DNA from: a virus
Direction: 5' to 3' (one strand)
DNA: 64,000 bases
IMG/VR virus record: IMGVR_UViG_3300014656_000015
Positions 1 through 64,000 of the stretch are shown piece after piece. The position numbers were made by a program, and so were the translations under genes. A model generated the notes under the pieces. It did no database searches, had not been told where the DNA came from, and worked only from the letters and a program-made list of their open reading frames with translations. How positions within the stretch are numbered: the first letter of the stretch is position 1; every line of letters starts with the position of its first letter.

Positions 1-687
1 CTCGACGATCCCGGCGTCAGCAGTGGCACACAGCCCACGGCGCAGCGTGGCGCTGGCCAGACTCCCGACGCACGCCGCACCGAGCGGTGCTACGCCCCCC
101 GTCCACACATAGGTCTCGGTGTCACCGTCCCGGCGCAGGCCGTACCGGTCCACGCCGCCTGCCGTCCACTGGTGGCGGAAAAAGCAGAGGGCGTCGATGG
201 CCCCGATGGTCCCCGAGATGTCGAGGTTCGTCCACGCAACGGGCATCGCCCCCGGCCCAAATACAGTCGTCCCGCCGGGTGCCCCGGTGTCGGTCCAGTC
301 GAGGTAGCCGAGCAGCCACAGCGACCTCGGAGCGCCGACGATGGCGGCGTTCGCCGAGAATCCGACCAGGCCGGCTGCGTCTGTCGGGAGGAGCGCGCCC
401 ATGTATTTCGGGATGCCCGACGCCCCCGGATCGTCGGGTACGCTGGAGCAGCACCCCTGGCCGTCGCCGACCAGCGGCATCCAGTCCGCCGCGTCGTCCT
501 GCGGCCTCACGGCCTCGTGCGCCGCCCAGCCGCCACCGTGAGTGTACGCGATCAGCGCGAGCACGCGAGCGCCGGGCAGTCCGGTCGGCGCGCCGAGGTG
601 GTCGAGGGTGAGGTCGACGGTCTCCCACCCGCCGGGGTACGCACCCGCGTTCAGGATCAGCGTCGGACCTATCGGGTGCCAAGCCAT
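1..687 (-). CDS. hypothetical virion/tail-associated protein, runs off the window edge (not in ORF track)
   Basis: ATG at 687 behind a purine-rich RBS (GGAGTAGGGAAGGATAA); frame open to position 1 (MAWHPIGPTLILNAGAYPGGW...). Confidence 0.75.
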   Translation of the reverse strand, partial: MAWHPIGPTLILNAGAYPGGWETVDLTLDHLGAPTGLPGARVLALIAYTHGGGWAAHEAVRPQDDAADWMPLVGDGQGCCSSVPDDPGASGIPKYMGALLPTDAAGLVGFSANAAIVGAPRSLWLLGYLDWTDTGAPGGTTVFGPGAMPVAWTNLDISGTIGAIDALCFFRHQWTAGGVDRYGLRRDGDTETYVWTGGVAPLGAACVGSLASATLRRGLCATADAGIVE

Positions 688-697
688 TTATCCTTCC

Positions 698-1027
698 CTA
701 CTCCTTCGTCCCTGCGCCGACAGCATTGACACCCAAGAGAGCATCCCAGATCAAGCCACGCAGCAGTTTGTCCATCGCTTTTGATGATCCCTTGGCATCA
801 AGCAACGGCTGAAGCACCGCCCTCGGGATCGTCGTCTCGTGGGCCACGACCGGGACGAAGTCACCTGACTTCTTGTAGCCCTCGCACCAGGTCACACGAG
901 CCTGGGGTGTGTCACTCGCCCTGGAGTCGAGCACGAACTCGACGCGGACGATCTCATACTCATCGAGATCCTTCGGTTGCTTCACTGTCTCTTCGCCCTG
1001 CGTCGGAACGTCTGGTTTGAATCCCAT
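698..1027 (-). CDS. hypothetical protein
   Basis: GGAGG RBS, in operon directly after the tail fibre gene. Confidence 0.7.
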   Translation of the reverse strand: MGFKPDVPTQGEETVKQPKDLDEYEIVRVEFVLDSRASDTPQARVTWCEGYKKSGDFVPVVAHETTIPRAVLQPLLDAKGSSKAMDKLLRGLIWDALLGVNAVGAGTKE

Positions 1028-1039
1028 CTCGATTCCTCC

Positions 1040-3640
1040 CTATGGGCGCACGACCAGCGCGCCGCCGCCAACGAGCACAGTATCCCCAGGTGCGCCGCCA
1101 GCAAGCGTCACCCTGACCTCGTACATGCGGGCCGCATTGCTCATGACGTTAGGTGCCGGACCCGCTGCCGACACGGTGAGCGGAGTCGATAGACGCTGCG
1201 GACCGCCAGGCACAGCAGTCGTGAGCGACGCTACCGGGGAAGGAACACCGGGTGGACCAGCAGCAGGACCGACGTCGTAGAGCGTGACGACAGCCACGCC
1301 CGCTGAGACCATGGCAACCACCACCTCGAAATAGACCGGCCCGGCACCGTTCAAAACGGGGGCCGCGAGATACCACGACGAAGGATCAATCGTGGCCCAG
1401 CCGATGAGGTCGTCGGTTGGCCCCAGAGCCGGCTCGGTGTAGAGGTACTGTGACACGAAGTCCCGAGCGAAGCCGATGGGCCGGTTCAGTCCCGTGAGGA
1501 CGACGCTAGGACCGAGACCTCGCGTCAGCTTGCACCCCAGCATTGTGCCGGGATATGGCCCAACCGCTGCGGTGACGTCGTAGTTGGCGACGGCAGCAAT
1601 GATACGGACGCCGGTCAACTCCCAATCCAGACCGATCTGGACATTGACGCCGTGACCCGCACTGCTGATGAAGCCGCCGCACATCCGGAACATGGCGGCA
1701 GCCGTCGTGGAGAGATACACGGCTTGGGCGCCCGTGTTCTGGATCGCGCAGTCATACAGCTCGTAGTAACCACCCTTGGAGTAGAACTCAGCACCAAGGA
1801 CGCAGTCCCAGAACCGCACCGAGGAGACCCCAGCCGCCACCTCCGAGTACCAGGCGTAACGATTCGATGCCGGGTTCACATGGGTGAAGGAGCAGGAGAA
1901 GAACTCTATGCCCACGACCTGGTTCAGGTAGACCACGGGGGAGAACGCCACGTCCCATGCGCGATGGAAGGTGACGTTCCGAAACTTGACGCTGGAGACA
2001 GCACCACCAGCCATCAGGCACCGCCCCGTCGCCACCGGGTCGCTGGCGTAAACCGAAAGGTCTCGGACACTCACATTGCTATGCGAGATCGTGAGCGCGG
2101 TGCCCGCAGCCGGGTTGAGGATGGTCACACCCTGGCCCGACCCCTCGAAGTCAACGTACTGCGACGTCGTCGTGACCGCGTTCGTGTAGATGCCGGGGCC
2201 GATCCGAATCACGATGCGATTGCTCGCGGTCGGCGTCAGGGCAAGCGCAGCGGCCTGGGCCGCAGCAATCGTGAGCTTGGCCTCCTTCTGACTATATCCG
2301 CTGCTACCGTCGTGGCCATGCTTTCCGACATAGATCGTCTTCTGCTCCGGCACGAGGGAGAAGACCCTGGAGATGCCAGCCGAGCTCCGAGTCCCTAGAA
2401 TGAAGTTGCTGTTCAACTCCAGCATGGCGGGCGCAGCCACGGCATAGGCCACCGTGGTCTCCAACAAGTTACAGAACAGGCTGATGCTGCCCTGGACCAC
2501 ATTGATGCCGGTACCCGTCCCGGCTCCGGCTCCGGTTTCCAGGATGTGCGCGATCCGGCCTACCAGCGTTCCGGCCCCCGTCCTCGCAACCGCTGTCGAG
2601 GCAGCGCCCGCCAGGTAGATCGCCTCACCTGTAATCCTGGTATAACCGTTGGGACCGGCGATGCTGCCAACGCCGTAACTTCCGGCACCCACGGTGATCG
2701 AGTCGAACTCCGCGAGCAGTTCCCCGGCCACGGCGAGGTTCACGAGACCGATACTTCCATCCCCAGCAACCAGACCCCGGAAGAAGGCGTGGCTAGCGGC
2801 CACACCACCAACCAGTTTCCGAACAGCCCCGGTAACTCCGTTCCCAGCCACCACCGACCCGACTCGCACATCGCTGTAGTCGTTCAGGGCCACGAATCCA
2901 GTGATCTGGGCACTGGGTGCCCAGAGGCTCACGTAGCTGGGAAGCGTCACGTTCTCGATGTAGATGCCGGAGTCGGCGCAGACAACGACGTATGGATTAC
3001 CGGGTCCGGCCCCGTCGGCGACAGCCTGCGCAACGGCTGCCGTGATCGTGAGCTTTGCCAGCGCTGGAGAGGTGCCGGCGTTGGCGTCGTTGCCATGTTT
3101 CCCGACATGGATCGTTTGCTGCTCGGTCCACCCCCCCGCAAAGGGTCCGACCCAGGCCGCGCCATCGTCCACGTAGAGGCCAGCCGGAGCCCCGCTCTGG
3201 AACGCGACGCGTCCCTGGGAGCCCGCTGCGGGAAGTGCCACGTGGATCGGGACCAGCAGGGAGGCGGCGGGGTCGCTGAAGTCGGCACCGCCCTGGGTCC
3301 AGAGCAGCCCGGAGTAGTCGAGGTAGGCCAGCTCGGTGTAGGCGGGGGGAGCCGCGTCGTAATCATCACCAATGCTCAGGATCTTGCCAGCCAGGAAGTT
3401 GTTGCGGGCCAGGAGCTGGAGAGCGGTTCCACCCGAGGCAGCAGGGCTCAGCAGACCACCGGGCCCACGACCCGCCACTCCGGCTCCCAGCAACTCCAGG
3501 GAGGCCCCGATGTAGGTCTGGAGCTGCCGGATCTGCTCGTCCTGGTAGTTGAAGTCATCGTCGTGGACAATATCTACGCCATCGGCTCGGGCCTCAGGAG
3601 CATCGACGGAGAGCGGGTAGTCAGTTGTCGGAAACCCCAA
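1040..3640 (-). CDS. tail fibre/tailspike-like protein with right-handed beta-helix (pectin-lyase-like) regions
   Basis: 866 aa, G/A/V-rich; two copies of TI[HY]VGKHG.D...G....AKLTI.AA, the second followed by IRIGPGIY, typical of the cap before a beta-helix; GGAGG RBS before TTG. Confidence 0.65.
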   Translation of the reverse strand: MGFPTTDYPLSVDAPEARADGVDIVHDDDFNYQDEQIRQLQTYIGASLELLGAGVAGRGPGGLLSPAASGGTALQLLARNNFLAGKILSIGDDYDAAPPAYTELAYLDYSGLLWTQGGADFSDPAASLLVPIHVALPAAGSQGRVAFQSGAPAGLYVDDGAAWVGPFAGGWTEQQTIHVGKHGNDANAGTSPALAKLTITAAVAQAVADGAGPGNPYVVVCADSGIYIENVTLPSYVSLWAPSAQITGFVALNDYSDVRVGSVVAGNGVTGAVRKLVGGVAASHAFFRGLVAGDGSIGLVNLAVAGELLAEFDSITVGAGSYGVGSIAGPNGYTRITGEAIYLAGAASTAVARTGAGTLVGRIAHILETGAGAGTGTGINVVQGSISLFCNLLETTVAYAVAAPAMLELNSNFILGTRSSAGISRVFSLVPEQKTIYVGKHGHDGSSGYSQKEAKLTIAAAQAAALALTPTASNRIVIRIGPGIYTNAVTTTSQYVDFEGSGQGVTILNPAAGTALTISHSNVSVRDLSVYASDPVATGRCLMAGGAVSSVKFRNVTFHRAWDVAFSPVVYLNQVVGIEFFSCSFTHVNPASNRYAWYSEVAAGVSSVRFWDCVLGAEFYSKGGYYELYDCAIQNTGAQAVYLSTTAAAMFRMCGGFISSAGHGVNVQIGLDWELTGVRIIAAVANYDVTAAVGPYPGTMLGCKLTRGLGPSVVLTGLNRPIGFARDFVSQYLYTEPALGPTDDLIGWATIDPSSWYLAAPVLNGAGPVYFEVVVAMVSAGVAVVTLYDVGPAAGPPGVPSPVASLTTAVPGGPQRLSTPLTVSAAGPAPNVMSNAARMYEVRVTLAGGAPGDTVLVGGGALVVRP

Positions 3641-3697
3641 TGCGCGCCTCCAGGCTCCATCCTAGTATATCGTCAAGGAGGGTGTCATACTACCAGC

Positions 3698-4012
3698 ATG
3701 CGATTCAAGGTGCGAGATCAGGACGAGCTCCAGGAAATCCTTGACGGGGAGACCGACATCCTGACCGGCCTGGTCGCGGCGGACGACGAGATCTACCGCA
3801 ACGCGACCTGCCCCAGGTGCCAGGGGCTCACCATGAAGGAGGTCGATGTCCAGCAGTACCTCCGCAGCGGGGCGCAACGCCCGATCCCGACCTACTGTTG
3901 CCGCTGTGCGGAGTGCGGCTGTCTCTTCTCCCCGTTCACCGGGGTCATCATCGAGATGGGCAACCTGGGTCGCCTCGTTCCGCGATACCCACTGGTTCAA
4001 CCCGAGGACTAG
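3698..4012 (+). CDS. small zinc-ribbon protein
   Basis: C-terminal 104 aa of track ORF 2546..4012; ATG at 3698 after AAGGAGG; CPRC...CAEC pairs. Confidence 0.7.
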   Translation: MRFKVRDQDELQEILDGETDILTGLVAADDEIYRNATCPRCQGLTMKEVDVQQYLRSGAQRPIPTYCCRCAECGCLFSPFTGVIIEMGNLGRLVPRYPLVQPED

Positions 4013-7000
4013 ATGGACCGGGTCAGCCCGATGTAGGAGGTCAGCCCGTCCGGGGAGCCGTCCGCGATCAAAGCGTTGAGCCGGCTCGTGGACACCGCGT
4101 CCTCCGACCGCTCGCTCCAGATGGTCCGGTCCGCCCGATGCAGCACGGCAAACAGGGTGACCGGGTACGTGATCTTGGTCGCCCCCATCTGGATCAACCG
4201 AGTCACCAGGGCCGAGAGCTCGAGCTGGTCATCGGGGAGCGTGCTCTCGATGAGTGGAATCAGGGCCGCCCGAACATTCTCCTCGGTGTCCCCGCCCCGA
4301 TACTGGATCTCGGTACGAATGAAGGTGGGGAGCAGGGCACGGACCAGCGGGCTGTGACAGGTGATGCGACGATTCAGGGCCCGGACATAGTCATGGATCT
4401 GCTCCACGATGGCGTCTTGCTCATAGCTCACCTGGATCGACTGTCCCGTGATCTCTTCTTTCTGGGTCGGGTCGTCATCGGCCCCCGCGATCAAGACCCT
4501 GGGCGAGATGTCCATCCAGAGCACTTCGGCCATGGAGTAGGCCAGGCTCACATCCTCGGTGCGTAGGGCCCAGCCCTCGCTCTCATAACCAGTTAGCGTG
4601 GCCTGGTACTCCGGGGGGATGTTGTACTGATTACCGTGCCCCTCCGAGACGCACTCCACATCCCAGTAGTAGAGCCCGAGCTCATCCACGCCCCGATCCA
4701 ACATCTGAGTGGAGCCGATCCGCTGCAGTCCGAGACGGCTGATGCGGACGTAGTGGCCGAGCTCGGCCCCGACGGGGCCGCCGGCCATCGCACCGCACAC
4801 CCAGGCACCACCATCCATATCGGTCAGTGTCAACCCCCCGGTCGGGAAGGCAGCGAGCACGCTGACCAGATAGAACCCCTTCTCCGGACTGTCATTGTCC
4901 GTGTCGGTTCCAGCAAAGGTGTTGGGCGGCAACCAGGGGTTGAAGGTCTGACGATTGACCCCGAGGATCGTGTCGGTGCAGTCCGAGACCCCGGCTGCCG
5001 AGTTGTCCAGGATCGTTATGGGCCGATCCGCACGGAGCATGAGGTAGGCCGTACCCGGCGCCGCAGCCGGTTCATACTTGCCCGCAGCCGGGTATCCGAT
5101 CTCGTTGTTGATCTGCGTGATGATGGCGTCGATGCCCAGCGCGGTGCCGCTGAAGACCACGGTCTCCGCACCGTAACCGACATCGACTTGGATGCTCAAT
5201 CCATCCAGGTTGAGGGCCCCGGCGACGATCAAATCCTCCGATCCGACAAGCGGGGCGTAGCTGATCTCGACCCGGTCCCCGAGCTCGAGCTCGTGCAGCA
5301 TCAGGTCCAGGTTGACCGCTGCTACCGAGTAAGGCAGGACGACGCCCGAGGCCGGCGTCAGCGTGACGGTGGGGACCGTGACCAGGGTCGGCAGGTACTG
5401 ATACCGCACCGTCGGGCTGGGGCGGAACCCAAGCTCCTGCACCCCGGTGTCCACCACGAATCGAGCCGTATCGCTGTCCATCCAGATCGTCAAGGGCTCC
5501 AGGAAGTAGAGCCGGAAGCTGCCGTAGGAGGGCGCCCCGCACACATACTCCATGCCGGCTGCGGCCCAGGGCAGCGCGGAGTCGAGACGGAGCTGGTTCG
5601 AGCTCAGCGCCGAGGCCGGGTCCCCGCCCACCTCGAGCACCGTGTAGAAGCCCTGGTTGTCGCTGGTCAGCACGTTGACAATGTCACCGGGCCGGACCCC
5701 GAGCGCCCAGTAGTCCAGGCTGAGGACGGGCAGTGAGCTCGTCACCACGTCGTCGTTGGGTGGGGCCTCCCGGGTCAACGTGTCCAGGGTCACGTCGACC
5801 GCGGTGCCCGCCTTGGACTCATTGCCCGGGTTCTGGAAGCTGAAGGAGCGGATGTCCACTGGATGCCGGTAGGGTACGTAGGAACCGGTCGGGGTAAGAC
5901 TGGAGTCGAGGAGCTCGACCTGGGTGACCCGGAGCAGGGGCAGGTCTATTCCGTCCAGCTTGCGGTAGATCTCGTACTGGAGCGGGCTCGCCGTATGCGG
6001 AATGCTGCTCTGCAGCGTGATCTGGTTCCCGGCCACACCGCCCGCCACGATACTGTATTCCCCCGCATCGCTCCCGTTCAGGATACGAACCAGGTCCGTG
6101 TCGACCACACCGACCACCCCGAAGTCGGGCACGCCGCTGACCGTCTCCACAACTGCCAGGCCGGCCACGGTGCGTAGATCGGAGCCGGTGTACCGCATCT
6201 CCCGAGGCGTCACCAGGTTGATGTCAACGTCATCCACCAGCAGGAACGAGATCGTGCTCGTGGTCGCCGTCATGTCCTGGCCCAGTCGGACCTGGTACGG
6301 GGGACCCCCGGCCACCTTCTCGATCACGCGGTACGCTCCCTGGTCCGGGCTCTGCTCGAGGTAGAGCGAGGTGCGGCCCTCGACGATCAAGGCCCACTCC
6401 GCTGCGGTGAGGTCCTGGAGCGTGACCACTGCACTACCCAGAATGGTCCGTGCATCCTCTCTCCTGGCAATGACCGCCTCATCGGACACCAGCGGCAGCG
6501 CCACGGTGAGTCGGTCCACGACGTTGCCGCGGACATAGATATCGGTGCAGCCCCCCACGTGAATCGTGTCAGTGGGCACATCGAGCGTGGTTCCGCCGTA
6601 GACATCGGGGAACAGGATGCCACCGGGAATGCTGGAGAGGGTGATCGACCGCTGCCGGATGTGCCAGTACGCACCAGCCAGGGAGTCGGCCAGCCGGTCC
6701 GCACCCGCATAGGCACTGGAGACCCGCACCCGGGTCGCGCCGATCACGCTCCCCAGCACGTAGTCCACGGGACCCGTCGCGGTCTCCACGACCAGGGTGT
6801 AGGAGGAGAGGTCGGTCCCGACCGGGCCCAGGGCCACCGTGAAGTCCACGCTTCCGGCCTGGTCGAAGAACGGAGTGTAACCGTCCGCATCGCCGTCGTC
6901 TGACGTGGTACCGTCCGACGCGCCGGCGTCGGAGCAGACCACGGCCCCGAGGCTCCCGCCCACCAGGACGTCCCGCTCCATCTCGTCGTCGTTGAAGCCC

Positions 7001-7815
7001 ACCACCTGGACCAGACGAAGCGCATCGAAGTCCGGGAACAGGGCACCGTTCACACCGGCCACCGTGTTGAGGCTGCGCTCCCCTATCGAGATCTGGGCCC
7101 GATCCACGAACTCGCTGGTCGTCTCGCTCTCATCTCCGGGAAGGGCCCGGAGCAGGTTCGTCGCGCTCCGCGCCGCCGCGATACCGCGCACCCCGATGAT
7201 GGCGCTGGCCTCGATGTTGTACGAGGTGCCGGGGCGCTCCGCACGATAGCTCGTGTCGAAGTAGTAGAGGTCGCCATCCAGGTTCATGAGCATGGCCGCC
7301 GCCGTTATCCGCTGCGCCCTGGTGGGCAGGAAGCGAAGTCCGGAGGCGGTGTAGGCCACGTTGGCCGAACCGATCTGGATGTCCACCGGATTCTGGAACC
7401 GGATGCGGACCGTGACCGTGGCATAGCTGCCCTGGTCCCGGGTGAAGAAGAGGTTGCTCAGCAGCTCGTCGGCCTCCTCCGAGAGCAGACTGGATGGATA
7501 CTTCAGGGTCAGCCGGTTCCGGACCGCCCGGTTCTCCCGACGAATCGGCTCGAGGAGCACCCGGGACGGCTTCACCAGGGTGTCGGAGAGCGCGGACCCG
7601 CTACCGAACTCCATCTCGGGGTATGCCTGCTGAAGCCGGGTCAGGAGAAAGGCTTGCAGGTCGGACTCGATGAAATCCGGGGACAGGACCCGGAGCAGCG
7701 GCTCGATGACCTGGGTGTACGCCGGAGACCCCGAGTTGATGTCCAGGGTCGGGCTGAAGGCCAGAAGACGCTCCTCGATGAAGGTCCGCCAGCGGGCGGA
7801 TAGGGTCTGCGCCAT
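4009..7815 (-). CDS. large baseplate wedge protein (baseplate-J-like N-terminus)
   Basis: 1268 aa; N-terminal GSALSDTLVKP...FFTR.QG..ATV.V...F...GTSYNI...E...E...R pattern like baseplate J/wedge proteins; structural context. Confidence 0.6.
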   Translation of the reverse strand: MAQTLSARWRTFIEERLLAFSPTLDINSGSPAYTQVIEPLLRVLSPDFIESDLQAFLLTRLQQAYPEMEFGSGSALSDTLVKPSRVLLEPIRRENRAVRNRLTLKYPSSLLSEEADELLSNLFFTRDQGSYATVTVRIRFQNPVDIQIGSANVAYTASGLRFLPTRAQRITAAAMLMNLDGDLYYFDTSYRAERPGTSYNIEASAIIGVRGIAAARSATNLLRALPGDESETTSEFVDRAQISIGERSLNTVAGVNGALFPDFDALRLVQVVGFNDDEMERDVLVGGSLGAVVCSDAGASDGTTSDDGDADGYTPFFDQAGSVDFTVALGPVGTDLSSYTLVVETATGPVDYVLGSVIGATRVRVSSAYAGADRLADSLAGAYWHIRQRSITLSSIPGGILFPDVYGGTTLDVPTDTIHVGGCTDIYVRGNVVDRLTVALPLVSDEAVIARREDARTILGSAVVTLQDLTAAEWALIVEGRTSLYLEQSPDQGAYRVIEKVAGGPPYQVRLGQDMTATTSTISFLLVDDVDINLVTPREMRYTGSDLRTVAGLAVVETVSGVPDFGVVGVVDTDLVRILNGSDAGEYSIVAGGVAGNQITLQSSIPHTASPLQYEIYRKLDGIDLPLLRVTQVELLDSSLTPTGSYVPYRHPVDIRSFSFQNPGNESKAGTAVDVTLDTLTREAPPNDDVVTSSLPVLSLDYWALGVRPGDIVNVLTSDNQGFYTVLEVGGDPASALSSNQLRLDSALPWAAAGMEYVCGAPSYGSFRLYFLEPLTIWMDSDTARFVVDTGVQELGFRPSPTVRYQYLPTLVTVPTVTLTPASGVVLPYSVAAVNLDLMLHELELGDRVEISYAPLVGSEDLIVAGALNLDGLSIQVDVGYGAETVVFSGTALGIDAIITQINNEIGYPAAGKYEPAAAPGTAYLMLRADRPITILDNSAAGVSDCTDTILGVNRQTFNPWLPPNTFAGTDTDNDSPEKGFYLVSVLAAFPTGGLTLTDMDGGAWVCGAMAGGPVGAELGHYVRISRLGLQRIGSTQMLDRGVDELGLYYWDVECVSEGHGNQYNIPPEYQATLTGYESEGWALRTEDVSLAYSMAEVLWMDISPRVLIAGADDDPTQKEEITGQSIQVSYEQDAIVEQIHDYVRALNRRITCHSPLVRALLPTFIRTEIQYRGGDTEENVRAALIPLIESTLPDDQLELSALVTRLIQMGATKITYPVTLFAVLHRADRTIWSERSEDAVSTSRLNALIADGSPDGLTSYIGLTRSI

Positions 7816-7816
7816 G

Positions 7817-8467
7817 TCACAGGCTCCATCTCACGGCAGTATTCTTGCCAGCCTCGTTCCCCAGACCCAGCCGTGCCATCAGACGCAGCGTGCTCGGGTT
7901 GTGCGCCGTATCCAGAACCCGGGCATAGCGCAGCCTCTCGCTTGGACGCAACCTGGGATTGGCCAGTTGCACCTTGCGGATCTGTGTCATGGTCCGCCCG
8001 ACCGCAGCGTGCAAGTCGGTCGTCACGAACGTCGGGGAGTTGCTGGTGCCCCCCATCCCTAGAACCCGAAGCAGGCCCCCACCCAGCCTCTCGAAGATGT
8101 CGGAATCCGGGTCCTGAAGCAGGACCTTCAGGAAGAGCTGGATCAACTTCTCCATACCGTCCACGGTGCGGGGATGCGTACCGAGACGAAATTCGATCAG
8201 GCTCCGCTCGGTCCGGGTCAGCCTGGTGCTCAGCACGGAGGCGGAGCGGAGCGGTTGATTGACCTGGCTCTCCGGGATCTGGGCCAGAAGCCGGGTATCG
8301 CTACTCACGAAGACTGACGGGGAGGAGATCTCGTTGATGTAGACCTCGGAGGCGTATGCGAAGTCAACCCCCTCTATCAGGAAGGTCGGTGGGGACAGGT
8401 CCGGCACCCGACGCACCGCGGTCAGCTTGAGGATGTCCCGGATCTCCACGATTTGAAGATCAACCAT
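7817..8467 (-). CDS. baseplate protein (IPT/Ig-like N-terminus, gp25-like C-terminus)
   Basis: GMEKLIQLFLKVLLQDPDSDIF..LGGGL and ERLR motifs resemble gp25-like wedge proteins; adjacent to wedge gene. Confidence 0.5.
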   Translation of the reverse strand: MVDLQIVEIRDILKLTAVRRVPDLSPPTFLIEGVDFAYASEVYINEISSPSVFVSSDTRLLAQIPESQVNQPLRSASVLSTRLTRTERSLIEFRLGTHPRTVDGMEKLIQLFLKVLLQDPDSDIFERLGGGLLRVLGMGGTSNSPTFVTTDLHAAVGRTMTQIRKVQLANPRLRPSERLRYARVLDTAHNPSTLRLMARLGLGNEAGKNTAVRWSL

Positions 8468-8780
8468 CCCCGGTGTCCTCTTCTGTCGCCGCTGTGTTGG
8501 CGCTGTCGGACTCGGACAGGGAGAACGTGCTCTCCGGCAACAGCCGGATCCGCTCCACGGCCCGCTCCACCTCCTGCTGCAGCGCCAGGATAGCGTTGAT
8601 CCGCGCCGGTCGAATGTCGCTCTGATCCTCGGTGAGTGCCCGAATATAGTCAGCGATCACGTTCTCGAAAGAAACCGCTCCGGCTGCCGCCGTGGCCTCC
8701 ATGCCACGGACGAACGAGAAGCCCTCGGCCAGCGTCATCCGGAGCTGATCGACGGCTCTCTGGTCCTGATCCTCACTCAT
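8460..8780 (-). CDS. hypothetical protein
   Basis: Overlapping start/stop coupling with both neighbours. Confidence 0.7.
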   Translation of the reverse strand: MSEDQDQRAVDQLRMTLAEGFSFVRGMEATAAAGAVSFENVIADYIRALTEDQSDIRPARINAILALQQEVERAVERIRLLPESTFSLSESDSANTAATEEDTGDG

Positions 8781-11764
8781 GGCTCCCTGGCTCGGTAGTA
8801 GTCTACCACTTCAAGCGCAGCCTCGTCCTCCATATCCATCCTGGAGTACAACGGATCCTCATCGCTCAGAATGGAGGCAACGAGCCGGGCACCACCTGGA
8901 ATCGAGGAGCCGTCGATGCTCGTGCTCTCGTTCAGATCGTTGGTGACAAGAGCAGAGATCGCGTCCTGCGCCGCGCCGGCATAGGACGAGGTCCGGGCCG
9001 AGGCGTGCAACAGGTCCTGGACCCGAAGATCGAGCAGGAGGTCGGCGGCACGGTCATAGCCGTGCTCCGTGAGCAGGTTCACGGCCGAGTCGACCTGACC
9101 AACCCGCCGGCCATCGTAGGTGTCCACCACGGCACGCAACGCAACGAGACGGGCCTTGAGCTGGGTAAGACGTGCGTGGATCACATCCACCGCATCACGT
9201 CCGGTCTCGGCCAGCAGCACACGGGCCAGGGCACGATCCAGGTCCGTGAGCTCGGTGTACGGGGGCAGCGTATCCCGCTGCCACAGCTCGAGCGCGGCGA
9301 CAAGCTGAGCAAAGGCCAGGGCCCAGGCCGCCTCTATCGAGAAGCCGGTGGTGGAGAGCGTGAACTGGGAGGAGAGGTACGGGGTCACCCCTAGCACACC
9401 GGAGCCCGCGGTAGCAATGCTCGAGATCCGGGCCTGCTCGACCCGGACCCCGTTCATCAGGCTGTCATCCACCCCGACCCGGATCGGAGTCAGGTCCATC
9501 GGAGCCCAGCCGTGCACCGGGTCATCACGTTCCACGATCACGGAGGCCGAGGTGGAGCGGATAACCGCATCGGACAGGCCAAGCAGGGCACGGGCCGAGG
9601 TGGCCGGGTCGTAGAGGTCGATGACCCCGGTAAGCCCGGCATCCTTCGAGACGAGGTGCAGCCGCTCCCGGTATACCAGAACGTGAAAGGTGAGGCCGAC
9701 CGTCGCGTCACGGAGCCTGCGGTCCAACGGAAGCTCAAGCAGGCCCGCGGCATGGGTGGGGGCAGCGGAGAGGCCGTAGGTCCCACCGTTGTCCCCACCG
9801 GTAACGGCAACCTTAAGCTCGGTGTACGCGGGCCAGTCCGTAGTGGGGTCCTCGGCCAACGGCACCCGGATCGCGTCGAATGGGACCGCACCCACCCGAT
9901 ACGCCTGCAACGCGTCCAGATACCGATCCGCGACACGGGAGGCCAGCGCACCGGCGGCAAAGGTAGCATCCGAGTTGAGACGCTGCGCCACGACGCTGAA
10001 CGAGACGTCCTTCTCCCGTACATCGTCCCCATCGGAGAAGCCGAGAGTGGGCAATGCGAGAAGTGACGGCTTTGCCAGGCCGGCCCGAGGGTCCGGCGCG
10101 ACGCGTACCCCCTCGGAACGTACCGTGACAACGGAGCCCTCCCCCCAGAGCAGGGATCGAAGCACGATCTGCCCCGAAGCAACGTCCCCCTGGAGGCTCT
10201 CCCCGGCCGCCACCATGGCCCCGGTCACGTCGGCAGCCACCCCCGCCGCCGTCACCTGGTAGCTGGGCCAGGCACCCGGAGTCAACGTGACGATCACCGG
10301 AGTGGGGCGGTCATTAGGCTGTATCCAGAGCTCATTGTTTGCATCCCAGCCCCTGGTCCTGGTCTCCGGCGTGCTCCCGTTCACGGTCCAGGGCCCGAGC
10401 GCGGTTGCGTAGTCGAACCCGGTGCAAACCTGGATGTGGCGGTCCCGATAGAACGGGGTATTGGCGCCGTTCTGATAGGAGATGCTGACCCGGTTCCCGA
10501 CAGCGGTGGCCAGGATCGGAGAGGCTGGGGTCCAGCCCGCCGCGGCCACATTGATGTCGTTGGCCACCGTCGCCGCGGCCACTGCGGCCCCGTTCGTCAG
10601 CACCACCTCCCGGACATCACCGTCTATGAGCAGGTGCAGGATCTCGCCGCTGGCACCGGCAAAGATGTTGAAGGGGCCGTTCGCGGTGATGATGGGATGG
10701 GGCAACGCCAGGTCCCCGCCGACTGCGAAGGGCTCCTTCTTCCTCCCCATCGTCTCGGCCCGGGCCACCCCGGGGACATCGGATAACGCCCCACCCCCGA
10801 CAAGGAGAACATCGAAGGGGCCGACCCCATTCAGGTCGTTTATCCCGAGGCTGTCGGTAACGGTCTCCACCAGCTTGTAGGGGGCGCTGAGACCGCCGAG
10901 CAGGGACGGGGCCAGGCCCGGACCGTACGCCCGGACCCGGTACTCCGGAGTCGCGCTGATGCCTTGGTGCAGCCGGGGCTGCCCCGGCACGCGGCGATCC
11001 GCTACCCCACGGAGCACGGAACGATTGGCCAGCACACCGAGTGCCGAGGACCGTGCGATCAACCGACGCTCCGATGGATCCAGACTCTCCAGGTCACCCC
11101 GGATCGTCTCCAGCTCCTGCCGTGCCCTGGCAATCTGGTTCCCAGCCACGCTGCGCACCAGGTCCGAGGCCAGGAACGCCTCGAGCGAGCCCGTTATGGT
11201 CGGGAGTCCAGCCAGGACCAGCGCGTGCGTGCTCTGAAGAAGTCGGAGGAGCGTGCGCACGATGCCCCGAGCCTCCTCCCTGGGCCGGACCACGTCGGTC
11301 ACCGTCTCGGAGGAGCCGCGGGGCACATAGCTCTGCCGAACCGCCTCGGCCAGATCACGTAGGGCTCGGTCCGTGGCTCGGGTATACCTCCGGTACTCCG
11401 ACCCGGAGACGGAGCCGCTTCGGGCCAGCGCACTGTCCATCCGCAGCAGTGCCGCCGCGGCCTCCCGGAGACCCTCGACACGAACGATCGGACGGGCCGA
11501 CACCGCCAGATCATCGACAACCGACAGCATCTGATCCAGGACCGAGATCTCGGAGGATACGGTGAGGCGGAAACGGTTCAAGCCGAGGCGGATCACGTAG
11601 AAGATGGCGTCGGGCTCGTACAGCAGAACCGAGCTCACCGTCTCCACCACGTCACGGTGCACCAGACTCCGGTCAATGGACGACAGCGCTCCCCGCTCAT
11701 AGCGGAGGGTCCCCCGCACCAGCGGCGTAACGGCAGCCGTGAGCTCAGTCGGTTCGAACCCCAT
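8777..11764 (-). CDS. large virion structural protein
   Basis: 995-aa ORF in the structural operon; helical ends, beta-rich middle. Confidence 0.6.
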   Translation of the reverse strand: MGFEPTELTAAVTPLVRGTLRYERGALSSIDRSLVHRDVVETVSSVLLYEPDAIFYVIRLGLNRFRLTVSSEISVLDQMLSVVDDLAVSARPIVRVEGLREAAAALLRMDSALARSGSVSGSEYRRYTRATDRALRDLAEAVRQSYVPRGSSETVTDVVRPREEARGIVRTLLRLLQSTHALVLAGLPTITGSLEAFLASDLVRSVAGNQIARARQELETIRGDLESLDPSERRLIARSSALGVLANRSVLRGVADRRVPGQPRLHQGISATPEYRVRAYGPGLAPSLLGGLSAPYKLVETVTDSLGINDLNGVGPFDVLLVGGGALSDVPGVARAETMGRKKEPFAVGGDLALPHPIITANGPFNIFAGASGEILHLLIDGDVREVVLTNGAAVAAATVANDINVAAAGWTPASPILATAVGNRVSISYQNGANTPFYRDRHIQVCTGFDYATALGPWTVNGSTPETRTRGWDANNELWIQPNDRPTPVIVTLTPGAWPSYQVTAAGVAADVTGAMVAAGESLQGDVASGQIVLRSLLWGEGSVVTVRSEGVRVAPDPRAGLAKPSLLALPTLGFSDGDDVREKDVSFSVVAQRLNSDATFAAGALASRVADRYLDALQAYRVGAVPFDAIRVPLAEDPTTDWPAYTELKVAVTGGDNGGTYGLSAAPTHAAGLLELPLDRRLRDATVGLTFHVLVYRERLHLVSKDAGLTGVIDLYDPATSARALLGLSDAVIRSTSASVIVERDDPVHGWAPMDLTPIRVGVDDSLMNGVRVEQARISSIATAGSGVLGVTPYLSSQFTLSTTGFSIEAAWALAFAQLVAALELWQRDTLPPYTELTDLDRALARVLLAETGRDAVDVIHARLTQLKARLVALRAVVDTYDGRRVGQVDSAVNLLTEHGYDRAADLLLDLRVQDLLHASARTSSYAGAAQDAISALVTNDLNESTSIDGSSIPGGARLVASILSDEDPLYSRMDMEDEAALEVVDYYRAREP

Positions 11765-12113
11765 TGCCCCCTGCGCCTCGTGTCCTGGGCATGGTCTGCA
11801 GCCGCTGCCGCAGCGCCTCGTAGGAGCCCTGCTCGTTCAGACCCATATGGATCACCCGAGCCGTCTGTTCATGGGACCAGCCGAGCACTTCACACATCCA
11901 GGCAAAGGTGTAGGGTTGGTCCTCATCCGCCGGATGGTAACAGAAGACCCAGTCGAACGCGTCCCGATACAACGGGGATCGTTTTCCCTGTCTCCGGTAG
12001 TTCACCAGGTCCCGGATGGTCCGAAACATCACGGCGGTACACACCTCGAGAAGCACCTCGCGCTCCTCCTCCCGACACGCATACTCCTCATCGCGATAAT
12101 CCACTATGATCAA
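11745..12113 (-). CDS. hypothetical protein
   Basis: Coupled ORF with protein-like composition. Confidence 0.65.
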   Translation of the reverse strand: MIIVDYRDEEYACREEEREVLLEVCTAVMFRTIRDLVNYRRQGKRSPLYRDAFDWVFCYHPADEDQPYTFAWMCEVLGWSHEQTARVIHMGLNEQGSYEALRQRLQTMPRTRGAGGNGVRTD

Positions 12114-13060
12114 CTCACTGTGACCGCCAGCGGTGTATAGAGTGTGGGCTCTTCGGGCACCGTTACTATGCTCAGATCGACCCGGGTCGCCGTGATCGTG
12201 GTGGACCCGACCCCGACCCCGGTCACCCGAAGCGCACCGTCCACAACACCGGCCGTGGCCACCGCCTCGTCGTCGGAGGCGAAGCGCACATCGAGGTCGT
12301 CCGGATCCAGGTCCCGACCATCGGTGGACCGAATGGTGAGCGTGACATCCACATAGGCCCCTGCCATCACCGCCACCGGATCCGGACTGAAGCCGACCTC
12401 GTGCACCACCGGGAAGAGCAGGTGCATCAGGTTCACCGAGGACAGGTCGGGCACGGTCACGTGCCTGGGGCTGTCCATGAAGCCCTCCAACACGGCCCAG
12501 TACTCCGCGTCTCGGAACAGGTCCGTCAGGATCAAACCATCGGCGTCGGAGCGCAGCAGGAGCTTGCCGCCAACCACACCGCGATCATCCACGATGAGGG
12601 GGTCCCGGCACGTCTCGTCACTGCTCCAGCTTGCCGGGGACAGGTGCAGCGAGATCCCCTCGACAGGCTGGTTGGACTGATCGACCATGATGGCACTGCA
12701 TCGACACAACCTGGGGTCCGTAGCCACCGGAATGCTGTAGGTCTGCCCCTGAACCTGGAAGTAGTTGGTCCCGGTTGGCGATAGTGTCGGCGGCGAGTAG
12801 ATCGAGATGCTCTGCGGCGTCGCGCTGTCCGCCCCCAACGATCCGTCGAAGGACACCGAGGTCTTGCTCAACCGAATCGTGTAGGCCGTGGGCGGGTCGG
12901 ACCCGTCGAGCATGAGCTCGCAGTAGGCTTCGAGCCCCACCAGGACGGTCACGTTCTCCGTCACCAGGGCCCCAAGCCCGTCATAGGCCCGGACCCGAAC
13001 CCCGATCAGCGGGCTCGAGGACTCATCTATCGCGTAGACCCGTACCGTCTCCAGAGCCAC
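12110..13060 (-). CDS. virion protein with C-terminal Ig-like (Big_2) domain
   Basis: FASDDEAVATA...G...VTGVGVGSTTITAT is the Big_2 pattern. Confidence 0.65.
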   Translation of the reverse strand: MALETVRVYAIDESSSPLIGVRVRAYDGLGALVTENVTVLVGLEAYCELMLDGSDPPTAYTIRLSKTSVSFDGSLGADSATPQSISIYSPPTLSPTGTNYFQVQGQTYSIPVATDPRLCRCSAIMVDQSNQPVEGISLHLSPASWSSDETCRDPLIVDDRGVVGGKLLLRSDADGLILTDLFRDAEYWAVLEGFMDSPRHVTVPDLSSVNLMHLLFPVVHEVGFSPDPVAVMAGAYVDVTLTIRSTDGRDLDPDDLDVRFASDDEAVATAGVVDGALRVTGVGVGSTTITATRVDLSIVTVPEEPTLYTPLAVTVS

Positions 13061-13062
13061 GA

Positions 13063-13353
13063 CTACCTCCGTGCCGCTGCCTGGATATGAGCAGCATTGG
13101 GGTCGGCCCCAGGCAACAGAATCGGCAGGGCCGTCACGCCACGCGCCGAGAGGGCCATTCCGAGCTGGGCCCGGGTGACCTCACGCATCTGAGCCAGCTC
13201 ACGGGACCGAGCCTCGTCCTCCGTCCGGGACCTCTGTTCCACTCCCTGGGCCCGGGTCCGGGTCCTGACCTCCTCAAGATCAGCCTCACGGGCCGCGCTG
13301 CGAGCCAGGGCGAAGAGGGTGTCGACCCGTACCTTTCCACTCAACGGCTCCAT
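13063..13353 (-). CDS. hypothetical protein
   Basis: TGATG coupling with upstream gene. Confidence 0.6.
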   Translation of the reverse strand: MEPLSGKVRVDTLFALARSAAREADLEEVRTRTRAQGVEQRSRTEDEARSRELAQMREVTRAQLGMALSARGVTALPILLPGADPNAAHIQAAARR

Positions 13354-14315
13354 CAGGACCTCCTCACTGCGCTCGGAATCGAGATCTCCTGGATCTGGAA
13401 CATGTCGTCGGCGGCTGCCACGGCCGCCAGCAGATCGAGCTCGGTGCCCGAGGACGGGACCGTGATCCGTCTCGTGATACCGGTACCCACGATGCTGACC
13501 TCAAGCTGGAGGCCATGGATCAGAGCCGTCTCGGCGTAACCCGTTTCGTCCGTCTCCAGCTCGAGATCGGTACCCAGCGCGCCGACATCACCCACAGCAA
13601 AGGTCGGGTCGAAGGTCACGTGCAGCGCGATCCGCTTCCCGACCAGCGCCCTACCATCAGCCTCGGACAGGTAGACGTAGCCCAGCAGAAGATCCCCAGG
13701 ATCCAGAGCCAGGATCATGTCACCGGCCACGGACAGGCTCGTCTCGGAGTATGCACCGGAGACGCTGTTGTAGTAACGGGCCGCGTAGTAGTAGTCCGCG
13801 TCCAGGGCTTGATCCGTGAAGGAGTAGCTCGTGGTGAGCGCCACCAGTGGTATCCTGGCCTCCTCACCGAGATCCTCCTGATCCGCCTCGAAGCCAAGTT
13901 GGTCCAGCGCGGTGCCACCAGTGATGACAAGGGAGGACCCGGTCCCGGTCGTGCTGCTCGTGAGCCGCACCGTCTCCAAGACATTGGAGGCCACGGCCCC
14001 GGTCAGGCCGGCGTTGATCAGATCCAGCGCGTTGTCGGCGCTGATAGGATCCGAGCTCACGAAGCTCACGGTCTGCTCCGCACCGCCATCGACCCGCACT
14101 ACCAGGGTCTTCCCATTCAGATTGAAGGGTCCCTCCTCGGTCCCGGTCAGGATGGCAGGGGTCAGGGTGGCGGCAGTGATCTCCTCCCAGGTCCCATCCT
14201 CCCCATCCGTACTGTCCACGGACCGAAAGACCTGGATCCGGTCGTAGAGCACCATGACGTCAGCAAGAAACGCCACGTGGATACGATCCCTGGACAGCAT
14301 GTAGGGGCGCAGCAT
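13353..14315 (-). CDS. putative structural protein
   Basis: 320 aa, acidic and beta-rich; LTS.TTG.GSSL.I.GGTA...LGF segment recurs in tail proteins. Confidence 0.55.
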   Translation of the reverse strand: MLRPYMLSRDRIHVAFLADVMVLYDRIQVFRSVDSTDGEDGTWEEITAATLTPAILTGTEEGPFNLNGKTLVVRVDGGAEQTVSFVSSDPISADNALDLINAGLTGAVASNVLETVRLTSSTTGTGSSLVITGGTALDQLGFEADQEDLGEEARIPLVALTTSYSFTDQALDADYYYAARYYNSVSGAYSETSLSVAGDMILALDPGDLLLGYVYLSEADGRALVGKRIALHVTFDPTFAVGDVGALGTDLELETDETGYAETALIHGLQLEVSIVGTGITRRITVPSSGTELDLLAAVAAADDMFQIQEISIPSAVRRS

Positions 14316-14318
14316 TGG

Positions 14319-14990
14319 CTACCTCGACGAAGCATCGGCCGCAACGGGCCGAAGATTCAGGGAGATCGGGACCTGTCTCTTGTCCCGATCCTCATGCTCC
14401 CGATTCTCCAGCATCTCCTTCAGACCACGAACCTCCCGCAGGACCGGACCCAGATCCATGCCTCTCTCCAGCTTGGTCAACCGATCATCCAGCTGCTTGT
14501 AACCACTCCGATAGAACTCCCGGTTGTTCGCCACCTGCGTATTGATGGAGGCGGCGAACCAGACCGCGGCAAATACAAAGCCTAGCATCCCAAGAAGGGA
14601 GAGGATGAGGTTCCATCGTCTTGACGACATATTCCTACTCGCTTCCTTGAGTGTGGTGACACCCTGCTCCAGGGCCACCAACGCCGTGGCATGGGCCGCT
14701 GTCAACTCCTCCAGCTCGGCTCGATCCTGTCGCAAGTCGGTGATGACCGCCTCCTGGATACAGACGTGTCCCTGATCCACCCGACGCTCGGCCCGGTCCA
14801 GCCGATCCCGGAGTCCGGTGAGCTCGGTGCGAACCTCGGCCATGCTTACCAGGGTCCGTTCCACATGCGGCTTGAGCTCCTTGACCATTTCATTCGTAGA
14901 GACGGCAATGTTCTTGAGATCAATGAACTCCTGGGACCCCCCGTCCCTCAGCTCGTCCCTGCTCCTTTTGGGTGTTCCTGGCATTGGCAT
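14319..14990 (-). CDS. coiled-coil membrane protein (single TM)
   Basis: Heptad stretches flanking hydrophobic WNLILSLLGMLGFVFAAVWFAA. Confidence 0.6.
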   Translation of the reverse strand: MPMPGTPKRSRDELRDGGSQEFIDLKNIAVSTNEMVKELKPHVERTLVSMAEVRTELTGLRDRLDRAERRVDQGHVCIQEAVITDLRQDRAELEELTAAHATALVALEQGVTTLKEASRNMSSRRWNLILSLLGMLGFVFAAVWFAASINTQVANNREFYRSGYKQLDDRLTKLERGMDLGPVLREVRGLKEMLENREHEDRDKRQVPISLNLRPVAADASSR

Positions 14991-14993
14991 CTC

Positions 14994-15404
14994 CTAGTAC
15001 CAGCCACCCTTGGCGGCCTGATAGTCGAGCTCCTTCTTGAAGACCGGAATCGCCGTGGCGAACATGGTGCCCGTTATGACAGAACGTAGTGCCTTGCGCC
15101 CGAGATGTTTTGGGCTCTTGATCGCCTTCAGGATCTCCTCCGGAGAGTTCTCGATCAAGCCCGCTATGGACTGGGACATCCCGGTGGCCGCGGTCCCGGC
15201 CAGTGCGTACCGTGCATACTGGCCCGGGGTCATGCGGCGCCCCAGCAACGCCTCGAGCTCCTGGTCTCGCCGGCTCTTCGGCTTCACAGACTTCAAGGTC
15301 TCCTTGAGGTTTTTGCGCTCCCTCTGCGTCAACCCCGAAGCAGCAGCCTTGGTCATCGTAGCCATCTCGTACGCCATCTCCTGGAGTCTGTCCAGCGTGA
15401 TCAT
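14994..15404 (-). CDS. hypothetical protein
   Basis: Coupled ORF; N-terminal MTKAAA motif. Confidence 0.65.
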   Translation of the reverse strand: MITLDRLQEMAYEMATMTKAAASGLTQRERKNLKETLKSVKPKSRRDQELEALLGRRMTPGQYARYALAGTAATGMSQSIAGLIENSPEEILKAIKSPKHLGRKALRSVITGTMFATAIPVFKKELDYQAAKGGWY

Positions 15405-15616
15405 GGAGTATCCCCCTCCAGGAACGCCTGGACCTCTTCCTCGAGCAGGGCAGATGCCTCCGAGGTCACGTAGTCACCGAGCTGCCCACCACCGGTCCGA
15501 CCCGATAGCACCGAGGTCAGGAAGTCCGTATCGGCGCGCAACCGTGCGGTCTCGCGCTGCGCCCACTCATCGACCCGCTCCTTCAACGCGGTGAGCCTTT
15601 CGTCCCTCGTCGTCAT
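15401..15616 (-). CDS. hypothetical protein
   Basis: TGATG/ATGA coupling on both sides. Confidence 0.6.
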   Translation of the reverse strand: MTTRDERLTALKERVDEWAQRETARLRADTDFLTSVLSGRTGGGQLGDYVTSEASALLEEEVQAFLEGDTP

Positions 15617-16368
15617 CAGTAGTACCTCTTGACCTTCGCCGCGATGCTGGCCTTGATCCTGCTGACCCTGGATGGGGTCATGTTGTACCGCGTGGCAATC
15701 TCACCGGGCTTCAGCTGCTGCTTGCCCCCGGCGCCCAGGAGGTGTTCGTACACCAGCTTCTCCTCCGATGTCAGATCGTAGGGTATGAGCCGCATCAGCT
15801 CCGCGGCCTGCGACGGCATGTTCTCGATCGAGGTCACCGGGACATGGGAGAAGGGCACGTCACGGACCAGCTCGGACTCCAGGGCCGAGACCTGGGATAC
15901 GGGCCAGTGCAGGGCATCCGCCATCTCATGTGAGTTGGGCTCCCGCCCCAGCTGGTTCGACAGCCGGTCCTTCGCATTCTGGAACTCGGTGATCTTGTAG
16001 ATCCGACTCTCCCCGATCCTCCCGACGTTCTGATAGGTAGTGATGAACCGCTTGGCCCGGTTCAGCTGATGCGTGAGGTACGTGTTCAACGCCGCCTTCT
16101 GCGGTTTATATGTATGCAACGCCTGGATGGCACGGATCTGGAACTCGGCGTGGATCGCGGCGGGCGGGATGCTTACCTTGCCCGCGTACACATTGCTCTG
16201 TTTCCGCACCAAGGGGGCCAGCTGGCTCATGAGGGGCTCCAGGTCCTGCGCCTGTCGACCCCCCTGGTCCCACCGCTGCCAGAGCTCCAGGTCCTTCTGG
16301 GAACGGGCCGTGGCCGCCTCCTTGACCCGGAGCTCATCCTCCCGCAGGAAGTCGGTTACCGCATTCAC
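15616..16368 (-). CDS. RNA polymerase sigma-70-family factor (FliA/WhiG-like architecture)
   Basis: Region 2 (LAPLVRK...AIQALHTYKP.K..LNTY), region 3 (LGREPNSHEMADAL), region 4 HTH (GEIATRYNMTPSRVSRIK). Confidence 0.85.
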   Translation of the reverse strand: MNAVTDFLREDELRVKEAATARSQKDLELWQRWDQGGRQAQDLEPLMSQLAPLVRKQSNVYAGKVSIPPAAIHAEFQIRAIQALHTYKPQKAALNTYLTHQLNRAKRFITTYQNVGRIGESRIYKITEFQNAKDRLSNQLGREPNSHEMADALHWPVSQVSALESELVRDVPFSHVPVTSIENMPSQAAELMRLIPYDLTSEEKLVYEHLLGAGGKQQLKPGEIATRYNMTPSRVSRIKASIAAKVKRYY

Positions 16369-17567
16369 GACTCTTTCCTCGAGCCCATTATACGACGTAG
16401 CTGCCTCCGGAGTCGGTTGAAGCGCGGAACACTCGACAGCAGGAGACGTTCCGCCCTCCGCACCTCCGGTACCTCACCGGTCCGTCGGATCAGATCAAGG
16501 GTCTGATCGTCCAGATCCTCCAGCCCCCAGTCACCACCTTCCTTCATCAGCTCCGGGTCCGTCTTGTCCAGGTGCCAGCCCTGGAAGCTGGGGGCGCGCA
16601 ACGCACCGAGCTGGCTCGGGTCCTGCCGATTCTGGAACGCTTCGGCAGAACGCACCCGAGCCACCCGACCCACGAAACGATCCGAGTTCTGCATCATCTC
16701 CTTGCGCAGGGACTGGCTAAACCCGGTACCGACCCGGCCCACAACGGGGGAATTCGTATCCCAGGAGTAGAGCAGGGCGCCGGCCTCCCCCGGCTTCTTG
16801 CCAGGTAACACACCCCGAATCACAACATCATGATCGGGCCGGAACACGGCCTTGGTCGGGGGCGCGGCAGTTTCCAGGTCACGCAGCACCACACCCTCCC
16901 TCGTCATGGGCAGCTGGCCAGAACGGATACGTTCCAGGAGCTGTGCCTTGTCCGCGGGCCGAACCGCGGTCAACGGGGCCTCGATGCGTCCCTTCGTGGC
17001 CCGCTGCACCGCCTCGAGGACCCGCTGCTTCTCCGCGTAGGGCCTGTCCTCAAAGGTCTTACCCCGATGCCGGACCACGTCGTGGGCCATGAGCCGGAGC
17101 CGAACCCCCAACTCCTTCTGCTTCTCCCGGCTCGTCAGCACCGTACTGTTGAGGAGCCCGCCGAGCTGGTTGACCGGAATCGCCTTGCCCCCAGCATCGG
17201 TGGCGTAGAGCTCGGCCCGGAGCAGGGTCCCCTTCGTCTTCGGGGTACCCCGCAAGTTCTGGAAGTCAGGCAACTTGAAGGTATGCTCGATCAGACCGGT
17301 GTCACCCCGCTTCGGCTGGCGGTAGGAGTAGACCCGAGCCATATGATCGGGTCCCTCAAGGTTGACCAGGACATGGGCCCCGTCCACCTTGGGCGTCATG
17401 ACCTGGGTCTCATCCGCCAGGTCGATCTGATCCGGAGACACCTGTCGGTACTTCGGCTTCTCCCCAATGGGCAAGCGTTGGCCGGCCTGGGTGGCGAGGT
17501 TCCTGGTGACGTTGCGCAGGGCCCAGAGCGGGGTGCCCCTGGCATCCTCCGCGATCCGCTTCAGCAC
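16365..17567 (-). CDS. ATP-dependent DNA ligase (adenylation + OB domains); probably the C-terminal part of a larger frame starting at 20849
   Basis: Motif I PKVDG, III RAELY, IIIa AHDVV, IV EGVVLR, V KAVF, OB VGRVGTGFS. Confidence 0.85.
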   Translation of the reverse strand: MLKRIAEDARGTPLWALRNVTRNLATQAGQRLPIGEKPKYRQVSPDQIDLADETQVMTPKVDGAHVLVNLEGPDHMARVYSYRQPKRGDTGLIEHTFKLPDFQNLRGTPKTKGTLLRAELYATDAGGKAIPVNQLGGLLNSTVLTSREKQKELGVRLRLMAHDVVRHRGKTFEDRPYAEKQRVLEAVQRATKGRIEAPLTAVRPADKAQLLERIRSGQLPMTREGVVLRDLETAAPPTKAVFRPDHDVVIRGVLPGKKPGEAGALLYSWDTNSPVVGRVGTGFSQSLRKEMMQNSDRFVGRVARVRSAEAFQNRQDPSQLGALRAPSFQGWHLDKTDPELMKEGGDWGLEDLDDQTLDLIRRTGEVPEVRRAERLLLSSVPRFNRLRRQLRRIMGSRKES

Positions 17568-17588
17568 GAGCTCTTCCGATCGCTGACC

Positions 17589-20500
17589 CTAGTGCCGTAC
17601 CAGATGCACCCGATCCTGGTTGGCGCTGATCACCTCGGCCGGCTGGACATATTGTGGCTCGACCATGGCACCGGGACGGGTAGCTCCGTAGCCCGGTGGG
17701 ATGACAAAGGGCTCGGTGCGCATTGCGTAGCGCCCGCTGTGCGTAGCCTGCTGCGCCGCGTAGGTACCCTTGCCGGGCTCCGGCATCTGATTGAAGGCCC
17801 AGCTGTGCGCCTTGCCCGTTGGATCGACGAGCCGAAGATCCAGATGATCACCCCTGACTGCGGCTGGGTGCTTGGAAAGGCTAACGGTCCATTCCTGGTT
17901 CGCGGCTCGCTCCTTTACCTTTGGAATCGGCTTGATTCTGCGCCCCGCCGGGATGCCAGGGGCGAACTCGGCAGCACCCTTCTCCTTCCCAGCGATCAAC
18001 CCCAGGACCTGGTCGTTCAGACGTTGCTTCTGGGCAGCGGTGTCGTAGAGTATGTCCTCGACGCCGCGCTTCGGCCCGAAGAACCCAAGGGGTCGGGCCG
18101 CGTAGCGTTCGACCTCAACTACCCTCTGCTCCGGCGGCAGATGGTCATGGGAGCCGAGACGCCGCGCTCTCCCGATCACCTGCTGCAGCTTCTCCTCGTT
18201 CCAGTGTGGCTCCAGCACCTGGACCTGCCGTGTCCCCTTCAGGTCCAGACCCTCACCCCCCGCTCCGGACACCAGCAGGGCCTTCAACCGTCCCTCATTG
18301 TAATCACGAACGTTCTGTTCCCGGACCCGCCGCGGGGTATCCCCACGGAAGAAGGCATGGGGCACGCCGTCCGCTGTCAGCTGGTCCGAGTAGTCATTCA
18401 GCGTACCCAGGTAGTTGGCGTAGACCACCGCCCGGTGCTCCGGATCCGTCTCGATTCGAGACTTCAGGCTCCCCACCGCGGCCAGGATCTTGGGGGAGGG
18501 CTCCGCCGCTGTGTCGTCCGTGACGTACTTCCGCTCCGAGCTCGATATCTGACGGGACTGCGACTGGAATCGGTTGATCCTGGCCAGGTCCTGCTTGTCC
18601 GGGGGGAGCCCCTTCCGCAACCGGATCCGTGTCATCAGCGGCAGCTCGCCCCAGGCCGCATCGTGGAGCTGGGACTGGCGTCGCGTCATGTCTGTATCGA
18701 CTCGACGCTCCACCAGCTCGGGAAACCCCTCGGACGTGCTGCCGTGGTAGTCGACCCAGCGATTGAGCACATCCCCGAGCTCCTTGTGCCTGACGATCTT
18801 CGGCTCCTTCTGTGCCCAGGGATTGATGGTCGTCAACAGCCCCCTACCCGGCTTCTGGACGTAACGTTGACGAAACTCGGATCCTTCTCGTAGCGCTTTG
18901 CCCCCAGCAGCCAGATTGACCAGGGTGGCAATGTCCTCAGGCTGATTGTAGACCGGTGAAGCGGTAAGCAGCAGACGCTTTCCAGCATCGCTTCTCTGCA
19001 GAAGCTGGTAGCCCTTCGATTGCGGATTGCGGACGTGGTGGGCCTCATCCACGACCAGAACGTCGGCCCGAGGCGGGCGCCCGTCCTTGATGGCCTTCTG
19101 CAACGACTCCACTTTGATGGGGAGCCCGCCACGAACATGCTTCTGGATCTCCTTCCTATAATTCTCCTGTAGCGCGGCCGGCACCAGCACACGCGCCTGA
19201 TCCGGATTCAGATCCACAATGGCACCCAACGAGCTCAGGGTCTTGCCGGACCCCGTACCGTGCGCCACCACCAGACCAGGTTGCTCCCGTATTCGTTCGA
19301 TCACACGCTGCTGATGTGGGAGGAGGCTGGATCGGAGCTGCGCCCCCGCCTTTCTCATGCTGAACTTGGCGAGCGGGTTGAAGAGCGGGATGCCCCGTGG
19401 ATCGTATCCCTCAAGCCGGGTCACGACATTGGTCCGACCCAGGTTCTTCATGCTGCTGCCCAGCCCCAGCTCGGAACGTCTGGCGATGGCCGTGGCCTGC
19501 TCCGGACTCAAGCCGGCCTGACGCAGCATGTTGAGGTCCTGAACGAACCTCGGGGCCGGCACGACCCCCGGGGTGAGGGACGGGACGTCGAACGATGCCG
19601 GAACCGTCCGGGGTGTGGCCGCCATCGGAGCCGATACCGGAGGGCTGGCCCGCACCGCCCGCTGCAGCGCTGCCTGACGATCGGAGACCGTCAATGGACG
19701 CGGGGCCAGACCCCGAGATGGGACCACCGTTCCAGTCGGACCCGTTGCAGCCGACGAGACAGGTACCATGGTCCTGCCCGGAGCCATGGTACGCGGAAAC
19801 GCTTCCGTGCTGGCCAGCGGCCGGGATACAGAACCGGGACGGGCCACACGGGTCCCCGCCATGGTGGACTGAGACAGGGCCGGGACCGGAGGGGGTGTGA
19901 TGAGGGTGCGCGGTAGGGGTCCTGGGGTGGCGCGGGCCGGAATGCTTGCGGCTCCTCCGGTCCGGAACATACGCATGACGCTGCTCCCCGCACCCCGCAG
20001 CTTCTGACCGAGAGACGTCATGTGCTTCACCGCGGAGCCTACGGCTCCCGCGCTTGGGATCGACAACGCCGTCTTATGGATGGCACCTGTGCCCCCACGC
20101 TCCTCCTCCTCCTCCTCCTCCTTCAGCGAGCTCATACGCTGCCCCCGGGGCGCGTCCGGGTCATAGCGACGGGTCGCGGCGATCTCGGCCCACTTCCCAT
20201 TCTTCTTCTTGAGGAGCTCTATCCCGGGCCCCACATGGTTCTCACAAACGTGGAAAGCTGCTCGGCCATCGGCCCAGATGATGGCCCGGGTCGCGGGTTC
20301 GGCGCATTCCGGATAACGACAGGTCCGAACGACCCGATCCGCCCCCGCCTTCACGATCCCAGTTATCTGATGCGGGGCCTTGTCCGCGCGTCGGATCGCC
20401 TCGAAGAGGTGCTTCTGGCAAGCCCACAGAGTCAGTGGCCCCGAGAAGGGCTTGTCGTGGCCGACGTAGCCGACACCAGCAACGGCAGGCTGTTGGCACC

Positions 20501-20849
20501 CATTGATCAAACACGTCTTCTTACGCTCGGCCCCCTCCTTTACCTCCGTAGCATGCACCCGTACCCGAATCTCCTCCGTCTCCTCCCTATATCCCGCTGG
20601 CTGCTCCCGACCCTCCTTGTCTACCCCCGGCTCCTCCCCCCACGGATCCGACTGGATCTGGCTGAACTCGGGTGCGGTGTCCCGTACCAGGGCCGTGTCA
20701 TGCCGCTCCTGGGGGGAGAGGAGATCGGAGGGGCGCGGGGACTGCCGACTCAGCAGAGTCTCCACGCGGAGCGGACGGATGCCGCTCCTCGTCTTCATGT
20801 GCCCACCCTCACGCCGACGCAGGCCAGCCGTCTTCATGGTCTTCATCAT
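17589..20849 (-). CDS. modular protein: low-complexity/Zn modules + SNF2-like helicase + LigD 3'-phosphoesterase-like domain
   Basis: HGTGSGKT, VVDEAHH, LLTASP, GGEGLDL, EPHWN...QVIGRARRLGSH; C-terminal H.DLRL...HSWA...H...Y of the LigD PE domain. Confidence 0.85.
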   Translation of the reverse strand: MMKTMKTAGLRRREGGHMKTRSGIRPLRVETLLSRQSPRPSDLLSPQERHDTALVRDTAPEFSQIQSDPWGEEPGVDKEGREQPAGYREETEEIRVRVHATEVKEGAERKKTCLINGCQQPAVAGVGYVGHDKPFSGPLTLWACQKHLFEAIRRADKAPHQITGIVKAGADRVVRTCRYPECAEPATRAIIWADGRAAFHVCENHVGPGIELLKKKNGKWAEIAATRRYDPDAPRGQRMSSLKEEEEEEERGGTGAIHKTALSIPSAGAVGSAVKHMTSLGQKLRGAGSSVMRMFRTGGAASIPARATPGPLPRTLITPPPVPALSQSTMAGTRVARPGSVSRPLASTEAFPRTMAPGRTMVPVSSAATGPTGTVVPSRGLAPRPLTVSDRQAALQRAVRASPPVSAPMAATPRTVPASFDVPSLTPGVVPAPRFVQDLNMLRQAGLSPEQATAIARRSELGLGSSMKNLGRTNVVTRLEGYDPRGIPLFNPLAKFSMRKAGAQLRSSLLPHQQRVIERIREQPGLVVAHGTGSGKTLSSLGAIVDLNPDQARVLVPAALQENYRKEIQKHVRGGLPIKVESLQKAIKDGRPPRADVLVVDEAHHVRNPQSKGYQLLQRSDAGKRLLLTASPVYNQPEDIATLVNLAAGGKALREGSEFRQRYVQKPGRGLLTTINPWAQKEPKIVRHKELGDVLNRWVDYHGSTSEGFPELVERRVDTDMTRRQSQLHDAAWGELPLMTRIRLRKGLPPDKQDLARINRFQSQSRQISSSERKYVTDDTAAEPSPKILAAVGSLKSRIETDPEHRAVVYANYLGTLNDYSDQLTADGVPHAFFRGDTPRRVREQNVRDYNEGRLKALLVSGAGGEGLDLKGTRQVQVLEPHWNEEKLQQVIGRARRLGSHDHLPPEQRVVEVERYAARPLGFFGPKRGVEDILYDTAAQKQRLNDQVLGLIAGKEKGAAEFAPGIPAGRRIKPIPKVKERAANQEWTVSLSKHPAAVRGDHLDLRLVDPTGKAHSWAFNQMPEPGKGTYAAQQATHSGRYAMRTEPFVIPPGYGATRPGAMVEPQYVQPAEVISANQDRVHLVRH

Positions 20850-20930
20850 ACAAGACTACGAGGTCCTCAACCAGACCAAGAAGAATCACGATATAAGGGG
20901 AACGGAAACCCTAACGGAAAGGAGCCAACT

Positions 20931-21620
20931 ATGATGGAGAAGAACACCTGTTTCGTCTGGCGTATTGCCAGTCACGACCCCGAGCTGGGGAGGACCCGCC
21001 TCCTCATCCCAACGGAGACCGTATGCGGTCGCTACGAGGAGCAGGAGCTGGAGTTCGTGAACCGGGAAGACGCGCTCCGGGTTCGGGCACAGCACGCGGT
21101 GGAGCCCGACCTCTGGATCCTGTGCACGAAGACGGAGACGGTGCAGCCGGAGGCGCTGCACCCTGCCCTGCAGAAGTTGCTGGACCGACTCGATCGTCTC
21201 GAGCCGGACCACGAGGCCCTCTCGGAGTGGGTACACGCTGCCCACGCGGACCTGGCCGAGGTCGTGTGCCGCAACGGCTCCGAGGCCCAGCTCCGGATGC
21301 TCGAGACACATCTCGGCCACGACCGCCTGCTGGAGGAGCTGACCCTACTGCTAGGCCTGAAGGAGACGGTAAGCATGGTGTCCCGAATCGAGCAGAGGCT
21401 CGACGTGCAGGATGCCCGACACATCCTGCGAAACGTGGAGTGCGACGTGCACTTCTACTGCTCGATCTGCAAGAAGATGTGCCCGCCGGGGTACGTGATC
21501 GAGCTCTGCAGCAGCATGGAGCACGTCAGATCCCGCTGTTGCATCAGCCACGAAGATTTCGAGGTTGACTGGGAGCGCTGGCTTCTCTGCCCACCCCAAT
21601 CTCCTACCAAGGAGGAATGA
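20931..21620 (+). CDS. hypothetical protein (C-terminal Cys cluster)
   Basis: ATG at 20931 behind AAAGGAG and an ATATAAG box; 3' part of track ORF 20022..21620. Confidence 0.75.
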   Translation: MMEKNTCFVWRIASHDPELGRTRLLIPTETVCGRYEEQELEFVNREDALRVRAQHAVEPDLWILCTKTETVQPEALHPALQKLLDRLDRLEPDHEALSEWVHAAHADLAEVVCRNGSEAQLRMLETHLGHDRLLEELTLLLGLKETVSMVSRIEQRLDVQDARHILRNVECDVHFYCSICKKMCPPGYVIELCSSMEHVRSRCCISHEDFEVDWERWLLCPPQSPTKEE

Positions 21621-21633
21621 GGACCTCCGCCTG

Positions 21634-21670
21634 CGCCAGGATGTTCCCTGGCGTTCCCCCCTTAGCCATC
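21634..21670 (+). terminator. hairpin + CCTTAGC terminator-like element
   Basis: CGCCAGG-n6-CCTGGCG then TTCCCCCCTTAGCCATC, between convergent genes. Confidence 0.6.
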
Positions 21671-21672
21671 CA

Positions 21673-24600
21673 TCACCCGAGCTGCGCCTTGCTGGCCCAG
21701 AGCTTCTCGACGTACTCCATCACCCTGTCGGCCCGGTCCGCCCGCTTGTCCAGCCGGCGCAGGTTGTCCGCCACGTCCTCGTCCTCCCGTACATCGATAC
21801 CAAGTATCTGGCGGATCGGGCGACCCGATACATCGGTCCGCGGGACCAGGTTGCGCAGGTTGCGGCCGTTCTCGCCGTGACCAAAGGCGCGGCTGTGCAT
21901 CCCTTCGGTGCCCGTCACCTCGCCCGTCTCCGGATTGATGCTCAGGTTCCGACCACCCAGCATCTCCACCAGGTTCGCTATGGGCCGCTCCGTATAGGCC
22001 TGGACGAACTCGACCACGTCCATCTCGTTGTGGCGCAGCGCACTGTAGGTCCGGACCAGGAGGTCGATGGCCCGCTCCACCGTGATCTCGATCCCGGCGT
22101 CCTGATGCGTGGCGCCGTCGGCCCGGATCGGATCCTGAGCCTGTGCGCTCGTCTCGGCCTCCGCATCCCGGTCCGCCTCCTCACTCGAATCCATCGTGAA
22201 GCCCTCATCGGTCTGCATCACGATGCTGTCCGTGATCGAGCCGGTGCCGAAGAACTGCTGGTAGGCACTCCCGATCTGCTCGTTGGACCAGACGTCGCTC
22301 ATCCAGGGGGGCCGTAGCAGGTCCTCGATGGGAATGGTCACGAGCCGCTCCGTGGTCCGGTCGATACTCTCCGTGATGTCGTAGGCCCCGAACTCGAGCA
22401 TGACGTCGTCACCACCGGCCAGCGTGACGACCTCGGGACCATAGGCCTCGGCCCGCTGCCGGATACCGACCCGAACCATGACGCTGTAGGTCTGCGGCCG
22501 GCTCGAGCCGAAGGTACCGAAGAGGCGGTAGGACCCCGTGGTCCGATTCGATGCGGAGACCGCGGTAATCGTGCCGCGGTTCGGACCGATCTGACCCTCC
22601 TGCGGAGGCCTATCGGTGGGAGCCGCCACCGTGCTGTTCTGGGTCCGGGTACCCGCCTCCTGCCGACGCCGGCTCATCACGTTGGCCCCGAGCAGCTCCT
22701 CCGTATCCCGATGGGTTCGAGCCGACGACAAGGCGTAACTGGTGCTCGCACTGTCCTGGGACACGTTGTGGGTGAGCTGGGCCACGAGTCCCACGAATTG
22801 AGTCGGGACGGTCTCACGCAGCGCGAGCCAGGCGTCGCTGGGACCCTCCTCCACATAGGAGCTGCGTAGACCGAATTCCTGCCACTCCTCGGTCTCCTCC
22901 CTATCATCCAGCTCCTCTCGCACCCGGGCCCAGCCACGCTGCCGGGCCGCATCGAGCAGAGCGTTGCCCCGGAGATCGGCCAGCCGGACCTGCTCCTCCG
23001 TCATGTAACGATCCATGACCACGGCGGGGAACCCTGGGGCCATGTAGGGGTTGAAGCGGCCACTGACTGAAACCGACCTGGACGCCCACCGGCTCTTGAA
23101 GAACTGGAAGTCGGCAGCCCGCATCGCGTAGGGCACCGCAACGCCACGTACCGAGACCTGATTGCTGCGCCCCGCGACCAGGTTGACCTCGTTCATTCGC
23201 TCGAAGACCGGAATGACCCCGCTGTACAGCTCATGCTCCATCACACGCTGCGCATAGGCGGCCCGGCTCAGCGTGGAGTTCTCCCCGCTGGACCCCCGGC
23301 CCTGCCGCACTCGAGCCCCGAGCACCTCGACATCGGGCGCGAAGTAGATGTTGTCCAGCAGGGAGTTCGGGCCGAAGATCTCGTCGGAGACGGTAAGCCT
23401 GAGCCTGGTGATCTCCCGCAGGTACTGTCGGGAGAACTGGAGCTCGTTGTAGAGCTCGGGGAAGATCACGTTGCAGCGGGGCGGGGCCACCATGAAGATG
23501 TCGGGCCGAATGATCTGGTTGTAGAGCCGACCCGAGGTCGTAACGGTCTCCGTTCTATCACCGTGCGTGGAGACGTCTCGATTAGCTTGGGCCAGCGCCT
23601 GGGATGCGGACTGCAAACGGGAATGTGCCTCACTGTAGGCCGCCTGCCCATCGCCGTTCAGGACCTCTCGGTATGAAGAGGCAGGTAGGGGGCGGTACTC
23701 ACCGGACGCGGTGTAGGGGGAGCGGGGGACCGCAGCCTCGAGCGTCCCGCCCGTGGTCATGGTCTCGAACCTACGAGTCAGCGTAGCGAGCCTGCGCAGC
23801 TCCTGGCCCGCACGGTGCAGGTCGCTATGCACACTCTGCAGCCCGTACTGGGACATGTGCGTGGCTACCCTATCCTTGGAGCGCACCACGGCAGTTGTCA
23901 GGTTCTCCATCTGTCGTGAGAGTCCGCCCACACGTATCAATCCATGATAGTTGCTGAAGGTCACCAGAGTACGCCACTGCTGAAAGACCTGATCAAAGAT
24001 CTCCTCCCCCTCCGGAGTCCCGGAGAACCGGACGTTAGCCGTTCCAGTACGCACCCTGCGGGTTCGCTCGAACTCGTCAGGGGCCTGGTACCGTGCAATG
24101 GGACAGGGAACCGTGTCGTGGTAGATGAAGCGGTTGAGCTGGTTCAGGATCTCCCGGAACGAAGCGATCTGGCCCAGCCGACCCCCGGCCGATCTGGACC
24201 AGGCGTTGAAGGCACGACGCGGGAAGAGACGTTGGGACGAAGTATCGTCCTCCGACGCCCCGATCATGTCGATCAGGTGCAATCGGAGCTCGGCCAGCGA
24301 GAAGAAGTCGTTGACTCCTTTGAACCCCCTGTGACTGGTGTAGACCCCTCCGACACGCTCCAGGAGATGCACCACGCCGGACAGGAGGCCGGTCAGCTCG
24401 GGCCTGGACACCGACCTGCGCCGGACCACGTCCACGATGGTCTCGGTCGGGCTCGAGAAGAAGGTATCGAACAGGTTGGTGCCCGCACCAACAAAGTGAG
24501 CCGTGGCGTTACCGTGCAGGCTGGCCACATTGACCTGGTACTGGTAGCAGGTGTCCCAGTACACGGACGGATCCAGACACTGCAGCACGATGGCACGCTG

Positions 24601-25143
24601 CCCCTGGCTCTTCATGTACTGGAACCCGATGATCTCGCCGCAGAAGAACAGCTTCCATCGCCGATCCAGCACATCGGGATCCTCAGCCAGCTCCGGGGGC
24701 AGGCCCATGAGCTCGAGCTCGGCCGGCATGTCACGGAGATTGGCATTATGTTCCACGTGCAACGGAGCGGCCCGACGCGGTTCCTGATCGCCGAGGTCCA
24801 CGCTATCCACCTCAAGCACGTCGGCCTCGTCCGGCTCGATTCCAGCAGTCACCTCCTCATTGCTGGGCGGGTCGCCAAGGTTCTCCGGCATTGGCATCAG
24901 GCCCACATCGGCAACGGCTTCCGGCTCACCGGAACGTACGCTGCGTAACGCGCTGGGCGGCCTCGGATCGAGAAAGAAGACATGGACCAGGGTCCGTGGA
25001 TGGAAGCGAAAGGCCTCATCGGTCGCCGGGATCTGGATCTGGCAGGCTGCCGGGGCGTTGTAGCCGACAGTCTGGGAGGCCGCCACGATCGGGACCTCGA
25101 TGCCCTCCAGGAAGCAGCGAAGCCGCAGGACCACGGTGGCCAT
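21673..25143 (-). CDS. baseplate hub / tail-associated protein
   Basis: 1156 aa; CFLEGIEVPI...ACQIQIP, LFFCGEIIGF, GRFNPYMAPGFP and TSYAL patterns recall gp27-like hub proteins. Confidence 0.55.
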   Translation of the reverse strand: MATVVLRLRCFLEGIEVPIVAASQTVGYNAPAACQIQIPATDEAFRFHPRTLVHVFFLDPRPPSALRSVRSGEPEAVADVGLMPMPENLGDPPSNEEVTAGIEPDEADVLEVDSVDLGDQEPRRAAPLHVEHNANLRDMPAELELMGLPPELAEDPDVLDRRWKLFFCGEIIGFQYMKSQGQRAIVLQCLDPSVYWDTCYQYQVNVASLHGNATAHFVGAGTNLFDTFFSSPTETIVDVVRRRSVSRPELTGLLSGVVHLLERVGGVYTSHRGFKGVNDFFSLAELRLHLIDMIGASEDDTSSQRLFPRRAFNAWSRSAGGRLGQIASFREILNQLNRFIYHDTVPCPIARYQAPDEFERTRRVRTGTANVRFSGTPEGEEIFDQVFQQWRTLVTFSNYHGLIRVGGLSRQMENLTTAVVRSKDRVATHMSQYGLQSVHSDLHRAGQELRRLATLTRRFETMTTGGTLEAAVPRSPYTASGEYRPLPASSYREVLNGDGQAAYSEAHSRLQSASQALAQANRDVSTHGDRTETVTTSGRLYNQIIRPDIFMVAPPRCNVIFPELYNELQFSRQYLREITRLRLTVSDEIFGPNSLLDNIYFAPDVEVLGARVRQGRGSSGENSTLSRAAYAQRVMEHELYSGVIPVFERMNEVNLVAGRSNQVSVRGVAVPYAMRAADFQFFKSRWASRSVSVSGRFNPYMAPGFPAVVMDRYMTEEQVRLADLRGNALLDAARQRGWARVREELDDREETEEWQEFGLRSSYVEEGPSDAWLALRETVPTQFVGLVAQLTHNVSQDSASTSYALSSARTHRDTEELLGANVMSRRRQEAGTRTQNSTVAAPTDRPPQEGQIGPNRGTITAVSASNRTTGSYRLFGTFGSSRPQTYSVMVRVGIRQRAEAYGPEVVTLAGGDDVMLEFGAYDITESIDRTTERLVTIPIEDLLRPPWMSDVWSNEQIGSAYQQFFGTGSITDSIVMQTDEGFTMDSSEEADRDAEAETSAQAQDPIRADGATHQDAGIEITVERAIDLLVRTYSALRHNEMDVVEFVQAYTERPIANLVEMLGGRNLSINPETGEVTGTEGMHSRAFGHGENGRNLRNLVPRTDVSGRPIRQILGIDVREDEDVADNLRRLDKRADRADRVMEYVEKLWASKAQLG

Positions 25144-26414
25144 CAGAGCAACCCCCCTCCCGGAATGGCCACCATGCCGAAGGGTACGTCACGTACCCGC
25201 ATTGGGGGACGGCTCGAGGCGGAGCCCGTGTACATGGAGGATCGACTGCTGGACGCCAGGCGAAGCCCGCCCCGAGACACGATCTCCTGGTTCGCTCGGC
25301 CCGCCCGCCCCATCATGTCCCAGTACGCTTCACTGCCGCAACCGTCGAAGGCCGTCCCATCACTGCCATAAATGGCTCCGGCCATGAGGTCGTCCACGCC
25401 CTGGTCCATCCGGAGCCAGCTCTGATCCATGCCCACGCCGACGTCGTAGTCCTTGCTGGACGCGCCGGGCCCGACAAACTCGTCCTCGTTGTCCCGGAAC
25501 ATGCCCCGGATCGGGACGTTGCGCGCCGGGTCCATGTACCCGCCAAAGCCTGGCACGACTCCACCAAGCAGGGACACGGCGCTCCGAGCCCGAGACACGA
25601 AGGAGGCAATGGAGGGGTCCCCGCCGGAGATTACACCCTGCCGCAAGGTGTCGGCCAGCAAACCCAGATCCCCGTAGGTCTGGATGGCCGCAGTACTCTG
25701 GTAGCTGAAGACGTTTCGGCTCGAGTGCCAGATCTGCAGCGCCCGGTCATAGCTCCCGAGCTGGGTATAGTCCAGGTCGTCGCCCACCGGGCTCGGGAAC
25801 TGGGGGGCGCCAATCCTGGAGATGTTGGTGTAGCCGGTCAAATACATCTGGAAGCTGAATGGGACCAGGTGGCTGTCCGCGCTCTTCATCCCGGACGCGG
25901 CCACCATGAGCCCCTCCGCGATCACGTCGTCGTAGATCAGATAGAGCCGGGCCCCGAGCTCCACGAGCCGGGTGCCCCGGAAGTACCTGTCGTAGTTCTC
26001 CCAGAACTCGGCTTCCCAGTTGAAGTCCCCCGTGTTCAGCAGGATTCCTTCAACCTTGAGCATGCGGGGCGCCTCCCCGAACACGAAGATGTATTCCTCC
26101 CCGAACGTGCTCACGACCTGGGTCTTCTCGTGCCGCTCCTCGCTGACTCGGTTGACGAAGAAGTTGGTCCAGTACGTGGTCGTCTGCTCCCCGGTGTCTT
26201 CCACAAAGGTCTCGCCAGCCGCGTCGATCACTGGCAAGAAGTGCCCGTTGGGACCCATGATCCGGATCGCGGCGAAGGTCTCCTCCTTGAGCTGGATACC
26301 CCGAGTCGGCCGACGGACCGCCAGGGCACGCTGCTCTCCCAGCCCGGCCTGGTGCGCGTAGTCCTCACGGTACCGGCTATGGGGTTCGGTCCTGGCCTCG
26401 ATGTAGACGGTCAT
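25143..26414 (-). CDS. putative tail tube-initiator/baseplate protein
   Basis: EKTQVVSTFGEEYIFVFGEAP.ML.VEGIL...FSFQM pattern; coupled to hub gene. Confidence 0.5.
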   Translation of the reverse strand: MTVYIEARTEPHSRYREDYAHQAGLGEQRALAVRRPTRGIQLKEETFAAIRIMGPNGHFLPVIDAAGETFVEDTGEQTTTYWTNFFVNRVSEERHEKTQVVSTFGEEYIFVFGEAPRMLKVEGILLNTGDFNWEAEFWENYDRYFRGTRLVELGARLYLIYDDVIAEGLMVAASGMKSADSHLVPFSFQMYLTGYTNISRIGAPQFPSPVGDDLDYTQLGSYDRALQIWHSSRNVFSYQSTAAIQTYGDLGLLADTLRQGVISGGDPSIASFVSRARSAVSLLGGVVPGFGGYMDPARNVPIRGMFRDNEDEFVGPGASSKDYDVGVGMDQSWLRMDQGVDDLMAGAIYGSDGTAFDGCGSEAYWDMMGRAGRANQEIVSRGGLRLASSSRSSMYTGSASSRPPMRVRDVPFGMVAIPGGGLL

Positions 26415-26603
26415 GCCCCTCAGTCTAGGTCATCCGGGGCTAAGGGAAAAGGAGGATCGGTGTCCGGAGGAATCGGAGCGGGCCCGGGCAGGACCAGCAC
26501 CGTCCCGCACCGCCTGCACTCGTAAATCGTATGGATCACCTGATCCGGCCCGAGGTACGACTCGCACTCGATCAAGTCGTGGGCACAGATCGACACGGCG
26601 CGC

Positions 26604-27635
26604 TCACTGCCGAAACGGGAGGTCGGCCGGATCCGAAGCCGCCTCGAAGGGGCGCTGCATGAGGGCACGAACGAAGCGCTTCGTGTAATGGTTCCGCTTC
26701 ACTCCCAGGAAGAACTTGGAGCTCCAGATCCGGTAGACCACGTGCTGCGGCCTGGCGTAGTGAAACACGGGATGGATGCGTGCCGCGGTCACCGCAGCGC
26801 TCAACGCCTCGTCCGGAGTGTGCCCGGGCCAGTCCTGGGACCATCCCGCCAGTCCCACCCCGACCCGAGGCTTGCCGTCCTCGATGCCCGGGATCAGCAG
26901 GGCACGATCCAGACTCATTGTTTGCATCCGACCCGGACCGTAGCTATGGGTCCACGGCACGTTCCAGCTCTCCCACTTGCCATCGGACTCCTTGCTCCGA
27001 CGCCGACGAACCGCGGTGCTGTAGCACTGGAGCCAGAGCAGATCGAGCCGGTCCGTGACATCGGCCCGGCTCCCACCCTCGGCATGACCCGGAAGCGTTG
27101 TGGCAGCCATGTTGAAATACGTCTTGCCGCAGGAGGCGCAGAGGCCCGGCTTGGGGCCCGGAACGGCAATGAAACAGGTACAGTGATGCAGCGCGGCCCG
27201 AACCCTCCGCTTGGCCTCGACCAGGCGATCCCCAGCCAGATCCAGCGCGGTCCGCACGACCCGGCCCTTCCCGTCCCGCTCCGCCTTGAAGCCAGCGACC
27301 ATCCTGGGCTGCCAGTTGAACTCGAGATCGCTCTCCCATTCATGGAATGGAAAGGCTCGGGTCCACTCCAGCATGGAACGCTCGATGGCTGCAATTACGG
27401 CAGGATCCGGGAAGGACCAGGTCGTGAGGCCCAGATACAGGTTACGTGCCTCGGCCAGCTTGCTGACCGTCGCCAGTTGCTTCGTGGACCATCTCGGATC
27501 CCAGGCACGGCTCGTCTCATCCAGCATGATCGCGATGCCGCTGATCCCGCTGTCCACAAGCTCGTCGAAGTACGCCGGTGTGCAGACCAGCTTTGGCGGG
27601 TCGTCTACCCAGAGCTCGAAGGAAACGTCTCTCAT
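26604..27635 (-). CDS. hypothetical protein, possibly TIM-barrel hydrolase-like
   Basis: 343 aa, Trp-rich, ESDLEF and WLQCYS segments; RBS AGGAGGAG. Confidence 0.5.
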   Translation of the reverse strand: MRDVSFELWVDDPPKLVCTPAYFDELVDSGISGIAIMLDETSRAWDPRWSTKQLATVSKLAEARNLYLGLTTWSFPDPAVIAAIERSMLEWTRAFPFHEWESDLEFNWQPRMVAGFKAERDGKGRVVRTALDLAGDRLVEAKRRVRAALHHCTCFIAVPGPKPGLCASCGKTYFNMAATTLPGHAEGGSRADVTDRLDLLWLQCYSTAVRRRRSKESDGKWESWNVPWTHSYGPGRMQTMSLDRALLIPGIEDGKPRVGVGLAGWSQDWPGHTPDEALSAAVTAARIHPVFHYARPQHVVYRIWSSKFFLGVKRNHYTKRFVRALMQRPFEAASDPADLPFRQ

Positions 27636-27687
27636 GCTCTCCTCCTGAGCAAAGGATAGCTGGTATGGTTCGGTGCCACAACCAGGT

Positions 27688-28734
27688 TCAGGGATGAACG
27701 CCGGAGAGCACCATGCCGCCGCCGGAGTGTACCAGATGCATCAGGACAGCTGCGGCCCACTTGCCCGGATCGTAGGGCAGGATGACCACCCGAACCTGCC
27801 CCTCGGCCGTCCGCAGCCCGTCGTACAGATAGTTCCGGTCCACCACCATCTGTGCCGTTCCTGCGCAACGCCCGTCGACCGGAGTGACATCGTCCAGAGG
27901 GAAGACCTCTGGAGTTGTCCCGGGTGTCGAGAGCCAGAGCCCGATCAGGAGACCATCGGGGTCGATCCGGATCCCGATGTTCTTCCCTCGACCCCGGCCG
28001 GCCATCCGTACCGCGTTTCGCAGCTCATCGGCCGGGACCAGCACGGTCGCCAGCGGGGTCTTTATGTCACGGGCCCACCCCGTCATGGCCCTCTGGATAT
28101 TCACTACCTCGTTCTCCGTCTTCGCCACACAGTTCGTGGCGATAAGATCGAAGGTGTCCCCGTAGACCCGTACCCCGTGCTCGTCGACCCGCACCGTCGC
28201 GGATCGGATCGAGAGCCCGCTCAGGAGCCGGATCATCGCTGCATTGAGCGCCAGGGGAGTCTCGGAGGAAAGGAGTGAGGCACGGTGGAGCCGATACCCG
28301 TCGGTGACCACGGTACCCCAGGGACCCACCATGAAAAAGTTGTCCCAACCCCGCGCACCACCCGATCCCTTTCGAAGATGTAGATTCAGGAAGTCAATGA
28401 CTCCGACCAATCGCTTCTCGACACCCTCCCGCATCGCTGCGGTCCGCTCCGGTTTTGCCGGGACCGTTGTCAAACCCGAGAAATCCAGGGGCTCGTCAGT
28501 TCGCCAGGCCAGTAGGAAGAACGCCGCCGGTCCCATCTCGACAGCTGGGCCGGCGTAGGGCCGATCCAACAGAAGCGTGGCCTGGAAATTCCCGTAGGTC
28601 CTGTCCGTCAACTTCAGCCGTACCCGGACCCCGGGGTCCGCTGGGGACACTACGAACCTCGGAGAGCTTGCGTCCTTTCTAGACTCAACAATAGTTGAGA
28701 GCAGTGTGATGTTCTCCTTGTTCCAGGCCAGCAT
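27688..28734 (-). CDS. DNA sliding-clamp (Pol III beta)-like protein
   Basis: VVTDGYRLH, VPADELRNAVR, DRNYLYDGL resemble ATDGHRL / F-N-x-x-Y-L-x-D clamp motifs; start moved to ATG 28734 (TGATG coupling). Confidence 0.6.
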   Translation of the reverse strand: MLAWNKENITLLSTIVESRKDASSPRFVVSPADPGVRVRLKLTDRTYGNFQATLLLDRPYAGPAVEMGPAAFFLLAWRTDEPLDFSGLTTVPAKPERTAAMREGVEKRLVGVIDFLNLHLRKGSGGARGWDNFFMVGPWGTVVTDGYRLHRASLLSSETPLALNAAMIRLLSGLSIRSATVRVDEHGVRVYGDTFDLIATNCVAKTENEVVNIQRAMTGWARDIKTPLATVLVPADELRNAVRMAGRGRGKNIGIRIDPDGLLIGLWLSTPGTTPEVFPLDDVTPVDGRCAGTAQMVVDRNYLYDGLRTAEGQVRVVILPYDPGKWAAAVLMHLVHSGGGMVLSGVHP

Positions 28735-29207
28735 CAGGCTCCCCGCTGCGGTTCCGTGGAGGGAAGCCGTCCGCCAAGAAGATACTGCCAGGACGGCCAA
28801 CCACGTTCCTGGGCCAGCTCGAACTCGTCCCGGGTCAGGAAGCCGACGGCCGTACACAGATGGAAGTCGCCGAGCTCCCCATCGACGCAAGCCGAGGAGT
28901 ACTGCTTGGCAAAACGGTAGGACTGTTTCCACCCCGCACCATGGGTCTGTTCGGCCCACTCCAGCTCGGCCCGGACCTCGTCATCCTCCGGATCCTGACC
29001 CGGCCCTAGTCCGAGTGCATCGCGTTCCGACTCGATTGGATCCAGCACCTCGGCATAGATCGAGAAACCCTGCTCCTCACGTACCACGAGGTCTCCAGGT
29101 TCAATCTCGTGCTGCCAGCTCTGCACTCGAGCATCGGCCGCAACCCGATTCTTCTGCTTCCCCTCTAACATTGCCTCCAGGCTGTCATACACCTCGAGCA
29201 TCGTCAT
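28734..29207 (-). CDS. hypothetical protein
   Basis: RBS, acidic phage-like ORF. Confidence 0.7.
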   Translation of the reverse strand: MTMLEVYDSLEAMLEGKQKNRVAADARVQSWQHEIEPGDLVVREEQGFSIYAEVLDPIESERDALGLGPGQDPEDDEVRAELEWAEQTHGAGWKQSYRFAKQYSSACVDGELGDFHLCTAVGFLTRDEFELAQERGWPSWQYLLGGRLPSTEPQRGA

Positions 29208-29213
29208 GTGCTC

Positions 29214-29363
29214 CTACCTCCTCTCCTCCACCGCAGCATCGGCACTCGACGCTGGTTGTGGGGGCCGCACCAGTGCGGCACCCAGGAACATGCCCAGGAT
29301 CAGCCCAAGCACGAAGATCCAGATTCCGGGGAGGCACCACGCTCTCCGATTCTCCGGTTCCAC
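29214..29363 (-). CDS. 49-aa single-TM peptide (not in track)
   Basis: GTG...TAG fills the gap between neighbours; IWIFVLGLILGMFLGAALV. Confidence 0.5.
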   Translation of the reverse strand: MEPENRRAWCLPGIWIFVLGLILGMFLGAALVRPPQPASSADAAVEERR

Positions 29364-29378
29364 CTGTCCCCCCTATAT

Positions 29379-29666
29379 CTACTTGTCTGGAAGGTCGTCA
29401 TACTTGCCGGCCAGAATGCCCCGGATCAGATCGAGTCGGCGCTCTAGCACCCGGTTCCGCTTGATCCAGCGGTCCAGCTCCGGCCCTGTTTCATTCAGCT
29501 CCAGCAACTCATCCATGCTCTGGGGGTCCGTCAAGGGGGGCTGTGCAGTCAGCGGTGTGCCCATCCGGACTCCAGTTGCTGGAGGGAGCGCATCCCAGCA
29601 GGGCCGGCACACGTTACCGGCAGCATCCCCGAGCTCCACGTCATGGCAGACCATGCACTTCTTCAT
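29379..29666 (-). CDS. hypothetical Cys-containing protein
   Basis: CMVC...CRPC; GGAGGAG RBS. Confidence 0.6.
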   Translation of the reverse strand: MKKCMVCHDVELGDAAGNVCRPCWDALPPATGVRMGTPLTAQPPLTDPQSMDELLELNETGPELDRWIKRNRVLERRLDLIRGILAGKYDDLPDK

Positions 29667-30016
29667 CACCACTCCTCCTTCCCAATGATGAGAACGGGTT
29701 GCCACCCGAGGGAGGCTGTCATCCAGTCCTCACCCCAAGCATTCCGTACACACGCCTTATACCCTGCCAGGTAGGCATCTTGATCCTGGCCGTCTCGGAC
29801 CACGTAGTCCGGCACCTCCATGACGCCCCGCCGCTCCGGACCGCCAACACTACTGAAGGGGATATTCTCACAGAAGTCCTGAGTACAGTCGTGCCAGCCC
29901 CGTTCGTAGGACGCATCGTATCTCAGGTCCGCCACGCACCGCGCACAGGATGACCCGTGCTGTCCGTGCTTCTGAAGGAACCTGACGGAGTGGCCACAAC
30001 GTAAAGCATCCACCAT
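29666..30016 (-). CDS. hypothetical protein
   Basis: Coupled ORF. Confidence 0.55.
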   Translation of the reverse strand: MVDALRCGHSVRFLQKHGQHGSSCARCVADLRYDASYERGWHDCTQDFCENIPFSSVGGPERRGVMEVPDYVVRDGQDQDAYLAGYKACVRNAWGEDWMTASLGWQPVLIIGKEEW

Positions 30017-30160
30017 CTCTACCCCCGATGCTCGGTGAGCAGGGCGACAAGCCGTACCCCGAGATAGGACAGGAGACAGGCCCCGAAACAGATCGAGGCA
30101 ACGACCAGGATGCCAGCCTCGGCTACCCGAAGCGGGAGCGGGGCCTCCCGGGTCAGCGGC

Positions 30161-30637
30161 TCAAAGGGTTCCATCGGATCTCTCCTCCTCAGTCATCAAG
30201 GATTCGAGCAGCCTTCTGGTCTCGAGGCCCAGCTCAATCCTGTCCCGGTTCCTTGCATACCAGGGACCGATAGTGCCGACCACCCGAGTCCTCGCCATGC
30301 CCCTCCAGTCCGCAAGCATCTCCTTCACATAGGGTACCGGCATGGGAAGTAGCTTCGTGCCCCCATCATCCTCCTTCAACCGCCAATGCTGCCAATGATG
30401 CGGGTTGCGATGCTGATGCCGGAGCCACGCAAGGTCGAACGCAGCTTCACACCCCGGTCTGCAGTTACCGTCCGGTGCCGGATCGTAGAAGAAGTTGACG
30501 TAGGCAAACCACTCATCGGGCCGAAACTTGGAGAGGTCGTGGACCAGACCCCTCCAGACGACGCCGAGCCCGACACACTCGACGAACACGAACCAGCGGT
30601 GCCGAAGCACGTAACTAAGGTATCTGAGATGGTTCAT
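30161..30637 (-). CDS. DUF5662-like HD-type protein
   Basis: HDLSKF...AWLRHQHRNPHHWQHW...EMLADW. Confidence 0.75.
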   Translation of the reverse strand: MNHLRYLSYVLRHRWFVFVECVGLGVVWRGLVHDLSKFRPDEWFAYVNFFYDPAPDGNCRPGCEAAFDLAWLRHQHRNPHHWQHWRLKEDDGGTKLLPMPVPYVKEMLADWRGMARTRVVGTIGPWYARNRDRIELGLETRRLLESLMTEEERSDGTL

Positions 30638-30986
30638 CTCTGACTCCAGTCTCCCGACACTGGACGAATTCGGGCTGCGCCTCTATCTGCGCAGCGTTGC
30701 GGCGTACCACGTCACATCGTACCGGGGGTACCCGACCATTCACGGCAACCCTGCCGTAGACACCACCCAGCAGGTAGTGAACCGGAAGGGTGCTACAGCT
30801 ACAATCCGGGTTCAACGCACGGCCCCGCTGCAAGCAGTGACACATCGGACGCTGGGTCCAGTCCGGTTCCCGGCACAGGTCCTCGAGACAGGCCACCATG
30901 GCATCGGTAGCCTCCAGGGCGCTCATGGATTCCTCCCCACAACCAGTGGGAACCAGGAGCAGCAACCACAGCAGCATTCCTTTCAT
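30615..30986 (-). CDS. putative lipoprotein
   Basis: MKGMLLWLLLLVPTGC lipobox-like N-terminus; Cys-rich. Confidence 0.55.
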   Translation of the reverse strand: MKGMLLWLLLLVPTGCGEESMSALEATDAMVACLEDLCREPDWTQRPMCHCLQRGRALNPDCSCSTLPVHYLLGGVYGRVAVNGRVPPVRCDVVRRNAAQIEAQPEFVQCRETGVRDEPSQIP

Positions 30987-31089
30987 CTCTCCTCCGTCCC
31001 TCCCACCGACTACGGTGAGCTTCGTTGAGGGCGCGAGCCGGGGCATTGCCCCTTATGCGCCCGCTATCCTTTTTATCTTGACACTAGAG

Positions 31090-32124
31090 CTAGAGCTCGA
31101 GCGCGAAGGCGTCGTCGTCATCCCGAGGCCAGACCGAGTCACAGTCCTCGTACACCGAGCACAGAAACTCCCGGGCCCGACGCGGACCCTTGGAGTGCCG
31201 GGCTGAGTCCGGCGTGATGAGACGGGTCAGTCCGTAGCCAGCCACATATGCGTCCACGGTACACTGCTCCCCGAACCGCTTGATACAGGAGCAACGGATC
31301 GTGGCCAGGGCACGCACCGCGGCCTGTGTGCTACACCAACGATCGAACGGGGAGCAGGTCCCCATGAAGCGACGCTCGAGGGCGCCACGCGGCATGAACT
31401 GGAACATGCCCCGCTCGCCCCGTGCCCCGGTGCAGTAGAGGCAATCGGTAACCTTCGTCACCTGAGCCCCGACCCTACGCTCCATGTAACCCCGCTCCGT
31501 CTTGAGAGCCAGGCGGGACTCCCGGTACCCCATGGCCAGGATGATGTAGGGGTTGACCCGGGGAACCTGGGAATCATCGGTCTCGAAGGTCTCATGCTCA
31601 TCGCTCAGCTCCGGGCACTGGATACCGGACACCTCGTTGGTGGCCCGATAGATGTCCCAGGCCACGTCCATGGCACGCGGCAAGCCGCCTTGACGCTCCT
31701 GAACCAGGAACTGGGGCTGCAACAGAACCGTGGTCTCCATCAGATCAGCCACCTCCTGCGCCATGATCAGGGGGTCGGTACCGAGCCGCTTGGAGAGCCG
31801 GAGGATGCCGTCCGCCGTATCGAACATGCGTCCATCCCCCACGGCCCCCCACGGCTCGGACAGGTCGCGCCGCAGCTCCAGAAGCACGTCGTCGGGCCGC
31901 ACCTCGACGACCTCGGGCTCCGCTATTACTTCTTCCGGAGGCTCCGGGGTCTCGGGCTGCGGGCTTTCCTGGGTCTCGACCCCGGCAGCATCGTCAAGGT
32001 CTCCCTGTGTCGGGGCGCACCCTTCCAGACAGGTGGCCAGCATCAGGTAGGCCAGCACGATACCGGCCACCACCGCGCCCACACAGACACCTAGCACCAC
32101 GTTCGACTTTCTTCTCTGTACCAT
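31090..32124 (-). CDS. membrane-anchored lytic transglycosylase-like protein
   Basis: N-terminal TM; ILAMGYRES (catalytic E-S), GMFQFMP, AGYG. Confidence 0.7.
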   Translation of the reverse strand: MVQRRKSNVVLGVCVGAVVAGIVLAYLMLATCLEGCAPTQGDLDDAAGVETQESPQPETPEPPEEVIAEPEVVEVRPDDVLLELRRDLSEPWGAVGDGRMFDTADGILRLSKRLGTDPLIMAQEVADLMETTVLLQPQFLVQERQGGLPRAMDVAWDIYRATNEVSGIQCPELSDEHETFETDDSQVPRVNPYIILAMGYRESRLALKTERGYMERRVGAQVTKVTDCLYCTGARGERGMFQFMPRGALERRFMGTCSPFDRWCSTQAAVRALATIRCSCIKRFGEQCTVDAYVAGYGLTRLITPDSARHSKGPRRAREFLCSVYEDCDSVWPRDDDDAFALEL

Positions 32125-32209
32125 TCCGTCTCCTACAACGCCTTCCCTTCAACGAAGGCGACGTCCAATCCTATCAACCAGGGTCCGCCACACCAAATGA
32201 CCCTGGCTG

Positions 32210-32470
32210 CTAGTGGTCGGTACCCTCTCCCACTCGACTCGATCCACGACACGCCTGCTCCAGACGCATCCGGTCGATGCAGGTCCGCATCCCCAGGATC
32301 GCCCGGCGCCGCCCCGCGCTCTTCCGAGCCGTGGCAAGGAGCCGACGTTCGGTGTCCTTCAGCGTCTCCATGAGCTCATCGAGCACCTCCACCAGCTCGG
32401 GGTACGGATACCTCAGACGAGCCCTCAGGTACTTCGTCAGCAGCTCCTGTCGTCTATCCTCACGCATCAT
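32210..32470 (-). CDS. hypothetical protein
   Basis: Coupled ORF. Confidence 0.55.
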   Translation of the reverse strand: MMREDRRQELLTKYLRARLRYPYPELVEVLDELMETLKDTERRLLATARKSAGRRRAILGMRTCIDRMRLEQACRGSSRVGEGTDH

Positions 32471-32816
32471 CCTCCCCTTCCAGGGGTGGAATCCAGCCCT
32501 TCGGCGGCTTCCAATCTTCCGCAAGTGCCTTCACCGCCCAGTCCGGGTAGGGACGCTTTGCCTTGACGGCTTTCCAAACCTTCCTGGCTACCACCAACGC
32601 CTTTCGCGTTGTGGACAGACTTTCCCAGTAGAGACGTCCCGTCTCGTGCTGACAGTAATCATGTGTACCCAATCCAAGTACAACCCGGGAAATCTCATCG
32701 CTCTCTGGATCTGCACCCATCTCTCCTATGACGAGATCCCCCTCAACCCCCTCATCCTCATCAAACCAGGCGATGCACCACCCCTCCGAGTGCTCGCTGA
32801 TGTCCAACCTCAACAT
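32460..32816 (-). CDS. hypothetical protein
   Basis: ATG 32816 overlaps the HNH stop. Confidence 0.6.
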   Translation of the reverse strand: MLRLDISEHSEGWCIAWFDEDEGVEGDLVIGEMGADPESDEISRVVLGLGTHDYCQHETGRLYWESLSTTRKALVVARKVWKAVKAKRPYPDWAVKALAEDWKPPKGWIPPLEGEDDA

Positions 32817-33304
32817 ATCTTTGCCCTTTCCCGCAACACGACACGCCGCACCCGGTTCCGGGGCACGACACACGCCTCCTCCTCGGTCCAACCCCTGGAG
32901 AGCCGCTTCAGGAAGGAGAGATAGCTGATCCCGAGGTGCCCGGCCCACTCCTCGTAGGTCTGCGTGACTCCGTCCACCGTGATCTCCTTCCCACGAAACG
33001 AGGGCTGGGATAGTCCCTGCTCCGAGCCGGTCTGCCAGGCACAGTTCTCGGGACAGTAGTCCCCATCAGCATCCAATCGCCCCAGGCTGGTCCCCGCCGG
33101 CCGCTCCCCCATATCCTCGAGGAAGTTGAGGAACGCGTTCGGGGTACCCCGCCGCCAACGTGGACAGACCTCGATGCCCTTGGCCGTGTAGTACCTGGCA
33201 TCGGTGCGAAAGAACTGCTCGCACCGTGCATTCATCGTGTGCCAGGTCACATAGGTGGGACTGGGCCGGTTACCTCGGTAGTGTCCGTGTACCACACGAC
33301 CCAT
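32810..33304 (-). CDS. HNH-type homing-endonuclease-like protein
   Basis: TY.TW..M..RC...Y...GI.VC.RW...F.NFLEDMGERP...SL.R.D..GDY.PENC.W plus C-terminal DNA-binding tail. Confidence 0.8.
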   Translation of the reverse strand: MGRVVHGHYRGNRPSPTYVTWHTMNARCEQFFRTDARYYTAKGIEVCPRWRRGTPNAFLNFLEDMGERPAGTSLGRLDADGDYCPENCAWQTGSEQGLSQPSFRGKEITVDGVTQTYEEWAGHLGISYLSFLKRLSRGWTEEEACVVPRNRVRRVVLRERAKIC

Positions 33305-33564
33305 TACTCGACCCCCATCCTTCGTCGAATAGGGGAGCCCGCAGGCAGCTCCTCCCTGGACCCGAACCGGTGCACGGTCACCTTCCTCCCCTCGCACCCA
33401 GACAGGGGTTCGGTACGACGCAGCTCGAGACGGCACCAACCCAGCCTCTCGACGAAATAGTTGCACGATCCGCAGCTCCGCTCCGGCACGACGACCGGCA
33501 CCGGGTCCCGAGGTTGGTAGGCGGGGGCCTCCCAGACCTCTCCCTTGATCTCCTGCCTCCTCAT
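33304..33564 (-). CDS. hypothetical Cys protein
   Basis: CGSC.Y...WC...C; TAATG coupling. Confidence 0.6.
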   Translation of the reverse strand: MRRQEIKGEVWEAPAYQPRDPVPVVVPERSCGSCNYFVERLGWCRLELRRTEPLSGCEGRKVTVHRFGSREELPAGSPIRRRMGVE

Positions 33565-33567
33565 TCT

Positions 33568-33975
33568 CTACTCCTGTTCGGGCGGTGGAAGCGGCATGGC
33601 CCGAATGGACAACCTGGCCCGCCGAGCCTCCCGACCCAGATCCTTCCATGCATCGATCAGACGGAATGTCCTGCAGTATCCAAAAACGGGGCAACGTGGA
33701 CAATTATAGGAATCCTCCGCGTTACTGAACCAGCTTGAGACCGGATCGGAGGAACCCACGCACCCCGCGCAGTAAAACGTCTCCGCCCGGTGACGTGGGT
33801 CCTTCGATGGAAGACTGTCGGTAGCAAGCCAGCGGGCGTAGGTCGCCACGGCTGCCACGGCCCGACCTCGATTATCCGAGTAGTTGAGCTGCTGCAACAT
33901 CTTCGGCAGCCAGGTAGCATAATCGTCTCTCAGTGTGGCCTCCCACACCGCATCGAACACCTCTTTCAAGACCAT
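33568..33975 (-). CDS. hypothetical protein
   Basis: First gene after a GGTATAAG box. Confidence 0.6.
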   Translation of the reverse strand: MVLKEVFDAVWEATLRDDYATWLPKMLQQLNYSDNRGRAVAAVATYARWLATDSLPSKDPRHRAETFYCAGCVGSSDPVSSWFSNAEDSYNCPRCPVFGYCRTFRLIDAWKDLGREARRARLSIRAMPLPPPEQE

Positions 33976-34005
33976 CTCGCTCTAATCTCCTTCCCATCCG
34001 CGCTT

Positions 34006-34013
34006 CTTATACC
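34006..34013 (-). promoter_or_regulatory. GGTATAAG promoter-like box
   Basis: Intergenic, ~30 nt before a minus-strand start; recurs at 55790 and 60619. Confidence 0.55.
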
Positions 34014-34050
34014 AAACAACGTCCGGGTCTCTCATGCTACGCTTCAGCTG

Positions 34051-34398
34051 ATGGCACGTCGGGGGCTGCACCAGGAAGTCGAGCTGCGGATCATGGGCCA
34101 GGAGGTCCGCTTCCCGGCCGACAAGAAGAGCATGGTTCTGATCATCCTGATCCTGGCCCTGTCCTTCACCATCTCCAACTACATCATCTTCGTCATGGCC
34201 GGCGAGGAGAATGTCCGCAGCGTGATGCGGGCCGTGGATCCCAAGGATGGTAATGAGGGTGGGGGTGGCTCGAGCCGGCAACACATCCTGACCCTGGAGG
34301 AGCCCACCGTGGAATACCGGGACGGTCCCGAGTGCTGTCCGTGTCCCGAAAAGGCTCCGGCGGATCTCAAGCTCCAGCCCTGGATGCGACAAAATTAG
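34051..34398 (+). CDS. single-TM membrane protein
   Basis: VLIILILALSFTISNYIIFVMA; 3' part of track ORF 33790..34398. Confidence 0.6.
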   Translation: MARRGLHQEVELRIMGQEVRFPADKKSMVLIILILALSFTISNYIIFVMAGEENVRSVMRAVDPKDGNEGGGGSSRQHILTLEEPTVEYRDGPECCPCPEKAPADLKLQPWMRQN

Positions 34399-34521
34399 CC
34401 CCTCCCTTTGTCATAAGCATGTCGGAAAGGAGGTATTCCTATACACAAGGAAGCCGAGGAATGGATCGAAGCCTTCTCTCGAACCCTCAGGGGGTCGCCC
34501 ACCCGCATAGCGCATCATCTG

Positions 34522-34875
34522 GTGCAGTTGGGGGTGGACAGCACGGGCACGTGTGACTGCACGAATCTCGGGGACGGCGACGTCCTCGACTGGTTGCACA
34601 ACCACCACCGAGAATTCAACTCTCGGGTATGGAAGCTGCTTTGGGGGGCGGACCGTCTCCAGGCGGTCCGGAGCGTGATACGACGAGACCTCCGAGTCCC
34701 CAACACCGTTCCCAGCGCTGAGGAGGAGTTCGGTCACATCGTCCGCAAGGACTATGGGCGGGCGCTCCTTGATCACTTCCTCAAGGCGCAACCGGACCCG
34801 ACCTGGGTCGAGGTCGGTGATCGAGGAGCAGACCGAGGTCTACTCCTGGAACTCCATCTCCCTTGGAGGGTCTAG
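34522..34875 (+). CDS. hypothetical protein (start uncertain)
   Basis: Followed by a plus-strand hairpin+CTTAG element. Confidence 0.45.
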   Translation: MQLGVDSTGTCDCTNLGDGDVLDWLHNHHREFNSRVWKLLWGADRLQAVRSVIRRDLRVPNTVPSAEEEFGHIVRKDYGRALLDHFLKAQPDPTWVEVGDRGADRGLLLELHLPWRV

Positions 34876-34882
34876 CATCCTC

Positions 34883-34950
34883 GGGCCAATCCTGGCCCAA
34901 TCCCCTTAGCTATCCATAGAGGGCTAAGGTGAGGGACCCGATGGTCCCTC
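34883..34950. terminator. back-to-back hairpin+CTTAG terminators
   Basis: (+) GGGCCA-n4-TGGCCC then AATCCCCTTAGC; (-) GAGGGACC-n4-GGTCCCTC then ACCTTAGC; between convergent genes. Confidence 0.65.
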
Positions 34951-34960
34951 ATGAATCGAA

Positions 34961-35683
34961 TCAGTCCTTGGTGGGGTAGAGTCGGAGCTCACGCCCCTCC
35001 TGCCGCACCACCACATCGGGAACCTTGCCCTCCCACAACCACTTGGAGAGGCCGGCACGGGCCGACGACCTGCTGGCGTAGTGGAAGATCCCGTGGGTAT
35101 CCAGGAGCTCCTTGAACCGGATGCCGGGCTGCTTCCGGACGATCTCGGAGACCCGGCGCATCGTGGCCTGCCACGGGGTCCAGCAACGACCCGAAGCAGT
35201 ACCGGCGGGGACGAAGTCCTTCTGCTCCGCACAGAGGGCGGAGCGCAGCTTCCGGATATTCTGCAGGAGATACTGCGGGGGGCCGGGTCGCCGGATGAGG
35301 CGGGGCGCGTGGGTCTCACTGACCCTATCCGTCTCCCAGTGCCGCCACGCCACGTGCACCAGCAGCACGCCGACCCCACGACTCTCCGCAATGCTCAGTG
35401 CCAGAGCACGACCCGGACCGACATGCTGCTTGGCCGGTGCGGGTACCGCGATACTGACATGGTGCACCCAGTACCGCCAGTGAAGGGCCTGGGCCAGGAG
35501 ATCCAGGTTCAGACTGGTCTTGCACTCGATGATATGGACCAGCCCGCCTCGGACCGCCACGATGTCGGCGACGGCACCACCAGTCGTGACCTGGACCTCC
35601 TGGTAGACCTCCCAACCCGTACCACGGAGGTATTCCACGACTGCGCGGGCAAGTCGCTCCTCCGTCAGCTTGGCTCTTTGCAT
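34961..35683 (-). CDS. PD-(D/E)XK nuclease (MmcB-like)
   Basis: YQEV...ADIVA...IIECKTS...GVGVL. Confidence 0.75.
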   Translation of the reverse strand: MQRAKLTEERLARAVVEYLRGTGWEVYQEVQVTTGGAVADIVAVRGGLVHIIECKTSLNLDLLAQALHWRYWVHHVSIAVPAPAKQHVGPGRALALSIAESRGVGVLLVHVAWRHWETDRVSETHAPRLIRRPGPPQYLLQNIRKLRSALCAEQKDFVPAGTASGRCWTPWQATMRRVSEIVRKQPGIRFKELLDTHGIFHYASRSSARAGLSKWLWEGKVPDVVVRQEGRELRLYPTKD

Positions 35684-35855
35684 CGTGAGGCCACGGTCTC
35701 AACCAGGTTGAGGAAGTAGATCTGCAACACGGCGGAGGCGGAGGCCACCTCGAGCTCGGTATGCACATCGGGCTCCCGCAACCAGCATGCCACCGTCCGC
35801 AGCAACGACGCGACGTAACGATTGAAATCCCGCTGCTCCTCGCCGGTCACCAGCC

Positions 35856-36251
35856 TCATTCCGCTTCCTCCTCTCCCTCCACGTCATCCACATCCGGCTC
35901 CTCATCGATCTCATCCAGCAACAGGATCGTCTTGGCGCCCCGCGCCCGCTGCTCCGCTTCGTTCCAGGTCGAAGCCGGCCCGCACCACCACAGGTTGGGC
36001 GGACCCCTCAGCTGCTTCTTCTCCGGCAGGAAGGCGTAGTGCGAGCATATAGGGTCGGTACAGCCGTCTCGAGCCGAACCACCCACACAAGCCCGACAGA
36101 ATGCACGCTGCGCCCGTGCTCTGGAGAGACCACGCCTCGGTGATTGAAGACGGCCCTGCAGCCGCTTGCACTCCAACCACAGCCCACACTGTGTACAGGG
36201 GTCGGCCGCAACCCACATCCCATAGCACTGCGGCCTCTCATTCTCTTCCAT
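35856..36251 (-). CDS. Cys-rich hypothetical protein
   Basis: Multiple CxxC; acidic tail. Confidence 0.6.
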   Translation of the reverse strand: MEENERPQCYGMWVAADPCTQCGLWLECKRLQGRLQSPRRGLSRARAQRAFCRACVGGSARDGCTDPICSHYAFLPEKKQLRGPPNLWWCGPASTWNEAEQRARGAKTILLLDEIDEEPDVDDVEGEEEAE

Positions 36252-36995
36252 TCACGACTTCTCCCCACTCCCCGTAGCCGGGGAGTCGGAAGGGAGGACA
36301 CCCGATGGCTGATCCTCTCCGAGCAGAGCACTGGTGATCACTTCCTTGTCCTCCGGGCTCCAGCCACAGGTCCGGGAGACCCCACGAGCCCCCTTCGACC
36401 TGGTGCTGGACACCGCCAGGCTGGCCGCGGAGTAGGCATGCAGCACCCCACCCGGTGAGGCCACGGCCTGTGCCGCGTAGACGGCAGGGGCCCGTGGGTC
36501 GAGCCCCATGCTCCTGGTCTGGGTGAACGCCTCGAGGCCCTGGCCGAGGAAGACGAAGTTCCAGGAGTAGACCTCGGTCTGCTCCTTGACCATCTCCGCG
36601 ATCCGATGCGCGGAGAACTCCTTGGAAGCGTTCTCCAGCCCGTCCGTGATGATGACGACGATGACGGCAGCGGGACGCTCCGCTTCCTCCATCGCGACCA
36701 GCCGCGCCCCGAGGCGCAGAATGGTTCGCCCGACCGCATCGAGCAAAGCCGTCATGCCGCGTGGGACATAGGTGCCCCGGTTCAGCGGGGGCACCGCATG
36801 GATGTCGACACCGTCGTGCACGATCTCGTAGACGTCGTCGAACTGGCAGTAGGTCAGCCGGCACGAACCGACCCCGGACTCCTGTTGCTCCTTCAGGAAT
36901 CGGTTGAAGCCTCCGACGACCTCGTCCTGCTTCCCATTCATGGACCCGCTACGATCCACGATGACCGCGATCTCCGACTTGTTCCGATCCATCAC
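36252..36995 (-). CDS. von Willebrand factor A domain protein
   Basis: MIDAS DRSGSM, TALLDA, IITDGLEN. Confidence 0.9.
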   Translation of the reverse strand: MMDRNKSEIAVIVDRSGSMNGKQDEVVGGFNRFLKEQQESGVGSCRLTYCQFDDVYEIVHDGVDIHAVPPLNRGTYVPRGMTALLDAVGRTILRLGARLVAMEEAERPAAVIVVIITDGLENASKEFSAHRIAEMVKEQTEVYSWNFVFLGQGLEAFTQTRSMGLDPRAPAVYAAQAVASPGGVLHAYSAASLAVSSTRSKGARGVSRTCGWSPEDKEVITSALLGEDQPSGVLPSDSPATGSGEKS

Positions 36996-37019
36996 TCTCT
37001 CCTTTCCCTTACCACTTCC

Positions 37020-37238
37020 TTACCGTACCCATCGCCCGATAGCTGACTCCATGTTGGAGACCGCCCCAATCTGGGCCTCGGTGATATGCTCATGTTCCTC
37101 GACCCAGACCTCGATGCTCTCCAGCGTGTCCGTCACGCCCGACGCGAAGTCCTCGGCACGTTCCGGCAGATCCCCCGCATCGCTGACCGCTTCCCTGATC
37201 CGCTCCAGCCAGAATCTCCATCGACAATCACCACACAT
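37020..37238 (-). CDS. hypothetical protein
   Basis: RBS, phage-like small ORF. Confidence 0.6.
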   Translation of the reverse strand: MCGDCRWRFWLERIREAVSDAGDLPERAEDFASGVTDTLESIEVWVEEHEHITEAQIGAVSNMESAIGRWVR

Positions 37239-37258
37239 CTTTCCTCCTTATTGTGCCG

Positions 37259-38056
37259 TCACTTCGGTCGCCGCACCTCTCCTCCAACCAAAGCACGACG
37301 ACAGAGCTCCTTGACGTCCCGTGGGAAGTCCTTGGCCACGATCCACCGCAGATAACCCGGATCGGTTCGGGCCAGGTCCTCCAGGGTCTTGCCCCTGCCC
37401 TTGCCAAAGTTGAGGGCGGCATGTCCCTCATCGTTCCACAGTATCTGATTGCCCAGAGTGGCGCGATCCCCCATGGTCACCGCGGCCAACTCGTCGATCC
37501 CCTTTCCGTATCGACCCATCTGGGCCAGCAGCACGCGGACCGTGGCGCTGACATCACCCGTGGCATCGTGAGCCGTGTCGTGCTGTGCCCCACAGTAAAA
37601 CAGCAGGGCCTGAATCAGGGTGCGTGGCTCCAGCACGGCGAATATCACCATGGGGTCGATGAGCCGTATCCCCTCCAGCTCGAGCTCCGCGTGCTGGCAC
37701 CGGCGGAACTCGGCCTGGATCAATGGGATGTCGAACTTCAACATGTTGTACCCACAGATGTCGGCGTCGGACAACATGGACCAGATCTCATCGGCCCGCT
37801 CCCCGAAACGTGCCAGATCCGCGACATCCGCATCCCGGATCCCATGTACCCGGAACGCCTCGTCCCGGATCGGTATGCCAGGATTGAGCATGAGCTCGTG
37901 GTGCACGGCACCGCCCTCGATCAGGAGACGGGTCACCGCCAGCTGCACGATACGGTCCTCCTCCACATCGACACCGGTCGTCTCCACATCGAGGATCACC
38001 AGATCCCGATCCAGCTTGAGGTTCTTCAACACCATCACACCTCCTTTCCTCCACAT
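37259..38056 (-). CDS. DnaQ-like DEDDh 3'-5' exonuclease
   Basis: DVETTG, YN..KFD, HDA.GDV; C-terminal FGK.RGK...D..YLRW module. Confidence 0.9.
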   Translation of the reverse strand: MWRKGGVMVLKNLKLDRDLVILDVETTGVDVEEDRIVQLAVTRLLIEGGAVHHELMLNPGIPIRDEAFRVHGIRDADVADLARFGERADEIWSMLSDADICGYNMLKFDIPLIQAEFRRCQHAELELEGIRLIDPMVIFAVLEPRTLIQALLFYCGAQHDTAHDATGDVSATVRVLLAQMGRYGKGIDELAAVTMGDRATLGNQILWNDEGHAALNFGKGRGKTLEDLARTDPGYLRWIVAKDFPRDVKELCRRALVGGEVRRPK

Positions 38057-38062
38057 CTCCCC

Positions 38063-38809
38063 CTACAGCTGAGCCAGACCGCACCTTACTGCACACATCG
38101 CACAATCCGCTTCATGGTCATCCCAGACCAGTGACTCGGACCCACATCGTGGGCAAAGTGCCCGGTTCAGACCACTGTACGTCGGCCAGAGCTCCTGTAT
38201 CCTGCCCTCAGCCACCTCCGCTATCTCACGTTCGATCAAGCCCATGCGAAGCATTTCCCGCAGGAAGACAGCCTCGGCCAGCTCGGCATGCCACGGGACA
38301 ATCCTTCGCTCGAGCCGCTTTGCCGGCGTCACCGACCCCCACATCTCGTGATCGAACAGGTCCCGCTGCTCCGTCAGGAGCAGCATCAGGGCAGCGTTGT
38401 GGACCTCAGGATAGAGGTCATTGAGCGAGTGATCCAGCTTGAACCGGAGCGTGATCGCGTCGAGTATCGCGGTCTCGTACTCCTCAAAGAAGCTCAGCGG
38501 GTTGGGCTGATCCCCGAGTAGATCAGCGATGCTGACCATATACACCGTGACCGCATCGTAGAGCAGGGCCTGTTGCAACCAGGAATGTTTGGCATTAGGG
38601 CTCGGAGTATCCCGGATCCGTTGCACCTGGCGCATGACCCTGACGCTGTGCTCGGCCATCGAGTAGAACGTTCGACACTGACCACCAAATCGACAGGTCA
38701 GGGCCAGGCCATGTGCAATGTCGAACGGATCCACGAGATCGGCGTGAATCATGCTCGTATCCATCGGAAACTTCCGACCGGTGAAGGTCGGTATCCACAC
38801 ACGTCTCAT
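38063..38809 (-). CDS. YfbR/YfdR-like HD hydrolase, degenerate active site
   Basis: DIAHGLA..CRFGG...FYS.AEHSV conserved, but LLHDA.EAY reads LLYDAVTVY. Confidence 0.75.
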   Translation of the reverse strand: MRRVWIPTFTGRKFPMDTSMIHADLVDPFDIAHGLALTCRFGGQCRTFYSMAEHSVRVMRQVQRIRDTPSPNAKHSWLQQALLYDAVTVYMVSIADLLGDQPNPLSFFEEYETAILDAITLRFKLDHSLNDLYPEVHNAALMLLLTEQRDLFDHEMWGSVTPAKRLERRIVPWHAELAEAVFLREMLRMGLIEREIAEVAEGRIQELWPTYSGLNRALCPRCGSESLVWDDHEADCAMCAVRCGLAQL

Positions 38810-38813
38810 CTTG

Positions 38814-39359
38814 TCACCCCTCCACCACCTTGAAGACGGGAATCTTGGGCTCGTCGGGTAGCGCCGCCTCGAGAAGCTCCTGCACCCGCTTTTGCCACCC
38901 CACGCTGCGCGGGCTCTTGCGCCCGGTAAACCTCATGATACAAAGGGCCCGCCGGACACAATCCAGCTCATCATCGACGAGGGCAATGCCCCCGGAACCA
39001 TCACCACGGAAGCTGAGGATCCGGAGGTTGTATCCATCCGTACCATCATTCGGGGCACAGTACACCTTCTCCGGATCCATGGAGCCATCCCCGACATCCC
39101 AACGACAATAGTGGAGCCCCCAGCCCTGAAGCTCTGTCTCGAGATCCACCAGAACGCCGTATGGGGCCTCGGGGTCCCAGAGGGCGAGGTGTCCGTCACG
39201 GTCCACCGCCGCCAGGAGATCGGTCTCTCCTCGTGGGTCGAACTCCTCCAGATGTTCCGCCTGCAAACCATCACGGCAGATGAGCTCGACCAGGTCCGGA
39301 ACCTTGGATCGGGGCAGCTCGCCTCCGATCACGATGTGGCCAGCATATCGGTTACTCAT
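38814..39359 (-). CDS. hypothetical protein
   Basis: GGAAAGGA RBS before ATG 39359. Confidence 0.65.
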   Translation of the reverse strand: MSNRYAGHIVIGGELPRSKVPDLVELICRDGLQAEHLEEFDPRGETDLLAAVDRDGHLALWDPEAPYGVLVDLETELQGWGLHYCRWDVGDGSMDPEKVYCAPNDGTDGYNLRILSFRGDGSGGIALVDDELDCVRRALCIMRFTGRKSPRSVGWQKRVQELLEAALPDEPKIPVFKVVEG

Positions 39360-39582
39360 TCCTTTCCTCCGCAACGTGAAGGTAGAGGGTTCGCTTCGAG
39401 ACCTCCTCGGACTCGGCACGGTTCAGTGCAACGACCCGGAGCGGGTCGATCCTCTCCTTCACCGCACCGGCCTCGTCCAGCAGAAGATAGGCTCGACCCA
39501 GGACGATCAGGTCGCTTCGCACCGCCATCCGCATCTCGTCGTCCGGGACCAGATCGTTGAGATCGAGCTCAGTCGTTGTCAT
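39352..39582 (-). CDS. hypothetical protein
   Basis: Coupled ORF. Confidence 0.6.
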   Translation of the reverse strand: MTTTELDLNDLVPDDEMRMAVRSDLIVLGRAYLLLDEAGAVKERIDPLRVVALNRAESEEVSKRTLYLHVAEERNE

Positions 39583-39919
39583 CGTCCACCTCCTTGATAT
39601 CCTCCACCCGATACTGAACGCTCAGCACCAGGGTGGCCTCCGATGCACGGGTCAGCCGCCCATCCACGGGGCTGTGTCGAGCCTCCCGGGACTGGCTGAC
39701 CCGCCACTTCGCGTCCTTGCTCCGCAACGCACGCTCCACCACCTGGAGCGTGCTCCGGATCAGCTGCTCATGCTGCTCGGGGGTTGGCTCCTCAGCCTCC
39801 CACGCCGTCCCCAGCGGCTCCCCAACATCGATCTTCTTGAACTCGGCCCGAGCCAGCTCGATGGAGGCCGCGGCCCTGGCCAGCTCCTTCCGGATTCCAT
39901 CCAGTATCGTTGACATCAC
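39569..39919 (-). CDS. hypothetical protein
   Basis: Coupled ORF. Confidence 0.6.
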   Translation of the reverse strand: MMSTILDGIRKELARAAASIELARAEFKKIDVGEPLGTAWEAEEPTPEQHEQLIRSTLQVVERALRSKDAKWRVSQSREARHSPVDGRLTRASEATLVLSVQYRVEDIKEVDDDND

Positions 39920-40103
39920 TCTTCCTCCTCGTCTCCGACCTCACGCATATCCTCGACGAGCTGCTCGAGACCAGGTCGGGGACTCGTCACAGCATCGATG
40001 TGCTTGAAGCTCATCTCCCCACCACAAGCCATGCAGCGCCCATCACTCGCTCGAGCAACGTGGCAGTCGCAGTCCACACAGACCTTGGTTTCGATCTCCA
40101 TCA

Positions 40104-40663
<560 letters not shown>

Positions 40664-40667
<4 letters not shown>

Positions 40668-40945
40668 GATTCCACCGACTCGTAGGTCGCCTCGAAGATG
40701 TCGACCGTGCACGGGTAGATCTCACCATGGACGCCTCGGACCACGTAGTCGCCTCGACAGGCAACCATGAATCCATCGAGCGTCATGATCTCCAACCACC
40801 CCTGAGGTGCGAACTGGACCGAGCCGTCGTCGCCCCAACGCTTCCCCATCGCTTCAACGATCCAGTGTGGATCGTCCAACTGATCAACATCTCCAGTCCA
40901 CAGGAACGCTTCGACGACCACCGGCTTTTTTCGGTATTTCATCAT
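40664..40945 (-). CDS. conserved phage protein (YRKKPV family)
   Basis: YRKKPVVVEAF.W.G...TLDG...GDY..RG..GE.YPC..DIF..TYE. Confidence 0.8.
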
Positions 40946-41163
40946 TTCTCCTCTACAGGCGCTGGCTCACCCTTACCACCTACGAGATCCTCCTCTTCGT
41001 GTTCGTGCAGAACCCAGCTACCATCGAGCTTCTGGCCAAGGAGGTCCATCATCGTACCGGCACGTACACCACGGTAGAGCTCCCCCTCGATCACGTGGAG
41101 GATGTCCGCCAGGTCCGGGAGCTCCACGTCCCGAACCGTCAGCACGAATCTGTACTGAGTCAT
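40942..41163 (-). CDS. hypothetical protein
   Basis: Coupled ORF. Confidence 0.55.
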   Translation of the reverse strand: MTQYRFVLTVRDVELPDLADILHVIEGELYRGVRAGTMMDLLGQKLDGSWVLHEHEEEDLVGGKGEPAPVEEK

Positions 41164-41408
41164 CGACCACACTCCTCGAGAAGAAGGCGTGCACCCTCCT
41201 CTCCGTAGCTCCCCAGGACCGCCTCGTAGACCAGGGTGCGCACGCACTCCTCAGGGCTGTTGCCGTCGTTGAAGCAGTCCCAGAGCAACATGTCCTCGAG
41301 ATCGAAGAGGCCAACCCCGATGGCCGCCTCCACGATCTCGTCAACCTCGTCGAGCCACTGCTCGAACTCCGTGTCCCCACCCGCATAGTCCTTGGATCTC
41401 TCACTCAT
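41160..41408 (-). CDS. hypothetical acidic protein
   Basis: Coupled ORF with strong RBS. Confidence 0.65.
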   Translation of the reverse strand: MSERSKDYAGGDTEFEQWLDEVDEIVEAAIGVGLFDLEDMLLWDCFNDGNSPEECVRTLVYEAVLGSYGEEGARLLLEECGR

Positions 41409-41598
41409 CTCTTTCCTCCCTTCCGTTTCGGATCGTAGCCGACTTCACCAGCAAAACCATCCTTGAACCGGTTCCGGGTCGTCATGACCGCGGCCAGCAA
41501 CAACCGCATCTCCTCCTCCGTGGCACCGGTCCTGTCCTGCGCCGCACCCAAGGACAGAGAGAGCACGTCCCCGGACCACGTGTTCTGGACCAGGGCCC

Positions 41599-41877
41599 TC
41601 ACGAACTCGAGGAGGACTTCGGGTCGGAGCGACGGTCCACAATCGGTTCCCGGCGCCAACTGTTCAGACCGCTGCAACATCCCTCCCCGATAGCCAAGGC
41701 CCGGCTCGGGTCGAACCCTGTCTTCTCCCGATCCAGCACGGGCCCGCACCAGTGCCGACCCGTCTCGAACCGCAAACCGCGACATGGTGCCTCCTCTCCA
41801 AAGAGCTGAACGCCGAGCACGCAGGGCACGAGCGTGCAACAGAAACCACAGCCCACACAGGGCCTGACCCTATCCAT
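41599..41877 (-). CDS. CxxCxxCC (YkgJ-like metal-binding) protein
   Basis: CVGCGFCC...C...C...GEGCC. Confidence 0.6.
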   Translation of the reverse strand: MDRVRPCVGCGFCCTLVPCVLGVQLFGEEAPCRGLRFETGRHWCGPVLDREKTGFDPSRALAIGEGCCSGLNSWRREPIVDRRSDPKSSSSS

Positions 41878-42109
41878 CCTCTCCCTCCTTCACCGGCACC
41901 AACAGATCCTCAGCGACATGCACGAAGACCTGACCGCGCCGAGATGGAGTGCCGCTCCGCAACAATCTCCGCTGCACATCCTCCACCAGATGCGCACCGT
42001 AGGCCCGGAACTGACCAACGTGGGTGCCCCGCAACCAGACTCGCTGCCCCGGATACGCCTCGGACCACGGGAGCGCCCGCCAGTCCGACTCCTCATAAAT
42101 GTCTGACAT
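41870..42109 (-). CDS. hypothetical protein
   Basis: AAAGGAGAG RBS, downstream of the minus-strand TTATAAG box. Confidence 0.6.
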   Translation of the reverse strand: MSDIYEESDWRALPWSEAYPGQRVWLRGTHVGQFRAYGAHLVEDVQRRLLRSGTPSRRGQVFVHVAEDLLVPVKEGEDG

Positions 42110-42143
42110 GACTCTCCTTTCCACCTCAATTGGTGCGCCAGGG

Positions 42144-42180
42144 GCCTTATAACAAAAAGTGGCGGATCTCGTTATAAGGC
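42144..42180. promoter_or_regulatory. divergent promoter pair (GTTATAAG on each strand)
   Basis: Perfect 10-bp inverted repeat GCCTTATAAC (42144-53) / GTTATAAGGC (42171-80) in an AT-rich gap between divergent genes; second inverted repeat AATCCGG/CCGGATT at 42187-42206. Confidence 0.6.
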
Positions 42181-42239
42181 TCATGTAATCCGGAATTAGC
42201 CGGATTCATTGGCATGTACCACCAACAAAGGAGACAGAC

Positions 42240-43106
42240 ATGCCACGACAGAAGCAGGAGCCCAAGGAGCGGGCCCCGAAGCCACAGTGGCCCCAGGGTC
42301 CGGAGGACCTGCTCGACATCCTCAAGCGGAGGAATCGAGACATCTACGTTGAATTCGAGGTGGCCTGTGACGTCATCTCGAAGATCGTCGGGGGCACACC
42401 CAGATTGCTCGAGGCCATCTTCGCCCTGATCGACACCAGGGTGAAGCAGGGCAAGCTCAGCCCCGAGGAGGGGGAGCGGATCAAACTCGAGGTGCGGAAG
42501 CAGCACGAGGAGAAGGACAAGGCGAACCGGCTCCTCTACGAGGCTGAGATGGTGGCACGGGAGAACACGGGGGAGGACGTGGACCCGGAGAACCTACCCA
42601 CTAGCGCCCGCGCCATCGAGGCGAGCTGGAACACGTTCTGGCAGGACCCGATGGGTCTCTACCTGGAGACCCGAACCATCAAGAGCACGTTGCGGGACGT
42701 GTTCAGCGCCCTGCAGAAGTTCACGCCGGCGAACCGGAAGAAGGTCGGGCACAACTTCGGGCTCTACATCGAGGCCCCACCGGAGTCCCCGCACCGGGAC
42801 CGGGTCTACCTCTACCGGGGCGGAAGCGTGATCCAGAGGCCCGACACGTTCGAGGACAGGCCCGTCCTCATCAAGGGGGAGCACCCTCGAACCGCGCTGA
42901 AGCGCAACGACGTGATCTACGGCAAGGAGGAGGGAGAGGGATACGGCTGCCAGTTCGGCTTCAAGGTGAAGGTGCTCCGGGATGGCCCCCTGACCCACGA
43001 GGACATCGTGGACGGGCTCGCGCTCCTCATGGACCGCGGCCTGGGGGCGGCCGTTTCCCAGGGAAACGGGAAATGGGAGCCGCTGCACTTCCAGCGGCTC
43101 GGTTGA
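42240..43106 (+). CDS. stand-alone Cas7/RAMP-superfamily protein
   Basis: RAMP order of motifs: first strand + IVGGTP, LYLETRTIKSTLRD helix, thumb DRPV...RTALKRND, FKVKV strand, C-terminal Gly loop GLGAAVSQGNGKW; AAAGGAG RBS; no other cas gene in the window. Confidence 0.8.
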   Translation: MPRQKQEPKERAPKPQWPQGPEDLLDILKRRNRDIYVEFEVACDVISKIVGGTPRLLEAIFALIDTRVKQGKLSPEEGERIKLEVRKQHEEKDKANRLLYEAEMVARENTGEDVDPENLPTSARAIEASWNTFWQDPMGLYLETRTIKSTLRDVFSALQKFTPANRKKVGHNFGLYIEAPPESPHRDRVYLYRGGSVIQRPDTFEDRPVLIKGEHPRTALKRNDVIYGKEEGEGYGCQFGFKVKVLRDGPLTHEDIVDGLALLMDRGLGAAVSQGNGKWEPLHFQRLG

Positions 43107-43630
43107 TCGAAACCAGATCTGGATGACAATCTAAGCTAACCTAATCTGATCTGCTGACGATCTTGCCCGCTCAAGACGTTTCTGGCCGGATGACCCCCTA
43201 GGCCGAGCCGAGCCAAGACGTCCCACGACAAACTGCTGACGTACTCAACGGAACCTCGCTGGACTCGTCCCTGGTCACCGACAAACCGCTACCGACTCAA
43301 CGAACCACACACAATCCATACACACCGCTGCTGGTGACTGACGATCCGATGCGATCACAGGTGACAACCTCGACCGATCTCTGCACAGCATGGCCTCAGG
43401 TCATCGACTCGCCGCCCCACGCCACCCGAGTCGGGTCAAGGGAATCCTGCCGATTCTCTGCTCGGAGCGGAACCACGCACGGGCTTCTGACTCGCCACCC
43501 CGAGACACTCCTGGCGGCCCAACACACTGCCGACGCACCGCTCCGCGCTATGCACGGACACGCCTGGCTTCTGACATGCCACGCCGCTCCGCGCAGAACT
43601 CACGCCAACTAGGACCAGACAAACCCCACC
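43107..43630 (+). ncRNA. putative guide-RNA array: ~12 YGAC-delimited units made of C-NNNN pentamers
   Basis: Non-coding gap directly after the RAMP stop; unit ends (GAC/GAT) at 43127, 43158, 43194, 43240, 43282, 43296, 43342, 43374, 43408, 43454, 43491, 43534, 43575; C every 5 nt inside units. Confidence 0.7.
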
Positions 43631-43692
43631 ACGAGGAACCATTCTGGTTCCTCGTCTTAGCTATCTAAGGGAAGTGGCTCGGAGGTGAGCCG
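43631..43692. terminator. back-to-back hairpin+CTTAG terminators closing the array
   Basis: (+) 11-bp stem ACGAGGAACCA-TTC-TGGTTCCTCGT then CTTAGCTATC; (-) GGCTC-n6-GAGCC then ACTTCCCTTAG. Confidence 0.7.
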
Positions 43693-43712
43693 GGAATAGA
43701 AGGCTGGAGGGA

Positions 43713-44042
43713 TCAGTGGGGACAGCGACTGGTGCCCCCATCCGTTAACAGACGCACCGTTGTTTGCACCATTGCATCGAGCCAGCCCCGACCGGCGAAC
43801 GTACCGTGATGCACGAAACGTCCCCATGAGGGTGCCCAGTGGTCGATCCACAACGCATGCAGGGTTCGAGTACCGGGCCAAATCTGCACACGGAGCGCCA
43901 CGTTCCGATCGCTAGGATGTGACCGTTCCGCGACAAACTTGACCGTTGGACGGGGCCACGACGGCTGGACAACCATCCGGATATCGGTCCCCGCATCACG
44001 CAGGGCACAGTTGAGCCGGTCCAACGTATCCGCTGCTCGCAT
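43713..44042 (-). CDS. hypothetical protein
   Basis: Last gene of a minus operon, TAGATG coupling. Confidence 0.55.
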   Translation of the reverse strand: MRAADTLDRLNCALRDAGTDIRMVVQPSWPRPTVKFVAERSHPSDRNVALRVQIWPGTRTLHALWIDHWAPSWGRFVHHGTFAGRGWLDAMVQTTVRLLTDGGTSRCPH

Positions 44043-44723
44043 CTATGTGTCCTCCTTATCTACCCACTCCGGCGGGCGCTCCGGAATCACACCGGCGTCG
44101 TGACGGATGCGGGCGTGCTCGATCAAAGGGTCGTCGCAATCCTTGCCGAACCACTCCCGAATGATGGCTCGTCCAACCGAGCCGATGTCGGCCTGTGCCA
44201 GATCCTTCCTGGTGAAGTCGGGCGCGGCGTGACCATAGAGCGCGGATATGGTTCGGTTCAGGGCAGCATCCTTTGCCGAGGCTGGCCCGAAATCGGACTC
44301 TATCCCATACCCGTACCGGGCCACGGTGATCCGGACCAGGGTAGGCCAATGGCCGGCCTTCATGATCCCGGCCCCGTAGTCCTCCCACTCCGAATCCTTG
44401 AACACGTTGCCCAGATCCGCACGGTGCCGCTCCAGCACGTCGAGCCGGCACAGGAACTCCTGCGGGGACAGGGTCCGAGCCGCCTCCAGATACTTCCACC
44501 GATCACAGCCCGAAACGGACCACCAGGATCGGGTATCGCGCCGGTCCGTGACGGCCTCGGTCAGCCTGAACGATTCGTACTGAGCCCGCGGATCGTTGTC
44601 ATCGTCCGGAGACCCATGGATCTCCCACTCGAACCCGACCCCGTTCTCCTCCAGGAGCTCGACGAGCCGGAACAGTGGCAGGCAGCCCTCTACCAGCTCT
44701 CCATCCGGAAATCTGTACTGCAT
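44043..44723 (-). CDS. hypothetical protein
   Basis: TAATG coupling, protein-like composition. Confidence 0.65.
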   Translation of the reverse strand: MQYRFPDGELVEGCLPLFRLVELLEENGVGFEWEIHGSPDDDNDPRAQYESFRLTEAVTDRRDTRSWWSVSGCDRWKYLEAARTLSPQEFLCRLDVLERHRADLGNVFKDSEWEDYGAGIMKAGHWPTLVRITVARYGYGIESDFGPASAKDAALNRTISALYGHAAPDFTRKDLAQADIGSVGRAIIREWFGKDCDDPLIEHARIRHDAGVIPERPPEWVDKEDT

Positions 44724-44968
44724 TACTCCAACCTTACCCTTCTCGAGTTGCTCCGAGCCGCCCCAAGCGCCCACTCCGGCGCGTCCTCGGTCACCGTCAT
44801 CAGGAAGTAGGGACGCCCGATCCCATCCAGCTTGAGATCATCGAAGCCGGGCTGCCCCCACTCCTCCCGAAACGCCTCTATCTCTTCCTCAGTCGCCTCC
44901 CGCAGCCAGGTCTCGTTCTCGAGCTCGGCACAGCCCTCGGCCCCGAGCCACAACGTAATGGTCATCAT
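44723..44968 (-). CDS. hypothetical acidic protein
   Basis: GAGGAGG RBS. Confidence 0.6.
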   Translation of the reverse strand: MMTITLWLGAEGCAELENETWLREATEEEIEAFREEWGQPGFDDLKLDGIGRPYFLMTVTEDAPEWALGAARSNSRRVRLE

Positions 44969-45140
44969 TCCTCCTCTTCAACAAATGGTCTGCCGCCTCC
45001 ACCTGCAGACCTCGGTGTGCTGCAGCACGACCGGAGCCCCTCCATATGCACTCCGGGCTCAATCCAACTACCGCTTCTGTGGCGGCCATGCGGGAACGGA
45101 TGGGGGGAGCACCCGCTGGCATGGCGCAGAGAAGCGATCC

Positions 45141-45644
45141 CTAGGGCACCTCGACCCCGGCAGCCTCGAGCGCGGCAGCCACGTGGGCCTTGCAGGACGC
45201 ATAGTGCTCCGGGAAGGCACCACCGAGGCTCTGTTCATAGAGCCCCAGAGATGCGAGCTTGTCCATGACCAGATAGACCGCTGGATCACCAGCAGCCCCA
45301 TCGGAGCACTTCGCATCTTCACAGGCCCGGTCCACGAGCCGGACCAGGAGCCGGGCCACCCCTCTGGAGTTCGAGGCGTCCTGCACCTCGATGGCCAGCT
45401 TGCTGGCCTGGATCTCGGTCATCCGAGGCTGCTCCGACCGTTCCGGATCCGTCAGCTTCTGCGCCACGGTTGAGGCCAGCCTTTTCACTCTCGGAATCAA
45501 GTCATGGATCCGGTTCTCCACCAGATCCATGAAGTGGGGATGAGACCGATCCCGTTGGTACTCGTTGAGCAACAGCTCCTCCAGCTGATCGACCACATCC
45601 ACCACCTTGTCCCAGTCCTCTTTCGGGCTCAGGTTCTCAGCCAT
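45141..45644 (-). CDS. hypothetical protein
   Basis: GGAGGT RBS. Confidence 0.65.
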   Translation of the reverse strand: MAENLSPKEDWDKVVDVVDQLEELLLNEYQRDRSHPHFMDLVENRIHDLIPRVKRLASTVAQKLTDPERSEQPRMTEIQASKLAIEVQDASNSRGVARLLVRLVDRACEDAKCSDGAAGDPAVYLVMDKLASLGLYEQSLGGAFPEHYASCKAHVAAALEAAGVEVP

Positions 45645-46120
45645 GGCATACCTCCATCATCATTCTCCGTTTTGATCCAGTGCTTCACGGTCGACTTCAG
45701 ATCCAACTCGTCCCACTGCACGAAGGGGTGAGAAAACAGGATTTTATGGAAGGGTGTGTAGGTGGTGCGACCCGCCCGCGCAACCCAGGACGCGAAATGC
45801 GGCGGGAAGACGGGCAGGAGCAGGGGCACCACGATCACGGGAGGGTACTCACCGGGATCGGGCCACACGAAGACGAAGAACAGCACTACTGCCAGGAAAA
45901 GGTGAAGTAGGGAGTAGCCCGTCCAGCACCCCAACCTGAACGCGTTGTGGCGAGTCCGCACCAGCAGGTAGGGTGCGATCAGGAAGAGGGGGATGGTAAG
46001 CGTGACTACAAGACCGGCTAGCGCACCCAGAGGAAGTCTCCGATCCCGCTCCGGCGGAGGAGCCGACACGACCTCGGCCGGCGTGCGAAACGGTCCACTA
46101 CTCATGGTTCGTCCCCCCAC
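45629..46120 (-). CDS. multi-TM membrane protein
   Basis: Three hydrophobic segments. Confidence 0.65.
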   Translation of the reverse strand: MGGRTMSSGPFRTPAEVVSAPPPERDRRLPLGALAGLVVTLTIPLFLIAPYLLVRTRHNAFRLGCWTGYSLLHLFLAVVLFFVFVWPDPGEYPPVIVVPLLLPVFPPHFASWVARAGRTTYTPFHKILFSHPFVQWDELDLKSTVKHWIKTENDDGGMPWLRT

Positions 46121-47043
46121 GGCACATCTGGCCCACCCCCCTCACGTCGCGCGCCGTAGCAGCCGACGCGCTGCCACCGCTCCAGCTCACGAAGCGCAGC
46201 CTCCCCCGCACCGGCGTTGTGTGTTGGCACGGACTCGGCGGAAAGCAGAGCGAGCCGCTCGGCGAGGACCTGGTCCGGTAGCACGGCGTAGGGGCCAGCG
46301 TCGATCCGCAGCGCGTGGAGGAGTACCTTGCACCGGTCCCACTCCTGGGCCCGCGTCGTATCGGGGTTCGACCCGACACTCGTGTACGTCTCGATCCGCC
46401 GTCTTCGCCAGTTGTCAGCATCCCGGGCAGCAGCCAGGTAGCAGTACGTGAAGGCACGGAGGACATCTGCCGGACGCGGACCAACCCAACGTGAGGCGTG
46501 AAAGATGCAGTCGAGGACGGAGTGCGCCTCCGTAGGGGCCGAGGATTTGGCACGGGGTTGCTGCAGCGCTTCGATCAGTGCAGCCTTGCTCGAAGCCGCA
46601 ACGGAGACCGGATTCGTGGAGGTCTCGACGTCGAATCGCATCAAGGGCCGAGGCGCCTCGAGCCTCTCCAGCTCAAAGATGTGCCGGCTGAGGGCCGCGG
46701 CGTCGACACGCACATATCCCTCCGCCTCATACGCCACACCCCTACCTACAAGATCATGGGCTATGGCCACCCACACGGTCCTGCCCACAGCAGCAAGAGC
46801 TGTGCCGAGCCCCTCCTCCCAACCCTCTGGGCTGAAGAAACGGCGCTCCTTCCATGCGTCGATGCGGCTCCGCAGCAAAGCCGTACATGCAGCTAACTGC
46901 TTGTCGACGGGCACCACGGGCTCAATCAAGTTGAACCCCGTCAGGAACCGGGGCACCGCTGCATGGCAGTAGTAACGATGGAGAGTGGCATCGACACATG
47001 CATACCACCTCTCCTCCTGTGCTTCCGCGATATCTCTGCTCAT
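46102..47043 (-). CDS. hypothetical protein, C-terminal domain paralogous to 54397..55425
   Basis: Shared TEAHSVLDC...GPRP..VLRA...CYLAAAR.A. Confidence 0.7.
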   Translation of the reverse strand: MSRDIAEAQEERWYACVDATLHRYYCHAAVPRFLTGFNLIEPVVPVDKQLAACTALLRSRIDAWKERRFFSPEGWEEGLGTALAAVGRTVWVAIAHDLVGRGVAYEAEGYVRVDAAALSRHIFELERLEAPRPLMRFDVETSTNPVSVAASSKAALIEALQQPRAKSSAPTEAHSVLDCIFHASRWVGPRPADVLRAFTYCYLAAARDADNWRRRRIETYTSVGSNPDTTRAQEWDRCKVLLHALRIDAGPYAVLPDQVLAERLALLSAESVPTHNAGAGEAALRELERWQRVGCYGARREGGGPDVPWGDEP

Positions 47044-47381
47044 GTCTCCTTGCTCCTTTCCGTCCAACCATTGCGGGCACCAATCGCCGTCTTGTCCCAC
47101 GGACCCGTCGCGGCACAGCTCCGACAGAGCCCATAGTACATGGGAACGCTGTCGGGGAGGTGCCTGATGACGATGTTGGCCGCACCCCCGCAGAAGGGGC
47201 AGGCCGACTCGAGATCGGCGACGTGTTGCGGGGAGTCCCCCCTACCATCCATTGCCCTGAAGGACGCGCAGCGGGGGCAGGAGTGGACGTAGAGCGTCGT
47301 CCCCTCGGCCTTGGCCTCCAGCTCCTGCCCACAGTGCTTGCATTCAACGTAGATCTCCACAGGTATCGCAACGAGTACCAT
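47040..47381 (-). CDS. zinc-ribbon protein with Lar-like C-terminus
   Basis: CKHC/CPRC then CPFCGG...CRSC.A.GP...A...W. Confidence 0.55.
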   Translation of the reverse strand: MVLVAIPVEIYVECKHCGQELEAKAEGTTLYVHSCPRCASFRAMDGRGDSPQHVADLESACPFCGGAANIVIRHLPDSVPMYYGLCRSCAATGPWDKTAIGARNGWTERSKET

Positions 47382-47906
47382 CGAGCTCCTCCCTCCTCCG
47401 ACCTCCGCGTCGCGGGCTATGTCCACTCGAATGCTCTGCCGGATGGCCTCCCTGCATGCCTCCTGTGGCGTCACCCCATCATCACCGGCAATCATGCGTA
47501 TGTACGCGGCGAGACCGCCACGAACCTTCGCGGACACCGGTGTGGGGTCATAGGGAGAAACGAGAAAGAGCTCACACTCCCGATCGCTCTCCGTGAGCTG
47601 TTTCGGCCCCTTGATGCTGTGTGCGACGCCGTCCCAAGACACGACCTCGTCGTTGCCGACACGCGTTCCTCCGCCCATGACTTCAGATCCTCCTCTTCAA
47701 CCGGCCTCGACGGCCCCATCGTCCCTCGACAGCCGGCTGGCCACCAAGGAAACACGCCTTCCCAACGACATAACCCGCGTCACGGTAGTCACCGCTGAAA
47801 GGCTGATCCCACACCCTCACCACTTCTCCGGGTCGCACGGCCCCCCGTCGAATCTCTCCGAAGACAACGTCCCAGGCATCGAGGGGCCAGCTCGGCTCAA
47901 AGGTCG

Positions 47907-48245
47907 TCATCCCTCCCTCCAGTCGAAATAGAAGCGGGGGTCGTGCTGGAAGCAGAGGCTCCCCCGTTGTCCATCTGCCCGCCGCGTCACGATGACGAAG
48001 GGGGCCCTGAAACCGTGGACCTCGAAGTCCGCGGTGAGCTCAGGGGCGCTCCAGACACGTCCGTACTTTTTCTCCAGGCGTGCCCTCTCCGCAGCGGCAT
48101 CACCGCTGACGACCTCTTCCTGGACACGAGCACAGACGTAGACCCGCGCCATCTCATCCTGCGTGAACCCCCGCGTCAACATCTCCGATGTCGTGGGGAG
48201 CTCCCGCATCTGTTTGTCTTCCACTCCTTCTCCTCCTCCTTCCAA
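47907..48245 (-). CDS. hypothetical phage protein
   Basis: F.V.GF.APFV.V.R..DG.RGSL.FQH.PRFYF. Confidence 0.65.
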   Translation of the reverse strand: MEGGGEGVEDKQMRELPTTSEMLTRGFTQDEMARVYVCARVQEEVVSGDAAAERARLEKKYGRVWSAPELTADFEVHGFRAPFVIVTRRADGQRGSLCFQHDPRFYFDWREG

Positions 48246-48263
48246 TACGATTGCTCGAAAACC

Positions 48264-48298
48264 GAGGCCCCTCCAGTGCCTTGGACCGGAGGGGCCTC
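48264..48298 (-). terminator. intrinsic terminator downstream of tmRNA
   Basis: 11-bp stem GAGGCCCCTCC/GGAGGGGCCTC followed by GGTTTT on the minus strand. Confidence 0.7.
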
Positions 48299-48315
48299 AA
48301 CGTGCTGCCAGCACG

Positions 48316-48680
48316 GGTGGACCCAAGGGGAATCGAACCCCTGTCCAGACAGATTCAGGCGGTAGGCTCTACGTGCGTAGAGCTGGATCAATCTTGAGAC
48401 CGATGAGCTCCAGCCCGGCTCGCCGGTCCCCAGGTGCGGATGAAGCCCCGCGGTACGCAGATGAAGTCAGCACCAACCACTCCATCACCGCGGTCCACTC
48501 AATGACGCCCAGATCCAGGCCGTGGCACTCCTGGTTGGACGGGCACCTATGCCGCGAGGCGCAGTGCCGGATAATCGTCACGGTTGGCGATTGAGTTTTC
48601 GTCGTAGGGATCATGGGGTCCACGACACCCCCAGCACGCTCCCACAGCCATCCTCTACCTGTCGAAACCAATTTGGGCCC
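48316..48680 (-). ncRNA. ssrA: tmRNA (transfer-messenger RNA)
   Basis: 5' GGGCCCA..GGTTTCGAC pairs with 3' TGGGTCC-A (G3:U Ala determinant); T-arm AGGGGTTCGATTCCCCT; tag ORF 48588-48547 = ANRDDYPALRLAA*. Confidence 0.95.
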
Positions 48681-48697
48681 AAAAGTCGCAACTCTAC

Positions 48698-48916
48698 TTA
48701 CTGTTCTATCTCCTGGCACACGTTCAGCACCATCCGAACCCCATCCATGGGGCTGGCACCCATCCGGATCAGATCGGCCTCCTCCTCCAGCGCCTCCCAA
48801 TCCGGATCACCCCGGCGCTTCAGCACCCTGGCCCAGTGCCGCAATCGCTTGGTCACAGCTTCGGGGTCGTAGTGAATGCACCGAGTCTCCGCGTTCCATC
48901 CTTTCCTTCCACCCAT
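48698..48916 (-). CDS. hypothetical protein
   Basis: AGAGGAGG RBS before ATG 48916. Confidence 0.55.
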   Translation of the reverse strand: MGGRKGWNAETRCIHYDPEAVTKRLRHWARVLKRRGDPDWEALEEEADLIRMGASPMDGVRMVLNVCQEIEQ

Positions 48917-49110
48917 CGCGAACCTCCTCTGGGACAGGTGCCCCCTCCCCTCCACGTCTTCACGTGTCAGCGGGGAGGGGGCTTTCTTCACCCCGGGAAC
49001 ACCACAGCCACCATTACAGCGGCGGAAGCATTGACGCATCCTCCTTCCGTCGTTCAAGATACTCCCTTGAGTTAGTCAATGCACACCGTCATTATACCGA
49101 AAACCGACCG

Positions 49111-49629
49111 CTATTCGTGAACCTTAGGCTCGGGTCGGATCGGGACGAGACGCAGGGTACGGAACGCGGTGTCCTTGATGCGGTACCGGCACCCCTTGAT
49201 GTCGAACTCCGCACCGACCCTAAACGCTGCCGCAACCCGGCGGCAGCCCTTGATGTCGAACTCCTCACCGATGCCGAACTCCGCCGCAACCCACTGCTGC
49301 TCGGCGTGCTCCCGAGACGAGGGAGGAAAGCTGTCCCACGCGGTGGGAATCCACGGAGCCGTTCCGACCCCGTCCTGGCGCAGGACCAGGAGCTTGCGCT
49401 GCACCGCCACGATCCGAAAACGGACACCCCTGATGTCGAGGTGGTCGCCAACGAAGAGCAGGAGGTCGCGGTCCGTGACCGGTGCACCATCCTCCCGACC
49501 AAAGCTGCGGCCGGCCCGCTTCACCTCTCCTTCCTTCACCTCCATCTCCTGATCCGGGGCAACACCTGTTGCCTCCGACCCCAACATATGCAGGAAATGG
49601 TGACTCGCCTCATCCGGACTTCTCATCAT
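49111..49629 (-). CDS. hypothetical protein with internal EFDIKGCR duplication
   Basis: 18-bp direct repeat at 49193 and 49247. Confidence 0.55.
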   Translation of the reverse strand: MMRSPDEASHHFLHMLGSEATGVAPDQEMEVKEGEVKRAGRSFGREDGAPVTDRDLLLFVGDHLDIRGVRFRIVAVQRKLLVLRQDGVGTAPWIPTAWDSFPPSSREHAEQQWVAAEFGIGEEFDIKGCRRVAAAFRVGAEFDIKGCRYRIKDTAFRTLRLVPIRPEPKVHE

Positions 49630-49832
49630 CCCTCCTTACCGGACCCAACAGGGTCACGCCCTGGACATAGATCTCCCCATGGGGCCCTTCGCTAATACTA
49701 CAACTGAGCCCCAGCACACGGAACGCTGGATTGAACAACTGCGTCGTGTCGAAGACATCGTCCCCACATGCCCGTTGACTGCCCCCTGTGGCGTGGTAGG
49801 TGCAACAGGTACGGACCGTAACCGATTGTGGG

Positions 49833-50027
49833 TCATCCATCCTCTTCCTCCTCGTCCGTCTCGATGAGCAGCGTCGCAGCGTCGCAAGCAGCGTCATGGG
49901 AGTAGCCTCTGCCGCTGAACCAGCCCAACGCCAGATCGAACGCATCGAGAAGATGTTCCTGGTCAACGGAGTCCCGCCACTCCCGGAACTCCTCCATTAC
50001 CGCCACATCGATCTCGAAGTCAGCCAT
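49833..50027 (-). CDS. hypothetical acidic protein
   Basis: Coupled ORF. Confidence 0.6.
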   Translation of the reverse strand: MADFEIDVAVMEEFREWRDSVDQEHLLDAFDLALGWFSGRGYSHDAACDAATLLIETDEEEEDG

Positions 50028-50409
50028 CCAGCTCCTCCTCTTCCTCCTCGAGGTACCGCTCGATCAGCTCACGAAGCTCCTTCTCCGCGCGAGGCGTCAG
50101 ATCCACGAAACAGGTCGGGTGCAGATCTCCTTGAAGATCCTGGACATGGTTCCAGACATCCTCCCAGATCTGGCCGTAGAACCAGCCCTGACAGAAAAAC
50201 GCGTCACGAATCGAGACGCAGTCCAGGCAGGTCTTATGCGTCGTCACCGTCCCGTCAAGGACGCCGACGAAGCGTTCATACTCCTCACCGGGCGCGACGG
50301 TACGACCGCACTCCCCGCAGACATGGGACTTTCGGGCCCGAATGACCCGATGCGAGATCGGCTCCAGCACCTCGTCAGCCCAGATGTCGATGCAGCTACA
50401 GTTGTTCAT
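50020..50409 (-). CDS. zinc-finger phage protein
   Basis: RARK.H.C.EC.R....GE.Y...KTC..C. Confidence 0.7.
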   Translation of the reverse strand: MNNCSCIDIWADEVLEPISHRVIRARKSHVCGECGRTVAPGEEYERFVGVLDGTVTTHKTCLDCVSIRDAFFCQGWFYGQIWEDVWNHVQDLQGDLHPTCFVDLTPRAEKELRELIERYLEEEEEELDG

Positions 50410-51050
50410 GGAGTCACCTCGTACCAAGGCACCGGATCCCGATACTTCCCACTCCGGACGACCCGGAGACAGTGCATACAGAGGGGCTCAACGGGTCCGT
50501 ACTGCCTGTATCCATCGTACCAGTGCTCCATGGACACCACATCCGATGGTGCTTTGGGACAGGGACGCCCACACAGGGTGCGCTCCACGAGAGAAGATAG
50601 TGGTCCCGAAGGCGACGGTGGGACAAGGTGCCACCTCATGAGAGAATAGAACTCCGCCACGCGCCACCCCAGCATCAACTGAGTCCTCCCCTCCTCCTCC
50701 CTCCGCTCCGCCTCCTTATTGACATTCCTTCTAACTTCGTCATAGTGATCCCGCTGCTGACATACCTCGTTCAACTCCTTTATCAGGTAACCCGTGAGAA
50801 GGCTGACACGGGACAGCCGATCCGAGAGCACGGTCCGCATGTCGTGCAGGGTCCGCACCAGGCCGAACAGGAACAGGGCCGTGGTCTCCGGGTTCACGAC
50901 GACGGCCGCCGGCTGCGATGCGGACCGGATCCGAAACAGGTTCAGCAGCCCTCGGGTCGCGTCCTCGGCCCGACCCACTTCCTCCACGTAGAGCCCGATC
51001 TCCTCCAGCACCTCCTCCAGGGATTTCGGCTTCACACCCTCCTCACTCAT
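50406..51050 (-). CDS. hypothetical protein
   Basis: Coiled coil plus C-terminal H...LCG...C..C. Confidence 0.6.
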   Translation of the reverse strand: MSEEGVKPKSLEEVLEEIGLYVEEVGRAEDATRGLLNLFRIRSASQPAAVVVNPETTALFLFGLVRTLHDMRTVLSDRLSRVSLLTGYLIKELNEVCQQRDHYDEVRRNVNKEAERREEEGRTQLMLGWRVAEFYSLMRWHLVPPSPSGPLSSLVERTLCGRPCPKAPSDVVSMEHWYDGYRQYGPVEPLCMHCLRVVRSGKYRDPVPWYEVTP

Positions 51051-51774
51051 TCCCTTCCTCCTTCCCAAGAAACTCCTCCGGTATCACGAACATCGAGGTC
51101 GGCGCCCGCACGACTCCTTGTGCATCCCGCAGTATCTCCAGGACACTGCGGAGGGTGCCGACCATCACCAGACAGCCTCGGTGCACCTCCTTGTCATCCG
51201 CATCGAGCCAATCATACTCCTCCTCGGAGACCATTCTGGCCTCGACCGCAGCAAGCCTCCTCTCCACCTCCCGCACCACTCCTTCCATTCGAGGCTCCAG
51301 CTTGATGATCATGGGGGGCGGAGGCTGGTTGGTGAGAAGCCGGACATTGCTCCGAGTCAGCTCCGCATTGTGGCGGACGAGACCCTCGATTGCTGCCAGC
51401 AGGGCCTCCTCCCGACCACACCCGCTCCGCTCCAGCTCCAGGGCGGCCTGAACGAAGGGATCGCGAAGTGCCAGCTCTTCGAGACGCGCGGTGCGATCCT
51501 TCGGCCCCGGGTCCGTTCGACGCCCCAGACTCAGGAGGAGATCGGAGTCGGCCTCGTCCTGACCCCCCAGCACCGCCTTGCATTGTCTGCACAACGATCT
51601 CCAGAACCGTAAGGTAAGAGAGGTGTAGTCAGGAGCAGACCAGCAAATTTGGGAGACTGCCGCCCCGCACAACGCACGATCCCGCTCCTGGACTCGAACC
51701 AGATGAGCCACGTTATCCGAGCTGCCCTCGCTGACCCCGAGCACGTGTTCCCGCAGATCTTCCCGCATCGTCAT
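51043..51774 (-). CDS. hypothetical protein
   Basis: N-terminal H...LCG...C..C; coupled. Confidence 0.6.
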   Translation of the reverse strand: MTMREDLREHVLGVSEGSSDNVAHLVRVQERDRALCGAAVSQICWSAPDYTSLTLRFWRSLCRQCKAVLGGQDEADSDLLLSLGRRTDPGPKDRTARLEELALRDPFVQAALELERSGCGREEALLAAIEGLVRHNAELTRSNVRLLTNQPPPPMIIKLEPRMEGVVREVERRLAAVEARMVSEEEYDWLDADDKEVHRGCLVMVGTLRSVLEILRDAQGVVRAPTSMFVIPEEFLGKEEGNE

Positions 51775-52346
51775 AGAATCACCTCAATTTCATCCAGCTG
51801 TGCCGCATGCTCCTGACACAGGTAGAGGTTGAAACCGCTACCGTGAGGTACCCGATGCACCGAGGTCGCCTCCTCGCACCCCTCGATCATGCACCGAAGC
51901 CCGACCCCGCCCAGGAAGGCCCTTGTCTTCATGAGGGCCAGACCCAACCGGTTCTCCCCGAACCACTGCGGATCCGTACCCCAGTAGTGATCCCCCCACG
52001 TGTTGACCTCGATCAGGACACGGCTCCCGGTTTCCAGCAGACGACGGCGAAGACGTGGGGCCGAGCCGAACTTCAGGATCTGGAGCTCGAGCATGACCCC
52101 ATCCTTCACCTCCTCCCAATCCGGACGAAGCCTGACCTGTCGACCCAACTCCTTGGCCCGACGCGGATGCTTGACCCTGGAGATCTGGATCATGTCGTCT
52201 CGATCCATGCACTTGGCCAGCTGGAACCCGTGCTCGTTGGTAGGGATACTGAATCCGAAGTACGAGATCGGGTTCTCATAGAAGTTGGAAAGGGCCCGGT
52301 CCCTCCCATCGAACCCGGCTACGGGCGGGCGAAATGGCAGTGGCAT
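51771..52346 (-). CDS. NADAR/YbiA-family N-glycosidase
   Basis: LSNFY, EH.FQ..K, LGR.V.LRPDWE.VK..VM, KF, LL.TG...LIE.N.WGD.YWG, GENRLG..LM..R. Confidence 0.9.
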   Translation of the reverse strand: MPLPFRPPVAGFDGRDRALSNFYENPISYFGFSIPTNEHGFQLAKCMDRDDMIQISRVKHPRRAKELGRQVRLRPDWEEVKDGVMLELQILKFGSAPRLRRRLLETGSRVLIEVNTWGDHYWGTDPQWFGENRLGLALMKTRAFLGGVGLRCMIEGCEEATSVHRVPHGSGFNLYLCQEHAAQLDEIEVIL

Positions 52347-52347
52347 C

Positions 52348-53046
52348 TTACTCCTCCTCCTCAAGCTGCAAGATGTAGACACAGTCATGGGCCCAATTGG
52401 CTTCGGGTTGGGGGTCGATGAAGAGAAGGAGCCCGGTCCCGGACCTCCGCTCGAACACGGCGGCCCCGGTAGCATCCACGACATCCTTTGCCCGAACCGT
52501 CTCCTTCGTCGCCCAGGTGGCCGCGTCATCAGGAACCAGCCTGAGCAATGGATTGGCTCGGTGCCGCGCCGGCAGCACGGATCGCACCATGTGCAGCAGC
52601 AGTGCGTCCCGAGGCGGGAAGCTACCGGCGGCCACGAGATAGCGCTGCGGGATGCAAACCGAGGTCAGCGCCTCCAGGACTTGATCGCAGACCCGGATGA
52701 GGCGCTCCCTCTCCTCCCGGACCAGGTTCTCCCGCTCATCATGGATGTGGCCAGCAATCTGGCAGAAGAGACTGTAGAGGTGCCGATCCTCGGTAACCTC
52801 GACATCCATGAGCCGCTCCATCAGGGCCTCGGGGTCCATGGCTGCGCGCCCCGCCTCGGCCCAGCGTCGGAGATCGGCGCCCACACCCTCGGGGTCACCG
52901 ACCAGCTCCTGCCAGGGAATCCCCAGACCCCGTGCAACGTCCAGGGTCTGATCCTTTGCCTGCTTCGCCTCGGCCCGTGCCGATGCCAGCAGGTTCCGCA
53001 CACTACGGAGCTCCTGCTCGAGCTCCGCCTTGGTTGCCTTCTTCAT
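52348..53046 (-). CDS. hypothetical protein
   Basis: C-terminal FIDPQPEANWAHDC.Y motif. Confidence 0.6.
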   Translation of the reverse strand: MKKATKAELEQELRSVRNLLASARAEAKQAKDQTLDVARGLGIPWQELVGDPEGVGADLRRWAEAGRAAMDPEALMERLMDVEVTEDRHLYSLFCQIAGHIHDERENLVREERERLIRVCDQVLEALTSVCIPQRYLVAAGSFPPRDALLLHMVRSVLPARHRANPLLRLVPDDAATWATKETVRAKDVVDATGAAVFERRSGTGLLLFIDPQPEANWAHDCVYILQLEEEE

Positions 53047-53276
53047 TCTCCGCCCCTCCTTTCCTTGCTCGGATGCGCAACGCCCACACGGGTCGCGCGC
53101 ATGTGGTGGTCCAGATGGGCACAGACGGCGGCCCACATGAAACTACAGATATCATCCGGAATCTCATCGCTGGCGGGCGATCCTTCACCACAAATGCAAC
53201 CAGGCTCCTGAAGAAGGCACCGACTCACCTCCCCATACATCTTGCAGAGCTGGTTGAGGAACTCCTGTTTCGTCAT
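53043..53276 (-). CDS. hypothetical protein
   Basis: Coupled ORF. Confidence 0.5.
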   Translation of the reverse strand: MTKQEFLNQLCKMYGEVSRCLLQEPGCICGEGSPASDEIPDDICSFMWAAVCAHLDHHMRATRVGVAHPSKERRGGE

Positions 53277-53307
53277 CTCTCCTCTACCCTTCCTTTCCAT
53301 CCCTTCC

Positions 53308-53682
53308 TCAGTTGACGCCCTGCTTCAGATCATCCAGCGTCACCGGCTCCAACCAGCACGGGGCAATGTGAGCCAGAACCCCGGCGTACCCGATCGGGCT
53401 CCGCAGGACCCTGAAGTGGGGCTCCACCGTCTCACAGAGCTCCACGATCCTATGGATGGCGACGATGGAGCCGGCGACCGTGAACCGATACGGTGCGCCG
53501 GCCCGAACCCGGTAGAGCTGCCACGGCGGAAAGCTCCGGAGCGGCTCCTGCACCTGCGGCGACAGGGTTCGGAGCCAGGTCTCATACTCGTCCAGGTGCT
53601 GCGGAGTCCGCATCTCCCGCATCCTCTCCTCAAGCCGCTCCAGCGTTACATCCTCTCGCTGCAGCGGATTCGCACCTCTCAT
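53308..53682 (-). CDS. hypothetical protein
   Basis: GGAGG RBS. Confidence 0.6.
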   Translation of the reverse strand: MRGANPLQREDVTLERLEERMREMRTPQHLDEYETWLRTLSPQVQEPLRSFPPWQLYRVRAGAPYRFTVAGSIVAIHRIVELCETVEPHFRVLRSPIGYAGVLAHIAPCWLEPVTLDDLKQGVN

Positions 53683-54168
53683 CTTCGTCCCTCCCGCCAG
53701 TCCCAGTTCTTGCCACCGACGGCCTGACACGTGGCGTGGCACCAGTCGCAGGCCATGATGTGGCCCTTGTCCGAGGCCGGATCCGATGGAGCGGGCCAGG
53801 CCAGCTTCATGATGTAGCCACAGTAGGAGCAGTGCAGTCCCGTTGGCACGGGCCGCCTCCTCAGATCCCGGTGTGCCTCATGCCGGGGATCGGCTCCACG
53901 CAACACTCTACTCGACGGCATCATCCCTCTCCTTCTCCCAGTTCTCGACACAGGAAGAGCAGGGTCGGAGGAAGCCCTCGACACCACCTGCGTCATCCAC
54001 CACGGTCTCCCCGAACAGGCTGCAACGGAACGTCTGGCCGAAGCGCTTCGTCCCGAGCCAGCGGCAATCCCTCCCCGCCCCGAGATCGGCGCAGCAGGTC
54101 AGCTTTACCCTTGAAGTCCCGAGGTACGGTCCAGCGCAGGACCATGTGCTCATTGTTCATCCCTATCC

Positions 54169-54396
54169 TCACTCGTTCTGGCAATCCTCGAGCACCTGGA
54201 TCCGGATCTCCAAGGTCTCCATCCTCCTATCCATCGCCTCCTGCCTCCTATCCATCGCCTCCTGTCGAAGTGCGAACGAGAACACGGTAATGACCAAGAG
54301 GAGAAAGAAGACAGCACTCATGAACAGAAACCTGCGAGCGGCGGTGTGATGCACAACGAGCAGCATTTTTCCCAGGTTCTCCTTGACCGTCTCCAT
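54169..54396 (-). CDS. small TM protein with RQEAMDR duplication
   Basis: Hydrophobic segment; perfect 21-bp tandem duplication 54223-54264. Confidence 0.6.
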   Translation of the reverse strand: METVKENLGKMLLVVHHTAARRFLFMSAVFFLLLVITVFSFALRQEAMDRRQEAMDRRMETLEIRIQVLEDCQNE

Positions 54397-55425
54397 CTAC
54401 GCCTCCTCGGGTGGCTTCGTGCCGCCGTGCTTCCCGGACGTCCACAGGGGCTGCTGCACCCACCGCTCGAGCCCCTTGAGCCAAACCGCGGCGCTGTCCC
54501 CGTCATCGGGCACGGGCTCATCACGGAGCCGGGCGAGCTGCTCCGGCAGGACCCGAAACGCTGACACATAGGACTTCGCGGCACGCCGCACGTGCAGGAG
54601 CTCCACATGACAGCGCAAAAACTCCGAAACCCGACTCTCCGTTCCCTCCCTTCGAACCTCGGTACACGCCTCTATCTCCCTTCGAACCTCGGGAGGGGCC
54701 TCCCGCGCCGCGGCCAGATAGCAGAACGCGATGGCACGGAGCACCTCGGACGGACGCGGCCCGGCCCAGAACGAGGCAACGAAGAGACAATCGAGGACGG
54801 AGTGCGCCTCTGTAGAAGCCGGAGGTTCATGCTTCGTGGGAACGACCGACTCCGTATGAATACCAGGCTCGGAGTAGACGATGCGATTACCCGCTGCCAG
54901 GGCACGGATATAGGATTCGAGCCGTGCCTGAATAACCCGAATACTGGAGCTGCTACCGGGCCGTGCTCCGGGCCCCTCCTCCGCAACCCCGGTTCGCACC
55001 AGGTCCTGGGCAACGTCTCCCCACAGGTCCAGCAGACCGGCCCCCTTCAGCACCCCACCGAACTCTGACGAGGGTGATGGGTTGTGGAACCAGAACCTGT
55101 CCCACGCACCGGGGTGCTGCTGCTCGAACTCCAGCAACGCTCGACACGCCTCCAGGCGGCCCTCGTCCCCCAACACTTGGCCCGGGCCCCCAAGCGTCTG
55201 TATCGCCTGGTTCAGACTGCCCCTGTCCACAACCCACATCTCCCCATGACGCTGGATGACGCCATGGCAACCGCCACACGCGAAATCACAATCGACAACC
55301 TGCTGTTGCTTCACCCCGATGTCCTCGGCGATGAGCCGGACCAGCCCACCCACCCCGGACCACGACGCGTCCCGGTGCACCCAGCACCATCTCACGAACC
55401 TGATCAGCTTTTCCTTTTCGGGCAT
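54397..55425 (-). CDS. hypothetical protein, C-terminal domain paralogous to 46102..47043
   Basis: Strong RBS; shared domain. Confidence 0.7.
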   Translation of the reverse strand: MPEKEKLIRFVRWCWVHRDASWSGVGGLVRLIAEDIGVKQQQVVDCDFACGGCHGVIQRHGEMWVVDRGSLNQAIQTLGGPGQVLGDEGRLEACRALLEFEQQHPGAWDRFWFHNPSPSSEFGGVLKGAGLLDLWGDVAQDLVRTGVAEEGPGARPGSSSSIRVIQARLESYIRALAAGNRIVYSEPGIHTESVVPTKHEPPASTEAHSVLDCLFVASFWAGPRPSEVLRAIAFCYLAAAREAPPEVRREIEACTEVRREGTESRVSEFLRCHVELLHVRRAAKSYVSAFRVLPEQLARLRDEPVPDDGDSAAVWLKGLERWVQQPLWTSGKHGGTKPPEEA

Positions 55426-55437
55426 CTCCTCCTCCTT

Positions 55438-55746
55438 TCAACTGCTGGCGTAGCCAAAGAACAGCCAGACCCTCTGACCATTCTTCCGATCCGGACAGCG
55501 GATACACCCAGCGGCCCCCCACTTGTCCGCAATCCTCGGATCGTCCTTCTCGATGAGACGGTACGCGTAGTCCTCCGGGTCCTCACCTTCGGGCAGGTCG
55601 ATCATCACGAAGCTATCCTTCTCCGCGATGGTTCCGGTGTAGCCTCCGTGGCCATGCTCGTACTTGGCGTCCTCCACGGCAACTCCAAACGCTTCCTCGG
55701 CCGTCTCCCCGACCGCCTTCGTCACGAAATCACATGCTCCCATCAC
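55438..55746 (-). CDS. conserved phage hypothetical protein
   Basis: MGA..F...A.EAF..A...A.YE.GH.GYTGTIAEK...KWG.A...W.FFG.ASS. Confidence 0.75.
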   Translation of the reverse strand: MMGACDFVTKAVGETAEEAFGVAVEDAKYEHGHGGYTGTIAEKDSFVMIDLPEGEDPEDYAYRLIEKDDPRIADKWGAAGCIRCPDRKNGQRVWLFFGYASS

Positions 55747-55789
55747 GCACTCCTTTCCTCCACTGAACCAATAAGATCCAGGTACGCTC

Positions 55790-55837
55790 CTTATACCAAT
55801 CTAAGGGAAAAACCGGCGGGGGGTCGCACGCCGGTTT
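55790..55837 (-). promoter_or_regulatory. terminator hairpin + TCCCTTAG + GGTATAAG promoter box
   Basis: Stem 55810-18/55829-37, then TCCCTTAG-n3-GGTATAAG; same spacing at 60619-60673. Confidence 0.65.
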
Positions 55838-55870
55838 CGAGAGGGTCGGAAAGGTTGGAGGACGTGAGGA

Positions 55871-56173
55871 TTAGGCCAGATCCTTGAGGGGCTGCAGGAC
55901 CCGAGCCTTGACCACGCGGTGCTTCGGGGGGATCACGATGATCTCACCGGTGGCCGGGTTCCGACCCTTCCGGGCCGGTGTCGCCTTGCGCTGTACCATC
56001 TCGAGCTTGATCCCCAGGTTGGGAATCGTCACGGTCTGGCCCGCACGGAGCTCGTTGGCTACCACGTCTCGGACCGCCATGAGGACGACGTCGGTGAGCC
56101 TGACTGCGTTCGCCCCACCGATGTGCTCCCCCAGGATGCCACCCACCTCGTTCAGGAACTCCTTCTTTGTCAT
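55871..56173 (-). CDS. HU/IHF-family DNA-binding protein
   Basis: MTKKEF...L..G..V.I...G...ARKGRNPATGE.I.IP.K. Confidence 0.9.
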   Translation of the reverse strand: MTKKEFLNEVGGILGEHIGGANAVRLTDVVLMAVRDVVANELRAGQTVTIPNLGIKLEMVQRKATPARKGRNPATGEIIVIPPKHRVVKARVLQPLKDLA

Positions 56174-56212
56174 CTGCTTCTTCCCTTTCTCGATCCCCCG
56201 TAGGGGATCCGT

Positions 56213-56485
56213 TCAGTCCATACGCTCCGACTCCCGCCGCATCATCTCCCTGATGATACGGATGGCACAGTCCACCGCGCCATCGCTTCGGCTGGGCTCG
56301 CCCGGGACCTCCTCCATGATGAAGTTAGCCAGCTGATCGATCTGAGACGATGTGCGGATGTAGCTCTCGGTCAGCCCCGCAACCAGCTCACTGAGCTGCA
56401 CGAGCGCCTCCTTCATCTCGGTCCGGATCTCGTCCGCGGTGCCTGGGGGCACCACCACGATCCGTTTCTCCTCATTGCTCATCAA
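56213..56485 (-). CDS. hypothetical protein
   Basis: IDQLANFIM.EVPGEPS.S.GAVD.AIRII. Confidence 0.6.
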   Translation of the reverse strand: MMSNEEKRIVVVPPGTADEIRTEMKEALVQLSELVAGLTESYIRTSSQIDQLANFIMEEVPGEPSRSDGAVDCAIRIIREMMRRESERMD

Positions 56486-56762
56486 GTACTCTCTCCTTTT
56501 CCCGCCTCGCCCTGCCTCTCAAGCCACTGCGCCATGAGCACTGCCGCCATGACCACCATCCAACTTCATCATCCCGCCTCCTTCGGGAACCAACGCCAGC
56601 AAGCCACCCAGACCCCATCTGCCACAACGCGGACCTCGGCCTCCTCATCGACGTGCCAGTCGTCGCCGAGGTCCTCAACGATGTCCCGGGCCCGGTCCCG
56701 GTACTCCTCCAGCTCATCCAACGTCTCATCCTCCACGTCAACCTCCTATCCTGGATTGTCCA

Positions 56763-57464
56763 CTAGATGATGATCCCGTGGCCCCCGCACTCCTTACAGT
56801 CGGGGTCCACAGCACGGAAGCGTCTCGGGCCACCCGAGGCCGTAGCGCAGTGCTCACAGCCATGCGTCTCGTCCCAGATCCGCTGCGCCTCGTCCTCCAC
56901 CCCCCGCACAGCCTCCCACCAGTCCTCTTCGGAGAAGGGGTAACGGAGCTCGACCGGTCCCACCTCTACATCGACCCCCTCCACGATGGATCCGATGGCG
57001 ACCCCGCCCCGATCCATACGCTTGGACGGAAGCGTCACCTCGAACCTGAGCTTACGAATGAGAGCTGGGTTCGAGGACCTCAATCTAGCCCCGGAGGTTT
57101 CCAGCATCTTCCACACTCCCAGCTCCTCATCCTTCTTGAGATTCATGTAAGAGGACCAGCCCGACTCCACCGAGGCGAGTTGGAGATACTCCGCAACCTC
57201 AACGGGAAGCGTCTCGGGGTACCCCGCTAGGCAGGGACGGATATAGGCCTTGTGCGGTGGCGCGATACCGATGACCCGAAGACCGACCACTGTCAAGGCG
57301 ATCTCGGCCCTCCACCACTGATAGAGCCGCGCCCTGGGTCCCGGGGGTCGAGCCAGGACCCAGGCTCCACACGCCGTGTCTTTGTAAACACGGTGTGCTA
57401 TTGCCTCAATAGTGTCATGAGCCGCGCCTACATGATTAACCAGCTCCTCCAAGTTCCGAATCAT
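56763..57464 (-). CDS. hypothetical protein
   Basis: YKDTACG, IGSIVEG.D.E, C-terminal CxxC pairs. Confidence 0.65.
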   Translation of the reverse strand: MIRNLEELVNHVGAAHDTIEAIAHRVYKDTACGAWVLARPPGPRARLYQWWRAEIALTVVGLRVIGIAPPHKAYIRPCLAGYPETLPVEVAEYLQLASVESGWSSYMNLKKDEELGVWKMLETSGARLRSSNPALIRKLRFEVTLPSKRMDRGGVAIGSIVEGVDVEVGPVELRYPFSEEDWWEAVRGVEDEAQRIWDETHGCEHCATASGGPRRFRAVDPDCKECGGHGIII

Positions 57465-58339
57465 CTCTCACCTCCAGCCTTGCCTGGGCTCACCAGACCA
57501 AGGAGCCCTCGGATCCTCCTTTCGATCAGCCTCGCAACCAACTCCAGCGCCCAGTCATCGCACTGAGGCTCCATGCCGATCTCGCAGGACCGCTCCAGTA
57601 GTACCGGAGCCGGGGAGTCCCCGAGCTCGGCCTGGAACGTTTCGTAGGGTGATCGCTCGAGGAGCCGCTGAGCCTCGTCGCTGGCCTCACTCCGAATCAG
57701 CTCTAGAGGGCTCCGTACCCCGCTCCAATCCGGTGAGAACTGGGCCAGCACCTCACAGATCCCGGTCCAGTACAGGTGCGACAGTACGAGACGCAACGTC
57801 TTTCGACCCGGCACTGGGTCCTCCTCCTCAATCTCATCACTGCCGGTATCAGCGACCTGGGCGGGTGCCCCGGCCACCGGCACTGGTATCGACATGTCCT
57901 CCAAAGCGGCTAGCGCCTTGTTGTCCAGGGACATGGGTCGGGCCGTTACCGGCCTCGTATCGAGCCAGCGCCGGCTCCGGATCGCCTGCTCATAGCTATA
58001 GTCACCGAGGACCGTGATACAGACCAGGCCGGACCTGGACCGTCCCGTCTCGTCTCGGCGCACGACGCCGTAGATCGGGCCGGTGGCCTCCGGGATCTCC
58101 GCATCGATCCGAATCACCCAGTCCTCGACGATACCGTAGGCCCGATCCTGCTCCCACCAGACCTCCTTATCGTTAGCCTCGATTCTCCTGGTGAGGATCT
58201 CGTCCAGGCCTATCCGTATATTGCTATCCTGAAAGTGTTCCAGGCCCCGAGTCAGGTCCCGAAGCCCCTCGATCGCGCTATCCGTGATGTAGTTCCTCGG
58301 CTCCTTCCCTTCGGAAGGTGCCATCCAGGCCTGTCCCAT
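57461..58339 (-). CDS. hypothetical protein
   Basis: GGAGGT RBS. Confidence 0.65.
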   Translation of the reverse strand: MGQAWMAPSEGKEPRNYITDSAIEGLRDLTRGLEHFQDSNIRIGLDEILTRRIEANDKEVWWEQDRAYGIVEDWVIRIDAEIPEATGPIYGVVRRDETGRSRSGLVCITVLGDYSYEQAIRSRRWLDTRPVTARPMSLDNKALAALEDMSIPVPVAGAPAQVADTGSDEIEEEDPVPGRKTLRLVLSHLYWTGICEVLAQFSPDWSGVRSPLELIRSEASDEAQRLLERSPYETFQAELGDSPAPVLLERSCEIGMEPQCDDWALELVARLIERRIRGLLGLVSPGKAGGER

Positions 58340-58342
58340 TGC

Positions 58343-58645
58343 TCACCTCCCGTAGGGTACGCAGAGGAGAAGGCAGACCCGGTCATTGACCCGAGTCAGC
58401 ACCGGGGGTCCGGATACATAGTCGCAGAGCCGACTCACGAGGTCCTCATCGAGGTTGTCCACAGCACGGAGCATACCCAACTCCTCCCTGACCTCGATCG
58501 CCTCGATGTGCACGGGGCAGCCCCCGACACGAAAAGGCTCGCCGCTCTCGATGTTGAAGTGAAAGGAACCCCGCTCAGTTTCCTGCCAACGTCCCCGGAT
58601 CCGAACCTCCAGACCCTCTATGCTGACGATCAAACTCTGTTCCAT
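58343..58645 (-). CDS. hypothetical protein
   Basis: TGATG coupling; resembles 60062..60364. Confidence 0.55.
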   Translation of the reverse strand: MEQSLIVSIEGLEVRIRGRWQETERGSFHFNIESGEPFRVGGCPVHIEAIEVREELGMLRAVDNLDEDLVSRLCDYVSGPPVLTRVNDRVCLLLCVPYGR

Positions 58646-59655
58646 CAAACCCTCCTTGCTGTGGAAACACGCGGTATCGAAGCGCCCTTCCAGATCAGCC
58701 TCTGCAGCGATCTCTTCTCGACCCAGGCGTTGTACGCCATGATCGCCTTGACAGCACACTCCCTACGACGCATCAGGTTCTGCCGCATCGAGCCCGCGGC
58801 CCTGCTGGGATGACTGAGACGTGTGGCGATACAGAAGTCGAACAATACCCGAGCCTGTGGTGTGAGGTAGTTATCGATGACCTGCTGGTTCGAGAACGCG
58901 GCGGTAAAGAACTTCTCCGCCAACGCCGCGTCCCCATCCCGAGCGCAGCGCACGGCCCCCGCCAGGAAGGCAGAGCCCGGACCCTTCCCACCCACCTTGG
59001 TGAGGGTCTTGAGAAAGAGCCGATGCACGAACTCCCGGAAGGGGCTATCCCTGATGAGACGATATCGCTGCGTCGTGCTCAGACTCGAGTTCTGGAAGTT
59101 GCCATGCTCGAAGGTCAACGCCCCGATAGCGGACGGATGGAGATAGTCATCGTTCTGCATCTGGATGATATCCGTGACGGTCCGCAGCTTGCGGTGCGTG
59201 TCGATGTGCATCAGGGCATCCCAGTTGAAGAGCACGATGAGCCAGGTCGCGGGCAGCGGGACGCCGCTCTCGACCACGGCCCGGCACCGGTGCTGACCAT
59301 CCACCAGGAAACCGTCCGGATCCAGTCGCAATGGGGAGCCGATCTCGTGAAACTTGCCATCCTTCAGATCCTCGGCGATGGTACGAATCAGCTTGATCGA
59401 AGCCCGTCGTTGACCGTGCTCGGGCTGGCACTCCTTCAACAAGTACGACGCCAGAGGGGCCGTGAGCGCCGGCATCAGGAGAGGCACTGTCTCCATCCCG
59501 GACATCGGCTCCAACGAGCCCTCCTTCAGCATCGAGAGATAGAGCGCCAGATCCCTGACCTCATGAACAACCCTACAGGCAATCTTGAGACACCCACCCA
59601 GATCATTCTTTCCGTTTTCCCCTGCTATCATTTCTCCCTTTCCTTTCCTGATCAT
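58645..59655 (-). CDS. ParB-like N-terminal domain protein
   Basis: A...L....QRR...A.D...G.F...G..L.LD..G.LVDGQHRC.AVV.SG...ID....RT. Confidence 0.75.
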   Translation of the reverse strand: MIRKGKGEMIAGENGKNDLGGCLKIACRVVHEVRDLALYLSMLKEGSLEPMSGMETVPLLMPALTAPLASYLLKECQPEHGQRRASIKLIRTIAEDLKDGKFHEIGSPLRLDPDGFLVDGQHRCRAVVESGVPLPATWLIVLFNWDALMHIDTHRKLRTVTDIIQMQNDDYLHPSAIGALTFEHGNFQNSSLSTTQRYRLIRDSPFREFVHRLFLKTLTKVGGKGPGSAFLAGAVRCARDGDAALAEKFFTAAFSNQQVIDNYLTPQARVLFDFCIATRLSHPSRAAGSMRQNLMRRRECAVKAIMAYNAWVEKRSLQRLIWKGASIPRVSTARRV

Positions 59656-59680
59656 TATTCACCCCGACTCCAGACCTTCT

Positions 59681-60058
59681 TCACTCGGTATCCTTTCTCT
59701 TCAACCGATCCCGTTTCACCAACCAACGAACGCCGCGGCCAAAGAGGTCGGCCATCCTTTCCTTCAAGTCGTGGGGGAAGGAGAGCACCGCCGCGGTCTC
59801 CGCCGAGAGGTAGGAGGAGTCCCCACCCAGGTCGGCTCGAGAACCGTAGCAACGAACGTCTCCGTCCAGCACGGGTCCACGCGCCGTTGTCCGAGTATAG
59901 AGACTGCCCAGGGTCATGATGAGCTCGGGCTCCCCCACGGTATCGGGCGGGACAATGGCACGAAACTGAAACCGTTCGATCCCCCCAACCCCGACCTGAC
60001 GAACGACCTCCAACTGAATCTCGTACTGGTCCACTACATTCCATCCCAACATCGACAT
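59681..60058 (-). CDS. hypothetical protein
   Basis: Operon position. Confidence 0.5.
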   Translation of the reverse strand: MSMLGWNVVDQYEIQLEVVRQVGVGGIERFQFRAIVPPDTVGEPELIMTLGSLYTRTTARGPVLDGDVRCYGSRADLGGDSSYLSAETAAVLSFPHDLKERMADLFGRGVRWLVKRDRLKRKDTE

Positions 60059-60061
60059 GTA

Positions 60062-60364
60062 TCACCCATCCTTACGCTTCGGCACCGCGAAGATCAGGTA
60101 AGTCTCCTCACCCACCTGCGTCAGATCGGGCTGGGCCGTCCCGCACAGCACCAGGAGTGCGTCGAATGTGGGATTCAACGCACGGTTCACCGGCCGTGGC
60201 GCCCAACTGCCCCGAGTCACCTCGATGGCACGAATCTCGAGCTCGGTACCCAGTACATGAGGACCAGCCGTACCATCCGACGTGACCAGACGGTACTCAC
60301 CCGGACCTACTCGCTCCCATCGCCCACTGAAGCTCAGCTGCACCAGGTGCGTCCTACCCTCCAT
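60062..60364 (-). CDS. hypothetical protein
   Basis: GGAGGGTG RBS. Confidence 0.6.
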   Translation of the reverse strand: MEGRTHLVQLSFSGRWERVGPGEYRLVTSDGTAGPHVLGTELEIRAIEVTRGSWAPRPVNRALNPTFDALLVLCGTAQPDLTQVGEETYLIFAVPKRKDG

Positions 60365-60365
60365 C

Positions 60366-60596
60366 TCACCCTCCTCTGTTCCGGGACAACGCCTCCCGGA
60401 TAGCCTCCGCGATCAATCGACGCAGCTCGCGCATAGACGCACCGCGCGGCGCCAGCAGCCCTCCGGGGAGGGTACGGAGCCACGCCTTGACCACCTTGTC
60501 CGCCAGACCATCGGGATCCGGCAAGTAGTCCGAGGCCCGCAACCCCTTCTTCGGATCCAGCTCCTTGCTACTGACTGTCCCCACTATCATGGGCAC
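60366..60596 (-). CDS. hypothetical protein
   Basis: AAGGAG RBS after the GGTATAAG box. Confidence 0.6.
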   Translation of the reverse strand: MPMIVGTVSSKELDPKKGLRASDYLPDPDGLADKVVKAWLRTLPGGLLAPRGASMRELRRLIAEAIREALSRNRGG

Positions 60597-60618
60597 CTCC
60601 TTCGTTACCAGTACACCG

Positions 60619-60673
60619 CTTATACCTGACTAAGGGAGAAATCCCCGGTACAGGCTGGTAGGGTACCGGGGAT
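60619..60673 (-). promoter_or_regulatory. terminator hairpin + TCCCTTAG + GGTATAAG promoter box
   Basis: 11-bp stem ATCCCCGGTAC/GTACCGGGGAT, then TTCTCCCTTAG-TCA-GGTATAAG. Confidence 0.65.
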
Positions 60674-60680
60674 CGAAGGA

Positions 60681-60941
60681 CTAGCCTCGGATGGGCTCGA
60701 GCGGCTGGAAGCGGTCCGGGGACCGCCAGGCCTCTAGCTGCAGCGCGGCCGTGACCCGCTCCACGAACCCGTGCAGGTCCGGGTCCTTCGGGCTCATGTA
60801 GAGCCCGGGACCCGACACGGACACCTGCACCTCGCACCGCTTCCCCAGGAGCCGCCTCCTCAACTCCTGCTCGAAAAGCGACACCGTGTTCGGGGGCAGA
60901 ACGCCAGGGTTCACGACCACGCGTACACCACGATCCTCCAT
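60681..60941 (-). CDS. hypothetical protein
   Basis: RBS; GATATAAG box at 60991-98. Confidence 0.6.
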   Translation of the reverse strand: MEDRGVRVVVNPGVLPPNTVSLFEQELRRRLLGKRCEVQVSVSGPGLYMSPKDPDLHGFVERVTAALQLEAWRSPDRFQPLEPIRG

Positions 60942-61001
60942 CCCACTCTCCTTTCCATACCGGTAGTGGTTCGATACCGGTCTCGGAGAGCTTATATCGG
61001 A

Positions 61002-61469
61002 TCAAGTGGGGAACTTGCTCCGGAACCTCGCGCAGCCATCCTCCTTCCCCGCCGGCTTCTCGTACCGTGGGGAGTCGACCAGGCCACACTTCCAGGGTCC
61101 ATCGCGGTCGTCGAGGTGTGCACAGTGGAAGCAGGAAGGTTTCACATGAAACGCGAAGACCTCGTGTGTGCTCCCATCCAGATCCATGACCTGGATCGGG
61201 TTGAGGCGGAATAGGCCGCCACCGGCATAGTTGCAGGGACGGTGGGTACCCGACACATCGGACCTCTCCACCACTGTACCGAGCCACCGACCCACACAGC
61301 TGAAGGCCACCGCGTTATCCGGGGCGCCGGCGTCGGGCCAGTCCTGCGCCCGAGCCACGTGACCGCAGACCGGACAGACGAACTCCCACTGTCGCCGGTC
61401 CTCCCCGAAGAGCCGGATGCCCAGCTCCTCCCACTCCTCACGTTCCATCGTGATCATGGTGCACGACAC
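61002..61469 (-). CDS. VVA0879-like phage zinc protein
   Basis: LFG.D...W.FVCP.CGH....D...FSCVGR...CNY..GGLF.L. Confidence 0.7.
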   Translation of the reverse strand: MSCTMITMEREEWEELGIRLFGEDRRQWEFVCPVCGHVARAQDWPDAGAPDNAVAFSCVGRWLGTVVERSDVSGTHRPCNYAGGGLFRLNPIQVMDLDGSTHEVFAFHVKPSCFHCAHLDDRDGPWKCGLVDSPRYEKPAGKEDGCARFRSKFPT

Positions 61470-61740
61470 TCTCGATGCTGAAACGGCCGAGGCCGAGCTC
61501 CCGACAGATCGTGGAAAGTGCGTGGGTCAACGCCTTCCTTCGGGATCGGAGAATCAGGTCTTCGGCCCGCAACATATCCTCCACCCCCTCCACCAGAATC
61601 ACACGTTCCACGATCATCCTGAAGTGCGTCGTGCAGAGCCGGGCCTGCCGCAACACCATCTTGTCCAGTCCGGGTACCACCGCGTAGACGTCGGCAACGC
61701 CACTCGCCGGCTTGCCACAACCCTTCACCTCACAAGTCAT
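61438..61740 (-). CDS. hypothetical protein
   Basis: CEVKGC...LCTTH. Confidence 0.55.
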   Translation of the reverse strand: MTCEVKGCGKPASGVADVYAVVPGLDKMVLRQARLCTTHFRMIVERVILVEGVEDMLRAEDLILRSRRKALTHALSTICRELGLGRFSIESVVHHDHDGT

Positions 61741-61926
61741 CTCTCGCCTCCTTTCAAATCTCGCCAGCCAGGATCGCCTGCTTGATCTCCTCGATCAGGG
61801 CCCAGCGGGGGATGTTACCGGACTGGAGCCCAAGACAGGCGCAGTAATCGTGAAGCTCCTCACCGTTTCGATCCACGACTACCGTTGCCCTTCTTCTCGC
61901 CTCCTCGCTATCGACCTCGGATCGGC

Positions 61927-62676
61927 TCATTTCTCAACCCCTTTCCGGGCACGCTCCACGGCCTCCTCGGCGCAACTCTCGCACCTTACGTAGGATCCCT
62001 CTCCCAGAGCTTGACCCCTGTACGGTGACTCCAGCCGATCATGGCCGCAACTAAGCACGAGTCGCCATCGCCCGTCACCGACCCGACTCACCCCCACAAC
62101 CTGAGACATCGATGCCTCCCGTTCCCCTGACATGTGTAACTTACGGAGCCGGCGCAGGGCCCGGTTCTCGACCTGCCGGACACGCTCCACCGAGAGGTCA
62201 AGGGCTGCCCCAACCTCCCGGAGCGTCTCACCTTTCAGATAGCGCCGTTCCAGAATGTCTCGCTCCCGAGCAGTGAGAACGTCCCCGTTCCAGACCTCCT
62301 GGAGCCACCCCAGCTTCTCCGAATCGAGCAGCACGTCTTCAGGAGAGGGCAGGGCAGAGATCCACTCCGGAGCTAGCACTGCAAGCTCCTCCTTGTCGAA
62401 CTCCGCCACGACCCGAGTCGTTTTCACCTCGGAGATCTGGCTCGGGAAGAGCTCTGCCGGATCCACATCGTAGAACTCGGCCACCCGTAGCACGGGTGCT
62501 CGCCACGACTCCCCATTGGCCCGGAGCGGGTCGTACCGCAGATTCTCCATACGGCAGAGATCGGTGACACAGACCCGACTCCGCCGCGCCACCTCCTTGA
62601 GGGTAAGACCAAGGGCCAGCCTCCTGGTCACGAGCCGGTTATTCTTGAGTCGGATCTCGGCCCGAAACGTCTTCAT
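61927..62676 (-). CDS. XRE-type HTH fused to sigma-70 region 4
   Basis: N-terminal RR...GLTLKEVARR...MEN; C-terminal LTARERDIL.RRY..GETLREVG..L.LSVERVRQVE.RALRRLR. Confidence 0.8.
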   Translation of the reverse strand: MKTFRAEIRLKNNRLVTRRLALGLTLKEVARRSRVCVTDLCRMENLRYDPLRANGESWRAPVLRVAEFYDVDPAELFPSQISEVKTTRVVAEFDKEELAVLAPEWISALPSPEDVLLDSEKLGWLQEVWNGDVLTARERDILERRYLKGETLREVGAALDLSVERVRQVENRALRRLRKLHMSGEREASMSQVVGVSRVGDGRWRLVLSCGHDRLESPYRGQALGEGSYVRCESCAEEAVERARKGVEK

Positions 62677-62868
62677 CTCCTACCTCATCCATTATCTCTC
62701 GCCACCTCTCCACCGAGCACGGCTCGGACCAGATCGACAAGCACGTTATACAGACCCAGCGGAGCACTCCGGGCGGAGACGGGACGATGCGCATCAGCCC
62801 GGCGCAGTTCGGCTCAGTACATCGCTTCAGTTTCATTGGCTTCACGACTCCTCCTCTCCAAAGCACGC

Positions 62869-63174
62869 TCATTCGTCGTTTTCACGCCACCACTTCAACG
62901 CCGCTTTAGCACGCTTCAGCGCTTGGGTATGCAGTCTCCCCAGGTCGACGTTGCTGGCCTCGACTCGGATACTCTCTAACTGTATTCTGTATCCGTCCAA
63001 AATCGAGAACCAGACCAGAACATGAGGCCACGATGGAGTAACCACACCCCTTTCATCTCGATCCCACTGCAACTTGATATCCCCAAAGACTCTGAAGAGG
63101 ACCACCTCGCTGGCTATACCCTTCTGCCTCGGACTAACGCCTATGCCGTTCAGGGGCCCAACACGCAATCTCAT
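62869..63174 (-). CDS. hypothetical protein
   Basis: Operon position. Confidence 0.5.
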   Translation of the reverse strand: MRLRVGPLNGIGVSPRQKGIASEVVLFRVFGDIKLQWDRDERGVVTPSWPHVLVWFSILDGYRIQLESIRVEASNVDLGRLHTQALKRAKAALKWWRENDE

Positions 63175-63191
63175 CTATCACCTTCTCTCAA

Positions 63192-63755
63192 TCAGTTTCC
63201 TCTCAGCCGCTCGTAGGCGGCGACGGCCTCGCGCATGGCGTCGAGTACATCCTGCCTCATGTACACGTCCGTGTTTTCGATGTTGCCGGGTCCCTCTGTC
63301 ATCCACCACCATCCGGCTCTGTTGGAAAAAACTCGGACACACCACTCCGACGCGCAGCCCTGCCACGTCCAGTAGCGTTCCCCTTGCGTTACCACCCATT
63401 TCCACCCCTCGACCTCACCACCTGTCTCGGCGGCGAGCCTGAGCCGCAGATCGGCGATCTCGGCGCGCAGCCGCGCCGCCTCCTCCTGCACATCCCAGCC
63501 GTCGCACCACGCCGAAGACAAACTCGCGTCGGTGTATGGACACGACTCGCGATCCATGCCCTCACACCACGCCGAGATCCCACCTAGCCTGGCCTCGTCG
63601 AGATTACGCAGTCTCCCCACCTCAGCTCTCAACCGATCGACCTCAGCGATCAAGGAGGAAGTGAACCTCTCGCTGGCTTCTTGCGGATCGACGACCCCGT
63701 CACCAGGCTCCAATGGTGGCTGGTACGGAATATTCCATCTAATGTTGTCACTCAT
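63192..63755 (-). CDS. hypothetical protein with RMF-like CPY...W..GW motif
   Basis: G..AW.EG....SCPY.......AW.DGW. Confidence 0.55.
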   Translation of the reverse strand: MSDNIRWNIPYQPPLEPGDGVVDPQEASERFTSSLIAEVDRLRAEVGRLRNLDEARLGGISAWCEGMDRESCPYTDASLSSAWCDGWDVQEEAARLRAEIADLRLRLAAETGGEVEGWKWVVTQGERYWTWQGCASEWCVRVFSNRAGWWWMTEGPGNIENTDVYMRQDVLDAMREAVAAYERLRGN

Positions 63756-63994
63756 TTCCCAATCCTCCTGGTTAGCTCCACCGCTCCAGCTGCCGTGATG
63801 ATCCATCCGGACCACCCATCACCGCCACCGCCCACGTAGTCCACGAGCCCCCGCCCTTGCAAACGCCGCAAGATCTTTCCTGCCGGCCGCGCATAGTGCT
63901 GCGGTTTGGCAAACTCACCCCTCTCCCAGGGCTTCGGCCAGATCGCGCACCCAATGGCACCCGGCGGCATCGGCATAGCCCGCTGCCGCAGCAC
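63752..63994 (-). CDS. hypothetical winged-helix-like protein (start may lie outside the window)
   Basis: AG..L.RL..RGLV...W.IT..G. Confidence 0.5.
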   Translation of the reverse strand: MLRQRAMPMPPGAIGCAIWPKPWERGEFAKPQHYARPAGKILRRLQGRGLVDYVGGGGDGWSGWIITAAGAVELTRRIGK

Positions 63995-64000
63995 GGCGAG

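What the first reader, a model, noticed from the sequence alone, without database searches (positions are those of the whole stretch)
42240..43655. Candidate viral RNA-guided system: lone Cas7/RAMP-like gene plus a non-CRISPR, 5-nt-periodic RNA array
Seen: a 288-aa plus-strand ORF, against the direction of nearly all neighbours. Its stop is followed directly by ~520 bp with no credible ORF in an otherwise wall-to-wall coding genome, then an 11-bp hairpin. The protein has the RAMP motif order (strand 1 + GGTP, IKSTLRD helix, thumb, terminal GLGAAVSQGNG loop). No cas1/2/3/5/6/8/10 gene or identical-repeat array is in the window. Established: Cas7/Csm3/Csf2-type RAMPs polymerise on guide RNA with a fixed footprint per subunit (6 nt in class 1 CRISPR). 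Inference: each array unit is a guide coated by a filament of this protein at 5 nt per subunit. The fixed C would be protein-bound and the variable positions would read a target, probably for silencing host or competitor sequences since no nuclease is linked. From memory (not checked), viral RAMP + pentamer-repeat loci have been reported as 'VIPR' with GGY-NN units. This array is C-anchored on the probable sense strand and has YGAC boundaries, so it would be at least a distinct variant.
Basis: partly seen in the sequence, partly recalled or inferred. Interest (0 to 1): 0.96.

Follow-up and report, generated by a model that had tools for sequence, protein, structure and literature searches.

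The report
Divergent phage VIPR guide-RNA system
A large uncultured phage carries a lone Cas7-like protein gene followed by about 520 bases of non-coding DNA written in five-base steps. This matches VIPR, a CRISPR-related RNA-guided DNA silencer first described in 2026, except that the fixed letter of each step is C on the gene's own strand instead of the published G.

Summary
A 288-aa + strand ORF (42240-43106) is followed by a 524-nt tract with almost no codon periodicity and an 11-bp hairpin.

**Protein.** It is a RAMP. The AlphaFold model has pLDDT 94.9, and its best solved matches are Cas7 proteins (Csm3, Cmr4, gRAMP; Z 12-13). Its family profile aligns to that of the published SUSP1 Vipr protein (hhalign 92%, E 7e-7).

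**Tract.** The 5-nt periodicity is weak in this window (z 2.75 against shuffles). It is strong in homologous loci (z 6-7). In 7 of 11 loci the strongest period-5 peak lies just after the RAMP gene or within about 600 nt of its stop, and an eighth has a weaker peak there. C on the sense strand always carries the signal. Units begin with GACAA-type motifs.

**Strand.** The phage's own promoter motif (GNTATAAG, 42171-42178) and its hairpin+TTAG end (43630-43660) bracket gene and tract as one + strand cassette. The RNA is therefore most likely sense and C-anchored.

**Verdict.** This is a divergent VIPR-type system, a new variant of a kind published in 2026 preprints, which already mention non-GGY repeats. 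This scan has met VIPR loci in at least 48 other genomes, one with the same C anchor. No targets were found. Expression and binding are untested.

The parts
42146..42153 (-). Phage promoter motif GTTATAAG for the leftward neighbours, divergent partner of the cassette promoter
   Evidence: GNTATAAG occurs 8 times in the window against 0.84 expected, with 0 of 100 shuffles reaching 8. L001 has the same back-to-back pair.
42171..42178 (+). Phage promoter motif GTTATAAG, 62 nt upstream of the RAMP start codon
Evidence: The equivalent + strand motif lies at L001 5913-5920, upstream of the RAMP ATG at 6001. Only its enrichment and placement were tested here.
42227..42233 (+). Ribosome-binding site AAAGGAG, 6 nt before the ATG
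   Evidence: Read directly from the sequence.
42240..43106 (+). Vipr-like RAMP gene, 288 aa. Single RRM core with a GGTP loop after strand 1, a long helical insertion (about residues 75-128), a beta-hairpin (203-226, probable thumb) and a terminal G-loop (267-277).
   Evidence: AF2 pLDDT 94.9, pTM 0.87. Foldseek PDB top hits are Cmr4, Csm3 and type VII Cas7, E 8e-7 to 4e-4. VIA-align Z is 13.2 to gRAMP and 12.6 to Csm3. Viral RAMP-like models hit at E 2e-15. hhalign to the SUSP1 Vipr family gives 91.9%, E 6.8e-7, 139 columns.
43107..43630 (+). Non-coding, C-rich and G-poor tract (C 37%, G 23%) with local 5-nt periodicity carried by C. This is the presumed precursor of vrRNA-like guides, transcribed as the 3' extension of the RAMP mRNA.
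   Evidence: There is no alignment to the L001 tract, although the genes align at 72% over 682 nt.
43125..43155 (+). First clear in-phase run: GAC-AA followed by N-C-T/NN pentamers (C at position 2 in 5 of 6)
43192..43226 (+). In-phase run: C at position 3 in 6 of 7 pentamers counted from the GAC start
43294..43335 (+). In-phase run: C at position 3 in 7 of 8 pentamers counted from the GAC start
43406..43630 (+). Three to four degenerate units of about 41-88 nt that start with GAC[TA][CT]GCC. They share 71-86% identical heads spaced 83-84 nt apart.
   Evidence: Repeat families D1-D3; unit table.
43630..43660 (+). Cassette end: 11-12 bp hairpin followed by CTTAG. This is the phage's own hairpin+TTAG terminator type, on the + strand.
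   Evidence: It is one of only 3 such + strand sites in 64 kb. L001 ends its tract with a hairpin followed by a T-rich run ending in TTTAG.

Best explanation
The cassette at 42171-43660 is a divergent VIPR-type RNA-guided system of a large uncultured phage.

**Shown**
- The ORF encodes a single-domain Cas7-like RAMP that is distantly homologous to published Vipr proteins.
- It is followed, here and in most homologous loci, by a non-coding tract written in 5-nt steps. On the gene's sense strand a trinucleotide ending in C (N-Y/C-C, including GAC, CAC, GCC and ACC) alternates with two variable bases.
- Short units are delimited by GACAA-type motifs.
- Phage promoter and terminator motifs bracket the gene and the tract as one + strand unit.

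**Inferred, by analogy with the SUSP1 system**
- The tract is transcribed as the 3' extension of the RAMP mRNA and cut at or near the GACAA motifs into short guides.
- RAMP protomers polymerise along each guide, one per pentamer. They hold the fixed C-containing trinucleotide and present the variable bases.
- The filament binds matching double-stranded DNA of a competing phage, satellite or host element and blocks its transcription. No nuclease or accessory gene is in the cassette.
For: **Protein**
- RAMP fold.
- Sub-threshold but consistent matches over the C-terminal, G-loop region to Csm4, Csm3, Cas6 and Pfam RAMPs.
- Profile-profile homology to the SUSP1 Vipr family: 91.9%, E 6.8e-7.

**Tract**
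- Period-5 power against dinucleotide shuffles: window z 2.75, L001 z 7.1, L005 z 6.1, Mae-JY09 z 3.5, SUSP1 positive control z 9.8.
- In 7 of 11 loci the strongest period-5 peak of the whole locus lies just after the RAMP gene or within about 600 nt of its stop. L026 has a weaker second-ranked peak there. C is the carrier in all eight.
- Clean registers are seen in L025, L007, L021 and L001.
- The GAC start sets the phase. C at position 3 is 0.79-0.93 in L025, L007 and L001. In the window, C is 0.64 and 0.54 at positions 2-3, against 0.19 and 0.25 at positions 1 and 4.
- GACAA is seen 29 times against 5.8 expected, in 7 loci.
- The grammar is conserved while the content is not: the genes are 72% identical and the tracts cannot be aligned.

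**Sense transcription**
- Promoter motif at 42171-42178 (+) and hairpin+TTAG at 43630-43660 (+), with no promoter motif inside the tract.
- The same layout is present in L001.
- + strand tRNA genes follow the tract in L023 and lie just after the gene in L026.

**Published mechanism**
- bioRxiv 10.64898/2026.04.26.720920 and 10.64898/2026.04.26.720927.
- Non-canonical repeat units including GAC/NN and CAC/NN: 10.64898/2026.10.21.760802.
Against: - The periodicity in this window is weak. It sits in the top 3.5% of blocks, and a strict C-anchor model calls the tract null.
- Unit spacings in this window do not follow 5n+3, so this copy may be partly decayed.
- The canonical GGY/NN consensus is absent on both strands.
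- There is no conserved ~40-nt 3' tail and no vap gene.
- The family profile did not detect the SUSP1 vipr gene directly. The single SUSP1 sequence aligned at only 24% probability, so the homology rests on one profile-profile comparison.
- No target was found under skip rules 0-3 in the window or the fetched loci, nor by two exact gapped scans of IMG/VR.
- RNA folding does not show the sense strand to be unusually unstructured (z -2.1).
- Expression, processing, RNA binding and DNA binding are all untested.
Confidence: 0.7

Rival explanations
1. It is the same VIPR-type system, but the guides are transcribed from the antisense strand. They would then read NNNGG or NNNNG, which are alternative consensus forms already named in the VIPR paper, and nothing about the code would be new.
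For: - The reverse complement of the CC/C anchor is GG/G.
- The paper lists NNNGG, YNNNG and NNNNG repeats.
- In L025 the antisense strand reads largely as NNNGG.
- The terminal hairpin is symmetric. A weak - strand terminator-like site overlaps it at 43636-43624.
Against: - In the window and in L001 the phage promoter motif and the hairpin+TTAG end are on the sense strand and bracket the tract. There is no promoter motif inside or just right of the tract on the - strand.
- tRNA genes next to the tract are on the sense strand in L023 and L026.
- In Mae-JY09, L023, L025 and L026 the surrounding gene blocks run in the sense direction.
- SUSP1's vrRNAs are co-directional with vipr.
- YGAC enrichment is strand-specific: 27 per kb against 7.2 per kb.
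Confidence: 0.15
2. The RAMP and the tract are not a protein-RNA pair. On this reading the protein acts alone, for example as an RNA-processing enzyme or as a decoy for host CRISPR RNAs. The tract would be a 3' untranslated or regulatory region whose C-rich periodic composition has another cause.
For: - The periodicity is weak in this window.
- At least two family loci (L022, L024) have other genes directly after the RAMP gene, without a tract there.
- No binding data exist.
Against: - The tract co-occurs with the gene across proteins down to about 20-25% identity and in unrelated phage backgrounds. It keeps its strand, carrier base and delimiter motif while its sequence diverges completely.
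- This is the same association that defines published VIPR loci.
Confidence: 0.1
3. The tract is a DNA-level element (an origin, a packaging site, or protein-binding iterons), or it is a decayed or unrecognised coding region.
For: - Short degenerate direct repeats exist at spacings of 83-84 nt.
- ORFs of 92 aa can be drawn in the tract.
Against: - Period-3 signal is nearly absent.
- The strand-specific composition and motif bias and the placement between a promoter and a terminator point to an RNA.
- No identical iterons are present.
Confidence: 0.04

Closest known systems
Type II VIPR of Escherichia phage SUSP1 (Vipr ALH47069.1 + vap1 + vrRNAs; bioRxiv 10.64898/2026.04.26.720920)
   Same: - It is phage-encoded, with no cas genes and no CRISPR array.
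- It has a small single-RRM RAMP with a G-loop.
- A co-directional non-coding region carries 5-nt repeats that alternate fixed and variable positions.
- The proteins are homologous at profile level.
   Different: - SUSP1's protein has 195 aa. This one has 288 aa, with an N-terminal extension and a long helical insertion.
- SUSP1's units are YNNGG x 9-16 with a ~40-nt conserved structured tail, and each looks separately promoted. Here the fixed base is C, the units are short and contiguous and start with GACAA, and there is no tail.
- There is no vap gene here.
VIPR types with alternative repeats (NNNGG, YNNNG, NNNNG) and 'staggered' vrRNA arrays (same paper, methods and fig. S17-S18 legends)
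   Same: - The fixed part is reduced to one or two bases per pentamer.
- Guides are contiguous, with the end of one marking the start of the next.
   Different: - The published consensus forms are all G-based. Here the anchor is C on the strand that the promoter and terminator evidence marks as transcribed.
- I could not see the figures or tables, so I cannot tell whether this clade is among the seven types.
Non-canonical VIPR-like arrays found by a genomic language model (21 clusters with GAC/NN, CAC/NN, WGT/NN or TGH/NN; bioRxiv 10.64898/2026.10.21.760802)
   Same: - They show 5-nt periodicity with a fixed trinucleotide that is not GGY, including C-terminated GAC and CAC. Both of these occur among the trinucleotides here.
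- A Vipr-like fold lies next to the array.
   Different: - Those clusters are described with one dominant trinucleotide repeated about 10 times.
- Here the trinucleotide is degenerate (N-Y/C-C), the units hold about 5-16 pentamers, and GACAA acts as a delimiter.
- Overlap with those clusters could not be checked.
Cas7 backbone subunits of class 1 CRISPR effectors (Csm3, Cmr4, gRAMP/Cas7-11 domains, Csf2)
   Same: - The fold is the same, with RRM core, thumb-like hairpin and G-loop (Z 10-13).
- Polymerisation on a guide RNA with a fixed footprint is the presumed shared principle.
   Different: - No curated Cas7 model is reached.
- There is no CRISPR array and there are no partner cas genes.
- The period is 5 nt, not 6 nt.
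- The system is viral rather than cellular.

Membership tests
VIPR (Vipr protein + vrRNA) | The protein is a minimal single-RRM RAMP with a G-loop and thumb | tested here: met
   The AF2 model has pLDDT 94.9. All 66 Foldseek PDB hits at E <= 1e-3 that were shown are Cas7-type RAMPs. VIA-align Z is 10-13 over residues 31-288. The G-loop columns G267, G269, S273, Q274 and G277 are conserved.
VIPR (Vipr protein + vrRNA) | Sequence homology to published Vipr proteins | tested here: met
   hhalign of my 75-sequence family against a 36-sequence SUSP1 Vipr family gives probability 91.9%, E 6.8e-7, over 139 columns. The relationship is distant. The single SUSP1 sequence gave 24%, and an HMM search of the SUSP1 genome found nothing.
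VIPR (Vipr protein + vrRNA) | Viral or mobile-element context without cas genes or a CRISPR array | tested here: met
   No CRISPR-like repeats are in the 64 kb. The scanned neighbours have no Cas or defence hits. The window is phage-like: mostly ORFans, an SNF2 helicase, a phage-specific promoter motif and a 197.6-kb contig.
VIPR (Vipr protein + vrRNA) | A long intergenic region beside the gene carries tandem 5-nt repeats with fixed and variable positions | tested here: met
   The window gives z 2.75 and the homologues give z 3.5-7.1. In 7 of 11 loci the strongest period-5 peak lies just after the gene or within about 600 nt of its stop, and an eighth has a weaker peak there. Registers are shown. 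The signal is weak in this particular window.
VIPR (Vipr protein + vrRNA) | Repeat consensus GGY/NN (YNNGG) on the RNA strand | tested here: not met
   The GGYNN score in the tract is no better than in coding background on either strand. The fixed base is C on the sense strand. The paper allows 'a related consensus', and a later preprint reports GAC/NN and CAC/NN.
VIPR (Vipr protein + vrRNA) | A conserved structured 3' tail follows each repeat tract | tested here: not met
   No recurring ~40-nt element was found. The units are contiguous and delimited by GACAA-type pentamers. This resembles the 'staggered array' architecture described in a figure legend.
VIPR (Vipr protein + vrRNA) | An accessory vap gene sits in the operon (typical, not obligatory) | tested here: not met
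   The cassette between the promoter and the terminator holds one ORF. The paper also reports stand-alone vipr genes.
VIPR (Vipr protein + vrRNA) | vrRNAs are expressed and co-purify with Vipr | not testable with these tools
   This needs small-RNA sequencing and pull-down.
VIPR (Vipr protein + vrRNA) | The variable dinucleotides match natural DNA targets under the 1-nt skip rule | tested here: inconclusive
   No match beat the shuffled-guide controls in the window or in nine loci for skip 0-3. Two exact gapped scans of IMG/VR found nothing. The host and its competitors are unknown.
CRISPR-Cas class 1 Cas7 (Csm3/Cmr4/Csf2) | The protein reaches a curated Cas7-family model | tested here: not met
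   The window's protein has no hit in Pfam, NCBIfam or PADLOC. One homologue gives only sub-threshold matches over its C-terminal ~40 residues, for example Csm4 at 19.7 bits against a cut-off of 55.
CRISPR-Cas class 1 Cas7 (Csm3/Cmr4/Csf2) | The gene is linked to a CRISPR array and other effector subunits | tested here: not met

The most novel reading that the evidence does not exclude
This clade may use a different written code from published VIPR systems.
- The guide would be the sense-strand 3' extension of the RAMP mRNA.
- The protein would hold a pyrimidine-C (or single C) anchor instead of GGY. That would leave up to three variable bases per pentamer.
- Guides would be short (about 5-8 pentamers in the cleanest loci) and cut at a GACAA handle, possibly by the RAMP itself in the manner of Cas6.
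- If so, the target-reading (skip) rule and the RNA-recognition pocket would differ from SUSP1's. That would give a second, independent solution to noncontiguous RNA-guided DNA recognition.
Probability: 0.35. Interest if true: 0.7.

Novelty: new variant of a known kind. Interest (0 to 1): 0.5.

Why it matters
VIPR is a newly described, programmable RNA-guided DNA-binding system that its authors propose is older than CRISPR. A clade whose guides are anchored on C rather than GGY would show how freely the protein-RNA register code can change. These guides also lie in the 3' end of the effector's own mRNA and are punctuated by a short handle, which would point to a processing step not yet described. 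Such a clade would also widen the set of orthogonal guide chemistries for engineering. Its presence in a large phage that carries its own RNA polymerase and promoters fits the published picture of VIPR as a weapon between mobile elements. If the RNA turns out to be antisense, this is simply one more member of an already described NNNGG/NNNNG type.

Tried and rejected
**Searches on the tract that found nothing**
- Whole-tract Fourier analysis shows no period-5 peak, because the phase shifts between units.
- Tandem Repeats Finder and Rfam found nothing.
- A GGYNN scan on both strands was no better than coding background.
- blastn of the locus against 50,697 phage genomes gave no match.

**Searches for relatives that gave little**
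- The search for related loci in IMG/VR with the close alignment gave no confirmed relative.
- No whole genome is held for this window.
- Three homologue contigs were too short to be useful.
- An HMM search of the SUSP1 genome with my family profile found nothing.

**Comparisons that were uninformative**
- Four copies of the L001 tract from different samples are identical, so they say nothing about which positions vary.
- RNA folding of both strands does not discriminate between them.

**Target search**
- Two exact 1-nt-skip patterns in IMG/VR gave 0 hits.
- Skip rules 0-3 with mismatches, run against the window and nine loci, gave nothing above shuffled-guide controls.

**Rejected leads**
- The period-5 peak at 44.1-44.7 kb is coding sequence with mixed carrier bases.
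- The giant multi-hit proteins P0021 and P0090 are Rx_N and ankyrin repeat proteins, so these are spurious repeat-inflated matches.
- The profile's match to mycobacterial RNA polymerase beta' (E 0.002) was treated as chance.
Full report
**What is there.** The ORF at 42240-43106 (+) encodes 288 aa. It sits among genes that run mostly on the - strand. The next 524 nt (43107-43630) have almost no codon periodicity: period-3 power is 0.18-0.77, against 2-4.5 inside the ORF. The tract has no Rfam match and no tandem-repeat call. It is C-rich and G-poor on the + strand, with C 37% and G 23%. It ends in a perfect 11-bp hairpin at 43631-43655. There is no CRISPR-like array anywhere in the 64 kb, and the neighbouring ORFs hit no Cas or defence model.

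**The protein.**
- Pfam, PHROGs, NCBIfam and PADLOC give nothing for it.
- An exhaustive HMMER search found 87 family representatives. With 75 of them as the alignment, AlphaFold2 gave a confident model: pLDDT 94.9, pTM 0.87.
- Foldseek against the PDB returned Cas7-type RAMPs throughout the list shown: Cmr4 of a type III-B complex at E 8e-7, then Csm3 and type VII Cas7.
- An aligner that does not depend on Foldseek gave Z 13.2 to a gRAMP Cas7 domain, Z 12.6 to Csm3 and Z 11 to type IV Csf2-like subunits, spanning residues about 31-288.
- Among viral predicted structures, the best hits (E 2e-15, 4e-10 and 3e-6) are an unnamed protein, a phage protein named as a RAMP superfamily member, and an uncharacterised viral protein.
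- The conserved columns fit the RAMP hallmarks: G52 and P54 after strand 1, K148 in the helix, and G267, G269, S273, Q274 and G277 in the terminal glycine-rich loop.
- The profile's weak PDB and Pfam matches all fall on the C-terminal, G-loop part of Csm4, Csm3, Cmr6 and Cas6.

**What the literature says.**
VIPR systems were described in 2026 (bioRxiv 10.64898/2026.04.26.720920). They consist of a minimal RAMP (Vipr), usually one accessory gene (vap), and vrRNAs made of 9-16 YNNGG units followed by a conserved tail.
- Vipr protomers coat the RNA, hold each GGY and present the NN. The NN pairs with double-stranded DNA while skipping every third base. The outcome is transcriptional silencing of competing phages and satellites.
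- The paper names seven types, the alternative repeats NNNGG, YNNNG and NNNNG, and 'staggered' contiguous arrays.
- A later preprint (10.64898/2026.10.21.760802) reports 21 clusters of non-canonical 5-mers next to Vipr-like folds, among them GAC/NN and CAC/NN.

**Membership, protein side.** I located the SUSP1 VIPR locus by its YNNGG runs and took its 195-aa Vipr gene from the annotation. My family profile did not find that gene in an HMM search of the SUSP1 genome. The single SUSP1 sequence aligned only at the G-loop, with 24% probability. After collecting the SUSP1 Vipr family (529 hits) and aligning 36 diverse members, the profile-profile comparison gave 91.9% probability, E 6.8e-7, over 139 columns running from the central strand and helix to the C-terminus. 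I read this as distant but real homology. The present protein is about 90 residues longer, with an N-terminal extension and a long helical insertion.

**Membership, RNA side.**
- *No canonical consensus.* The tract shows no GGYNN signal on either strand beyond coding background.
- *Local periodicity.* Local period-5 power exceeds dinucleotide shuffles in four independent loci:

| Locus | Protein identity to the window | z against shuffles |
|---|---|---|
| Window | - | 2.75 (2 of 500 shuffles reach it) |
| L001 | 68% | 7.1 |
| L005 | 47% | 6.1 |
| Microcystis phage Mae-JY09 | 24%; profile E 1.5e-51 | 3.5 |
| SUSP1 (positive control) | - | 9.8 |

  On its own the window tract ranks only in the top 3.5% of equal-sized blocks of the window.
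- *Carrier base.* The carrier is C on the gene's sense strand in every case, in constant-phase segments separated by phase shifts.
- *Position.* In 7 of 11 loci the strongest period-5 peak of the entire locus lies just after the RAMP gene or within about 600 nt of its stop. L026 has a weaker, second-ranked peak there. Two loci have other genes directly after the RAMP gene, and one contig ends too early.
- *Delimiter motif.* Motif enrichment across nine tracts singles out GACAA (29 seen, 5.8 expected, in 7 loci), together with CGACAA and CAAGCC.
- *Cleanest locus.* L025 shows the grammar most clearly. Units start with GACAA and are spaced 33, 38 or 43 nt apart. Read in register from GAC, they are a trinucleotide ending in C alternating with two free bases.
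- *Phase.* C at position 3 after the GAC start reaches 0.79 (L025), 0.93 (Mae-JY09) and 0.79 (L001). In the window, C is 0.64 and 0.54 at positions 2-3, against 0.19 and 0.25 at positions 1 and 4.
- *This window.* YGAC is 2.8-fold enriched and strand-specific, but the unit lengths are irregular. This copy is the most degenerate of those examined.
- *Content.* Between the window and L001 the genes align at 72% over 682 nt. The alignment stops near the stop codon and the tracts share only motif-sized matches, 31 of 34 of them in the same orientation. The grammar is conserved and the content is not, which is what guide sequences would show.

**Which strand is the RNA?** This decides whether the anchor is C, which would be unusual, or G, which is a published alternative.
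I tested both here.
- GNTATAAG occurs 8 times against 0.84 expected. Two copies lie back to back just upstream of the RAMP gene, at 42146-42153 (-) and 42171-42178 (+), and none lies in the tract.
- The tract's terminal hairpin followed by CTTAG is one of only three such + strand sites in the window.
- L001 has the same divergent promoter pair, at 5887 (-) and 5913 (+), and a hairpin followed by a T-rich run ending in TTTAG at the end of its tract.
- In L023 the tract is directly followed by + strand tRNA genes, and in L026 + strand tRNA genes lie just after the gene.
- In Mae-JY09, L023, L025 and L026 the surrounding genes run the same way as the RAMP gene.
- SUSP1's vrRNAs are also co-directional with vipr.
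- I therefore put sense transcription at about 80%. RNA folding does not help: sense z is -2.1 and antisense z is -0.2.

**Mechanism.**
- *Shown:* a RAMP homologous to Vipr; a conserved, strand-specific, 5-nt-periodic non-coding tract in one transcription cassette with it; no nuclease or accessory gene in the cassette.
- *Inferred from the VIPR papers:* the tract is processed into short guides, protomers bind one per pentamer and hold the C-containing trinucleotide, the free bases read double-stranded DNA, and binding silences a competitor.
- *Speculative:* cutting happens at the GACAA motif, possibly by the RAMP itself; and because only one or two bases per pentamer are fixed, more than two bases per unit may read the target.
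- I found no targets. Guides from seven in-phase runs scored no better than shuffled guides under skip rules 0-3 against the window and nine loci. Two exact gapped patterns had no match in IMG/VR. The absence of self-matches agrees with the paper but is otherwise uninformative.

**Context.** The window is almost entirely ORFans, with an SNF2-type helicase and a Big_2 domain protein. The protein's longest source contig is 197.6 kb. Earlier notes of this scan describe the genome as a large uncultured groundwater phage with its own RNA polymerase and sigma factor. I did not re-test that.

**Verdict.**
- The kind is already published, and non-GGY variants are already mentioned in print.
- This scan has met VIPR-type loci in at least 48 other genomes, one with the same sense-strand C anchor.
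- What remains of interest is the variant itself: a longer Vipr relative, a C-anchored degenerate trinucleotide, GACAA-delimited short units, no tail and no vap, inside the effector's own mRNA.
- I could not see the papers' figures or tables, so I cannot say whether this clade is already among the seven types or the 21 non-canonical clusters.

Noticed in passing
window 48316-48680 (-): ARAGORN calls a tmRNA gene with tag peptide ANRDDYPALRLAA inside this phage-like region.
   Followed up: no
window 40167-40369: A tandem repeat with 9- and 12-nt steps, G+C-rich, lies inside an ORF on the - strand. It probably encodes a Gly/Cys/Asp-rich repetitive peptide.
   Followed up: no
window 43661-44040: The stretch just right of the hairpin also has very low period-3 signal (0.08-0.67), although a 109-aa - strand ORF (43713-44042) can be drawn there. 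It may be non-coding or hold a very atypical small gene.
   Followed up: partly
window 42112-42239 and L001 5880-6000: Back-to-back divergent GNTATAAG motifs 18-25 nt apart form a compact bidirectional promoter region. It is conserved between the two related phages.
   Followed up: partly
L024 2864-4087, then 4303-4561: In this family member two + strand ORFs (202 and 194 aa) follow the RAMP gene, and a C-carried period-5 region comes only after them. They could be vap-like accessory genes.
   Followed up: no
L022 3501-4154: A shorter subfamily (217-231 aa, the best profile scores) sits in a tight + strand operon with no periodic tract directly after the gene. Its array, if any, is elsewhere.
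   Followed up: no
L023 4688-4842 and L026 4614-4767: tRNA-Met and tRNA-Lys genes lie directly after the RAMP gene and its tract in two marine phage contigs, in swapped order. In L026 a short C-periodic stretch follows the tRNAs.
   Followed up: partly
family profile A2, positions 61-181: The profile gives a weak match (E 0.002) to residues 775-921 of mycobacterial RNA polymerase beta'. It is probably chance.
   Followed up: no
window 17589-20849 (-): A 1086-aa SNF2/DEAD-type helicase is one of the few ORFs in the window with any family match.
   Followed up: no

What the first reader, a model, noticed from the sequence alone, without database searches (positions are those of the whole stretch)
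43107..43630. Grammar of the array: YGAC + 3 nt + (C-NNNN) x5-7, with unit lengths stepping by 5
Seen: units parse as, for example, CTGAC-gat-Cttgc-Ccgct-Caaga-Cgttt-Ctggc-Cggat-GAC (43154-43194), CTGAC-gta-Ctcaa-Cggaa-Cctcg-Ctgga-Ctcgt-Ccctg (43236-43273) and TCGAC-tcg-Ccgcc-Ccacg-Ccacc-Cgagt-Cgggt-Caagg (43404-43441). By hand count, in the 10 units with a 3-nt linker, 44 of 50 positions at +4/+9/+14/+19/+24 after the GAC are C. Two more units keep the period with a 4-nt linker. Boundary spacings are 31, 36, 46, 42, 14, 46, 32, 34, 46, 37, 43, 41: six are 5n+1 and three are 5n+2. Boundaries recur as CTGCTGAC (x2), CTGCCGAY (x2) and CTTCTGAC (x2). The phase resets at each boundary, which a simple satellite or a codon pattern would not do. 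Inference: YGAC marks processing or loading sites, and the inter-C bases are variable information, i.e. a gapped guide code.
Basis: seen in the sequence. Interest (0 to 1): 0.88.

Follow-up and report, generated by a model that had tools for sequence, protein, structure and literature searches.

The report
Phage VIPR guide array, cytosine-punctuated
The tract is a real array of 13 short units written in five-base steps next to a lone Cas7-like gene, that is a divergent member of the phage VIPR RNA-guided systems first described in 2026, and it seems to fix one cytosine per step instead of the published G-G-pyrimidine.

Summary
In 43107-43630, C recurs at lag 5 (z 4.7; 0 of 2000 dinucleotide shuffles). 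YGAC sets the phase downstream (0 of 20,000 random anchor sets match it).

The tract is non-coding. It starts 18 nt after a 288-aa gene whose model (pLDDT 94) has a Cas7/Csm3 fold, and it ends at a terminator hairpin.

Ten other loci, around relatives down to about 25% identity, carry 5-nt-periodic arrays beside the gene (lag-5 z 3.2-10.8). The array sequence itself is not conserved.

This matches VIPR systems (bioRxiv 10.64898/2026.04.26.720920 and .720927): a lone ancestral RAMP polymerises one protomer per 5-nt repeat on a guide RNA and reads DNA through a gapped code. Earlier notes of this scan reported VIPR-like loci on other DNA and gave me that lead.

What differs here:
- Only one base per pentamer is fixed, and it is C on the gene-sense strand.
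- Units are short and phase-staggered, and they open with YGAC.
- The protein's glycine loop (RSQ type) covaries with the fixed base.

The transcribed strand, RNA processing and targets are all inferred. No target was found.

The parts
42171..42178 (+). promoter-like GTTATAAG box 62 nt upstream of the gene start; a divergent copy lies at 42146-42151 (-)
   Evidence: TATAAG occurs 8 times in the window against 2.8 expected. This is a consensus match only.
42240..43106 (+). vipr-like gene, 288 aa (P0001): a single-RRM RAMP with helical bundle, beta-hairpin thumb and C-terminal glycine loop GLGAAVSQGNG. It is the only + strand gene in a run of - strand genes.
   Evidence: GC3 0.90. AF2 pLDDT 94.4. 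Foldseek E 4e-7 to Cmr4/Csm3/type VII Cas7. VIA Z 11.7-11.3 to Cas7 domains. 87 representative clusters in the family.
43107..43123 (+). 17-nt spacer between the stop codon and the first unit
43124..43630 (+). array of 13 staggered units, each YGAY + 3-4 nt + (C-NNNN) x 2-11; unit starts are listed in the observation check
43124..43278 (+). units 1-4 (31, 36, 46, 42 nt; all TGAC, 3-nt linker): the cleanest part, with 23 of 26 phase positions C
43279..43404 (+). units 5-8 (14, 46, 32, 34 nt): the degenerate middle, with 4-nt linkers in three units and poor periodicity in 43339-43404
43405..43630 (+). units 9-13 (46, 37, 43, 41, 59 nt), which contain about 83-nt degenerate duplications (43406-43439 / 43489-43522 and others)
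43631..43655 (+). perfect 11-bp hairpin with 3-nt loop, followed by TCTTAGC (43656-43662): the likely terminator of the gene-plus-array transcript. It sits at the convergence with the - strand genes.
   Evidence: (I2). The same layout occurs in L001 (hairpin then a T-rich tail on the gene strand only) and in L005.

Best explanation
43124-43630 is the guide-RNA array of a VIPR-type system, and the gene 42240-43106 encodes its Vipr-like protein, a lone Cas7-like RAMP.

By homology with the solved VIPR complexes, protomers would polymerise along the RNA, one per 5-nt step. Each would grip the fixed letter and expose the variable letters for gapped pairing with double-stranded DNA of a competing element.

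In this clade the fixed part has shrunk to a single base. I read it as C on the + (gene-sense) strand, transcribed from the promoter-like box at 42171 through the gene and the array to the hairpin at 43631.

Each of the 13 units opens with YGAC, often within CTKCYGAC. This sets the register of the following 5-8 steps, so it would act as the handle where the filament starts or the precursor is cut. Successive units are out of phase, which matches the 'staggered' arrays of the VIPR paper.

Shown here: the periodicity, the anchors, the fold, and the conserved gene-array pairing. Inferred: the strand, the processing, the binding, and DNA silencing as the function.

Odds: VIPR family about 0.85. 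Given that, + strand RNA about 0.7.
For: Periodicity and YGAC anchoring.

Non-coding tract: flat GC3.

Protein:
- High-confidence model with Cas7/Csm3/Cmr4 fold, thumb hairpin, bundle and G-loop.
- Profile hits to the Csm4/Csm3 G-loop.
- Weak but sensible alignment of the G-loop block to the SUSP1 Vipr. Its locus I re-read in KT454805.

Conservation of the gene-array pairing:
- Arrays lie next to family members in L001, L005, L010, L011, L013, L018, L021, L023, L015 and L016. Lag-5 z is 3.2-10.8, with 0 of 300 shuffles reaching it in every case.
- In L010, 117 of 118 phase positions are C, and TGAC heads the units.
- The array sequence is unalignable between the window and L001, although the genes are 72% identical.
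- Positions 1-4 are unconstrained.

Published mechanism.

Strand:
- In 9 of 9 loci with an RSQ-type G-loop the periodic C is on the gene-sense strand, whether the array is upstream or downstream.
- In L010 and L023 all genes run in that direction. In L023 the array fills a 110-nt gap starting at the stop codon, which leaves no room for an antisense unit.
- In the window and L001 the only terminator lies after the array on the gene strand.
- The two loci with periodic G in gene sense have a different G-loop, GFGAERGLG.
Against:
- The VIPR paper lists G-based repeats only (YNNGG, NNNGG, YNNNG, NNNNG). Read on the - strand, this array is NNNNG, so a plain strand flip would make the C code an illusion.
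- Sequence similarity to the SUSP1 Vipr is marginal (hhalign E 0.0085, probability 4.7%).
- No vap-like accessory gene was recognised. The neighbouring ORFs have no Pfam or PHROG hit, and the 109-aa neighbours of the window and of L005 are unrelated.
- No target was found under a colinear skip rule.
- Units 7-8 are poorly periodic.
- About six family loci showed no array, some of them on truncated contigs.
- The G-loop/base covariation rests on one small G-type subclade.
Confidence: 0.6

Rival explanations
1. It is the same VIPR system, but the guide RNAs are made from the - strand. Units then read (NNNNG)n followed by a short 3' tail GTCR, which is the published 'NNNNG' alternative consensus with a minimal tail. 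The locus would be an ordinary new member with the array antisense to vipr.
For: - The paper reports NNNNG repeats and a variable region capped by a 3' tail.
- All solved contacts are to G.
- In the window the - strand is the strand of nearly all other genes.
- The hairpin at 43631-43655 is palindromic and could work in both directions. The scan also called a - strand terminator-like site at 43636-43624.
Against: - The array would have to be antisense to vipr in all 9 RSQ-type loci. These include L010 and L023, where every gene runs the other way and no space for an antisense promoter exists.
- No TATAAG-type box lies on the - strand to the right of the array.
- vipr would have no terminator of its own for 520-750 nt.
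- The hairpin would sit between any upstream - strand promoter and the array.
Confidence: 0.25
2. It is a protein-coated RNA without guide function. The C-periodic tail would be a long 3' UTR or scaffold that the Cas7-like protein coats, for autoregulation, RNA protection or a structural filament. The inter-C letters would be free because nothing reads them.
For: - Positions 1-4 are unconstrained and unconserved. That fits 'no constraint' as well as 'variable guide'.
- No target was found.
- Type IV-B Cas7-like filaments assemble on non-CRISPR RNA (PMC7937560, seen).
Against: - A scaffold needs no punctuation. Here short units of 5-8 steps with conserved heads and phase resets recur across the family.
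- Experimentally characterised relatives are programmable DNA binders.
- Arrays sit upstream of the gene in three loci, so they are not simply 3' UTRs.
Confidence: 0.1
3. It is a compositional or degenerate-repeat artefact: a C-rich, G-poor tract such as a Rho-utilisation site or a decayed pentanucleotide satellite, with YGAC picked out by eye.
For: - The tract is C-rich and G-poor (38% C, 23% G).
- It contains about 83-nt degenerate duplications.
- Tandem Repeats Finder sees nothing.
Against: - The lag-5 signal survives dinucleotide shuffling.
- The anchor test used all YGAC sites.
- The same periodicity occurs beside homologous genes in loci with 24-28% C and 41-45% GC (L005, L010, L013, L023).
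- A satellite would not reset phase at a fixed motif.
Confidence: 0.02

Closest known systems
VIPR systems, type II (Escherichia phage SUSP1, Pseudomonas fulva prophage); bioRxiv 10.64898/2026.04.26.720920, 10.64898/2026.04.26.720927, 10.64898/2026.10.15.759431
   Same: - Phage-borne lone RAMP with a single RRM core, thumb, helical bundle and G-loop.
- A flanking non-coding array with a strict 5-nt step on the gene-sense strand.
- Fixed letters alternating with hypervariable letters.
- No cas1/2, no CRISPR repeats.
- The array follows the gene and ends at a terminator.
   Different: - Fixed part: one base (C in gene sense) instead of G-G-Y, so four free letters per step instead of two.
- Units: 5-8 steps (31-46 nt), abutting and out of phase, headed by YGAC. 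SUSP1 has about 100-nt RNAs of 9-16 repeats, each with its own promoter and a structured 3' tail with pseudoknot.
- Protein: 288 aa against 195 aa, with a long helical insertion.
- G-loop: A-x-R/V-S-Q where SUSP1 has D-W-R.
- No vap gene was recognised.
- Sequence similarity is marginal.
VIPR types with alternative repeat consensus (NNNGG, YNNNG, NNNNG) and 'staggered arrays with overlapping vrRNAs' (same paper, methods and fig. S18 legend)
   Same: - Pentamers with a single conserved base.
- Arrays whose successive units are offset in register, with the end of one unit marking the start of the next.
   Different: - The paper writes the conserved base as G. Here C is on the strand that operon and terminator logic say is transcribed.
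- The paper says the staggered arrays were not among those confirmed by small-RNA sequencing.
- I could not see the figures or data files, so I cannot tell whether this clade is among its 667 systems.
Cas7 backbone filaments of class 1 CRISPR effectors (Csm3/Cmr4 of type III, Cas7 of type VII, Csf2 of type IV-B)
   Same: - Best structural matches: Z 11.7-9.8, Foldseek probability 1.0.
- G-loop motif of the GhGxxxxxGxG form.
- One subunit per fixed RNA step.
- Type IV-B assembles on non-CRISPR RNA.
   Different: - 6-nt step and no sequence periodicity in the crRNA.
- Long repeats and a Cas6/Cas5-defined handle.
- Multi-gene loci.
- Here: a 5-nt step, a base-specific fixed position, a 4-8 nt punctuation mark and a single gene.

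Membership tests
VIPR (Vipr protein + vrRNA array) | Stand-alone RAMP with RRM core, G-loop and thumb, outside any CRISPR-cas locus | tested here: met
   Model pLDDT 94.4 with a single RRM core, a beta-hairpin at 203-226 and the G-loop at 267-277. Cas7-type matches. No CRISPR-like repeats in or near the tract. Neighbouring ORFs have no Cas hits.
VIPR (Vipr protein + vrRNA array) | Sequence homology to a characterised Vipr (SUSP1) | tested here: inconclusive
   hhalign of the family profile against SUSP1 Vipr gives E 0.0085, probability 4.7%, over 61 columns covering the last helix, the G-loop and the last strand. tblastn of P0001 against 50,697 phage records finds no match.
VIPR (Vipr protein + vrRNA array) | Non-coding tandem array with a 5-nt period flanking the gene | tested here: met
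   Conserved beside relatives in ten further loci.
VIPR (Vipr protein + vrRNA array) | Repeat consensus YNNGG (GGY/NN) on the RNA strand | tested here: not met
   Only one position is fixed: C 80% in gene sense. Positions 1-4 carry 1.88-1.93 bits, and G shows no lag-5 signal on the + strand. The published 'related consensus' NNNNG is matched only if the - strand is the RNA.
VIPR (Vipr protein + vrRNA array) | Hypervariable guide letters between fixed letters | tested here: met
   Near-maximal entropy. No alignable similarity between the arrays of the window and L001, while the genes are 72% identical.
VIPR (Vipr protein + vrRNA array) | vrRNAs expressed and bound by the protein, one protomer per repeat | not testable with these tools
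VIPR (Vipr protein + vrRNA array) | Natural DNA targets under a gapped skip rule | tested here: inconclusive
   No match above shuffled controls in the window. No exact colinear match in IMG/VR or in 185,579 genomes for the units tried. The only extra hit for an L010 unit was the same phage. The 2+1 rule could not be searched because it leaves too few specified bases.
VIPR (Vipr protein + vrRNA array) | Accessory vap gene (typical, not universal) | tested here: inconclusive
   No second + strand gene in the unit. Neighbours are without family hits. L010 (137-aa ORF) and L023 (Dam-like gene) have candidates between gene and array.
VIPR (Vipr protein + vrRNA array) | Carried by a virus or provirus | tested here: met
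   PHROG hits to tail fibre, DNA helicase and ligase. tmRNA gene. 197.6-kb metagenomic contig.
CRISPR-Cas class 1 (type III/IV/VII) | Array of conserved 25-40-nt repeats with unique spacers | tested here: not met
   No such repeats. The punctuation mark is 4-8 nt.
CRISPR-Cas class 1 (type III/IV/VII) | Cas7 fold of the backbone subunit | tested here: met
CRISPR-Cas class 1 (type III/IV/VII) | Further effector subunits (Cas5, Cas10/Cas8, Cas11) and Cas6 nearby | tested here: not met
   The gene is the sole + strand gene between - strand genes that have no Cas family hits.

The most novel reading that the evidence does not exclude
A cytosine-reading VIPR clade. Vipr proteins with an A-x-R-S-Q glycine loop (at least about 60 clusters at 50% identity) would grip a single C per 5-nt step and leave four programmable bases. 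The DNA-pairing rule would then differ from the published two-paired, one-skipped rule, for example four paired and one skipped. The short units would be cut or nucleated at a YGAC 5' handle without Cas6, ribozyme or structured tail. A sister subclade with an E-R-G-L loop would read G. That would give a natural pair for working out how the RAMP G-loop sets base specificity.
Probability: 0.4. Interest if true: 0.75.

Novelty: new variant of a known kind. Interest (0 to 1): 0.55.

Why it matters
VIPR was described only in 2026 and has been characterised for one type (GGY/NN). If this clade really fixes one cytosine and exposes four letters per protomer, three things follow:
- The recognition code of these RNA-guided DNA binders would not be unique.
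- The information density per protomer would double.
- The RSQ versus RGL versus DWR G-loops would offer a direct handle on how an ancestral RAMP chooses the base it holds.

The locus also gives a compact natural example of a 'staggered' array: 13 units in 507 nt, with no ribozyme and no structured tail. The processing of such arrays has not been shown experimentally.

If instead the RNA is the - strand, the locus is an ordinary new member. It would be useful mainly as one more divergent sequence from an uncultured 198-kb high-GC phage.

Tried and rejected
- Coding tract: rejected. GC3 is flat and the ORFs 43334-43612 and 43390-43668 have no family hits.
- Known RNA family: none in the tract. 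Rfam finds only the tmRNA elsewhere in the window.
- Structured RNA: the fold z-score is -1.7, unremarkable.
- Simple tandem repeat: TRF finds none.
- Rho-utilisation site, TRAP-like site, nucleocapsid 'rule of six' analogy: considered from memory before the fold result. Dropped once the Cas7 fold and the VIPR papers explained the 5-nt step.
- CRISPR mini-array: no long repeats.
- Self-targets: the best matches of 12 units in the 64-kb window equal those of shuffled controls.
- External targets: two window units as exact colinear patterns, no hits (one search did not complete). blastn of the array against phages, no match. An L010 unit hit only its own phage twice.
- Array turnover among near-identical contigs: L007/L008 and L001-L004 are identical, so there is no information.
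- Conserved accessory gene: the 109-aa neighbours are not homologous.
- Promoter and terminator scans in L010, L013, L015 and L016: not above shuffles, and they point to either strand.
- Complex prediction (three copies of the protein): not available.
- The paper's supplementary files are not held.
- False positives of my period-5 detector: a pentapeptide-repeat gene in L011 700-977, and weak runs at window 62719-62850 and 55953-56082.

Full report
**The observation**

The tract 43107-43630 lies between the stop codon of a + strand gene (42240-43106) and a perfect 11-bp hairpin (43631-43655). It has no coding signal. The three codon-position GC values are flat, against GC3 0.90 in the gene.

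C recurs at lag 5 far more than in 2000 dinucleotide-preserving shuffles (100 against 74.5 +/- 5.4, z 4.7, none reach it). Lag 10 gives z 3.5. G, A and T show nothing comparable.

- The 13 YGAY boundaries run from 43124 to 43572, with spacings 31, 36, 46, 42, 14, 46, 32, 34, 46, 37, 43, 41.
- Ten units have a 3-nt linker, and in them 44 of 50 positions +4...+24 are C.
- The three recurring 8-mers are all present.
- The one small difference is that three units, not two, fit a 4-nt linker better.

I also tested the anchors without selecting sites.
- All 15 YGAC sites together give a C fraction of 0.72 at +4+5k.
- None of 20,000 random anchor sets reaches that, even when restricted to C positions.
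- TGAC is the best of the 34 tetramers tested, and TGA and GAC are the two best trinucleotides.
- Coherence is strong downstream and weak upstream, so the register is reset at each boundary.
The other four positions carry 1.88-1.93 bits.

**The gene**

The 288-aa product has no Pfam or PHROG hit. An exhaustive HMMER search finds 87 representative clusters.

A profile of 58 members weakly hits the glycine-rich loop of Csm4, Csm3 and a type VII Cas7 in the PDB. A few members touch Pfam Cas6_C or RAMPs.

The AlphaFold model is confident (pLDDT 94.4, pTM 0.86). Its best structural neighbours are all Cas7-type RAMPs:
- Foldseek: Cmr4 at E 4e-7, and many Csm3 and type VII Cas7 chains at probability 1.0.
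- VIA-align: Z 11.7-11.3 to a gRAMP Cas7 domain, type VII Cas7, Csm3 and Cmr4.

The model has one RRM core, a helical bundle, a long beta-hairpin (thumb) and a C-terminal loop of the GxGxxxxxGxG form.

**Conservation**

The gene-array pairing is a family trait. Period-5 arrays lie beside homologous genes in ten further loci:
- L001: 68% protein identity to P0001.
- L005: 47% identity.
- L010, L011, L013, L015, L016, L018, L021 and L023: roughly 23-32% identity, or found through a profile of relatives.

Lag-5 z is between 3.2 and 10.8, and no shuffle of 300 reaches the observed value in any of them.

In L010 (45% GC), 117 of 118 phase positions are C, and units open with TGAC followed by C at +5, +10 ... 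+25 in 92-100% of 13 sites. L011, L018 and L021 use CGAC, with a 3-nt step at each boundary. L015 and L016 use an 8-nt mark.

The letters between the fixed bases are not conserved. The arrays of the window and of L001 cannot be aligned, although their genes are 72% identical at the DNA level. About six family loci showed no array, some of them on short contigs.

**What it is**

I had reached 'Cas7-like protein coating a 5-nt-periodic RNA' when earlier notes of this scan named VIPR systems. I checked the papers myself.

bioRxiv 10.64898/2026.04.26.720920 describes phage-borne loci with a lone ancestral RAMP (Vipr) and vrRNAs made of YNNGG pentamers.
- The NN letters pair with double-stranded DNA, skipping one target base per repeat.
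- It defines seven types.
- It lists alternative repeats NNNGG, YNNNG and NNNNG.
- It describes 'staggered arrays with overlapping vrRNAs', which the text says were not among those confirmed by small-RNA sequencing.

bioRxiv 10.64898/2026.04.26.720927 shows one protomer per repeat. G1 is held by the beta-sheet and by D177 of the G-loop. G2 is held by the thumb and W178. Y3 sits in a narrow pocket.

I located the SUSP1 locus in KT454805: vipr at 28474-29061, vap at 28031-28471, and GGT-NN arrays on the gene-sense strand. I then aligned its Vipr to my family profile. The match is marginal (E 0.0085) but covers the last helix, the G-loop and the last strand in register.

Fold, solitary phage context, 5-nt arrays and hypervariable letters together place this locus in the VIPR kind. 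The GGY consensus itself is not met.

**Which strand**

Read on the - strand, the array is (NNNNG)n plus GTCR, which is a published alternative. Several observations favour the + strand.
- In all nine loci whose protein has the A-x-R-S-Q type loop (the window itself has V-S-Q), the periodic C is on the gene-sense strand. This holds whether the array is downstream (window, L001, L005, L010, L011, L023) or upstream (L013, L018, L021).
- In L010 and L023 every gene runs that way. The first L023 array starts at the stop codon and fills a 110-nt intergenic gap.
- In the window and L001 the gene has no terminator until after the array.
- No TATAAG box faces the array from the right.
- The two loci with periodic G in gene sense (L015, L016) have a different loop, E-R-G-L, and in L016 all genes run in the G direction.

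The simplest reading is that arrays are always co-transcribed with the gene and that the held base differs between subclades, tracking the G-loop. This is inference. The covariation rests on one small G-type subclade, and only RNA data can settle the strand.

**Mechanism proposed**

A transcript starts near 42171-42178, runs through the gene and the 13 units, and stops at the hairpin. YGAC, often inside CTKCYGAC, defines the start of each unit, as a cleavage site or as the nucleation point for the filament. The protomers then bind one per pentamer, each holding the C.

A unit has 5-8 steps. If all four free letters pair, a unit specifies 20-32 bases. That is the same range as the 18-32 bases of type II vrRNAs, whereas two per step would give only 10-16. 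This is an argument from information content, not a result.

The function, by analogy, is silencing of competing mobile elements. No target was found in the window, in IMG/VR, in 185,579 genomes or in GenBank phages for the few exact patterns I could run.

**Verdict**

What may be new is the code variant: one fixed C, four free letters, YGAC heads, and an RSQ loop. I rate it a new variant of a known kind with interest 0.55.

Two tools that could have helped were not available. These were complex prediction and the look-up of sequencing runs.

Noticed in passing
window 48315-48680 (-): Complete tmRNA gene (Rfam 115 bits; ARAGORN tag ANRDDYPALRLAA) inside the phage-like contig.
   Followed up: no
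window 42146-42151 (-) and 42173-42178 (+), plus six other sites: TATAAG occurs 8 times in the window against 2.8 expected. Two copies are back to back upstream of the vipr-like gene, so it is possibly this phage's promoter box.
   Followed up: partly
L015 957-1245 and L016 2956-3376: A sister subclade: arrays with periodic G in gene sense, units marked by an 8-nt motif (CTCGCCGT on the C strand), and a protein G-loop GFGAERGLG in place of the RSQ type.
   Followed up: partly
L023 3718-3791 and 4524-4932: Two arrays of C-A-NNN pentamers (77 of 85 phase positions C) flank a Dam-like methyltransferase gene (3832-4338). The gene caller placed a 205-aa gene over the second array, which is probably spurious. 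The methyltransferase could be an accessory gene.
   Followed up: no
L010 4623-5036 and 5390-6470: A 137-aa ORF lies between the vipr-like gene and a 1.1-kb array of about 25 units. In this array the base before each fixed C is a pyrimidine in 81% of steps and G in 2%.
   Followed up: no
L011 700-977: A pentapeptide-repeat coding region (15-nt period) triggers a period-5 C detector. It is a false-positive class to bear in mind when scanning for such arrays.
   Followed up: yes
window 62719-62850 (+) and 55953-56082 (-): Weaker period-5 C runs (21/27 and 21/26 phase positions) away from any RAMP gene. They are probably chance or coding effects.
   Followed up: no
window 43656-44042: About 390 nt after the hairpin also lack a clear coding signal. 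The 109-aa ORF 43713-44042 (-) has no family hit and no homologue next to L005's array.
   Followed up: partly
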